A stretch of 32,000 bases of DNA from Pyrolobus fumarii 1A (lineage in GTDB: Archaea > Thermoproteota > Thermoprotei_A > Sulfolobales > Pyrodictiaceae): positions 540,001 through 572,000 of the forward strand of contig NC_015931.1 in the NCBI RefSeq assembly GCF_000223395.1, written 5' to 3'. Below are positions 1 through 32,000 of the stretch, in pieces. A model generated the notes under the pieces. That model searched no databases and had not been told where the DNA came from. It saw only the letters and a list, made by a program, of their open reading frames with translations. The position numbers were made by a program, and so were the translations under genes. The stretch's first letter is position 1; each line of letters opens with the position of its first letter.

Positions 1-558
1 GTGGTATTCCCCTATGGCCCGCCGCTAGCCTTCGTATGGGACACCGACGCAAACACCTACTATAACGGCCCCAACGCGTTCATAAGCGGCGGGCTACTCG
101 ACGACTTCGTTGAACAGCTCATAGGCACTGTCGTTGACGTGAGCTACCTATTCGTCTATGTGGGCGGCTTCGAGTATAACGTGAAAGGTGAGACTTACAC
201 ACTCAGCAACTACACTGTCGGTATTGGCGACCTTGGCGTGACAGCCACAAGGTCATTGAGGGTATGGGCTGCACCGAGAGTGTTCACAGGCAACTATACC
301 ATAGCGTCTAGGAGCCTAGAGCTCTACCAGGCCGTGCAACCCTACTATCTCAACGAGACGCCTCCCGACGGGCTCTCGTGGAGCAAGCTAAACGTGCCAA
401 CCGGCGGCTATGCGCTCGGCGCTGGCTTCATACAGTCGGGTAGGGGTGCAGCCGTCTTCATAACCGCGCCGAGGCCCGGCGTACTAGACCCACTGAGGCT
501 AGCAGCGCTAGACGTAGCACTGAGCGTATACACGTGGAAGCTCATGGTAGGAGGCTAG
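1..558 (+). CDS. C-terminal fragment of a hypothetical, probably extracellular protein (5' end outside window)
   Basis: The frame is open from the window edge to TAG at 556-558. It has several N-x-S/T sequons (NYTV, NYTI, NET) and no recognisable catalytic motif. Confidence 0.45.
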   Translation: MVFPYGPPLAFVWDTDANTYYNGPNAFISGGLLDDFVEQLIGTVVDVSYLFVYVGGFEYNVKGETYTLSNYTVGIGDLGVTATRSLRVWAAPRVFTGNYTIASRSLELYQAVQPYYLNETPPDGLSWSKLNVPTGGYALGAGFIQSGRGAAVFITAPRPGVLDPLRLAALDVALSVYTWKLMVGG

Positions 559-1080
559 CATAGTTTGTCTCAACAACTCATAACTCATAGCCAGATATTT
601 TCTTCATAACCTTGTCAGCGGGTGGCGCATTCCAGCAATATCCGGGTGGCCATAGCCCCGAGCGCACACAGCTATACGTGACCCCAATCCCAGTGTAACG
701 ATGTGTTTTTACCGACTCTATGGCTTTGTGAGCGAATTGTGTTCGATGGGGCGGGAGGACCCCGTCTCATCCACCCCCATGCGGGGGTGTTGCCGGGGTC
801 CCACCCCTGGCCCGGGCCCCAAGTAGTATGTTAGGGTTCTACCCGGGTCCAGTATCTTGTTTTAGGCGAAACTAGCTGCCTCCTCTATATGGTAAACGGA
901 GACGCTGTACTCTTGATACCTTGTGGTGTACGAGGAGCGTTTCTACCGGTGTATGAGCGAGCGTTCCGCGCTGCGCCAGTGGATGTAGAGATGCTTGATG
1001 TGTATATGCTATTCTGGCTGGTATTATTGGTAATGCCGGGTCTATCTAGATGTTGGCGTGTAGTGGAGTGGAAGCGGGTC

Positions 1081-1734
1081 CTACCCGTATCGTGTTACGG
1101 GTCTTAGTATGGGTATTGTAATGCTCCGTATGAGGTTTGCTGGCAGGAGTGGCGCTAGAGGCTGGATGAGTGGTAAACGTGGCTTTTCTGTCCGCGTTGT
1201 TATCCACGCCTCGACCCTATCTATTAGGCGTTCGACGTTCGCTATCATCGCTTGGAGGGTTTCCGGCGGGTGGCCAGGATCGTAGTAGTTGTTGTGGAGG
1301 GCTTCTGCGACGCCAAACTCGCTCCGTATGTCGAGGCCTTCGCGGTATAACTCAGCTACTATGATGCGTAGCGCTTGATGACTTTTGGCCTCGATCCCCC
1401 AGGCGGCAATAGCCGCCGCGTTTATTGCGTCGATGGTAGCCCTCCATGCTTCCTCCCCGGCCTCATCGCCGAGTCCCTCGGCTAGAAGCCTCCAGGCTTT
1501 GGCCAGCCGGGCTCTTGCTCGTGCCAACCTTGTGCCCCAGCCACTGCTCGCCGCATCCACATCCCTGCGTCCACGGAGCCTAGGCGGTAGTGCGGTGGTT
1601 GAGATTTTTACGAGCATCTCTACGGATGGTAGAAGTAGTCTTACATACGCGCTTACACTGCTAACGGAGGAGCGTAGAAGGGCATCCGTAAAGAGACTAT
1701 AGTCGCCCTTCGGCCTCTCGCGCATAGCGTGCAC
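1081..1734 (-). CDS. Divergent PaREP1/HEPN-like helical protein (start GTG 1734 or ATG 1725)
   Basis: 217-aa ORF. The core AWRLLAEG..EEAWRATIDAINAAAIAAWGIEAKSHQAL...AEALHNNYYDP...LIDRVEAW follows the helix pattern of the clearer PaREP1 ORFs in this window. The Pro/Leu-rich C-terminal tail looks like read-through. Confidence 0.45.
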   Translation of the reverse strand: MHAMRERPKGDYSLFTDALLRSSVSSVSAYVRLLLPSVEMLVKISTTALPPRLRGRRDVDAASSGWGTRLARARARLAKAWRLLAEGLGDEAGEEAWRATIDAINAAAIAAWGIEAKSHQALRIIVAELYREGLDIRSEFGVAEALHNNYYDPGHPPETLQAMIANVERLIDRVEAWITTRTEKPRLPLIQPLAPLLPANLIRSITIPILRPVTRYG

Positions 1735-1802
1735 CCTCGTGTATAGGGGAGCCGCCCAGATACACCACGGTGTCTAGGCATCCGGTTAAAGACTTGAACA
1801 GG

Positions 1803-1809
1803 TATAAAG
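1803..1809 (+). promoter_or_regulatory. TATA-box candidate for the 1842 gene
   Basis: TATAAAG lies about 36 nt upstream of ATG 1842, which is typical archaeal spacing for a short-leader or leaderless mRNA. Confidence 0.4.
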
Positions 1810-1841
1810 CGCTGTAAAACTCTGCCCGTTCGTGGATAGCG

Positions 1842-2186
1842 ATGACGGGTTACCAGATACGCGTGGAGGATATTGTAAGTGCGCTACGCGCCCATATAGA
1901 GGTTTTAGAGAGGATAGTCGAGCTTCAGATAGAGTTCCTCGAGAAACACGGTGACGTTATAACCATACTCTCCAACGTTAGAAACCTCGAGAAGTACGTC
2001 TCGAACCTTAACGATGAGGATGCAAGCCTTCTTTTCCGTGCACTGCTAGCGTACAATAGGGCGATCTTAGATATAGCCTCGATGGGTGTTACGCTAAACG
2101 TATCCACTCTTGCAGAGCTGCGGGATAGACTAGCGGAGGTATCGGGAGAACTTCTCGATCTTCTCTCCAAGAGACGCAAGGAATAG
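1842..2186 (+). CDS. Small all-helical hypothetical protein (114 aa)
   Basis: ATG start with an upstream TATA box. The composition is coding-like and heptad-like (IEVLERIVELQIEFLEKHG...). It is divergent from the HEPN-like gene at 1081-1734. No family was recognised. Confidence 0.55.
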   Translation: MTGYQIRVEDIVSALRAHIEVLERIVELQIEFLEKHGDVITILSNVRNLEKYVSNLNDEDASLLFRALLAYNRAILDIASMGVTLNVSTLAELRDRLAEVSGELLDLLSKRRKE

Positions 2187-2521
2187 AGATTACGAGATTA
2201 CTGTTGATACATCGCCTGAGATGGTAACTAATCGGCAGCTGCTGTCACGCGAAGTGCTCGTCGTCAAGTAGTTGTCCGATTGGGGCCGTTAATAGCGTAA
2301 AACGGTTTAAAGCTGTTTAGTCTTCATGTCGCTCTCTGTGCACGCCATTATAGCCTAGGAGGGTGCCAGCATGTTGCAGCTGCTCTGCCGCGTTGCATGG
2401 ATATGTTTCGGTTATCCCCAGTGCATTTCCTCGAGCAACGAGAGTACCTGACGCTTATTCGGCTAGAGGCCGAGTGGCACAGTTAACGTGTGAGGTTTGT
2501 CGCGTTTAGTCGTAGGGTTGT

Positions 2522-3703
2522 GTGTTGCGCGTCGCGCGTGAAGTTGTGAAGCTCGAGCCTGGCAGCGTGTTGTGGTTGTCTGGGCCGGTGCGCGTTCGCA
2601 TCGTGGAGGGTGGCGTAGTTGCTGGTGGTGTTAGGGTTGGTGAGGGTTTTGAGTTTCTAGTGCAGGCCGAGAGGGGTGCCAGCATCTACGCTATAGACGA
2701 GTCTGCTACTGTTGAGCTTGTCGTGGGCGCCGGGGGTAGCTACCGTGTTGAGAAGGGTGGTGAGGCTGTTGGCTTGGCGCGTGAGTGGCTGAGGGTCGCG
2801 GAGGGCGTCGCGGAGATTGGTGCGAAGCTTGTGGCTGTGCTCGCGCCCGTGGAGTCCGGGAAGTCGACTCTATCCCTCTGGCTCGCAAATCGCCTTGGTG
2901 GTTGCTACGCTAGCCTGGATGCCGGGCAGAATGAGCTCGGAACCCCCGGCTATTTCTCGGCTACACCGATCGAGCACGTCGCCTTGTCCCCGAGAGACCT
3001 GGGTGCCAAGTGGGCGTGGCTGGTGGGGTGTAACGCGCCCGAGCATTGCCACTGGCCCGCTATGGCTGCCGCCGCGTCGCTAGCAAGGTTCACGCGCAGT
3101 GCATGCAAGGCGGTCGTGCTCGACACGGATGGTTTCGTGGATAGCGCTGGCCTGGTGTACAAGGCGTCTCTCCTCGAGGTGCTACGCCCTGACGCGGCAA
3201 TTGTGATACGCAAGGGGCCTTGGATGAAGCTGCAGCAGATCGCGCGCATCTACTCGGATACCGTGCTGGAGGCTCCACCGGTGCCACCAAGCCTCGTTAG
3301 GAGTAGGTCGCGTGCCGAGAGGAGAGCCTACCGCGAGAGGATGTACAGGATGCTATTCCAGAACGCGGAGCGCGTCACGCTCAGCCTAGAGGATGTGGTG
3401 CTGCTGAACAGCGAGGTTGCGGGGTTCCCACAGCTCCCGGTGCAGGAGGATGCCTACCTCGCACCGGATGGCACGTTGAGGCTTGCTCAGAGGCAGCAGC
3501 TCCAAGGGTTACTCTCCAGCATAGTACTGCAGGAGGGATACGAGGTACCAGCGCTCCTAGAGCACCTCAGCGTACGATCCAAGAGCGTGACGCTACGCGT
3601 AGCATGGAAGCCTGAGGGTAAACCAGTGGCCGTGAAGCTCGGGTTCACGAGGCTCGTCGGATGGAGAGAAGAGAGGCTCCCACTACGCCCACACGCCGCG
3701 TAA
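2522..3703 (+). CDS. Clp1/Grc3-family P-loop polynucleotide 5'-kinase homolog
   Basis: Walker A is LAPVESGKSTL (GKS codons at 2858-2866). It is followed by the LDAGQNELGTPG (Clp1 DxGQ-type) motif and a VVLDTDGFV Walker B. The layout is three domains: an N-terminal beta domain, the P-loop, and a C-terminal domain. Confidence 0.75.
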   Translation: MLRVAREVVKLEPGSVLWLSGPVRVRIVEGGVVAGGVRVGEGFEFLVQAERGASIYAIDESATVELVVGAGGSYRVEKGGEAVGLAREWLRVAEGVAEIGAKLVAVLAPVESGKSTLSLWLANRLGGCYASLDAGQNELGTPGYFSATPIEHVALSPRDLGAKWAWLVGCNAPEHCHWPAMAAAASLARFTRSACKAVVLDTDGFVDSAGLVYKASLLEVLRPDAAIVIRKGPWMKLQQIARIYSDTVLEAPPVPPSLVRSRSRAERRAYRERMYRMLFQNAERVTLSLEDVVLLNSEVAGFPQLPVQEDAYLAPDGTLRLAQRQQLQGLLSSIVLQEGYEVPALLEHLSVRSKSVTLRVAWKPEGKPVAVKLGFTRLVGWREERLPLRPHAA

Positions 3704-3859
3704 CCCGGTTGTTAACCGGTCCCGTCCAGCGCACGAGCAGTTGTAGTTCTTGACGCCGCGCACATCCACCGCCTCGACTGCCCCAGACATGCACGACTAT
3801 GGAGCCGTTACCGTCGAGCCTGAAAGCCTTCTAGACCCCCTGAGCGTCCTTCTAGGGAA

Positions 3860-4453
3860 GTGTGGGTGACGACGCTGAACTCTGTAAGGTTGCTCGAACA
3901 GCCATTGCCGAGGCCTCGGCGAGACCCCACGGGCTATGCTAGTGCTCGAGTCCTAGAGGCCCTACTCGAGGCTCTCCTGGCTCTAAGGTTCCTCGAGGAG
4001 GGTTACACCAGGAACGCTGCAGGCAAGGCGTTCCAGGCGTGGCGGGCTCTCACAGGAGCACTGCTAGCCCTCGAGAGGGACAGGATACTGGAGAGTCTGA
4101 GGACCGAGGAGGAGAGAAGATGGCTAGAGGAGAAGGGTATACCACGAGTGCCCTCGTCAAGGCTCAAGCCGTTGGCAAGGCTAGTCGAAGAAGCAGGGTA
4201 CAAAGACTACACGCATTACACGAGCACAGCGCTCGACCTCCACGACTATCAGTACCACGGGCCGGACCCCTCCGGCGACATGAGCAAATACCCTGATCCC
4301 GAAGAAGCGGCAAGAGACGTTACATCGATCCTGGCCAAACTGACTAGGATTGTAGAAGAGCATGCCAAGCCAAAGTTAGAGCAAGCGGGAAAATGGACAC
4401 GTGAACATAGAGAAGCGTTGGAGATCCTAAAGCAGAAGCTGAGACGAGCCTAG
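3860..4453 (+). CDS. PaREP1-family (HEPN-like) protein
   Basis: The segments LEEGYTRNAAGKAFQAWRALTGALLAL ... TALDLHDYQYHG ... ILAKLTRIVEEH match the PaREP1 helix pattern. GTG start. Confidence 0.65.
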   Translation: MWVTTLNSVRLLEQPLPRPRRDPTGYASARVLEALLEALLALRFLEEGYTRNAAGKAFQAWRALTGALLALERDRILESLRTEEERRWLEEKGIPRVPSSRLKPLARLVEEAGYKDYTHYTSTALDLHDYQYHGPDPSGDMSKYPDPEEAARDVTSILAKLTRIVEEHAKPKLEQAGKWTREHREALEILKQKLRRA

Positions 4454-4595
4454 TCCCTTCAAGCAGACCACCAGAGTATACTTCTCGGAAAACCTTTGCA
4501 AGAAACGTACTACAATTCTCCAATCCGGTAGAGTTCTATGGTGTTCGAAGTAACCATTGCTAGCATGTGCTTCCCCCTCGTATTCTCTAGTGCTC

Positions 4596-5015
4596 TTACA
4601 CGTTCCTAGCAGGATTCTCAACATCGTCCCTCCTTACCGGTTCGGCTATACGAATTACTCCGTACTTCGCTCTTTCCTTAGGACAGAGTTCCGAGAAAAT
4701 CACTATCCTGACTCGCCAACCTCCAGCTATAGCCAGCCACTCATGTGGAGCTATGCTAACCCTGGTTAAGTTTAATATTAGAACCTTTTGGGAGGACATC
4801 AGTGATAAAGAGCTTCTGCATTCCTCCCCTCTGAGCACATTCAAATACATTTCTCTAGCCTCGGGTAAAATCTCATTGAGGATATCTATGGCCCGCCTAT
4901 AGACGCTGTTTTCGGGACACGAGCACATCCATACTATCATTTGTTTTTGTTGTAGTAGCTTGCGAATGGCTAGATATCTCTCCAGGAGCATGTCGGGTGA
5001 CGTTACTCTCGCCAT
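4596..5015 (-). CDS. Hypothetical protein in an AT-rich patch; possibly the distal part of a frameshifted gene
   Basis: The frame is open from 5084. The first ATG is at 5015 (MARVTSPDMLLERYLAIRKLLQQ...). It overlaps the 4897-5175 frame. No family was recognised. Confidence 0.3.
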   Translation of the reverse strand: MARVTSPDMLLERYLAIRKLLQQKQMIVWMCSCPENSVYRRAIDILNEILPEAREMYLNVLRGEECRSSLSLMSSQKVLILNLTRVSIAPHEWLAIAGGWRVRIVIFSELCPKERAKYGVIRIAEPVRRDDVENPARNV

Positions 5016-5175
5016 GCGGGGTGCCCAGAACACTGAGGTACGCGGATGTGTGGCGGCTGAGATACTGATGCAGGCCAAACACGGCTACGACAATAACTAC
5101 TATGACGAGAAGAGTGTACACGATACCGGGCTTAGTTGTATGCAGATGAGACATGCTACCAGCCGTCTGCTTCAA
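4897..5175 (-). CDS. Small hypothetical protein with one predicted TM helix; possibly the N-terminal part of a frameshifted gene
   Basis: Hydrophobic stretch IVYTLLVIVVIVVAVFGL. Starts are TTG 5175 or ATG 5154, with A/T boxes 25-60 nt upstream on the minus strand (5196-5220). Confidence 0.3.
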   Translation of the reverse strand: MKQTAGSMSHLHTTKPGIVYTLLVIVVIVVAVFGLHQYLSRHTSAYLSVLGTPHGESNVTRHAPGEISSHSQATTTKTNDSMDVLVSRKQRL

Positions 5176-5195
5176 GCTATGTACGTTAGCATTGT

Positions 5196-5220
5196 GATAT
5201 TTTAAGGCTATTTTATAAGG
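5196..5220. promoter_or_regulatory. Two adjacent TATA-like boxes (TTAAAATAT and TTTTATAA)
   Basis: GATATTTTAAGGCTATTTTATAAGG. The core ATTTTATAAGG recurs at 6633-6643. On the minus strand it sits 25-60 nt upstream of the 5175/5154 starts. Confidence 0.35.
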
Positions 5221-5484
5221 TCTTGGCAGCCCTATCTACCCGCAAAATCTCTCTGCACCCCGCGTATCTCCTCTCCGACGACCTGTAGCTTATCCTAACG
5301 GAACCATGAGGCCTCGTGCCATGTAGACCCTCTCCGCCGACCTCCGAAGAACCCGGAAAATCCCCGAAAGACGTGAGGAGCGGCTTCCTTCGCTACATCC
5401 TCCGAGCACAAGGCTCTTTGGGTAAAATACGTCTATGTCGGTCTTGCTTGGTGTTAGGGTCTCGAATCACCTGGTTAGTAGGGT

Positions 5485-6048
5485 ATGCTCTTAGCCGAGT
5501 TGCGTGCTTGGCAATTGTGGTGTAGTATAGTGGTCACTATTACCATTCCGCGGAGAGTTGTAGAGGCCATACGTAAACGTGGGCATGTGGATGTTGAGGC
5601 TTTCGTACTGGAGGCTATAGAGCAGACGCTAGGCCTCGACCCCCAGGAGGAGCTTGAAACACGCTTCTCTATCGCCGAGCATATGCTCAGGAGGGCTCGC
5701 GAAGAGCTTGAAGGGGGCGATCCTGTCCAGGCCTCGGAGAAGCTGTACAAGGCTGTCGAAGAGTGTATCAAGATATTAGCGTGCCTGAATGGTCTGGAGG
5801 AGTGCGATATAGCCAGGAGAGAGGGAGCGTGGTGGTCGAAGCTGCTTGGCAGAGCTGCACGTAGACTATCGCTGGCCCTAGGCGAGCCTCTAATAGTGGA
5901 GGCTTGGAGCCATGCCTATGATCTCCATGTTCACGGTTTCCACGAGCACGCTTACACGGTAGAGGAGGTTAGGGAGTCCCTACCGCTAGTCGAGAAGCTA
6001 GTGGAATACACGAGAAGGGCGTTAGAGGATACCAAGACGCGAAGATGA
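5485..6048 (+). CDS. RHH-like N-terminus fused to a PaREP1 (HEPN-like) domain; likely true start GTG 5530
   Basis: VVTITIPRRVVEAIRKRGHVDVEAFVLEAIEQTLGLDP, followed by GDPVQASEKLYKAVEECIKILA ... HAYDLHVHGFHEH. It is closely paralogous to 20240-20746. Confidence 0.7.
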   Translation: MLLAELRAWQLWCSIVVTITIPRRVVEAIRKRGHVDVEAFVLEAIEQTLGLDPQEELETRFSIAEHMLRRAREELEGGDPVQASEKLYKAVEECIKILACLNGLEECDIARREGAWWSKLLGRAARRLSLALGEPLIVEAWSHAYDLHVHGFHEHAYTVEEVRESLPLVEKLVEYTRRALEDTKTRR

Positions 6049-6633
6049 CACACGCCTACACCGCGACGCACTCGTGTGGAGGACCTGCGGTCAACCAGAT
6101 ACTCCACTACAATATCTTAACCTTGGCCATCCTAAAAAGGCTCCTTAACAAACCTAGAATGGATTGTGACTCGTGTAGATGACTAGACGAGCGTTGTTTT
6201 AGAACTTAATGTGATCTTTGCATCCTCACAGTATACGGATGGATCTAGGCATAGAAACTCATCATGCCTAGCTTCGGGTCCCTGCCCAGCTAACTTCCTA
6301 CCATGAGTCTCCACGTGTAGGGATTCTAACACCTGTGTTGAGAGTTTCCGCAGAAAAGAGTGTTTAAAAGCAGTGATAGCGCCTAGGACAAGGGTATGTT
6401 ACGTGACTGTCGTGATACCAACGGAGGAGAACAAGAGGCTAAATCCAAGCCCTGCCCATGATGCATCTTAGCCCTGGTGAAGTGCACAGAGTTCATCTCG
6501 TAGATTAGGGAGGGCGACAGATGTTATCTTGGTTTAACGCCGTTCTTCCCCACGGAAAACTGCTACATCATTATTGCTAACAGTCTGAGTTAACAGATGC
6601 ACTTATCATGTTCGGACTGCATGCACATGATGA

Positions 6634-6641
6634 TTTTATAA
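6634..6641 (+). promoter_or_regulatory. TATA-box candidate upstream of the 6705/6732 PaREP1 gene
   Basis: TTTTATAA lies within ATTTTATAAGG, about 65-90 nt upstream of the candidate starts. Confidence 0.35.
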
Positions 6642-6704
6642 GGCGATCATGATATGCTTGGAGTAGACCGTGAGCAGTGACGATAGCATTATTCCTGTGG
6701 GGCG

Positions 6705-7220
6705 TTGATATACTGGTCGGTGCCTACAGGGTTGGCATCTATTACTGTTAGTATCCCACGCAGCTTGGCTGAGCGTGCACGGAAGGAGGCTGAGAAGCTT
6801 GGCCTTGGGCTCGAGGAGTACATCATCGAGCTGCTGGCAGAGGGGCTAGATCCCAAGGATCGCGCACAGGAGTACGTTGAAGCTGCCCTTGAGCTGTTGG
6901 GGCAGGCGCGTGAGGAACTGGAACGAGGCGATATCCGCCAGGCTGCAGAGAAGCTCTGGGGCGCTACTGCGCTCGCAATAAAGGCTTATGCCTGGCTGAG
7001 AGACGGGAGAAGACTCGCGAGCCACGGCGAGCTGTGGGAGTACTCGAAAAGGCTCATTGATGAGCTTGGAGAGTGGGTGTTTGACGCGTGGATGGCTGCT
7101 AATGGGATGCATACGTGTTTCTATGAGGGGTGGTGTACGCGGGGCCATGTAGAGAGGGCTCTAAAGAGGATAGAGAGGCTGGTCCGGGAAGTCGCCACGC
7201 GGGTTAAGGCAGGGAGATAA
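6705..7220 (+). CDS. RHH-like N-terminus fused to a PaREP1 (HEPN-like) domain; start TTG 6705, GTG 6720 or TTG 6732
   Basis: ITVSIPRSLAERARKEAEKLGLGLEEYIIELLAEGLDP, followed by GDIRQAAEKLWGATALAIKAYAWLRDGRRLASHGELWEY ... GMHTCFYEG. Confidence 0.7.
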   Translation: MIYWSVPTGLASITVSIPRSLAERARKEAEKLGLGLEEYIIELLAEGLDPKDRAQEYVEAALELLGQAREELERGDIRQAAEKLWGATALAIKAYAWLRDGRRLASHGELWEYSKRLIDELGEWVFDAWMAANGMHTCFYEGWCTRGHVERALKRIERLVREVATRVKAGR

Positions 7221-7453
7221 GCCGGGGCGCCGCCTAAGTTGCCGCCTGGCAAGGGAGATTAGCAGTAGTATTCTGGTAGTGTTGCGTACGGCGGCCCCGC
7301 GGGGGTGTGGTTCCGACCAATTTGGGGAGGGTGTCCCCGTTGACCGGGGACGCCCTTGGCCGACCCGCGGGGCGCCTGACACGCTCTGCTCGTCCCGCGT
7401 TTGCATATGTCTTGGTGTGCTTGTGGCTCTCTGCTGCGGGGAGGTAGCTCTCC

Positions 7454-8155
7454 TTGCACTTGCTTCGTGTCGGTAGCGTCTACCCGTGTAGTGTCGTGCG
7501 GCGGGTGAACCGTTTTGTCGTCGAGGCGTACGTGGGTGGCAGCCTGGAGAGGGTCTACAATACGAACACTGGCCGCCTTGAGGATGTGCTGGTGCCTGGT
7601 GCTCGCGCGTTCTGCGCCGAGAGTACGTCGGGGAGGCTTAGGTATCGCCTGGTCGCCGTGGAGTATGGCGGTGGCTATGCGGTGATAGACACTAGGCTCC
7701 AGGAGGAGGCTTTCACGGTGGCAGTGGAGGTTGGCGCCATAGGCTGGCTTCGGGGCTGCCGCGTGGCACGCAGGAGGCCACGCCTCGCCAGGAGCGTACT
7801 GGACTACCTCCTAGAGTGTAGTGATGGCGAGGTGCTCGTGGAGCTTAAGAGTGCTGTGCTCCGAAGCCCTTGGGGCGAGGCGCTCTACCCCGACTGCCCC
7901 ACCGAGCGGGGCAGAAGACACCTCGAGGAGCTCGCCTGGGCTGCGCGGCGAGGGATGCGCGTAGCCGTGGTGTTCGTTGCTGGCTTCCCAGGTGCGAGGA
8001 TAGTGCGGCCTAACCCAGCGGGCGACCCCGAGCTACCTGGCAAGCTGCTGGAGGCCTTGAGGGAGGGCGTGGAGGCGCACGGCATAGGCCTCGAGTACGA
8101 TCCCCTCACATCCTCCATACTACTCTATAACGACAACATGCCGGTTGTACCCTAA
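7454..8155 (+). CDS. sfsA: SfsA-family (sugar fermentation stimulation protein homolog) nuclease-fold DNA-binding protein
   Basis: RRVNRFVVEA...VYNTNTGRLEDVLVPGA at the N-terminus and the VLVELKSAVL (E-x-K) motif, at a typical length of about 230 aa. Confidence 0.8.
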   Translation: MHLLRVGSVYPCSVVRRVNRFVVEAYVGGSLERVYNTNTGRLEDVLVPGARAFCAESTSGRLRYRLVAVEYGGGYAVIDTRLQEEAFTVAVEVGAIGWLRGCRVARRRPRLARSVLDYLLECSDGEVLVELKSAVLRSPWGEALYPDCPTERGRRHLEELAWAARRGMRVAVVFVAGFPGARIVRPNPAGDPELPGKLLEALREGVEAHGIGLEYDPLTSSILLYNDNMPVVP

Positions 8156-8287
8156 GCGAGGCGCGCGAACTTGTAAAGCAGTGTGCTTGGCGGTGAAGAC
8201 GATGAGTCGTTTTGTGGCTCCTTGTGCCTCTTTCTGCGAGGCAGAGCCTCAACTCTCGATATACGTCGCTGCTGGACTCTCTAGAGA

Positions 8288-8941
8288 GTGTTGGTGGTAG
8301 AGGTGGAGAGTGGTAATCTGGCGGGTCTGCTCGAGAGGATAGAGAGGGTGTTGAGAAGCGTCGAGTTCATCTATGCTAATCTGAGCTTCATTATCTGGCT
8401 CCCGCCGTTGGCTCTCACCGGTCTACTCTTCACACTACGCGTGTCACGCGAATTGGCGTCGATGATCGTCCCGGTCATCTGGTTCACAGCGATACCCTTC
8501 ATCATATGGGCGTTGTCTAGACTTGCCTCGAGGATGGCTCTCCTAGCAGGCGATAGGGGCGAGAGAAGATGCGGCAGAGCAAACGTGGTGATAATAGCGG
8601 CGTGGGTGCTGGCGTTCATCCTAGTGATGCCATTAGCGGTAAATGTCCTACACGTGCTTGGCTTCAACCCTGATGTAGTCTCGCCGGTGGCTTACCTCGT
8701 GGCTATCTCGACGGGTGTGGCTGGGATCAGTATAGCAGAGTGTATGTGCTCCACACGGCCATACTCACTCGTAGCGCTCCTCATGATGATTATGGCTGCA
8801 ACCGCGATATTAGCGGGCGCATCTAGGAGCCCGTGGGACACCGCGGTATACGCGGTAGCTCTCTCGTACAGCACCGTTGCGACGATATATGCCGTGAAGG
8901 CGGTATCCCTCCTCACGGGCAAGGAGGAGCAGAGAAAGTGA
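8288..8941 (+). CDS. Polytopic membrane protein, unknown function
   Basis: It has 5-6 hydrophobic segments. Its stop TGA (8939-8941) overlaps the GTG (8938) of the downstream regulator gene. Confidence 0.6.
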   Translation: MLVVEVESGNLAGLLERIERVLRSVEFIYANLSFIIWLPPLALTGLLFTLRVSRELASMIVPVIWFTAIPFIIWALSRLASRMALLAGDRGERRCGRANVVIIAAWVLAFILVMPLAVNVLHVLGFNPDVVSPVAYLVAISTGVAGISIAECMCSTRPYSLVALLMMIMAATAILAGASRSPWDTAVYAVALSYSTVATIYAVKAVSLLTGKEEQRK

Positions 8942-9321
8942 CGCACAGCGATATTGCGAGCATTCTAGAAGGGTTGCGGAGGTCGCCTCTAAACGCGCCG
9001 GTACGCCTAGCGGTAATGGTAATACTCGTTTACCGCGGCGAGATAGAGTTCAACGAGCTTCAGAAGATACTCGGGGTAAAGCCGGGCCTACTCTGGTCGC
9101 ACATCGAGAAGCTACACCGGGATGGCCTGGTAGTGTACAAGAGGAGGTTTACGGCTAGAGGCCCGAGGTTGACCATACGTGCCACTAGCAAGGGTGTCAT
9201 GGAGACACTCGGGTACATTCGACTCCTCCGTAGCCTGCTCTCAACGGCGCCAGAGAGAGCCGCAGACGCTATGATAGTGGAGCAGCGGGAAGACGACAAA
9301 CTCGGGCAGGCACCGGGCTAG
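8938..9321 (+). CDS. Winged-helix (ArsR/MarR-like) transcriptional regulator
   Basis: NAPVRLAVMVILVYRGEIEFNELQKILGVKPGLLWSHIEKLHRDGLVVYKRRF is a typical wHTH. The GTGA start/stop overlap with the upstream membrane-protein gene suggests translational coupling. Confidence 0.7.
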   Translation: MTHSDIASILEGLRRSPLNAPVRLAVMVILVYRGEIEFNELQKILGVKPGLLWSHIEKLHRDGLVVYKRRFTARGPRLTIRATSKGVMETLGYIRLLRSLLSTAPERAADAMIVEQREDDKLGQAPG

Positions 9322-9379
9322 GCTGGAGGCTCTCAACGCTAAGAGCGTCATGGGGGTAGGTGCACTGTGTTTATGGTCT

Positions 9380-9712
9380 TCACCTTCTGCCAGCGAGTAA
9401 TCCACCTATGAGACCGCCTATCCCGCAGAGTACGGCTGGTAGCACCGCGGCGGCTACCAGACCAAGGCCGAGTAGCCAGCCTGCGAGGACGCCGAGACCG
9501 CCCGCTAGAATACCACCCACGACTGTCAACGCTATGGCGAGCAGTATTGCACCTAGAAGGCCGCCTATGAACCCTACTATGAAGCCTCCACCCGCGCCCC
9601 GCTTAGCCACGTATCCCCCGACGAACCCGGCCAGTAGTTGACCCGCCACCGGGAGCCACACCAGGAATATGTTAAGCACGAAGGTTACGAGTATTCCTGC
9701 TAGGTAGCCCAT
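9380..9712 (-). CDS. Small glycine-zipper membrane protein
   Basis: 110 aa made almost entirely of G/A/L/V/I with repeated GxxxG motifs (GGLLGAILLAIALTVVGGILAGGLGVLAG). The antisense ORF 9360-9641 is a Pro-rich shadow. Confidence 0.55.
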   Translation of the reverse strand: MGYLAGILVTFVLNIFLVWLPVAGQLLAGFVGGYVAKRGAGGGFIVGFIGGLLGAILLAIALTVVGGILAGGLGVLAGWLLGLGLVAAAVLPAVLCGIGGLIGGLLAGRR

Positions 9713-9763
9713 TGTTCAACCCTTATAGGAGATTATTAGCAACGGTTGCTTAAAACGTCCGCG

Positions 9764-10572
9764 TCAGCTGCCAGATTGCCGGTTTTGTAATGCTGCTGTG
9801 ACCGCCGACGCTAGGACTAGCGTGATGCCCGTGAATTGCAAGATGCTCGTCTTGTAGCCGAGTGTGAGTGAGAGCGTGACTGCCGTCACGGGCTCGAGGG
9901 TCGAGATTATCGATGCTCTGGGTGCACCTATGAGTGCCACGCCACGTATGTAGAGGGTGTATGCAGCGATGCCCGGTAGCACGGCAAGCACCAGGGGGTA
10001 TACCAGGGGGCCATGGCTGCACAGCTACTTAGCAGGCAGAGGGGTGCCACTGGCGCGAGGGCAGCACCCTGCGCTATCAACGCTACCGGGAGGGGCGTGG
10101 AGCCGACGCGCCCGCTGTAGAGTATCAGGAGTGCGTAGAGGAGAGCGCTAACAATGGCAACCGTGACGCCGGGTCCCGTTGAGAGAGGTGCGCCTAGTGC
10201 AAGCCACACGCCAAACACGCTGAGAGCCGCTAGGAGCAACACTCCGCGCGATGCTCTGGAAGCCAGCGATACTATCAGTGGCGCCGTGTGGAGAGCAGCC
10301 GCGGCCACCGGCGCACCGTTAACCCAGACGCTAGCAAGGTAGGAGACCCTCATGGAGCCCAGCAACACACCATACACTAAGCCCCGTGGCGCCAACGTCC
10401 TCCAACGTAGACAGGCAGCAATAGACACTGGGAGAGCGACAAGATGAGAGTAGAAGGCGAGAGAGACGACACCCCACCCGTCACTATACGCGAGCATGGC
10501 TACCGGCGCTATCAAACCCCAAAGGACGGAAGCAAAGGCAACCAAAAGAGCGCCATACGCGCCGCGCGCCAA
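9764..10572 (-). pseudogene. EamA/DMT-family transporter interrupted by a frameshift near 10005-10030
   Basis: The N-terminal about 185 aa (frame of 9928-10572) are a coherent multi-TM sequence. The C-terminal EamA-like segment GPLVYPLVLAVLPGIAAYTLYIRGVALIGAPRASIISTLEPVTAV continues in the frame of 9764-9991. A G5 run lies at 10006-10010. Confidence 0.65.
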
Positions 10573-10835
10573 TACCGCATACCGTTGGTCAGAGGGTTTT
10601 GAGGGGAAGATCTGAGACTCTCTATCAACAAGAACATCACATTTCGCTACATCGCGTACCTCTAGTGCCGCCAGCGGCTAGGGCTTAGACTTGCGACGGG
10701 GATGAGAAGCCACTCAGCTACTTCAAAGCCGCGTGTGCGGGAGGTTATGGTTCCCGTGTGGCTTTCTGGATAGGCTTTTTCCACAACGCGTTTCTAACGG
10801 CGGGAGGGTCGAATCGGTGACGAGCTGGTGCTCTG

Positions 10836-12770
10836 TTAGGGTTTGAATCCGGTGTCGTGTGGCTTGTATCCGCCGGTGCTGGTGTAGTGCCAGCGGTGGG
10901 CGAACTCCCTTCTCCTTGGCAGGCTCCAGGTCTTGTTGACTGGGCGGTAGTAGCCTATGATCCTCGACCAGATCTCGGTCTGGGCGCCGCACCTTGGGCA
11001 GGCTGTGTGGATGCCGACGCCGCTCCAGCCGCACCTGGGGCAGACGCTTATGGCTGGTGTGTAGCTCCAGTAGACTAGGTTGGTGTTCGCTGTTAGTCTT
11101 CTCGTTAGGCTTGCGAGTGCCTCTGGGTCGGGCTCCTCGCCTAGGAAGATGTGCATCATGACTCCTCCGGTGAATACGGGTTGCACCCTCTCCTCGACCT
11201 CGACACGCTCCCATAGCTCCATCGGCGCGTAGTAGGGTGCTATGCTCGTGGAGTAAATGGGCTCCTCCCTGTCCGGGAGGTAGTCGAGCATCCACGGGTA
11301 GAGTCTGGTGTCCCTCCTGGCTAGCTTAGCCGCGGCTGATTCGCCCGGCACCTCCTCCACGTTGAAGGGGACGCTGGTCTCGATGCTCCAGCGTCTGGTC
11401 TCGGCTACGACCCTCTCCACGAACTTCTTCATCCACTCTGCGGCGCGTAGCCAGTCGCGCCTAGAGCCCTCCGTCCACAGCCTCGGGTCGCCCTCGATTA
11501 TCGCGGCTGCCTCGGGCAGCCCGAGTATACCCACGGTGAGGAAGTATGGGCTCCCGGTTAGCTTGAACACCTCGGGTATGTACTCGAGCGGCATCTGGTA
11601 GAAGCTCGGGTGCTCCCTGGCTAGCCTCGCGTACCTCTCAGCGAACCATAGTAGCCCTTCCCTCACTATACCCAGGACCATGTCCAGAAGCTCCTCTAGC
11701 CTCTCGTCGTCACGGTCGGCTTCAACCACAAGCCTCGGCACGTTAAGGGTGACGACAGCCTTGGAGCCGGTTACGTCTGGCAGCGCCCAGACGCCACCCA
11801 TCCTCTGCTTCTCAAGGTTGCGGATGTACTCCTCCCTAGCCTCCTCGAGCTCCCTCCTAAGGTTGCGTATCCTGAAGCTCTTCGGGCCTGCTCTCAGCGC
11901 GACCCTCAGCTCGTTCATGTCAATGTTTATCCTGCAGCACATCGCGAAGCTCGCATCGGGGTCTACTACTCGCGTGTTGAGCCAGTAGCCGGTCCCCTTC
12001 CTGGCAGCTGCTGTAAACACAGCCTCGAATAGCTCCGGGTCCTCGAAGAGGAGCTTGGATGTCGTCATGTACGTTGGTATGGGGAACGTGAAGGGCCTCC
12101 CCGCCGCGTCGCCCCCAGCGTGTATCTCTGCAAGCGCCCTTGTGAAGAGCACCGCCTCGTCCAGGTACTCGCCCAGCTTGCCAACCTCGACGCCCCCGTG
12201 TATAGCCGGGTCGCGCTCCAGCTTCTTGCGAGACGCGTCAAGGACGACAGTGAAGTTGGTGAATGGTGTCTGCATCCCAGCCCTGCTCGGGAAGTTCAAG
12301 TTGTAGATTAGGCGCTGGACGCCCTGCTTCACAGCACTGTAGTCGAGCCCATCGCGCCTTATGAACGGACCCGCGTATAGCTCAACGGCGCCGAAGGCCT
12401 GCGCCCCGGAGAAGTAGTGCTGCATCGCAACAAGATAGTTAGCCACGTGGTCCACGTACGTGTCGAAGTGCCGGGCAGGCCTAGCGGTGATAGTCGGCGT
12501 CTCTAGCCCCTTGCGCAGCAGCCTCTCAACGCTATGACCGCTACAGTAGGGCACGAAGAGCGCGTAGGGCAGCTTGTGTATGTAGATGAGGCCCGTCTCG
12601 TGTAGCTTGTAGAGCCTTGCTGGCAGAGCATCTGCTATGAGAGGCTCAAGTGCCTTCTCGGCGACGTGCGTCAGTAGCCCCGTCGGCCCGGGGTACCGGT
12701 TAGCATTCTCGAGGACATCCAGGCTGCTCCTCTCAAGGTACTCTGCAACTACTCTGCTACTCCTGGCCAC
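10836..12770 (-). CDS. nrdD: Anaerobic (class III) ribonucleoside-triphosphate reductase
   Basis: 644 aa with the CCRINIDMNEL region and a C-terminal Zn ribbon (CPRCG...CPRCG). This is followed by the glycyl-radical motif SRIIGYYRPV..W...R.EF..R. GTG start. Confidence 0.9.
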   Translation of the reverse strand: MARSSRVVAEYLERSSLDVLENANRYPGPTGLLTHVAEKALEPLIADALPARLYKLHETGLIYIHKLPYALFVPYCSGHSVERLLRKGLETPTITARPARHFDTYVDHVANYLVAMQHYFSGAQAFGAVELYAGPFIRRDGLDYSAVKQGVQRLIYNLNFPSRAGMQTPFTNFTVVLDASRKKLERDPAIHGGVEVGKLGEYLDEAVLFTRALAEIHAGGDAAGRPFTFPIPTYMTTSKLLFEDPELFEAVFTAAARKGTGYWLNTRVVDPDASFAMCCRINIDMNELRVALRAGPKSFRIRNLRRELEEAREEYIRNLEKQRMGGVWALPDVTGSKAVVTLNVPRLVVEADRDDERLEELLDMVLGIVREGLLWFAERYARLAREHPSFYQMPLEYIPEVFKLTGSPYFLTVGILGLPEAAAIIEGDPRLWTEGSRRDWLRAAEWMKKFVERVVAETRRWSIETSVPFNVEEVPGESAAAKLARRDTRLYPWMLDYLPDREEPIYSTSIAPYYAPMELWERVEVEERVQPVFTGGVMMHIFLGEEPDPEALASLTRRLTANTNLVYWSYTPAISVCPRCGWSGVGIHTACPRCGAQTEIWSRIIGYYRPVNKTWSLPRRREFAHRWHYTSTGGYKPHDTGFKP

Positions 12771-12797
12771 TCTACTAGCACCCAGAGGGTAGGAGGG

Positions 12798-12812
12798 CGT
12801 ATTACGATACTA
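12798..12812 (-). promoter_or_regulatory. A/T-box promoter candidate for nrdD
   Basis: The minus strand reads TAGTATCGTAATACG, 30-42 nt upstream of GTG 12770. Confidence 0.3.
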
Positions 12813-12991
12813 GGGGAGACGCGGGGGTACGGGAGCCAACCAGTATCCCCCTGGTGACACCCAGGCGGGTCAAGGAGCCGGAGTGGGTACCCCCGTCGCG
12901 CCTGGCACCGTTGTGCTGAAGCCCAGACCCGGTTAGGGAGAAAAGAGGTGCACAGGGTTAAAAACAGTGTAGTGTCCCTTTTCTCTCGACG

Positions 12992-14692
12992 CTACCTCCT
13001 CTTGATAGCAACGGCCACCAGGGCTGCGACTACTGCAGCCACAACAGCAGCGAGTATAGCCGTGTTCATTATTCCGCCTTCCTCCGCAGCGCTTGTGATG
13101 CCCTCCGTCTCGCCCACAGTGCCCGTGGTACTCTCCATATGCTTCTCCTCGTGAGTCTCTGTGTGTATCTCTTTCTCTACCTCGGTGTGTATCTCTGTGT
13201 GGCTCGCGTGTGTCGTAGTGTGCATCTCGGTTTCGGTTTCACTCTCGATCTCGACCTCTGTCTCGCTCTCTGTCACTGTCGTCTTCTTGGTGCTCGTAGT
13301 CGATGTTGTCTCGGTTGTGGTCGTGGTAGTGGTGGTTGTTGTAGTGCTTACAGTTGTGGTCGTGGTTGTCGTTGTTGTGGTCTCAGTGGTTGTCGTCTCG
13401 GTCTCCTCTGACGGCGCTACAACCGCGAATATCGTGAAGTGCGTCGTGTTGACTTCTACGACGCCATTCTGGGCGTCGATCACGCGGGTTGGCAGCGGGT
13501 GCCAGCCGGTACCATCATTGTACATCACGATGGCGTTCGGTGGTATCGGGTGACCTAGGCGTAGGCGTAGCGTTACCGTCTCGCGGAACTGGTGCCTTGG
13601 CTCCAGCTTGACCGCAGCCATTACACGGTAGCCCTTCGGGGGCGTTGTGACGTTGACACCCTCAGCGGTGATGTAGTGTGGCGAGACTGCACCCGCGTTT
13701 ATCGTGAGGTTGAGTTCCTGGCCGGCTGCTAGCATTAGGGATAGCCTCACCCTAGCCCTAATCCTGCCATGCTCGTCCTCGAGTGCAACGAGGCTAACAT
13801 AGACTGGCGGCATCCTGGATATGTTGACGTCGGGCGCCTCTACAACAAGGCTCGTAGTGTTCGGTAAGAGTGCTAGCATGAGGCGCGTCCTTACCCTCAG
13901 CAGCTCGAGCGCCCTAACCCTGACCCTCACGCACTCGCCCTCGACGCTTACAGTGGCGTTAGGCGCGTCGAGCACGCGTACCCTGGTCTCGCCCCACACT
14001 GGCGCCGCACCAACCACAACATCGTCCACTATCTTCACGGCGACGCCGTGCACAGCGAGCACATGCACTGGTGGCGCGTAGGCTAGCGTTACTCTATACT
14101 CGGCTGTAGTCTCGTCAGGGCTGAGCGTAGCTACGATCAGGGTGGCGTTGGGCATGTAGAGTGCAGCTTGGCCCCAGTAGCCGGTTCTAAGCATCAACCC
14201 GGTTGCGTTGCCGGCAGCGTGTCCGCCTCTGGGCCCGCCGGCCCTAGTGGCGTTCCCCGCGAGGATGCTACAGTTCACGTGGTGCTTGACGCACACCTTG
14301 GCGAGGAGCTTCACCGGCGGTATAGTCACATTGCTCTTCAGAACCTCTACGTTGTCGCTAGCGTCTACAACCTTCACCCATGGCGGCAGAACCTCGAATA
14401 CCTTCACGACCTCGTCCTCGGCTAGACTGGCGTTTAGGACCAGTCTCACCGTGAGCACCGCGCCGGTCTTGATGCTATCCGGCTCTAGGAACTGGGTGAC
14501 CAAGATGTTACGAGGATGGCCCCTGGCCACATTGACCGGCGCCGTAACGTTCCTACCCTTACCAGCCGCTCCCTGACCCGGGCTAGGCTGCTGGCCATGA
14601 GGCCCAGCAGCATACACAACAGCTGCCGCGGCAGCCACCGTGATAGCAACTAACAGTAGTAGTGCCGCTGCGCGTAAACCACTCGACACCAT
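12992..14692 (-). CDS. Surface-anchored glycoprotein with signal peptide, beta-rich ectodomain, Thr-rich stalk, His/Glu-rich repeats and a C-terminal TM anchor
   Basis: The N-terminus AALLLLVAITVAAAAAVVYA is signal-like. There are at least 12 N-x-S/T sequons. The domain ends in VEVNTTHFTIFAVVAPS. The C-terminus is AILAAVVAAVVAALVAVAIKRR. Confidence 0.75.
   Translation of the reverse strand: MVSSGLRAAALLLLVAITVAAAAAVVYAAGPHGQQPSPGQGAAGKGRNVTAPVNVARGHPRNILVTQFLEPDSIKTGAVLTVRLVLNASLAEDEVVKVFEVLPPWVKVVDASDNVEVLKSNVTIPPVKLLAKVCVKHHVNCSILAGNATRAGGPRGGHAAGNATGLMLRTGYWGQAALYMPNATLIVATLSPDETTAEYRVTLAYAPPVHVLAVHGVAVKIVDDVVVGAAPVWGETRVRVLDAPNATVSVEGECVRVRVRALELLRVRTRLMLALLPNTTSLVVEAPDVNISRMPPVYVSLVALEDEHGRIRARVRLSLMLAAGQELNLTINAGAVSPHYITAEGVNVTTPPKGYRVMAAVKLEPRHQFRETVTLRLRLGHPIPPNAIVMYNDGTGWHPLPTRVIDAQNGVVEVNTTHFTIFAVVAPSEETETTTTETTTTTTTTTTVSTTTTTTTTTTTETTSTTSTKKTTVTESETEVEIESETETEMHTTTHASHTEIHTEVEKEIHTETHEEKHMESTTGTVGETEGITSAAEEGGIMNTAILAAVVAAVVAALVAVAIKRR
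13127..13267 (-). repeat. Coding His/Glu/Thr-rich imperfect repeats (HTEIHTEVEKEIHTETHEEKH)
   Basis: The plus-strand motif GTGTGTATCTCT recurs at about 13161-13200, covering aa 476-522 of the surface protein. Confidence 0.7.
13268..13411 (-). repeat. Coding low-complexity Thr-rich stalk (SEETETTTTETTTTTTTTTTVSTTTTTTTTTTTETTSTTSTKKTTVTE)
   Basis: Runs of ACN codons (seen as GTNGTNGT on the plus strand), covering aa 428-475 of the surface protein. Confidence 0.85.
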
Positions 14693-15115
14693 ATGGTCAC
14701 CCTACAACAGGTATGGGAGGGGCCTGCTTTAAGGCGAAAAGGCACAATCCGAGCGCAGCAGCTATAAAGGATGCCAGCCGGAGGTGTTGACATCATTACA
14801 ATACTCGCTATTTAAGGGTATTGTGTTGGCGTCACCACCGACTCACTAGGAGTATGTTGCTCTGCTTTTTAATCAGATGCCGCGATTTAGGAGGTGCGCG
14901 TCCGGGAACATTGTGATTAATAGATAAGCGGGTTGCCGGTTCCAGCTATGACTCGTGGCGGGATGCCCGCGCGTTCCAGCGCTGAGAACGTGATGACTCA
15001 CCTTCCGCCCCTGGGTCCACCGCCGCAACAATAACCCAGACGCTCATTAGTACGCACGGTGTGCATCCCGCCGGTGGGTCGTGCTTTTCCCGTGTAGGCT
15101 TCACGTGCTACCCGG

Positions 15116-15877
15116 GTGCAGCGCGTGGGTAGCGCTGGTAAGCGTGTCGCAGCGCGCACCGTAGCCGAGATGCTTCTATCAGAGTTTCGTGATGCGCGTG
15201 TTGTTGGTGTCGGTACGGGCTCTACCGTAGCCCTCGTGCTAGAGGAGCTTGCAAGGCTCGACCCTAGCTTCTTCGCCGGGCGCGTGTTCCTCGCGACCAG
15301 TCTCGATACGCTGTTGCGGTTGAAGAGTCTCGGCGCCTCTAGTGTCTCGCTGGGCGTACAGACCGCAACACCCGAGGTTTACTTCGACGGTGCTGATGAG
15401 GTGGTGCTTGGAGAGGGGTGCCCCGCTATAAAGGGGAGGGGTGCAGCGCTATACCTCGAGAAGCTCCTGGCCCACTATAGCAGCTTCTCGATAATGGTTG
15501 TCGACGAGTCTAAGGTTTCGAAGCGTCTCGGCGAGCTGGGTAAACCAGTGCCACTAGACGCGGATCCACTGGCACTCGCAGGCATCGAGAACACATTGAG
15601 ACGCATGGGTGTTAGGTTCTCGCTGCGCGAGGCGGGAGGCAAAGACGGCCCGGTGGTTAGCGACACGGGGGGCATCGTGATAGACGTTGACGTCAAGGAC
15701 GTTGATGACGTTGTGGCTCTCGGTGCTAGGCTTGAGAGCCTGCCGGGTGTCAGGGCGTCCGGCGTCTTCGCCGGGGTATTCGACAGGGTGGTTGTGGGTT
15801 ACGATGATGGTAGGAGTGTCGTGTTCGACTGCCGCCGGGGTGTTACGGGGGCAGAGGGTTCGGCGCCTCGCGCTTAG
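15116..15877 (+). CDS. rpiA: Ribose-5-phosphate isomerase A
   Basis: Motifs VGVGTGSTV, FDGADEV, IKGRGAALYLEK, VVDESK and VVSDTGGIVIDV. GTG start, with some uncertainty (15116 or 15125). Confidence 0.85.
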   Translation: MQRVGSAGKRVAARTVAEMLLSEFRDARVVGVGTGSTVALVLEELARLDPSFFAGRVFLATSLDTLLRLKSLGASSVSLGVQTATPEVYFDGADEVVLGEGCPAIKGRGAALYLEKLLAHYSSFSIMVVDESKVSKRLGELGKPVPLDADPLALAGIENTLRRMGVRFSLREAGGKDGPVVSDTGGIVIDVDVKDVDDVVALGARLESLPGVRASGVFAGVFDRVVVGYDDGRSVVFDCRRGVTGAEGSAPRA

Positions 15878-15932
15878 ATGCTAGCATTGGGGTGGGGGTA
15901 TCGAGAGGATTGCTAGGCTCCTAGCTGAGGCG

Positions 15933-16358
15933 TTGAAGAGGCCGCCCAGCGAGGCGGTGGCGGCCGCCAGGGAGGGGAGAGTATACCTCCTCGATGATCA
16001 TCTAGACCTATGGCTGGTTAGGGGCAAGCACGGGGATTATGTTGTTGTGCGCGGGTTGTACTGTAGCTGCCCGTGGTTCCAGGCGAGGGTGCTACCGGGA
16101 CTATCAGACCGCCTATGCTACCACATCGTCGCGGTTGAGCTGGTCGCCCGGGGCATAGAGGGGCGGGCAAAGAGGCTGAGAGGACTGAACCTGGATGTTG
16201 AAAATGTTGTCCTCGAGGCGGTGTTGGACGGGTTCTCGAGGAGCCTCCGGCTAGCCGAGTCTAGGGCTGCTGTAGGCTCTTCGCGAGATCAACAAGCTTC
16301 GTTGCAATCTCGTATAGCTTCGCGGTGGTCTCTGCAACAGTCTTACCCTCAAGCTTGA
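15933..16358 (+). CDS. SWIM-type zinc-finger protein
   Basis: YCSCPWFQARVLPGLSDRLCYH fits CxCx(n)CxH. TTG start. The 3' end overlaps the convergent 16261-16875 gene by about 98 nt. Confidence 0.55.
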   Translation: MKRPPSEAVAAAREGRVYLLDDHLDLWLVRGKHGDYVVVRGLYCSCPWFQARVLPGLSDRLCYHIVAVELVARGIEGRAKRLRGLNLDVENVVLEAVLDGFSRSLRLAESRAAVGSSRDQQASLQSRIASRWSLQQSYPQA

Positions 16359-16875
16359 ACTCGGCGGTGTAGTTCCTCTTGGTCTGGTCATACTTCACCC
16401 TCATCTCGAAGCTGACTGGGCCATAGAGCCTCGCTCGGACCTCCTCACCCTCGAGTTTCACCTCGACGCCCCTCTCCTCGAGGTTCCGGAGCGCGTTGTA
16501 GACGAGGCCCAGCTTCGTCTCCGGCTTCTCGCCGACAACACCCTTCAACTCCTTCAGCCTAGCCTCGGCCGCCTCCACAACCTCCTTGTACTCGCTGTAC
16601 CTCTTCTTCACCTCCTCGAGGATGTGTATGAGCACCTCCTCCGCCTTCGCGCCACGCAACACCGTCACGACGTCGTCGAAGTCGCGGCTTCTGAGGTAGT
16701 CTGCAAGCCTCCTAGGGTCGCCGCCGAACGCGCTGAACTTGTACTTCTCCTCAGCGTAGCCTATACTCTTCCTGACGTCATCCACTATCTGGCGCGGCAG
16801 GCTATGCTCCGCCAGCACCCTATTCACTATATGTCTAAGGAAGTCTACTTTCTCAGCTTGTTTGGCAGTGGACAT
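16261..16875 (-). CDS. Conserved-looking hypothetical protein (about 204 aa, helical N-half and beta-rich C-half)
   Basis: Clean coding composition. ATG 16875 sits about 40 nt from a shared A/T box, and the ORF could extend to GTG 16896. Confidence 0.65.
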   Translation of the reverse strand: MSTAKQAEKVDFLRHIVNRVLAEHSLPRQIVDDVRKSIGYAEEKYKFSAFGGDPRRLADYLRSRDFDDVVTVLRGAKAEEVLIHILEEVKKRYSEYKEVVEAAEARLKELKGVVGEKPETKLGLVYNALRNLEERGVEVKLEGEEVRARLYGPVSFEMRVKYDQTKRNYTAEFKLEGKTVAETTAKLYEIATKLVDLAKSLQQP

Positions 16876-16912
16876 TCTCCGGACACCCGGGTACACTAGC
16901 GTCGCGCCACCG

Positions 16913-16921
16913 GGTTAAATT
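16913..16921. promoter_or_regulatory. Shared bidirectional TATA-like box (TTAAATTAT)
   Basis: It lies about 40 nt from ATG 16875 (minus strand) and about 45 nt from ATG 16964 (plus strand). Confidence 0.35.
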
Positions 16922-16963
16922 ATGGGGTTGTGGGTGCATCGTGCGCCGCGGGGAGACGTGCCA

Positions 16964-17317
16964 ATGGAGTTCTGGTCGAGAGTGAGGCACCGCGGCGTGA
17001 AGGCGGTGGAGGTTGTGAGGGGCGGCGGGATAGCGGGGGGTGACGTGATAGTCGTGGAGGAGGATAAGGAGGGGAGGTTGATGGGCTTCAACCGGTACCG
17101 CCTCTCTACGCGCATATCGAGGATAATCGTGGAGGGGGAGTGGCCCTGTGAGGGTGACGAGAGGCGCGTCCTCTTCGAGCCGATCGACGGCCGCTATCCG
17201 GACGTCACGCTAGTCTTCTGCCCGTCCTGCGAGGAGACCACACTCGTGATACGTGTTGAGGGTGGCGCGGGGGGTCAGGAGCGCCCGGCTGACTCGTCAC
17301 AGGTCAGGCCCGCCTAG
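16964..17317 (+). CDS. Hypothetical protein with a CxxC pair (WPCEGD...FCPSCEE)
   Basis: The ORF is open from 16922, and the ATG at 16964 is favoured by its spacing from the A/T box. No family was recognised. Confidence 0.5.
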   Translation: MEFWSRVRHRGVKAVEVVRGGGIAGGDVIVVEEDKEGRLMGFNRYRLSTRISRIIVEGEWPCEGDERRVLFEPIDGRYPDVTLVFCPSCEETTLVIRVEGGAGGQERPADSSQVRPA

Positions 17318-17324
17318 TAGCTCT

Positions 17325-18530
17325 TCACGCCCCCCGCGTTGCCAGCTCTCCTATCCTCGCAGCCGCCTCCCTAAGCCTTGACTCCGGCGCGGTGAGGCTA
17401 ACACGGATGTAGCCTCTCCACTCCTCTCCGAACACGGTGCCCGGGACGGCCAGCACACCAACCTCTCTGGCCATCAGCTCTACGAGCCTCTCTGCGCTCC
17501 CCACGCCGAGCTTCTCTATGAGGCGCTCTACCCTCGGGAATAGGAAGAAGCCAGCAGCGGGCTCATAGACGTCGATGAGATCCTCTAGCTGTGAGAGGGC
17601 CTCGGTGAAGACGCGCGCCCTCCGCCCGTAGAGCTTACGCACTCTCTCCACATACTCGACCATATCTTCGCGGTACGCTGTGATGTACTTGGCTACGGCT
17701 AGCTGGATGAACCTGGGGATGCCAGTGTAGACGTTCGAATTGAAGAAGACGGTCGCCTTTACAACCTCGCGTGGCGCGTAGAGGAAGCCGACGCGCCAGC
17801 CAGGGATAGCAAGGGTCTTCGAGAACGACTCGAGGTGTATGACTCTCTCTTCGCCGAGGAGGCGTAGGAGCGGGACGTGTTCACCGCGGAACACGAGCCA
17901 CGAGTACACCTCATCGCTGAGCACGAGTGTGTTATGCTCCGAGGCAAGATCCCCTATCAGCTTGAGCGTCTCCCTATCAAGGTGGAGGCCCGTGGGGTTA
18001 TGCGGTGTGTTCACGATAACGAGGCACGGCTTGTGCTCCTCAAACGCCTTCTTCACCTCATCCTCGTCGATGAAAAGCCTCCCGCCGTCCCACCTTAGCC
18101 TAGCCATAACGGGCTTCACTCCTAGCATGCGCGCCGCGTTCACGTACGCGTAGAAGTGTGGAGTCAGCACAAGCATGGCATCGCCGTGGTCACAGACGGA
18201 GTATATGGCGGCGGCTATGCCCGGCTTAGCACCTGCAAGCGCAACGACACGCTCTGGCTCAGCATCGACACCGTAAAAGTCGCGCATGTAGGATGCTACG
18301 GCCTCGCGATACTCGGCTAGACCTTGTGGCGGCGGGTAGCGGGAGGCTCCTACACCCCTAGCCTCGGTCGCCAGAAGCTCCACGAGAGTCTGTGGAGGGG
18401 TTACATCGGGCTGACCTAGGGTGAGGTCTATCACCGGTTTCCGTTTAGCCTCGGAAGCCAACTGCGCAAATGCCATTGTGGTGGCGCCGCTAGAGCTGTC
18501 CTCAAGGAACCTCCTCGATACCCTCGCCAC
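17325..18530 (-). CDS. Class I/II pyridoxal-phosphate aminotransferase (aspartate/aromatic type)
   Basis: Motifs LTLGQPDV, NPHNPTG and SFSKTLAIPGWRVGFLYAP (PLP-lysine motif). About 400 aa. An A/T box GATATAC lies about 40 nt upstream. Confidence 0.85.
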   Translation of the reverse strand: MARVSRRFLEDSSSGATTMAFAQLASEAKRKPVIDLTLGQPDVTPPQTLVELLATEARGVGASRYPPPQGLAEYREAVASYMRDFYGVDAEPERVVALAGAKPGIAAAIYSVCDHGDAMLVLTPHFYAYVNAARMLGVKPVMARLRWDGGRLFIDEDEVKKAFEEHKPCLVIVNTPHNPTGLHLDRETLKLIGDLASEHNTLVLSDEVYSWLVFRGEHVPLLRLLGEERVIHLESFSKTLAIPGWRVGFLYAPREVVKATVFFNSNVYTGIPRFIQLAVAKYITAYREDMVEYVERVRKLYGRRARVFTEALSQLEDLIDVYEPAAGFFLFPRVERLIEKLGVGSAERLVELMAREVGVLAVPGTVFGEEWRGYIRVSLTAPESRLREAAARIGELATRGA

Positions 18531-18599
18531 CCTACAGTCAGCCCAGCATTCACGAGCAGACCTCCAGGTATATCACGCCTCTCCCGCGGCCCGCAAGCA

Positions 18600-18940
18600 A
18601 CTGGGGCAACACCACTCAATCAAGCGTGACGCGCGCCACTAGGCCGGCGCGACCCGCGAATAACCCCAGGGGTTATCCTAGACCGTGTACACGGCGGGCC
18701 GCTGGGTGGGGACTACACACCCTTACCCGAAGCCCCCGGAGGGGCGGCGGGGGCAGTGACGAGAGTGGCCAGGGCCGACTGCGGCCCGCCGCCTCTACGG
18801 ATAATACACCCACACGAGGCAAGCCAAAGGAGAATCATCTCGTATGTTCCAGCCTACTAGCCTACCCGTTCCAACACTTAGCCTGGCTGGTTAGGCGGGG
18901 CCTCTGCCAGCCATCCTCTCGTCACTGTTCAGCTAACAGC
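18600..18940. other. ORF-poor, hairpin-dense GC-rich block; candidate structured RNA or long 3' UTR
   Basis: Contains an 11-bp long-range pairing (18692-18702 with 18781-18791), a 17-nt palindrome (18660-18676) and a 12-nt palindrome (18683-18694). The only ORFs here are Arg/Pro-rich shadows. Confidence 0.25.
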
Positions 18941-20125
18941 TTACTCTTCACCGGCCCAGGCTGGCCACGGGTAGAGCCGCTCCCAATCAGCGTTTATCCT
19001 CTCTACGTGCTCCTCCCCGAGTCTATTAGGCGGTATCATAGCGTTGCGTAGCATGTGGTCGGCGAGCGTGATTGCCACCATAGCCTCGGCCACCGCCACG
19101 GCGCGCACCACTAGAGCGGGGTCGTGGCGGCCCTTCACGCTTATCGTGTCCGGCCTGTTCTCGCACAGGTTCCACGTTTCGATGGGCCTTGGTATGCTGC
19201 TGGTCGGCTTGAAGGCTATGCGCAGGCGTATCGGGGTGCCAACGCTCAGCCCGCCAAGCATACCCCCGTGAGCGGGGCCAACCGGCCTAGGCTGGCCGTT
19301 GACGAGTCTTATCGGGTCTCTCGCCTCGCTACCCTTCATCCTCGCGAGGCGAAAACCGAGGCCAACCTCGAAGCCCACTGCACCCGGTATACTCATCAAC
19401 GCCTTCGCGAGGTCCGCCTTGAGTTTATCGAAGACCGGGTCGCCTAGGCCTGGAGGCACCCCGAACGCCACCACCTCCACTACGCCGCCTAGGCTGTCGC
19501 CCTCCGCCCTAGCCTCCTCGATCACCCTCATCACCTCCTGCTCTAGACGCCTATCGTGGACCCTCACCGGGCTATGCCTGGCAGCCAGAAACTCCTCAAC
19601 ACTAGGCTCCGCACGTGGATCCACGAGCTCTAAGCCGCCGATCTCGGCAAGCCTCCCGTAGACAGTCAAGCCGGCCGCGAGGAGCAGCTTCTTGGCCACG
19701 GCTCCAGCCGCAACCCTCCCTACAGTCTCCCTGCCAGACGCCCTCCCGCCGCCCCGGTAGTCCCAGTTCTCCCACCCGTACTTCAGGACGTAGGCCAGGT
19801 CCGCGTGACCAGGGCGCGGCTTGCAACGCACCTCCTCGTAGGGCCTCGAGTCCACATCCCGATTCCACACCACAATCGCTATGGGGTGCCCGGTGGTCCG
19901 CCCCTCGAACACACCCGAGAGTATCTCTGGCTTGTCGGGCTCCCTCCTCGCCGTCGCCCACCGGTGCCCAGGCCTACGCAAGAGAAGCTCCTTGTACACG
20001 TCGCGCTCAGAGAGAGGCATCCCAGCCGGCACACCATCGACAACCACGCCAAGCGCACTGCCGTGGCTCTCGCCGAAGGTCGTCACGCGAAAGAGAAGCC
20101 CAAAGCTACTACCAGCTGACAACAC
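18941..20125 (-). CDS. aroC: Chorismate synthase
   Basis: LFRVTTFGESHG at the N-terminus, plus GGRASGRETVGRVAAGAVAKK and KPTSSI motifs. Confidence 0.9.
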   Translation of the reverse strand: MLSAGSSFGLLFRVTTFGESHGSALGVVVDGVPAGMPLSERDVYKELLLRRPGHRWATARREPDKPEILSGVFEGRTTGHPIAIVVWNRDVDSRPYEEVRCKPRPGHADLAYVLKYGWENWDYRGGGRASGRETVGRVAAGAVAKKLLLAAGLTVYGRLAEIGGLELVDPRAEPSVEEFLAARHSPVRVHDRRLEQEVMRVIEEARAEGDSLGGVVEVVAFGVPPGLGDPVFDKLKADLAKALMSIPGAVGFEVGLGFRLARMKGSEARDPIRLVNGQPRPVGPAHGGMLGGLSVGTPIRLRIAFKPTSSIPRPIETWNLCENRPDTISVKGRHDPALVVRAVAVAEAMVAITLADHMLRNAMIPPNRLGEEHVERINADWERLYPWPAWAGEE

Positions 20126-20239
20126 CTAACCCTCTAGGCGCCACTCCCAGACCCTCGTTATAGAGGATGACCCTTGTAGAGCTGCACGGAAACACGCTGA
20201 TAATATCGCTGTCACTCATTATCTGGTAGTGGGGACGCG

Positions 20240-20746
20240 TTGAGCGTCACTATAAGCATCCCGAGGCGCCTCTACGAGGAGGCGCGCAAGAAGGGCCTTG
20301 ATATAGAGTCGAGGATTGTCGAGCTTCTGGCTAGGGAGCTGGGCCTAGACCCCGAGGTGGAGGCGAGCCTGCACCTGGAGCTCGCAGAGAAGTACCTACT
20401 AGAGGCTAAGAAGCTCATAGAGGAGGGCGACGCTGTGCAGGCTAGTGAGAAGCTCTACAAAGTTGCCGAGGAATGCATCAAGTCCATGGCCGAGGCTCTC
20501 GGGTTAGAGGAGAGTAGGGAAGCGCAGAGAAGGGGCAGATGGACCCTAGGCTTGTTGGATAACGCCGCAGGGAGGCTCGCAGAGATTGTGGATAGGCGCG
20601 TCTACGATGACTGGGATCACGCCTATTTCTTGCACGTCGAGGGTTTCCATGAAGCCGGGCTTGGCATCGAGCAGGTAAAGAAGAGGGCGAAGTACGTCGA
20701 GGAGCTCCTTGAGATAGCTAAGAGGGTTGTTGGGGGGAAACGGTGA
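20240..20746 (+). CDS. RHH-like N-terminus fused to a PaREP1 (HEPN-like) domain
   Basis: SVTISIPRRLYEEARKKGLDIESRIVELLARELGLDP, followed by GDAVQASEKLYKVAEECIKSMA ... HAYFLHVEGFHEA. The A/T box GATAATAT lies about 35-40 nt upstream of TTG 20240. Confidence 0.75.
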   Translation: MSVTISIPRRLYEEARKKGLDIESRIVELLARELGLDPEVEASLHLELAEKYLLEAKKLIEEGDAVQASEKLYKVAEECIKSMAEALGLEESREAQRRGRWTLGLLDNAAGRLAEIVDRRVYDDWDHAYFLHVEGFHEAGLGIEQVKKRAKYVEELLEIAKRVVGGKR

Positions 20747-20974
20747 GCCTATGCGACTCTAGTGGCGTGTTAGGTTAACAACAGGAGTGGCACAGCGAGA
20801 TTCTCTCGCAATAAACTCGTACTAGCTTCTCCCCCGTGTGGTATGGCCTCACGCCCCCTCGTAGACTAGCGTCGTGCTTCGCGCTGTGCACGTAGCGTAG
20901 TGTTTGCAAGGATTATTAGGGTATATCGGTTGGCGATAGGTCCGGCTTTCCTCTGGAACGGTGGTGGCACGAGT

Positions 20975-21997
20975 ATGAGGGTCTCGCGGTGGGTGTTGGC
21001 GCTTCTGTTCTTCGGGCTTACTAGTCTCCTCGCTGACGTGTGCTATGAGGGGTTTCGGGGTATACTCGGGCCGCTTGCCTTCGAGAAGGGTGGCTCTTGG
21101 ACAGATCTGGGCCTTGTGCTCGCCGAGGCTGAGCTTATCAACTGGGGTTTGAGGCTCCCAGCCGCCATAATCGCCGATAGGCTCGCCGCGTGGTGGAGCC
21201 TGACGATACTCGGGTATGCGCTGACCCCGGTTGGCGTCGCGGTCGCACTAGCAGGTGGACTTGGCGGTGTTGCACTGGGTGTGGCACTAGAGAGGCTTGG
21301 CAAGACTCTGCGTGCTCCCGCGCGAGACGCGCTGCTCTCGGGGCTTAGTGGCAGGAGGGGCCTCGTCTACGCCGTCCACGAGGTGATGGACCAGGTTGGG
21401 GCTGTTACCGGCCCACTACTAGCCTACTATGCGATCGCGACGGGCAGAGTATGGTTGATACTAGTCCCTGGGATGGCGAGCGTCGCCGCGATACTCGCAG
21501 CCAGAGCAGTCTACCCGGGAGCACCGTCGCCTCGCGGACACCCCCAGCTGTCGCTCCACGCTAGGTTCGCACTACTAGGCGCCACGTCGCTCCTACTGCC
21601 CCACCCCGTTGTGATCGCAGCAGCTGCCGCCGCTGCAACCGGGGATGCGGGTGCAGCACCACTAGCCTATACCCTCGCGATGCTCGTGGATGCTGTTGTC
21701 GCGCTCCCCCTGGGCAAACTCTACGATACGCTAGGCTCGGCTAGCCTCGCAACCGCCCCAATAGCAGGGATAGCCGCGGGCGTGCTACTCGCCACGGGGC
21801 ACCCGATAGCGGCTAGCGCCGCGGCCGGCATCGCACTCGCAGCCTACGAGACAGTGTACCGGGCGTACGTGGCAGACCATGCACCCGAGAGAGCAGCTGG
21901 CTTCGGGGCACTCGCACTCGGCATCGGCGTAGGCCAGGCAACATCGGCAATCATCTACTCGCTGCTAGCATTAATAGCCTATCCGAGCCCAGGCTAG
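20975..21997 (+). CDS. MFS-like multi-pass transporter (ORF open from 20900)
   Basis: About 10-12 hydrophobic segments, with a loop motif ERLGKTLRAPARDALLS between TM2 and TM3. Its last 23 nt are duplicated at 22807-22829. Confidence 0.6.
   Translation: MRVSRWVLALLFFGLTSLLADVCYEGFRGILGPLAFEKGGSWTDLGLVLAEAELINWGLRLPAAIIADRLAAWWSLTILGYALTPVGVAVALAGGLGGVALGVALERLGKTLRAPARDALLSGLSGRRGLVYAVHEVMDQVGAVTGPLLAYYAIATGRVWLILVPGMASVAAILAARAVYPGAPSPRGHPQLSLHARFALLGATSLLLPHPVVIAAAAAAATGDAGAAPLAYTLAMLVDAVVALPLGKLYDTLGSASLATAPIAGIAAGVLLATGHPIAASAAAGIALAAYETVYRAYVADHAPERAAGFGALALGIGVGQATSAIIYSLLALIAYPSPG
21973..21995 (+). repeat. Left copy of a 23-nt direct repeat (AATAGCCTATCCGAGCCCAGGCT)
   Basis: It matches 22807-22829 at 22 of 23 positions and comprises the last codons of the transporter gene. 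Confidence 0.85.
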
Positions 21998-22020
21998 ACA
22001 CGCTCCTCGAGCCGCGAGCG

Positions 22021-22434
22021 TCACCTCAGCGCGGGGTAGAGGCTTGCAAGCTCCTCGTCGAACGTCGCTATATAGCTAAGGTTGTACACCTTAGCGGCGA
22101 CTATGCTAGTGGCGTCGGTGAAGCTTATGCGCGGCGTGTGCCTCGCGAAGAGGCTCCAAGCCTCGTTGAACATATCGATGGTAACGGGGATAATGCGGAA
22201 AGCCTTCTTCTCGAAGAAGAGGGCGCCAGCCTTCAACGCAGCCTCTCTCCCACCCCTCATAGCCATATACGTGAGCACCTCGTCGATTATATAGTCGGTC
22301 ACGTGGGGGATCCCGTAGGCGCCACGTAGTATATCCGAGAGTAGGCGCACCGCACGCCGGTGTAGAGAGTCACTCTTGTTCAAAGCCGCTATGATTACAC
22401 TGCTGTCCACTAGCACGCCTCCCACCATAGACAA
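22021..22434 (-). CDS. vapC: PIN-domain ribonuclease toxin VapC
   Basis: Motifs VLVDSSVIIAAL, TDYIIDEV, SFTDATSIVAAK and IATFD provide the conserved PIN acidic residues. The likely start is ATG 22428. Confidence 0.85.
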   Translation of the reverse strand: MSMVGGVLVDSSVIIAALNKSDSLHRRAVRLLSDILRGAYGIPHVTDYIIDEVLTYMAMRGGREAALKAGALFFEKKAFRIIPVTIDMFNEAWSLFARHTPRISFTDATSIVAAKVYNLSYIATFDEELASLYPALR

Positions 22435-22690
22435 CCTTATCCACCTCCGCGTGAGACTCGCTCACCCTAAGGTCAACGCTCAGCTCCTCCAACAGCCGCT
22501 CCGGGTTCTCCATAGGCCTCCATGCGCCAAGCTCCTCGAGAAACTCGCTCCTCCTGCGCCACGCAAGTCTCAACGCAGCTTCGATGATATCCTGAAACCT
22601 CGGCCTCGAGCCCAGCTCGACAGCTACAGCGGCCTGCAGCCTCTCCAGCATCTCCCGAGCCTCACGACTAATCTTAACCGTTGTAACCAC
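22370..22690 (-). CDS. vapB: Ribbon-helix-helix (CopG-like) antitoxin VapB
   Basis: VVTTVKISREAREMLERLQAAVAVELGSRPRFQDIIEAALRLAW. The start is GTG 22690 or 22699, with an A/T box about 45 nt upstream. The 3' end overlaps vapC by about 59-65 nt. Confidence 0.6.
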   Translation of the reverse strand: MVTTVKISREAREMLERLQAAVAVELGSRPRFQDIIEAALRLAWRRRSEFLEELGAWRPMENPERLLEELSVDLRVSESHAEVDKVVYGGRRASGQQCNHSGFEQE

Positions 22691-22806
22691 GGGGGCCACG
22701 AAACCCGCCCGTATACCCGGTATACCCGGAGACACCCGTATAACAATGCCACCCGGGTAGGTGATGTAATCCACCAGACGCGAAGGCAGGGATACGTAAT
22801 GGCTCG

Positions 22807-22829
22807 AATAGCTTATCCGAGCCCAGGCT
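22807..22829 (+). repeat. Right copy of the 23-nt direct repeat (AATAGCTTATCCGAGCCCAGGCT)
   Basis: It has one mismatch to 21973-21995 and lies upstream of the vapBC promoter region. Confidence 0.85.
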
Positions 22830-22914
22830 GTCACATCTTACTAGGCGAGATTGTATACTAGTATCATGCCCGTCTTAGTAGGGTGTCCCTATCACCCTGA
22901 GAGAGTTAGACAAG

Positions 22915-23169
22915 GTGACCAGGAACTACCAGGTTACTATACCGGCGGTTGTGAGGTCGAAAGCTGGCATCCGTGAGGGTGACCTCGTAGAGGTGTGGTT
23001 CGATGAGGAGGAAGGCGTGATCAAGATTGCTCCTGTGAGACGCAAGAGGTTGACAATCATGCTTGGGAGGAGGGTAACTGTTGAGGAGATCGAGGAGGGT
23101 TATACCACCTGCATTGGTTGTCCACGAGTATGTCCTGGTTATGGTCAGGAAGGCTATACCTTACCTTAG
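22915..23169 (+). CDS. AbrB/SpoVT-domain (VapB/MazE-like) protein with no adjacent toxin gene
   Basis: NYQVTIPAVVRSKAGIREGDLVEVWFDEEEGVIKIAP is a swapped-hairpin AbrB fold signature. It has an unusual Cys-containing tail, CIGCPRVCPG. Confidence 0.7.
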   Translation: MTRNYQVTIPAVVRSKAGIREGDLVEVWFDEEEGVIKIAPVRRKRLTIMLGRRVTVEEIEEGYTTCIGCPRVCPGYGQEGYTLP

Positions 23170-23518
23170 CGGCTCGGCCCGGGCGAAGCCAGGCATCCAC
23201 ACTGCGCCGTGAACTAGACGGCGCTCGGCTAGGCCCGAAGGTCCTCACCGCCAGATAACCGGACTCTGGCGTCAACCCCTAAATCGCTCCAAGAGCGGCA
23301 GACGGGTGACGATGTACGGCGCTCGCGGTTAACCCGGGGCAGGCAAACGGAGAGGGGTTCGGAGTGACTAGGTACAAGCCGTCAAACCACCATGGTGAGG
23401 ATGTGGGTGACTGGGCTTGCATGCTACAGACTGAGGACTAGGGGTGTGTACCCGAAGCCTCCTACCTCCTTTATCGCGTGTAGCGCTGTGCCTATTGGTG
23501 TGGAGAAACTCGTGGGGG
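23170..23518. other. ORF-poor GC-rich structured block between convergent genes; candidate ncRNA
   Basis: Contains a hairpin (23204-23224), a 10-nt direct repeat ACGGCGCTCG (23218-23227 and 23316-23325), and an 8-bp long-range pairing (23242-23249 with 23394-23401). Confidence 0.25.
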
Positions 23519-24061
23519 TTAGGCTGGGTCGGGTCTGGGCAGCGTGACGCCCTTCTGTCCCTGGTACTTGCCGTGGTACGGCTTGGCTACTGGCGACGTT
23601 GTCTTCACGAATACTAGGTGTAGGAAGCGTTGGCCGGGGTATACTCTCACCGGGAACTCGCTGCCAATCAGCTCGATGACAAGCTGGCCCTTGAACCCTG
23701 CGTCGACGACTGTGGGTGGAATATAGAGCCCGAACCTGGCGAAGGTGCTCCTAACGTTGACTAGCCCCACGACGTCATCCGGCAGCTCTATCCACTCCAG
23801 CGTATGCGCCAGGACGTGCTCGTGCGGGTAGATGACGAAGCCGTGGTCTGGGTCAACCTCCTCGCACCTGTACCACTCGTCTATGTCGGACGGCGGGTTC
23901 TTCGTGTCTAGTATCCTGGTGAGCGTGCGCCTCATCCTGCAGAAGATGTTGCCCAGGCGGAGGTCAACGCCATTCTCCCTTACGATGCTGGGCTCGAAGG
24001 GCTCGATGACCAGCCTCTTGAGCTCCACTAGGTGTAGGATATCACGGTCGGATAGTATCAC
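23519..24061 (-). CDS. dcd: dCTP deaminase (dUTPase superfamily)
   Basis: MILSDRDI at the N-terminus, plus NGVDLRLG, VRSTFARFGL and GFKGQLVIEL motifs. 180 aa. Confidence 0.9.
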   Translation of the reverse strand: MILSDRDILHLVELKRLVIEPFEPSIVRENGVDLRLGNIFCRMRRTLTRILDTKNPPSDIDEWYRCEEVDPDHGFVIYPHEHVLAHTLEWIELPDDVVGLVNVRSTFARFGLYIPPTVVDAGFKGQLVIELIGSEFPVRVYPGQRFLHLVFVKTTSPVAKPYHGKYQGQKGVTLPRPDPA

Positions 24062-24204
24062 AGTGCTGCACCCTCAGTGTGTATATCTCCTTGTTACCAG
24101 GTTTAGGAGTTAGGAGGCTCGCAGTACGCGCGAACCCGGAATACACGGGTTATACTCGGAGCCTGCACGTACATGCCCAGGGTGTACACGTAACCGCCCC
24201 AGTG

Positions 24205-24861
24205 TTACCCTGTACACTCCTTCAGCTTCTCGAGCAGCTTCTCAACCGCAGCCTTGCTCTTCACGCCCGGCTTCTCCTCGACACCGCTACTAACGTCGAT
24301 TAGCCACGCGTGCCTCGCAACCAGACATACGTTGTCGGAGTTTACCCCACCCGCGACCCCGAGCCTCTTCACGAGCCTCGCCGCCTCCTCGACAGCCTCG
24401 ACCGGGATGCGGAGGCCGCCATCATACCTCGCTGGGCTGGACTTCGGCGCGTCTATCAGTGTGTATTCTGCTGCCTCCGACACCCTGCTGTAGAACAACG
24501 GGTGTAGCGGCGCCCAGCCGCCAACACCATGGAATAGGACTGGCGCTAGCCTCACTCCGATGTCGCCGAGCATCCGGGCTAGGCTTGCTAGCTCTCTAGG
24601 CTTCCCGAACCAGTGGTACTGGACGACACGGAACACTCCAAGCTTGCCAGCAAGCTCGACGACCTCATCCGGCTCGAGACCGTAGGCTACCAGCACCGGT
24701 GTTGACCTGGAGACCGTGGAGGCCAAGTCAGCAGCCATCTTCGGGTCAAGCACTCGCGGCGATACACGCAGGCCCGTGATGAAACCCAGATAGTCAACCA
24801 GGCCATCAAGCATCTCCACATCCTCTACGCGCGTTATACCACATACCTTCACCTTTGCCAT
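24205..24861 (-). CDS. trpF: Phosphoribosylanthranilate isomerase
   Basis: VKVCGITR at the N-terminus, plus DYLGFI and LIDVSSGVEEKPGVKS motifs. A GGTGG Shine-Dalgarno-like box lies just upstream of the ATG. Confidence 0.85.
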   Translation of the reverse strand: MAKVKVCGITRVEDVEMLDGLVDYLGFITGLRVSPRVLDPKMAADLASTVSRSTPVLVAYGLEPDEVVELAGKLGVFRVVQYHWFGKPRELASLARMLGDIGVRLAPVLFHGVGGWAPLHPLFYSRVSEAAEYTLIDAPKSSPARYDGGLRIPVEAVEEAARLVKRLGVAGGVNSDNVCLVARHAWLIDVSSGVEEKPGVKSKAAVEKLLEKLKECTG

Positions 24862-25146
24862 GATACCACCCGTTAAGGTGGGTGGGAAACGTAGGCCACG
24901 GATGATTAGGTAAGCCGAGGGTAATACGTTTCTATGGCTACCCTGCTCTGGGCCCCAGCATCAACAGCCGAGAGGTGTGTAGGTAGCCGTCGACGGTACC
25001 CGCGGGGCCACCCGGGCATCACATTACACATGCTAGTATCGTCCTCGGGGGTGAACAGCGATTCGAGAACGTGCCTGGAGGCTAGGGAGTGCAAGACCCG
25101 AAAAACACTGGGCGTGGCCCGAGCGCCTCCATATTGCCATGCAGGC

Positions 25147-25818
25147 TTACTCAATGAGCGGCTTGAAGTGTGGTGGATAGACTATCCTCGTGTTTATCTG
25201 TACAATGTCCTCTACTATGGTGTTGCCTCTCACGGTCTTCCTGCGGCGCTCGCCCTTCTCGCGCGGGTGGAACCCTGGCGGGCCGCTTAGCAGCACCTTC
25301 TTCTTCACGCCGCCAGGTATACCCGGGTGCATTGGGAACCCACTGTTGTCGCTCCCACCGCGTATCTCTAGCTCGACGCCAGGCAGGCCGACAATGCTAC
25401 CGTCGAACTTGTCGCCTATCTTTAGGCCGATTAGCCTCTCTGCGGCTGCACCCTTCAGGTGTATCTGCCAGGCTTTCGCGCGGAAAGCCTCCGCCTCGGC
25501 CTCCTCAGCGCCAACCTTCTCGCCGAGAAGCTCGAGGCTTATCAGCACCTGATCCTCGGGTAAGTTATTGTCGAGCTGTGCACGGCACGTTATGTTGATC
25601 TTCTTGTCCTCTTGGCGGAAGCGGAGCGTGATTATGCCTAGCTCATTCGCCTTTATCTTCTTCAAGAGGTTCGGGTTGACCTTGCAGATTGGTAGCTTCT
25701 CCCTCTCCTTCTCCTCCTGCGTCCACTGGATATCCTCGACTCCCTTGACCTTCACCTTCACCACTGGGTCGTCCGCCTTCGCGTGTGGGTCTCCAATCAC
25801 CACTCGGAACTCGGGCAC
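25147..25818 (-). CDS. rps6e: Ribosomal protein S6e (long form)
   Basis: Motifs LKIGDKFDG, LEIRGGSDNSGFPM, GERRRKTVRGNTIVEDIVQIN. Confidence 0.9.
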   Translation of the reverse strand: MPEFRVVIGDPHAKADDPVVKVKVKGVEDIQWTQEEKEREKLPICKVNPNLLKKIKANELGIITLRFRQEDKKINITCRAQLDNNLPEDQVLISLELLGEKVGAEEAEAEAFRAKAWQIHLKGAAAERLIGLKIGDKFDGSIVGLPGVELEIRGGSDNSGFPMHPGIPGGVKKKVLLSGPPGFHPREKGERRRKTVRGNTIVEDIVQINTRIVYPPHFKPLIE

Positions 25819-25942
25819 GACTCACACCCCACGCCTGGTTCATCCCCGGGGGCTTTGCGCCCCCAGCATCCCCGGCACGAAGCCGGGGCATGTCACCTCC
25901 ACGCGCATAATCCGCTTATAAATATGTGGGGCGGGGCCCTTG

Positions 25943-27019
25943 CTATCGCGACACTTCCTCAACCAGTGGTCTCCTCCCATAAACCTCGGCTACCGTTAGG
26001 ATGGGTACGTCCTGCCTCTGGGCCTCGCTCAGCACCTTCGAGACCCTCTCGCGCCATCTTGGCTCGCGCGGTAGGTGGTGATCCCAGATTATCAGCTGGG
26101 GCGCAGCCTCTCTCACGATCCTCAACATGTTGGCTTTCGCCCTTTCGAGGTCGCGACGCGAGAACATGTAGGGTGGGAGGTAGGTCGCAGGCCCGTCCGC
26201 TATCAACACGTGTGGTTTCAGGCGCAGAACCTCTTCCGCATAGTCCTCGGCGAGCGGTCCCATAAGGTCGCTCGTGTAGAGCACCCTGTGGCCACGCACC
26301 TCGATTAGAACCGGTACGACCCAACCCGTCCTCTCGTATATGTCCCCGTGGAAGTGTGGCCCGAGTAGCTCAACGCGGACCCCACAGTGCTCCCAGGACC
26401 CGCTGTCCGCGAAGACTATGCGGTAGTGCCCTGCCTCGATACGCTCCGGGAACCTCCTCCACTCCCTCCACTTCGCGGCTAGGCTCGATAGCCACCTTCT
26501 ACCCGCCTCCAGCCTACCCTTGCTTGTTGCGCGTACCGCAAGAGGCATCAACTCCTCGAAATCCGGTACGTCGACGTCGCCAGTGGGCTCCTCCAGGATA
26601 TCCTCTAGTCGGGCCTCGGTACTCTCCAAGAGCTTCGAGTATAGCTCTTCTGCCCTAGCCCTCTGACTCTCATTGATGAAGAGGCTCGGGTCCTTGGCTA
26701 TCACGAGCCTATCACGGTACGGGTTGGGGCCCGGGTAGTCCGCATCCCAAGGCCTAACGTAGTGATCGTAATGGTAGTGCGTAACGACTACCATCGTGGC
26801 TCTCTCCACAAACCGGGCTACTGTGCGGAGAGCCTCCCGACGCAACCTCTTCTTCTCGTCCCTCGTTAGAGGGTAGGATGGGTGCATAGCCGCAGCGCCA
26901 GGATCCACCAGGATGCCGCCACAACCCGTCTCCACGAACACCGCGAAGCTCTTAGCGCCGAGGCTATCACCCCAAACGAGAGTAACACCAAGCTCCTCGA
27001 GAACCATGCGTGCATCCAC
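25943..27019 (-). CDS. Metallo-beta-lactamase-fold hydrolase
   Basis: VVTHYHYDHY fits the HxHxDH motif, the N-terminal GILVDPG is beta-lactamase-fold-like, and there are downstream His/Asp ligand positions. Confidence 0.8.
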   Translation of the reverse strand: MDARMVLEELGVTLVWGDSLGAKSFAVFVETGCGGILVDPGAAAMHPSYPLTRDEKKRLRREALRTVARFVERATMVVVTHYHYDHYVRPWDADYPGPNPYRDRLVIAKDPSLFINESQRARAEELYSKLLESTEARLEDILEEPTGDVDVPDFEELMPLAVRATSKGRLEAGRRWLSSLAAKWREWRRFPERIEAGHYRIVFADSGSWEHCGVRVELLGPHFHGDIYERTGWVVPVLIEVRGHRVLYTSDLMGPLAEDYAEEVLRLKPHVLIADGPATYLPPYMFSRRDLERAKANMLRIVREAAPQLIIWDHHLPREPRWRERVSKVLSEAQRQDVPILTVAEVYGRRPLVEEVSR

Positions 27020-27210
27020 AACAATGCCCGGTTAACAACCGAGCCTCGAAGCGCAAAAGGCTATGAACAGTGCCTATGCAACCAACTCTCTTACACTGGC
27101 TGACCCGGGAATATGCCAGGTTATCCTTTGCCGTTCTCTCCACATGTCTGGCAGACTCTCTTCCATGATGGTATGGATGTATTCGGGTTGCTGCAGCGAG
27201 CCAAACTAGG

Positions 27211-27219
27211 TTAAAAATG
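27211..27219 (-). terminator. Oligo-T terminator candidate after the VIT1 gene
   Basis: A T5 run on the minus strand (plus-strand AAAAA at 27213-27217) lies 21-25 nt downstream of the stop at 27238. Confidence 0.35.
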
Positions 27220-27237
27220 CGTGCCGAGGTGCTCCGG

Positions 27238-28143
27238 CTACTCTATCAGAGCCGATACTCCGAACACCTCCCTGAGCGCCTGCCCGAAGATGTAGCTCGC
27301 TATTGCTGTTCCTAGTAGGAGTCCCGCGTTCTCCGCGAATTCTCGTGTGAAGGGCTTCTCCTGCACGACTGCGCTGTAGTACGCGAGGCTGCCGGTGAGA
27401 GCAAGTCCTATGGCGACGCTCGCCAGGAAACCGATTAGCATATCGTGTATGAGGAAGTATGGCAGTGCTAGTAGAATGACCGAGAGTATGTAGCTCAGGC
27501 CGGTTATGGCTGCACTAACTGTCGGGCTCTCCTCCTCGCCGTGCTTAGCCTGGAGGTATGCCGCACTCGCCATGGATATGGCTGCCGAGAAGCCCACGAC
27601 AAGCCCCGCTATACCAGCCATGATTGTACTGGCTGTCACCCCGAGGAACCCCGCGTGCACACCAGTTATCTCGATGATTGCATCGGCGAGGCCGAGGGCC
27701 ACATACCCCAGGTACTTGACCCTCACATCCTCAAACTCTTGCAGCAGTAGCCTCTCGTGCTCCTCCTCATCCCTGACTATAGCCTCTAGTTTTGGTCTAA
27801 GCTCGTCGGGCAGCCTCTCGGCCACGCTCCTATACCTCTCGACCGCCGAGCCCTCACCCCTCTCTAGGAGACGGAGCGTAAAGGCGGGCCCGAGTAGACG
27901 GTAGGCTACCGCTACCAGCGAGACCCTAGGCCGGGGCGCCTTGCAGTCACGGCCTAGCAGGCTACGCCAGAAGAGGTAATGCTGGTACTCCTGCTCCGCA
28001 AGACGCTCCAGGAGCTTCTTCCTCTTCGGGTCAGGCTCTATACGCGCAAGAGCCTTGTATATCATGTGGTCCATTAGCTCGTTGATACAAAACTCCTCGA
28101 ACAGCTTCTCTAGGTCCCTGGGCGTCTCCCCAGACACAGTCAC
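27238..28143 (-). CDS. Ferritin-like (erythrin) domain fused to a VIT1/CCC1-type iron transporter membrane domain
   Basis: The N-terminal di-iron-like motifs are ELMDHMIY...EQEYQHYLFW...DEEEHERLL. The C-terminal five-TM VIT1-like domain includes YLGYVALGLADAIIEITG. Confidence 0.8.
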   Translation of the reverse strand: MTVSGETPRDLEKLFEEFCINELMDHMIYKALARIEPDPKRKKLLERLAEQEYQHYLFWRSLLGRDCKAPRPRVSLVAVAYRLLGPAFTLRLLERGEGSAVERYRSVAERLPDELRPKLEAIVRDEEEHERLLLQEFEDVRVKYLGYVALGLADAIIEITGVHAGFLGVTASTIMAGIAGLVVGFSAAISMASAAYLQAKHGEEESPTVSAAITGLSYILSVILLALPYFLIHDMLIGFLASVAIGLALTGSLAYYSAVVQEKPFTREFAENAGLLLGTAIASYIFGQALREVFGVSALIE

Positions 28144-28373
28144 CCAACCAAGAGCTAGACTAGCATACCCGGGCTGAACACTCTTTGAGGTTCACTACTG
28201 CCGGGAGCCCCTCAGCAAAACCGGGATCACAAGGGGCACAGCAACGCAACCTATAGCCGTAGCCGGGGGGATCCCCGCCTCCCAGACAACATACCTCAAC
28301 ACGCGCTCCTCGCCATACCCCGTGGACGCCTTGCATCCACGCCCATTATCATCGCCGCTGGCCGCTCTTGACT

Positions 28374-28384
28374 ATATTATTATC
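28374..28384 (+). promoter_or_regulatory. TATA-box candidate for the second vapBC operon
   Basis: TATATTATTAT lies about 40 nt upstream of ATG 28421. Confidence 0.45.
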
Positions 28385-28420
28385 CTGCCCACCTCTGCTC
28401 TCCCACATGGGCGTGTGGGT

Positions 28421-28654
28421 ATGAGACACGGGGATGTAATCGTGGTTGATGAGCGGGGGCGTGTCACGCTCCCCGCTTGGCTGCGCAAGAGGCTCGGGTT
28501 GAGGCCCGGCTCCAAGCTCGAGGTTAGGATCGAAGAGGGACGTGTGGTGCTAGTCCCTGTGCGGAGGATTAGGGCACGAGACTTGCTGGGCATAGCTGGA
28601 CCTGAAGACGTGGATATAGAGGAGGTTGAGAGTGCTCTCGGTGATACTAGTTGA
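28421..28654 (+). CDS. vapB: AbrB/SpoVT-type antitoxin VapB
   Basis: VIVVDERGRVTLPAWLRKRLGLRPGSKLEVRIEEGRVVLVP. The stop TGA (28652-28654) overlaps the vapC start. Confidence 0.75.
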   Translation: MRHGDVIVVDERGRVTLPAWLRKRLGLRPGSKLEVRIEEGRVVLVPVRRIRARDLLGIAGPEDVDIEEVESALGDTS

Positions 28655-29067
28655 GTGTGCCGAGACGCTTCATAGACTCTAACGTGTTCGTCTATGTGCT
28701 TTCGGGTGACTCTAGGTTCGCCCAAAGGGCGCTAGCGATTCTCGAGGACGCGGAGGACGGCGTCTACGAGGCCTACACGTCCACTCTGGTCGTCTCGCAG
28801 GTGCTCGCTCACCTCGAGAGGAGGGGGAGAAGAGAAGCCATGGAGAAGTTCCTTGAGTATCTCGGCGACTCTCCGATAACCGTTGTAGAGACGAGGCTCG
28901 ACGACTTTACCTATGCGTTGCGACTAGCACGCGAGAACAACCTGTCCTTCCAGAAGCTCTGGGACGACCTGGTGATAGCCTCGCAGATGGTGAGACTCGG
29001 CATAAGAGAGATCTACTCGAACGATACCGACTTCGACCGCATCCCCGGCATCACGAGACTATTCTAG
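28651..29067 (+). CDS. vapC: PIN-domain ribonuclease toxin VapC
   Basis: Motifs FIDSNVFVYVL, STLVVSQV, WDDLVIA and SNDTDFDRIPG. The start is TTG 28651 or GTG 28654, overlapping the vapB stop. Confidence 0.85.
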   Translation: MSVPRRFIDSNVFVYVLSGDSRFAQRALAILEDAEDGVYEAYTSTLVVSQVLAHLERRGRREAMEKFLEYLGDSPITVVETRLDDFTYALRLARENNLSFQKLWDDLVIASQMVRLGIREIYSNDTDFDRIPGITRLF

Positions 29068-29098
29068 GGCCTCAACACGGCTCAATAATCAGTGATAC

Positions 29099-29127
29099 GT
29101 ATAGGTGTTTTAGATAAACACCTATCG
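29099..29127 (+). terminator. Perfect 10-12-bp inverted repeat hairpin with a T4 tract downstream of vapC
   Basis: ATAGGTGTTT-TAGAT-AAACACCTAT at 29101-29125, plus 2 flanking pairs. It marks the transition into AT-richer DNA. Confidence 0.4.
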
Positions 29128-29543
29128 CATACGGCATGGTTCTCCGCTAAACTATATCTCCACGTACTCTTGGCAGTGAGGCTGGGTTAAACTTCGTTTC
29201 CATACTAGGCTTAGGAGTGGCGTGTTGAGGCGTCGGAGTTTGTCGAACCTGAGGATGTTGACAGGAGGGCTAGAAAGGAGCTGAAAAAGCTCAAGGCTGA
29301 GAGGCCGGGAGAGGAGTCTCTAAGCGTGATAATAGTGGCTAAGAGTGCAACGAGAAGAATCAACCCCAAGGCTCACTATGGGAATTTCAGGGAGATTCTC
29401 AAGGATGTGTAGACAAGGAGTACATATAGATGATTTTCAATGGGAGTAGTGAATGTATAATTTCACTTCCTCAGGTAATAGGCAGCATGGGTTCGAAGAC
29501 CATGAGTTGACCTCAGCTAATAACGATACAGACAGAACATGCG

Positions 29544-29552
29544 TATATATAA
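29544..29552 (+). promoter_or_regulatory. TATA-box candidate for the 29591 gene
   Basis: TATATATAA lies about 40-47 nt upstream of ATG 29591. Confidence 0.4.
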
Positions 29553-29590
29553 CTGGTAGAAGCTATGCTAGTGACTGGGACAAATAAATA

Positions 29591-30643
29591 ATGCCTAGTT
29601 GGGACATGCATGTCAAAATCGCTAAAATGCTTGGCTTGGATCCCTTAACGGCTAGAGAGGTCAATGTAGATGTTGATGCTGGCCCGTTGCACGATATAGG
29701 TAGGCGGCTTCCTAGAGTGAGATTAGGCGGTTGGAGTATACACCGGAGGCTTGTTGAGGAGAAGCAGTTGTCTCACCTTAAGAGTATAGCGTCAAAGATC
29801 GAGCGTAATCCGGCGTATCGTGATGCATTTGTGCTCCACCACGTCATAGACGTTCTAGCAGATCTTGAAGTATCAAGCAACCTGCTGTCACAGCAGGGTG
29901 TTAGTGTAGACCTCGGGATTATCCGCGAGCGTGTCCGCGCAGAACTCCTGGCTCTGGGCAAGCTTGTTGAGAGTGGCCACGTAGAGAGGATTATTGACCT
30001 TGTCTTTGCCCACCTGGATGCTGTTAGGAGCGCGATGAAACCTTGGGTTTCGAATGTTGTGAAGGAGCGTATGGACTATGCACAGCTTGACGATAAAGTC
30101 TACATCGAGAGAGTTCTACGGAACTTATCAATGACTTACAACAAATGGATTAATAACCTCGCTAAAGGCTTTGCTCGAGCTATCGCCGAGGTGCTTGGTG
30201 CTGAGATACGCTGGAAGAATTTAACGGAGACTGAAGATGCAAGTGAGTTCGAAAGGGGTAAACCGGACTGCAAGTATCTCATCTCCAACCTGTTCTTCAG
30301 ACTGCATAGGAGGGCCCTCCTAACCTCACTATACTTTGACATGCTCTACATCTGTTTCAAGTTCAACACTGAAATCTTCAACGAGACCGTACTGAGGATC
30401 ACTAAGAGAAGAGCTGCCGAGATGGGACGTTACGCAATCAGAGCATGCGTAGAAAGCACAAACCCTCGCTGTGCTCTTAGCACTGCACTTGACGTCTTCA
30501 ACCACTATACTCTAGACGCCTGCAAGAGGTACATAGAGCAAGCACAGACACTGGCAACCCGATACTCGGAAATGCTATATGCAATGCTAACCCATGCAAC
30601 CCGCCTGCTAAGGGAACACTATGGCTGCGAAGTCTTCTACTAG
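29591..30643 (+). CDS. Orphan 350-aa protein with an HD-phosphohydrolase-like N-terminal motif set
   Basis: H7 (DMHVKIAKMLG), H34-D35 (PLHDIGRR) and VLHHVIDVLAD resemble the H...HD...D arrangement. The remaining about 250 aa are helical with 7 Cys. The DNA is AT-richer than the surroundings. Confidence 0.55.
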   Translation: MPSWDMHVKIAKMLGLDPLTAREVNVDVDAGPLHDIGRRLPRVRLGGWSIHRRLVEEKQLSHLKSIASKIERNPAYRDAFVLHHVIDVLADLEVSSNLLSQQGVSVDLGIIRERVRAELLALGKLVESGHVERIIDLVFAHLDAVRSAMKPWVSNVVKERMDYAQLDDKVYIERVLRNLSMTYNKWINNLAKGFARAIAEVLGAEIRWKNLTETEDASEFERGKPDCKYLISNLFFRLHRRALLTSLYFDMLYICFKFNTEIFNETVLRITKRRAAEMGRYAIRACVESTNPRCALSTALDVFNHYTLDACKRYIEQAQTLATRYSEMLYAMLTHATRLLREHYGCEVFY

Positions 30644-30778
30644 GCTTTCCTCCTAACACGATACTACCGAGGCTATAACAGAGTGAGTGTTAACTTTGAA
30701 GCCAATTTCGTAAAGAGTATCGAAGCAAGGTTTGCACTCTCACATACTCTCCGCCAAACACTATGAGGCACCTAAAGG

Positions 30779-31321
30779 CTAAGGTGATGTTAACCACCTT
30801 AAACAGTCTAGATACTTGTCAAAATCGCGTTCCCCTATGAGAATCTTGACGTCGATACGAGGGGCTAGCTTGGCTAGCATTCGCTTCTCGTAATATGAGT
30901 TGAGGAGTCTCTGTATAGCTTGTACCGGGTCTCTTCTGCAGATGCGCCTGTCACCTCCAAGGCCTATGCAGAGCCACGCTTCGTGCATGGGTTCGACTGT
31001 CACAACACGGATGTAATCAAGCTCATCTCTTCTAAAGTGCCTCCTTACAAAGTAGTCGGGAGCGTCTGGCTTTCCCTCTGAATCGATAACCACCAGAATT
31101 CTCCATGGACTACCGGCAACAATGGCTCTAGCGTGGTTCGCCATGGCGGGATTGCACTTCTTTGCAGGTAGGCGTCGAATACGTGGCTTGTGAGTCCTGA
31201 TGTTCTCACATAACGATTCGATCTTGAGCTTTCTGCTCTCGCATAGTTCTATCAGCTTGTTTATAAGCGTGCGATGAAATGTTACACCATAAGTGTCCTC
31301 GACTAGTATTAGGCGCTTCAA
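30779..31321 (-). CDS. Small Toprim-like (DUF4276/RloB/OLD-type) putative nuclease
   Basis: The strand-acidic pattern is RLILVEDTYG (E8-D9) ... RILVVIDSEG (D80-S-E82) ... VVTVEPMHEAWL. TTG start lies 4 nt after the stop of the upstream ATPase gene. Confidence 0.55.
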   Translation of the reverse strand: MKRLILVEDTYGVTFHRTLINKLIELCESRKLKIESLCENIRTHKPRIRRLPAKKCNPAMANHARAIVAGSPWRILVVIDSEGKPDAPDYFVRRHFRRDELDYIRVVTVEPMHEAWLCIGLGGDRRICRRDPVQAIQRLLNSYYEKRMLAKLAPRIDVKILIGERDFDKYLDCLRWLTSP

Positions 31322-31325
31322 GGTC

Positions 31326-32000
31326 TTAACCCCCGGTCTCGTGGTATATCACATAGTCGCTAAGGAGTATACCTTCACGTGCGAGAGTCTCACGCAGCTT
31401 CTGCGGGTCTGGTAGCCTCGAGGCTGTCGTGCCCTGCGCCTCCCTCTTCACTACAATGACATCCTCCGGGTCGACGAGGTCTACTGGTATCGGAGAGTGC
31501 GTCGCGACTATAACCGGTATTTGTAGCGAGTCAAGCTCGTCAACGAGGTACTCTAGCATCTTTGCATGGAGGCTATTTTCTATCTCGTCAATGAGTAGCA
31601 GCGTCGGGTTAAGCTCTATAGCGGCAAGTATCGCAAGCAGTTTTACGAGACCATCCGGCATGTTGGGGGGCGGTAGCCTAAGCCCATTCTCGGTGGCTAC
31701 CAGCGCGACTCTCCCAAACCCCGTTTCCACTTTCACGCTACAACCCGGGAATAGTTCACGTAGCGCATCCGCTATTCTCTCAGGGAGTGCACCCCTTTCC
31801 GCAATCAAAGTGAGGAGTACCTCCGCGAGGTTACGCGCCCTCACATCGAGCCTCTTTGCACCAGTGAAGGGTCTCGGCTCGCCTATTGCTGCGATATCAG
31901 GGTGTTTGAGCATAACTATGCCACTCAATATCCTAACGATGTGCGAGAATAGCATCATGAGAGATGGGGCCGTATAAGAGTAGCCTATGGGACGTCTGCA
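31326..32000 (-). CDS. ABC/AAA_21-type ATPase, C-terminal about 225 aa (N-terminus with Walker A lies beyond the window)
   Basis: Signature-like DGLVKLLAILAAI, Walker B/D-loop LLLIDEIENSLH, and H-loop VIVATHSP. The frame stays open past the annotated Met to position 32000. Confidence 0.7.
   Translation of the reverse strand, partial: CRRPIGYSYTAPSLMMLFSHIVRILSGIVMLKHPDIAAIGEPRPFTGAKRLDVRARNLAEVLLTLIAERGALPERIADALRELFPGCSVKVETGFGRVALVATENGLRLPPPNMPDGLVKLLAILAAIELNPTLLLIDEIENSLHAKMLEYLVDELDSLQIPVIVATHSPIPVDLVDPEDVIVVKREAQGTTASRLPDPQKLRETLAREGILLSDYVIYHETGG

Follow-up and report, generated by a model that had tools for sequence, protein, structure and literature searches.

A vapBC operon bracketed by direct copies of a transporter gene's 3′ end in the hyperthermophilic archaeon Pyrolobus fumarii

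Toxin–antitoxin (TA) genes are reportedly present as integron cassettes in the Vibrio superintegron. IS-flanked vapBC has been described in Sulfolobus islandicus (PMC3718332). For chromosomal TA modules that are carried by no integron, transposon or plasmid, there is little documentation of how they move, above all in archaea. In Pyrolobus fumarii, a vapBC operon lies against the end of a gene coding for an MFS transporter, and the last codons of that gene recur as a 23-nt direct repeat on the far side of the operon. How did the operon come to be there, and does the repeat record its arrival?

Here, we describe this locus within a 32-kb stretch of P. fumarii DNA (the window) and compare it with loci in related genomes. 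It offers a concrete and recent-looking junction – a probable 23-bp target duplication, an operon with precise limits, and occurrences of that operon in four further contexts among sister genomes – that could be used for testing whether TA modules move by target-duplicating insertion without a recombinase of their own. It is one locus, and a useful example of toxin–antitoxin mobility rather than a surprise.

The direct repeat and the operon between its copies

The features of the locus are listed in Table 1. Repeat copy 1 (AATAGCCTATCCGAGCCCAGGCT) is the end of the MFS gene, made up of its final 7 2/3 codons (IAYPSPG) and the T of its TAG stop, and copy 2 (AATAGCTTATCCGAGCCCAGGCT) is non-coding; they are identical at 22 of 23 positions, start 834 nt apart, and enclose an interval of 811 nt. 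This repeat had been reported by a sequence-only reading, whose coordinates and letters proved exact and whose assignment of copy 1 to the transporter's last codons and first stop base is confirmed. A search of the window at up to three mismatches returns these two copies only, and dinucleotide-preserving shuffles under the same conditions return nothing (n=100; mean 0.00 matches, maximum 0). The 16-nt exact core of the 23-mer is the longest exact direct repeat in the window at spacings up to 2 kb, and the edges are sharp, the 60 nt flanking each copy on either side being mutually dissimilar (p 0.65–0.79). The repeat pair is thus real and beyond chance. The sequence-only reading had also raised the prospect of a common genome-wide repeat, and none is seen in the sequences searched: about 200 kb of related loci contain the 23-mer only at orthologous MFS ends, a 20-mer scan of a genome collection gave 0 matches (missing the window's own two copies as well, the source genome being apparently masked or absent there), and a metagenome scan with the 20-nt core gave one match, to an unrelated contig of 39% GC, by chance.

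Table 1. Features at the MFS–vapBC locus (window coordinates)
Feature	Position	Strand	Evidence or remark
MFS transporter gene (340 aa); 3′ end is the putative duplication target	20975..21997	+	Pfam MFS_1, E 7.5e-12
Direct repeat copy 1	21973..21995	+	Last MFS codons and first base of TAG stop
Inner left flank	21996..22032	.	AG of MFS stop; last three codons and stop of vapC
vapC, PIN-domain toxin gene	22021..22434	-	Pfam PIN, E 4.6e-15; called starts 22416 GTG or 22428 ATG
vapB, putative antitoxin (109 aa)	22370..22699	-	Partner ORF kept at every homologous locus
Operator-like tandem palindrome GGTATACCGGGTATAC (22711-22726) and TATA-like box (22738-22746)	22711..22746	-	
Spacer, operator to copy 2	22728..22806	.	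TATA-like box lies within the initial ~19 nt (22728-22746)
Direct repeat copy 2	22807..22829	+	Non-coding
Orphan AbrB/MazE-type gene	22915..23169	+	Pfam MazE_antitoxin, E 1.5e-10; TIGR01439 AbrB
Conserved hairpin-forming element	23184..23255	+	Alignment with L003 and L011

The interval contains one self-contained vapBC operon, in which a TATA-like box and the palindrome GGTATACCGGGTATAC accompany vapB and vapC, the latter coding for a PIN domain. The vapC product scores 56.7 bits against Pfam PIN (cut-off 23.6), with D10, D107 and D126 invariant in eight sequences and DE at positions 51–52 kept within the family. VapB shares 65–72% amino acid identity with the syntenic partner ORF of every homologous vapC; it matches no Pfam or NCBIfam profile, and its single-sequence AlphaFold model (pLDDT 47) is too low in confidence for a fold call. 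The RHH type that the sequence-only reading gave to vapB is therefore a putative label. The box GTATACCCGGTATACC, at the same site as GGTATACCGGGTATAC, does not vary among the five loci aligned, which represent four contexts. Each of these loci has an A/T-rich box 8–12 nt upstream, and we regard GGTATACCGGGTATAC as a candidate palindromic operator in the vapBC promoter. A bacterial promoter and terminator scan was run at the site, and its bacterial models are uninformative for an archaeal host.

As in canonical type II VapBC systems, the gene for a PIN toxin stands behind that for a small antitoxin, with which it overlaps, and behind a predicted palindromic operator; the differences here are an antitoxin outside the curated families and a gene overlap of 47, 59 or 65 nt, depending on whether vapC starts at GTG 22416, ATG 22428 or TTG 22434. 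The sequence-only reading gave this overlap as 59–65 nt and called it unusually long; the overlap is present, and the description does not hold against homologous loci, in which it ranges from 8 to 59 nt. Its length here reflects the loss of the vapB stop codon, which is TAG in one homolog (L009) and CAG at the same place in P. fumarii.

Relatives of the locus and of the operon

None of the five related genomes examined (L001, L003, L004, L011 and L013) has vapBC behind the MFS gene, whose homologs are 340–345 aa long and share the same ATG start. The gene is followed directly by the conserved element and DCD-PRAI in L003, by the conserved element and then an Mrr-like gene in L011, by ATPase_2 and PaREP1 in L001, and by a convergent peptidase M28 gene in L004 and L013. 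These comparisons support vapBC as a probable derived insertion in P. fumarii, and with differing accessory genes in almost every relative, the DNA behind the MFS gene is to all appearances a recombination hot spot in Pyrodictiaceae.

In L001, the closest relative, the MFS protein is 94% identical to that of P. fumarii, and the 3′ end of the gene carries a single orthologous repeat copy, AACAGCCTACCCGAGCCCAGGCT, with no second copy; the right flank has been replaced, and the DNA that begins 3 nt after the repeat is unrelated. The MFS C-terminus of P. fumarii and L001 is short (YPSPG*) and is followed in both by TAG-A, and the tails in unoccupied relatives are 4–5 aa longer; in more distant relatives the MFS 3′ ends have diverged. 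As regards an empty site in related strains, to which the sequence-only reading had looked, vapBC is absent behind all five MFS genes, but the clean junction expected of a true empty site (one copy joined to the present right flank, ...AATAGCCTATCCGAGCCCAGGCT-GTCACATC..., without vapBC) was not found among the contigs of MFS homologs.

The hairpin-forming element has a consensus fold with three compensatory pairs and no match in Rfam. Because it directly follows the MFS stop codon in L003 and L011, it marks the ancestral right-hand boundary. Relative to the ancestral MFS–DCD arrangement, P. fumarii has 1186 nt of extra DNA (21998–23183), comprising not only the operon but also copy 2 and the AbrB gene, which has no toxin partner and is missing from all related loci. 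Since the extra DNA runs past copy 2 to include the AbrB gene, more than one event is indicated. Rfam and tRNA scans at the site returned nothing, arguing against a tRNA-type target. Next to the conserved element, a candidate relic of a former MFS 3′ end (p = 0.13) was not relied on, and matches of the right flank of copy 2 to an old MFS tail or to the start of the conserved element were not significant.

The operon itself has relatives elsewhere. Homologs of vapC (58–87% amino acid identity) occur in four other genomic contexts: PfkB, vapBC, NifX-like, reverse gyrase (79–87%); LysRS, vapBC, ACT_7 (78–79%); HEPN-NT, vapBC, PDT (79%); and kinase, vapBC (58%). In the metagenome-assembled genomes GCA_054016755.1 and GCA_964553955.1, the MFS site is unoccupied and vapBC is elsewhere. 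The NifX-like neighbour of the relatives' vapBC gave no P. fumarii ortholog in a protein search or in a scan of the genome collection, in which the source is apparently masked or absent. Among the 77–87% homologs, DNA homology begins at the operator and goes no further than the 3′ end of vapC (window 22030–22727), and since it is bounded in this way the operon appears to relocate as a unit. The sequence-only view of the TA pair as a stand-alone movable unit therefore holds up, with five contexts in all.

The further claim that the interval contains exactly one complete unit stands insofar as the vapBC operon is all that it encodes, and fails insofar as the interval is not all cassette. On the vapC side, homology to other loci begins at 22030–22033, and the preceding 21996–22032 resembles 23216–23251, the distal half of the conserved element (27/36 alike, p about 0.012). 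These 37 nt between copy 1 and the vapC homology thus look like local DNA, suggesting that the insert does not abut copy 1. On the other side, the remaining ~60 nt of the spacer (22747–22806) have no homolog in the sequences searched.

Nucleotide identity of vapBC to the genomes with the other contexts is 74–77%, close to the 70–73% of neighbouring housekeeping genes, and the insert has a GC content of 58.2% compared with 57.6% for the window. Together these values fit relocation within the lineage and not recent import from a foreign source. Viral contig, phage and plasmid collections contain no close relative of the cassette, with PIN genes at ~30% identity on haloarchaeal plasmids only.

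Possible origins of the arrangement

The explanation that we prefer, and to which we give an even chance, is that a vapBC segment of ~0.7 kb relocated and inserted at the end of the MFS gene, duplicating the last 23 bp of its target. The self-contained operon – TATA box, palindromic operator, antitoxin and PIN toxin – would have moved as one unit and landed convergently against the very end of the P. fumarii MFS gene; the insertion would have copied the last 23 bp of the target, keeping the MFS reading frame whole and ending at the junction TAG. Duplication and insertion would then be a single event, and no dedicated recombinase would be needed; staggered breaks with fill-in, or short-homology recombination via a circular or linear intermediate, might suffice. 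Toxin addiction could help the insert to persist.

The sequence-only reading had taken the repeat as an att-like duplication, and here we part from it. The 23-mer is single in L001 and, at up to six mismatches, is absent near vapBC in the homologous loci scanned (a set without L019–L027), and target duplication is preferred over an attachment site for this reason. No bracketing repeat around vapBC in the other loci examined, L019, L021 and L023 included, is significant or comparable. The repeat is thus better described as target DNA than as an attachment site borne by the cassette.

Some observations run against insertion in one step. L001 shares the TAG and the A that follow copy 1, which a simple target-site-duplication model assigns to the insert; copy 2 is not the end of the extra DNA, the AbrB gene coming before the ancestral element; and the other contexts have no significant bracketing repeat, a 14/16 match around the L023 vapBC being marginal. 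The lines of evidence on the timing of the insertion conflict.

The first of these observations is also consistent with vapBC having stood beside the MFS gene before P. fumarii and L001 split, with copy 2 added later by local duplication or rearrangement, for example together with the AbrB segment (the 'chance insertion between repeats' class). The derived bases common to both copies and absent from L001 and the outgroups point to a duplication after the split, another diverged local duplicate is present (21996–22032 and 23216–23251), and the lack of a detectable vapC homolog in the L001 MAG is consistent with loss. A 93-nt flank in L001 is collinear with window 21996–52 and agrees at 17/21 positions with the 3′ end of vapC (local p about 0.02); this possible vapC relic is suggestive only, as it overlaps the start of the L001 ATPase gene, has p 0.29 when the whole cassette is searched, and comes from a global alignment with end points picked after the fact. 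Separate origins also require that the products of two events enclose, by coincidence, just one operon, and there is no mechanism by which a 23-nt copy arrives 834 nt downstream and leaves no further trace. We consider this history unlikely.

Also doubtful is site-specific integration, in which the 23-mers would be attL and attR of an element that targets the 3′ end of the MFS gene and provides a substitute stop, mobilised in trans or decayed to vapBC, with the site used repeatedly to give an array of vapBC followed by AbrB. There is archaeal precedent for targets in 3′-distal portions of protein genes, for element-supplied stops and for tandem re-use of sites (PMC6563490), and the MFS 3′ flank is a hot spot in which the occupied sites (P. 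fumarii and L001) share YPSPG* and TAG-A while unoccupied tails are longer. Copy 2 with the 6 nt to its left forms a dyad, GGCTCGAATA-GCT-TATCCGAGCC (22801–22823; 8-7-8), resembling a recombinase core site. Against this, the bracketed 811 nt hold the operon alone, L001 lacks a second copy, no 23-mer-like attP accompanies vapBC in the other contexts scanned, and crenarchaeal att sites are reported as 29–69 bp. In line with the sequence-only reading's remark that integrase and transposase are absent, a scan of 37 window ORFs, which take in every long non-overlapping one, gave no integrase (or fragment), transposase or Cas1 domain. Both copies carry a T at positions 3 and 10 that is specific to P. 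fumarii and not found in L001 or the outgroups, which points to duplication of the target already in place, not to a separate attP.

A chance similarity, or a dispersed genomic repeat independent of the cassette, could appeal to the lone metagenome match, and is so improbable as to be effectively refuted already by the shuffles (0/100 with even one extra match), by the confinement of the 23-mer to two copies in 32 kb and to orthologous MFS ends in related loci, and by its absence from the genome collection, in which the source genome is apparently not represented.

Comparison with known mobile systems

The closest parallel to target-duplicating insertion of vapBC comes from restriction-modification (RM) units without mobility genes, the insertion of which duplicates target DNA across stop sites (Nobusato et al. 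2000; Furuta, Abe & Kobayashi 2010, PMC2853133). That class is defined by an insert of <20 kb with an addiction module and no mobility genes, and by a repeat that aligns with a single-copy target in an insert-free relative. The P. fumarii locus is alike in having an addiction module without a mobility gene, a direct duplication of the target that spans the stop site of an intact neighbour, and a repeat that is unique in the sequence searched; it differs in its type II toxin–antitoxin cargo, its hyperthermophilic archaeal host, and the 23-bp length of the duplication. The 811-nt interval with vapBC alone falls within the insert definition, and the target is represented by the single copy at the L001 MFS 3′ end, where the right flank has been replaced. 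The screen for long target duplications in RM systems used a >30 bp criterion, which 23 bp falls below, and observed lengths of 46 to >400 bp, with no archaeal case passing (PMC2853133). The threshold of 30 bp for a 'long target duplication' is an operational one.

Archaeal integrative elements enter protein genes in their 3′-distal regions, with the insert supplying a stop codon (PMC6563490; She et al. 2002 cited therein). They resemble the present locus in their flanking direct repeats, a gene 3′ end as target, a stop at or after the junction, and tandem occupation. In contrast, these elements are at least 2.6 kb in size and have an integrase by definition (PMC6563490), whereas the interval here is 811 nt, the window ORFs scanned include no integrase, and in the loci scanned the cassette is not accompanied by an att of its own.

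With mobile TA cassettes the locus has in common a minimal TA operon that moves between genomic places as one piece and is located in variable regions; it differs in lacking attC or an integron integrase, IS remnants, and terminal inverted repeats, none of which last were found at the interval ends. DNA transposons, MITEs and casposons have terminal inverted repeats, duplications of 2–15 bp and a transposase or Cas1, compared with the 23-bp duplication here.

More broadly, hyperthermophilic archaea might move minimal TA operons without a recombinase, duplicating tens of base pairs of target, with the vapBC family preferring to land tail-to-tail at host gene 3′ ends; we regard this generalization as improbable at present. 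If true, it would carry the life cycle described as 'insertion with long target duplication' over from the RM systems of bacteria to TA modules in archaea. The tail-to-tail 3′-end neighbours of vapBC are the MFS gene in P. fumarii, and ACT_7 and PDT in its relatives.

Relatives of the MFS locus

The direct repeat is placed exactly as the sequence-only reading had it. Copy 1 encodes the C-terminus (IAYPSPG) of a 340-aa MFS transporter together with the T of its TAG stop; this transporter gene is the target, and its conserved 3′ end constitutes the 23-mer. At three or fewer mismatches copies 1 and 2 are the sole matches in the 32-kb window, and the 16-nt exact core of the repeat exceeds in length every other exact direct repeat within 2 kb across the whole window. 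Its edges are sharp, with the 60-nt flanks of the two copies being dissimilar (left p 0.79, right p 0.65).

We compared this locus with those of Pyrodictiaceae/Desulfurococcales MAGs. In two relatives, L003 and L011 (MFS 73% and 77% aa), a conserved element of approximately 70 nt (GAAGCCAGGC...TAGGCCCGAAG) lies directly 3′ of the MFS stop, and in L003 is followed by the DCD and PRAI genes, as in the window. In P. fumarii the element is retained approximately 1.2 kb downstream, indicating that 1186 extra nt (21998-23183) are present, containing vapC, vapB, copy 2 and an orphan AbrB/MazE-type gene. By consensus the element folds into one long hairpin, in which three pairs are compensatory, and is perhaps a terminator or small RNA; an Rfam search gave no match to it.

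The closest relative, L001 (MFS 94% aa, 92.5% nt), has a single 23-mer (AACAGCCTACCCGAGCCCAGGCT) followed by the same TAG-A as the window, then approximately 2 kb of unrelated DNA (ATPase_2, PaREP1) before homology returns at the S6e stop codon. Two others (L004 and L013) have a convergent peptidase gene 3′ of MFS. These differences show the 3′ flank of the MFS gene to be a variable hot spot, and the orphan AbrB gene implies at least one other insertion there. vapBC is absent behind the MFS gene in every relative examined, and a search among them for a clean empty site – the comparison proposed by the sequence-only reading – found none.

Features of the window and contexts of homologous vapBC operons
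Feature	Location	Strand or orientation	Remarks
Copy 1	21973-21995		MFS 3′ end
Copy 2	22807-22829		22/23 match, 834 nt away
vapC, PIN-domain gene	end at 22021	minus	Pfam PIN, E 4.6e-15
vapB, 109-aa ORF	22699-22370	minus	conserved partner of every homologous vapC, 65-72% aa
Operator, tandem palindrome GGTATACCGGGTATAC	22711-22726	minus	invariant in five aligned loci
TATA-like box	22738-22746	minus	
Orphan AbrB/MazE-type antitoxin-like gene	22915-23169	divergent from vapB	without toxin partner
Conserved element	23184-23255; L003 7039-7110; L011 1580-1650		
Second, unrelated vapBC pair	28322-29067		AbrB-type antitoxin 28322-28654, PIN toxin 28651-29067, canonical 4-nt overlap
C/D-box sRNA, Rfam sR24	18901-18954	minus	39.8 bits, gathering score 36
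PfkB / vapBC / NifX-like, CN-hydrolase, reverse gyrase	L008, L009		87% aa (L008), 79% (L009)
LysRS / vapBC / convergent ACT_7	L019, L023		
HEPN-NT / vapBC / convergent PDT	L021		
Protein kinase / vapBC	L027		58% aa

The vapBC operon as a unit

On the toxin side the pair is an ordinary VapBC member, with acidic residues D10, D107 and D126 retained in the PIN protein. The antitoxin is unclassified: the vapB ORF has no match in profile searches of Pfam and NCBIfam, and single-sequence structure prediction gave no usable fold (pLDDT 47). The RHH type given to the antitoxin by the sequence-only reading is therefore putative, whereas use of the name vapBC is justified by the toxin and the architecture. 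The vapB/vapC overlap previously described as unusually long is present, but has a simple cause, in that the vapB stop codon – TAG in the L009 homolog – has become CAG, lengthening the frame by 11 codons; called overlaps among the homologs are as short as 4 and 8 nt and as long as 35, 53 and 59 nt.

Only eight proteins resembling this VapC were found in a collection of 5.8 billion, and the operon occurs in four other contexts. In two MAGs it is at the reverse-gyrase locus and their MFS site is unoccupied. Among the four contexts with 77-87% homologs, DNA homology starts at the operator and goes no further than the LYP codons close to the stop of vapC (window 22030-22727), vapBC nucleotide identity (72-77%) is comparable with that of the housekeeping genes alongside (70-73%), and the insert's GC content is that of its surroundings. 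By these comparisons vapBC appears to have resided in the lineage for a long time, relocating as a unit, rather than to be a recent foreign import; viral, phage and plasmid collections contain no close relative of the cassette. The earlier proposal of a stand-alone mobile cassette is thus supported, both by recurrence of the operon and by homology bounded by it.

Origin of the duplication

Repeat positions 3 and 10 are T in both P. fumarii copies and C in L001 and the outgroups, and copy 2 therefore derives from the resident P. fumarii allele. The 23-mer is absent near vapBC in the other loci scanned, even at six mismatches. Its derivation from the target, together with this absence, argues against an attP travelling with the cassette, and we favour a target duplication; att-like, site-specific insertion is somewhat disfavoured.

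As the best-supported reading, we consider it about an even chance that the vapBC operon relocated into the MFS stop region, duplicating 23 bp of target. The operon would move into the stop region and the target would be duplicated upon insertion, for which we infer either staggered breaks with fill-in or short-homology recombination of an intermediate, both being possible. Restriction-modification units undergo 'insertion with long target duplication', in which the repeats often extend across a stop site and mobility genes are lacking (PMC2853133). The flanking duplication in P. fumarii adds an archaeal example with TA cargo, a new setting, to this known type of scar, although at 23 bp, and with no empty site found, it falls short of the published operational criteria (more than 30 bp). 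None of 37 ORFs scanned across the window has an integrase, transposase or Cas1 domain, in agreement with the initial observation that integrase and transposase are missing, and there are no terminal inverted repeats at the ends of the interval.

The insertion boundaries fit a single step imperfectly. A one-step duplication assigns the bases to the right of copy 1 to the insert, yet TAG-A is common to L001. Between copy 1 and the point where vapC homology begins are 37 nt that are similar to the distal half of the conserved element (27/36, p ~0.012) and code for the non-homologous last three VapC codons, which places the true insert boundary probably at 22032/22033. A 93-nt L001 flank aligns collinearly with window 21996-22052; within this alignment the vapC 3′ end is matched at 17/21 positions (local p ~0.02; not significant against the whole cassette), a match that overlaps the L001 ATPase start. 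If real, this match would put vapBC at the MFS site before the P. fumarii and L001 lineages split, in conflict with the derived bases common to both repeat copies.

One rival is integration by an integrase acting in trans, or a larger element that has since decayed. Integration at gene 3′ ends with the stop supplied by the element, and tandem re-use of one site, are known in archaea (PMC6563490); with the evidence against a travelling attP, we regard this rival as unlikely. That the repeat and the vapBC insertion are two unrelated events in a variable hot spot is similarly unlikely. Chance similarity is highly improbable, with 0/100 dinucleotide-preserving shuffles containing a match to the 23-mer.

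Other repeats and neighboring features

Copy 2 and the 6 nt on its left form a 23-nt near-perfect dyad (22801-22823; GGCTCGAATA-GCT-TATCCGAGCC, 9/11 pairs) that is missing from copy 1, where the matching stretch has only 6/11 pairs; in layout it is reminiscent of a recombinase core site or a fold-back junction. In other contexts vapBC is not bracketed by a comparable repeat, except for a marginal one in L023, a 14/16 direct repeat (CGCCGC[G/T]CA[A/G]CCTCCT, 4036-4051 and 4935-4950, spacing 899 nt; p ~0.025, uncorrected for six tests). Its downstream copy falls within the final codons of the convergent ACT_7 gene, paralleling the window arrangement. A 17-nt exact match, TAGCGGCTCGGCCCGGG (BLAST E 0.001 in ~250 kb), is located just before the conserved element in the window (23167-23183) and close to vapBC in L019 (4599-4615) and L023 (3152-3168), ~110 nt upstream of LysRS.

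None of the related loci carries the orphan AbrB/MazE-type gene, whose identity to the antitoxin of the second vapBC pair is 39%. Five PaREP1-family genes are present in the 32 kb (1081-1734 on the minus strand, 3860-4453, 5485-6048, 6705-7220 and 20240-20746), and a further ATPase_2 and PaREP1 module in L001 is exactly at the site of vapBC in P. fumarii. There, L001 7024-9096 replaces window 21999-25147, the entire stretch from the MFS stop to the S6e stop; DCD and PRAI, both housekeeping genes, are part of the DNA replaced. The same arrangement appears in an independent Logan assembly (L002), and the replacement is thus not an assembly artefact. At its 3′ end, sR24 shares ~14 nt with the chorismate synthase ORF on the same strand, at the stop-codon end of that ORF (18941).

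Follow-up and report, generated by a model that had tools for sequence, protein, structure and literature searches.

An ATPase gene and a small gene at the window edge

The window analysed here is a stretch of 32,000 nucleotides from the genome of Pyrolobus fumarii 1A (NC_015931.1, positions 540,001 to 572,000 of the forward strand). At its right-hand edge lie two near-touching minus-strand genes, the first encoding an ABC-type ATPase (Pyrfu_0624) and the second a small Toprim-like protein (Pyrfu_0623). The features of the locus, in order of transcription, are as follows.

31326..32000, minus strand: Pyrfu_0624, C-terminal 224 codons and stop of the 444-aa ATPase, with PDGLVK, LLLIDEIENSLH and ATHSP; identical to the GenBank sequence
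31322..31334, minus strand: gene junction, with GGGGGT (31334-31329), TAA (31328-31326) and GACC (31325-31322)
30779..31321, minus strand: Pyrfu_0623, 180-aa Toprim-like protein, placed in the DUF4276/Mad4/HEC-01B superfamily by the profile matches of its relatives and by a predicted model

The ATPase frame is open from position 32000, the window edge, to its TAA stop, and its first 220 codons, including those for the Walker A motif GANAAGKS, lie outside the window. An earlier, sequence-only reading of this DNA had described the truncated minus-strand frame with its LLLIDEIENSLH and ATHSP motifs and had placed the Walker A half beyond the edge. We found the motifs as described and recovered the remaining half with the full 444-aa gene from an identical contig (L001:2890-4224). 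Both proteins are identical to GenBank entries, Pyrfu_0624 to AEM38493.1, which is named ‘SMC domain protein’, and Pyrfu_0623 to AEM38492.1, which is named ‘hypothetical protein’. Neither gene is mentioned in any paper that we found.

The small gene starts with TTG (31321-31319) and ends at 30779. It is separated from the ATPase stop by the 4-nt spacer GACC, the distance given in the earlier reading, and the G-rich, Shine-Dalgarno-like GGGGGT falls within the final ATPase codons, where its sequence would suit a ribosome-binding site for Pyrfu_0623. Most orthologous junctions carry a GGTG/GGAGG-like motif 5-12 nt upstream of the second gene’s start. The two genes have the layout of a co-transcribed pair, and the succession of the Shine-Dalgarno-like motif, the TAA stop and the 4-nt spacer before the TTG suggests coupled translation of Pyrfu_0623.

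The GC content is 46-49% in the small gene and a neighbouring 350-aa ORF, 53-54% in the ATPase gene and 57-60% in the flanks. The proposal of an AT-rich island is borne out insofar as the pair is lower in GC than its flanks, but the difference is moderate and positions 4000-7000 of the window are equally low. One flank holds the 350-aa orphan, a VapBC pair (MazE_antitoxin and PIN; 28322-29067) and a VIT1-like gene; the other holds a gene for a tRNA-binding-domain protein. VapBC, from which a defence-island context had been read, is thus present, but it lies about 1.7 kb from the cassette with the unrelated 350-aa ORF in between, and the context is that of a defence island only in part. The 350-aa ORF itself was rejected as a component of the system: its orientation is convergent with that of the pair, and all other loci lack it, including that of an ortholog with 92% identity. 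No CRISPR array was found in the window and no MADS genes within the 14.8-kb contig around the pair.

Pyrfu_0624 is an OLD-type ABC ATPase

Pyrfu_0624 carries a complete ABC catalytic motif set, consisting of the Walker A motif GANAAGKS, a signature-like PDGLVK, the Walker B/D-loop LLLIDEIENSLH and the H-loop ATHSP. All four are kept in 20 ATPase orthologs, as GxNxxGK[ST], [PA]DGxxK, LLIDExENSxH and THSP, respectively. In Pfam, the full protein scores above the gathering cutoffs of AAA_21 (3.5e-24, 86.9 bits; cutoff 27) and AAA_15 (1.1e-15, 58.6 bits; cutoff 32.1). The motifs and these scores place it among the OLD-ABC type ABC ATPases (AAA_21/AAA_15).

The best PADLOC model for Pyrfu_0624 is HEC-01A (5e-30), followed by AriA (1e-24), mad3 (3e-21) and AbiLi (9e-20), and these matches, together with those to AAA_21/AAA_15, agree with the original suggestion of a candidate OLD/PARIS/AbiL-style module, which had left the specific family unassigned. 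The AriA model has 304 positions, of which only 210-300 are matched, the last third that it shares with AAA_21. Against the NCBIfam model MADS3, the C-terminal 224 aa reach 47 bits, where the cutoff is 420. The structure model of Pyrfu_0624 covers the C-terminal half only (pLDDT 88.8); in Foldseek, this half is closest to the PtuA chains of retron/Septu systems (E 2e-6), and SMC heads are also among its matches. A match to PtuA was likewise obtained by phmmer (1.9e-5), at a sequence identity of about 20%.

Pyrfu_0623 as a candidate Toprim-like nuclease

The Toprim layout is a four-stranded parallel sheet with a Glu after strand 1 and a DxD after strand 3. The AlphaFold (AF2) model of Pyrfu_0623 (pLDDT 91) has four beta-alpha units in a Toprim-like topology, with predicted strands at residues 2-7, 47-50, 73-80 and 104-109 and helices between them. 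In this model, E8-D9 and D80-S-E82 stand at the ends of strands 1 and 3, respectively, H113-E114 follow strand 4, and a conserved Y144-x-K146 lies in the C-terminal helical part. We regard E8-D9, D80-S-E82 and H113-E114 as candidate metal-binding residues. E8, D9, D80, E82, H113 and E114 are invariant in 20 close homologs, and E8, D9, D80, [DE]82, E114 and K146 are near-invariant over 95 sequences. The strand-3 motif is DxD in 54/75 members of the wider family and DxE in 16/75, and the clade of Pyrfu_0623 always has E at 82. As judged from the alignments and the model, Pyrfu_0623 appears to keep invariant acidic residues at the positions of Toprim Mg2+ binding. H16, H113, C56, C118 and C128 are also invariant in the clade; H16, H113 and C128 are specific to it, and C56 (57/75) and C118 (61/75) are common in the wider family as well. 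These His and Cys residues possibly bind an additional metal or form a disulfide.

The segments LILVEDTYG, ILVVIDSEG and VEPMHEAWL, which had led to the description of the product as a minimal Toprim/DUF4276/RloB-type protein, all occur in the 180-aa ORF. Invariance of the acidic residues in the 20 homologs and retention of the ATPase motifs in the 20 orthologs argue that these motifs did not arise by chance, and the acidic triad, the absence of which had been named as evidence against the description, is conserved. The description is supported by the topology, by the acidic residues and by the DUF4276 and RloB matches of relatives, but fold searching alone did not confirm it: with Foldseek against PDB and BFVD (viral), no match of the Pyrfu_0623 model had E < 0.03, and the best PDB match had E 0.04. 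The weak matches include the Toprim proteins retron Eco2 (TMq 0.47), RNase M5 and PARIS, the last represented by chain 8ux9_A at E = 0.64. Searching the PDB sequences with a profile yielded no meaningful match.

Pyrfu_0623 itself has no significant match in Pfam, NCBIfam or PADLOC. The best is mad4 (E = 0.006), which is also the sole PADLOC model that it touches, and neither Pfam DUF4276 (PF14103) nor the PADLOC HEC-01B models match at E <= 1. Its close orthologs match mad4 in 12/20 cases (best 4e-7), HEC-01B in 5/20 (best 3.7e-5) and DUF4276 in 3/20, the last all weakly (E >= 0.13). A profile search recovered 201 representative relatives, nearly all of 155-185 aa. Among 76 distant relatives, mad4 is matched by 30, DUF4276 by 28 (best 2.2e-6), HEC-01B by about 19, Pfam RloB (PF13707) by 12 (1e-8) and AbiLii by six. 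Six relatives bear a precomputed PF14103 flag, which is faint in the one locus inspected, and hhalign aligns the Pyrfu_0623 clade with these six at 99.5% probability. On this profile evidence, we take the relation of Pyrfu_0623 to DUF4276 to be real, with the protein itself falling outside the detection range of PF14103. RloB and AbiLii (Pfam, PADLOC) match neither Pyrfu_0623 nor its close orthologs, and DUF4435 (PF14491) is listed for none of Pyrfu_0623, the 20 orthologs and the 76 distant relatives. When the wider family was compared by hhalign with one archaeal OLD-like neighbour, there was no match, which is a weak negative given a single target of low diversity. The literature counts both DUF4276 and RloB among the nuclease domains of the Toprim superfamily and describes Mad4 as homologous to DUF4276 (PMC12065111).

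The pair across Thermoprotei

In all 23 Thermoprotei loci that have upstream DNA, the small gene is immediately preceded by the ATPase gene, with an intergenic spacing of -20 to +38 nt (21 loci). Pairwise identities among the ATPases correlate with those among the small proteins (r = 0.73), a value reached by 0/5000 permutations in a Mantel test, and the two proteins thus co-evolve. This clade of the pair is restricted to Thermoprotei, where only 24 species-level genomes carry it, patchily distributed over several orders. Gene neighbourhoods differ among genomes and some copies of the cassette are frameshifted, as would be expected of accessory genes. We found no conserved third gene in a survey of 127 ORFs neighbouring 20 loci and of three loci with precomputed Pfam annotation.

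Neighbours in other genomes are mostly housekeeping genes, and enrichment in defence islands is therefore weak. A few of the neighbours match mad8, HerA or BrxP/SspD-like models. One ortholog (L028) is flanked by a gene pair of OLD-like ATPase-Toprim and Mrr and by McrBC, and the 92%-identical ortholog (L004) lies 0.9 kb from csa1-cas1-cas2-cas4. Viral contigs and plasmids were both searched for relatives, and none were found.

Comparison with known systems

HEC-01 (Hma-embedded candidate 01) has the same two-gene layout as the Pyrolobus pair, an ATPase (HEC-01A) followed by a small TOPRIM protein (HEC-01B). It is embedded in Hma (helicase-methylase-ATPase) systems, whereas the flanks of the Pyrolobus pair contain no Hma system. 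Unlike HEC-01, the Pyrolobus clade is archaeal and confined to Thermoprotei, has DxE in place of DxD, and carries invariant His and Cys residues, several of them clade-specific. In E. coli, a representative HEC-01 system did not protect against any of the phages used (Payne et al., bioRxiv 10.1101/2024.01.29.577857). The methylation-associated defence system MADS of Pseudomonas aeruginosa includes Mad3 and Mad4, whose models are matched by Pyrfu_0624 (mad3 and NCBIfam MADS3) and by the Pyrfu_0623 clade (mad4), and deletion of mad3 or mad4 lowers MADS defence (bioRxiv 10.1101/2023.03.30.534895). MADS holds these two proteins among eight genes, whereas the Pyrolobus cassette is a stand-alone pair that falls outside MADS by its low MADS3 score and by having no adjacent MAD6-8 (mandatory in MADS), methyltransferase or other MADS genes. 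The best reading of the Pyrolobus pair is as a divergent, Thermoprotei-restricted clade of the family catalogued as HEC-01 and Mad3/Mad4.

The same layout is seen in PARIS, in which the ABC ATPase AriA is followed by a separate Toprim-superfamily protein, AriB. AriB is a DUF4435 protein of about 300 aa (35 kDa), whereas Pyrfu_0623 has 180 aa and no listed DUF4435 match, which sets the pair apart from PARIS proper. In PARIS, the ATPase sequesters the nuclease, a trigger frees it, and the nuclease cuts tRNA (PMC11464382); by analogy, PARIS would be the best mechanistic counterpart of the Pyrolobus pair. AbiL (AbiLi with the RloB-like AbiLii) and RloA/RloB also combine an ATPase and a small Toprim-like protein in two genes, but the lack of RloB and AbiLii matches places Pyrfu_0623 outside them, and its sequence points to kinship at the superfamily level only. 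OLD nucleases (class 1 P2 Old/TsOLD, class 2 GajA and retron-associated members) combine an AAA_15/AAA_21-type ATPase with a Toprim-superfamily domain and a conserved acidic metal-binding cluster, to which the ATPase, the predicted Toprim-like fold and the candidate metal-binding residues of the pair would correspond. An OLD nuclease is, however, one polypeptide of ~570-620 aa with PF20469, and the Pyrolobus cassette consists of two ORFs with no PF20469 match. Septu and retron type I-A systems resemble the pair in that PtuA is the closest solved structure to the C-terminal half of the ATPase. In these systems a small nuclease is under the control of an oligomeric ATPase, as it may be in the pair, but that nuclease, PtuB, belongs to the HNH type, in contrast to the Toprim-like Pyrfu_0623.

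A probable two-gene conflict module and its alternatives

We consider it on balance likely that the pair is a two-gene conflict module, probably directed against viruses or plasmids, of the kind ‘OLD-type ABC ATPase + small DUF4276-type Toprim nuclease’. A defence role is suggested through guilt by association, from the OLD/Mrr and McrBC genes beside the L028 ortholog, the cas genes near L004 and VapBC in Pyrolobus. Against it stand the negative result in E. coli for HEC-01, the closest relative with a phage assay, the weak defence-island enrichment and the absence of relatives from the viral contigs and plasmids searched. By analogy with PARIS, Septu and Gabija, an oligomer of the ATPase would hold the small nuclease inactive and serve as a sensor. 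A trigger from the invader would alter ATP binding or hydrolysis, and the nuclease would be released or activated; once freed, it would cut nucleic acid (DNA or tRNA/RNA), and either the invader would cease to replicate or the cell to grow. The pair would thus probably be a sensor-plus-nuclease conflict system, for which the contact between ATPase and nuclease, the trigger and the substrate are all extrapolated from the analogous systems.

The cassette could instead be a selfish toxin-antitoxin (TA) or addiction module, in which the Toprim nuclease is the toxin and the ATPase the antitoxin, kept by post-segregational killing and with no dedicated antiviral role. PARIS behaves like a type II TA system in that AriB is toxic and AriA neutralises it (PMC13064643), Pfam labels AAA_21 ‘putative AbiEii toxin, type IV TA system’, and the cassette lies near VapBC pairs, in variable contexts and with a patchy distribution. 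TA-like behaviour and abortive-infection defence are, however, not mutually exclusive, and the search for plasmid and viral copies found none. We regard a purely selfish module as unlikely.

It is quite unlikely that the pair is a dependent sub-module needing partners, as Mad3/Mad4 do in MADS or HEC-01 in Hma, which would make the Pyrolobus pair incomplete or have it act via unlinked genes. Several Thermoprotei orders have retained the pair in intact, co-evolving form, which argues for a self-sufficient unit, and no conserved third gene stands beside it in 20+ loci. Such dependence is nevertheless suggested by the nearest models being mad3/mad4 and HEC-01A/B, by HEC-01 alone giving no defence in E. 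coli, by the accessory position of MAD3/4 in a larger system (bioRxiv 10.1101/2023.03.30.534895) and by the few neighbours elsewhere that match mad8, HerA or BrxP/SspD-like models.

The small protein might also be a non-catalytic adaptor or regulator on a Toprim-like scaffold, with a different activity such as metal or ligand sensing. The E at 82 throughout the clade, where most relatives have D, would fit this, as would the five invariant His and Cys residues, three of them clade-specific, and the fold search without a significant nuclease match. Yet Glu retains the carboxylate and also occurs there in the 16 DxE-bearing distant relatives, and the invariance of E8, D9, D80 and E114 is as expected from purifying selection on a metal site; a non-catalytic role is accordingly improbable. 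A last alternative is a housekeeping pair for DNA repair or chromosome maintenance, made up of a RecF/SMC/Rad50-like ATPase and an accessory nuclease; a conserved SMC/RecF/RecN-type identity of the ATPase had been named at the outset as speaking against a defence module. Despite the GenBank name, an N-terminal SMC_N match (5e-11) and the SMC heads among the structural matches, we reject this reading on distribution and architecture as very improbable: SMC_N covers only residues 7-50, the Walker A region, the 444-aa protein has no coiled coil, defence ATPases (HEC-01A, AriA and PtuA) rank first in the profile and fold searches, and the cassette is patchy, confined to the 24 genomes, variable in neighbourhood and frameshifted in some of them.

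Significance

Under our preferred reading of a two-gene conflict module, the cassette is of a kind that has already been catalogued, and it reveals no new principle. Two poorly annotated genes nevertheless become a defined cassette with named candidate catalytic residues. To our knowledge, no activity has been demonstrated for the DUF4276/HEC-01 branch, and hyperthermophilic archaea have contributed hardly any knowledge of this type of system. More tentatively, and with considerable doubt, the Thermoprotei clade might be an autonomous immune system working at ~100 C or above, in which the ATPase senses a cue from archaeal viruses and unleashes a Toprim nuclease of 21 kDa whose active site has been remodelled (DxE and invariant His16, His113, Cys56, Cys118 and Cys128). 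If this is true, Crenarchaeota would have their first characterised ABC-ATPase/Toprim defence, and the HEC-01/DUF4276 class, unsuccessful in E. coli, would gain its first proof of function. The thermostable proteins could suit structural work on how an ATPase controls a nuclease. The clade is spread across Thermoprotei and escapes current Pfam and PADLOC detection, and a profile built for it would improve the annotation of defence systems in Crenarchaeota.

Locus organization and base composition

The pair at the right edge of the window consists of an ABC-type ATPase gene followed by a small gene on the same strand, and every reading frame, motif and gap listed in the sequence-only reading was recovered in place. 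The features of this region are as follows.

28322-29067, plus strand, VapBC pair (MazE-type antitoxin and PIN) recognized by domain matches
29591-30643, plus strand, 350-aa ORF, convergent with the cassette
31321 (TTG start) to 30779 (end), minus strand, small ORF of 180 aa, Pyrfu_0623
32000 (window edge, frame open) to 31328-31326 (TAA), minus strand, C-terminal 224 aa of the ATPase ORF, Pyrfu_0624

Exact look-up identified the small ORF as Pyrfu_0623 (AEM38492.1, annotated 'hypothetical protein') and the ATPase as Pyrfu_0624 (AEM38493.1, 444 aa, annotated 'SMC domain protein'). The ATPase frame encodes LLLIDEIENSLH (Walker B and D-loop) and ATHSP (H-loop), and its N-terminal half, correctly expected to lie beyond the window, was recovered with the Walker A motif GANAAGKS from the identical assembly contig L001. 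A 4-nt spacer (GACC) separates the ATPase stop from the TTG of the small ORF, which carries the motifs LILVEDTYG, ILVVIDSEG and VEPMHEAWL.

The AT-rich island that had been proposed here is real but modest: GC content is 46-49% from the small gene through the neighbouring 350-aa ORF and on to VapC, against 57-60% in the flanks, and 53-54% in the ATPase gene. The VapBC module is likewise genuine, but lies ~1.7 kb from the cassette with the 350-aa ORF between them. This ORF occupies the lowest-GC stretch (about 47%), and searches of Pfam, PADLOC and NCBIfam gave it no significant hit. None of the 24+ related loci has it, not even the 92%-identical ortholog (L004), which makes it an orphan that may have been acquired separately. 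Read by eye, its N-terminus shows an H...HD-like pattern (MHVKIAKMLG...LHDIGR).

Elsewhere in the window, the precomputed Pfam annotation of L001 places a second, separate VapBC-type pair (MazE/AbrB-type antitoxin and PIN toxin) at about 22021-23169 (L001 12381-13529), <7 kb from the first. GC content is also lowered at 4000-7000 (49-53% vs 57-63% around), possibly a further acquired stretch. Inside a 566-aa ORF (12992-14692, minus strand) lie two short, imperfect tandem repeats (13156-13201, 12-nt unit x3.8; 13323-13396, 33-nt unit x2.2), which presumably encode a repetitive low-complexity protein segment.

The ATPase

Full-length Pyrfu_0624 exceeded the Pfam cutoffs, with 86.9 bits for AAA_21 and 58.6 bits for AAA_15; matches to SMC_N, AAA_23 and DUF2813 covered the Walker A region alone (residues 7-50). 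Its best PADLOC models were HEC-01A (5e-30), PDC-M25A, AriA (1e-24), mad3 (3e-21) and AbiLi (9e-20), with lower scores for Old, GajA, PtuA and NsnB; the top NCBIfam match was MADS3, at 47 bits vs a cutoff of 420 with the C-terminal 224 aa scanned. The ABC motifs G[PA]NxxGK[TS]N, signature-like [PA]DGxxK, LLIDExENSxH and THSP are conserved in 20 orthologs, and the protein is therefore probably an active enzyme. An AlphaFold model of the 224 window-encoded residues (pLDDT 88.8) was closest to the PtuA chains of retron Ec83, retron Eco7 and Septu (Foldseek E about 2e-6), followed by SMC and cohesin heads; a sequence comparison likewise placed PtuA nearest among solved proteins (1.9e-5).

Outside the ABC core, the clade conserves the motifs PYxPxxPxYW, HPD...EP and RAxNL (L001 ATPase residues 61-71, 252-262 and 274-278). 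In related defence ATPases trigger specificity is set by insert regions; the three motifs sit near or within these inserts and may mark a partner- or trigger-binding surface.

The small protein

Searched by itself against Pfam, NCBIfam and PADLOC, Pyrfu_0623 matched nothing significantly (best mad4, E = 0.006), and its link to known families comes from its relatives. Only 20 homologs (39-91% identical) emerged from a word-index search covering 5.8 billion proteins; in these, V7-E8-D9, G12, F15-H16, P52, C56, V78, D80 and E82 are invariant, as are H113-E114, W116-L117-C118, G120, C128, P132, Y144 and K146 towards the C-terminus. With a full HMM search, run on 1.84 billion representatives, the family grew to 201 relatives (E <= 1e-3), nearly all of 155-185 aa and matching end to end. 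Among 76 distant relatives, Pfam flagged DUF4276 in 28 (best 2.2e-6), RloB in 12 (1.2e-8) and Toprim in one, and PADLOC flagged mad4 in 30, HEC-01B in about 19, and ATPase-Toprim_I-B and AbiLii in six each. Twelve of the 20 close orthologs matched mad4 (best 4.1e-7) and five HEC-01B (3.7e-5), and hhalign aligned the close clade with six PF14103-flagged relatives at 99.5% probability over 150 columns.

DUF4276, of which Mad4 is a homolog, and RloB belong to the Toprim superfamily, with a Glu after strand 1 and DxD after strand 3 (PMC12065111). In the AlphaFold model of Pyrfu_0623 (pLDDT 91.3, pTM 0.88), strands 2-7, 47-50, 73-80 and 104-109 alternate with helices and precede a helical C-terminal part; E8-D9 ends strand 1, D80-x-E82 ends strand 3 and H113-E114 follows strand 4.

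Conservation of Pyrfu_0623 positions in 75 distant relatives
E8: 71/75
D9: 73/75
D80: 75/75
Position 82: D 54, E 16, H 5
E114: 75/75
Y144: 75/75
K146: 74/75

The conservation of these positions indicates that the family carries the canonical Toprim acidic set; in the Thermoprotei clade the motif is DxE, and further His and Cys residues are invariant. Of these, H16, H113 and C128 are peculiar to the clade, whereas many members of the wider family share C56 (57/75) and C118 (61/75). The Toprim-like character proposed from the sequence is thus upheld by the profiles of relatives, the predicted topology and the acidic residues, but not by independent fold comparison: the best PDB match in Foldseek was a designed Rossmann protein (E = 0.04), with retron Eco2 (TMq 0.47), RNase M5 and PARIS among the weak matches, and a BFVD search found nothing. 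We regard the assignment by sequence profiles and modelled topology as well supported, and as not proven by fold comparison.

Distribution and genomic context

Scanning one genome per GTDB species yielded 24 cassette loci, all in Thermoprotei (Desulfurococcales, Pyrodictiaceae, Acidilobaceae, Thermoproteus, Thermofilales and Vulcanisaeta). In 23/23 loci having upstream DNA, the gene immediately 5' of the small gene, in the same orientation, encodes an ATPase homolog; intergenic gaps are -20 to +38 nt (21 loci), and there is a G-rich Shine-Dalgarno-like motif at most junctions (GGGGGT in Pyrolobus, 7 nt before the TTG). Across 16 loci, pairwise identity in one protein tracks that in the other (r = 0.73; reached by 0/5000 Mantel permutations), and the genes of more distant DUF4276-flagged relatives, too, come after an AAA_21 ATPase gene, which they overlap by 4 nt. 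No conserved third gene was found among the neighbours of other loci. [quoted passage not shown] Cassette genes are frameshifted or split at L025 6001-6505, at L026 6001-6446 (Vulcanisaeta distributa JCM 11216) and in the ATPase genes of L008, L022 and L014, which suggests recurrent decay or draft-assembly errors.

The expectation of a defence-island setting was borne out in part. At L028, from a metagenome-assembled genome (GCA_054027675.1, contig JBPMJU010000014.1, 5923-15479), the orthologous cassette sits in a clear archaeal defence island, between an Mrr-type (Mrr_cat) nuclease with a 610-aa OLD-like ATPase-Toprim protein (PF20469) on one side and McrB (AAA_5 and McrB_lid), McrC and a 990-aa DEAD/Helicase_C protein on the other. 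At L004, from an uncultured Desulfurococcales MAG, the cassette shares 92% nucleotide identity and a syntenic left flank with Pyrolobus; a csa1-cas1-cas2-cas4 adaptation module (4013-6634), 0.9 kb downstream of the small gene, replaces the Pyrolobus 350-aa ORF, VapBC and VIT1-like segment (L001 4812-8282). The L004 ATPase is broken into three reading frames, from either decay or assembly errors. At the remaining loci most neighbours are housekeeping genes (Mrp/Nuo subunits, ferredoxins, glycosyltransferases), and PIN, PaREP1, ATPase_2, HerA, CARF/Csm6 and EVE genes occur here and there; a search for copies on viral contigs or plasmids found none. Neighbourhoods differ among genomes. The pattern is that of a horizontally mobile accessory cassette whose defence-island association is partial, not strong; it does not fit a housekeeping SMC/RecF/RecN gene.

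Relationship to known systems and possible role

A candidate ABC ATPase and Toprim-like module of no assigned family, as first proposed, is supported at that level. The cassette is related to both HEC-01 and Mad3/Mad4, and may resemble PARIS and AbiL in its way of working. It is not an OLD protein, having two genes and no PF20469 match; nor is it PARIS, lacking a DUF4435 match and having an effector half the size, or AbiL, since no RloB or AbiLii match occurs in the clade. It does not form part of MADS either, scoring far below the MADS3 cutoff (C-terminal 224 aa scanned) with no MAD6-8 genes present, and unlike the Hma-embedded HEC-01 it does not lie inside an Hma system. The most fitting description is a divergent clade of the DUF4276/HEC-01B-type cassette that is restricted to Thermoprotei.

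Here we established a complete ABC ATPase with a tightly coupled, co-evolving partner whose acidic cluster is invariant and occupies Toprim positions. In PARIS, AriA sequesters AriB until a trigger frees it to cut tRNA (PMC11464382). By analogy with PARIS, Septu/retron PtuAB and Gabija (PMC12065111), an ATPase oligomer would sense an invader-derived cue, its ATP binding or hydrolysis would activate or release the small nuclease, and cleavage of DNA or RNA would abort infection. Deletion of mad3 or mad4 lowers MADS defence, and mad5 can be deleted only together with mad2 or mad3 (bioRxiv 10.1101/2023.03.30.534895), results consistent with Mad3/Mad4 being a potentially toxic effector arm. A caution comes from the catalogued two-gene HEC-01, which gave no protection against any phage tested in E. 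coli (bioRxiv 10.1101/2024.01.29.577857). On balance we lean towards a role in defence or conflict; release of the nuclease specifically in the manner of PARIS, suggested by analogy, seems less likely than not.

No paper in the literature mentions Pyrfu_0623 or Pyrfu_0624. The cassette is of a known kind, itself functionally unproven, and its Thermoprotei clade is mostly missed by current Pfam and PADLOC models. A specialist would not find it surprising, but it is of use in annotation and can serve as a thermostable model.
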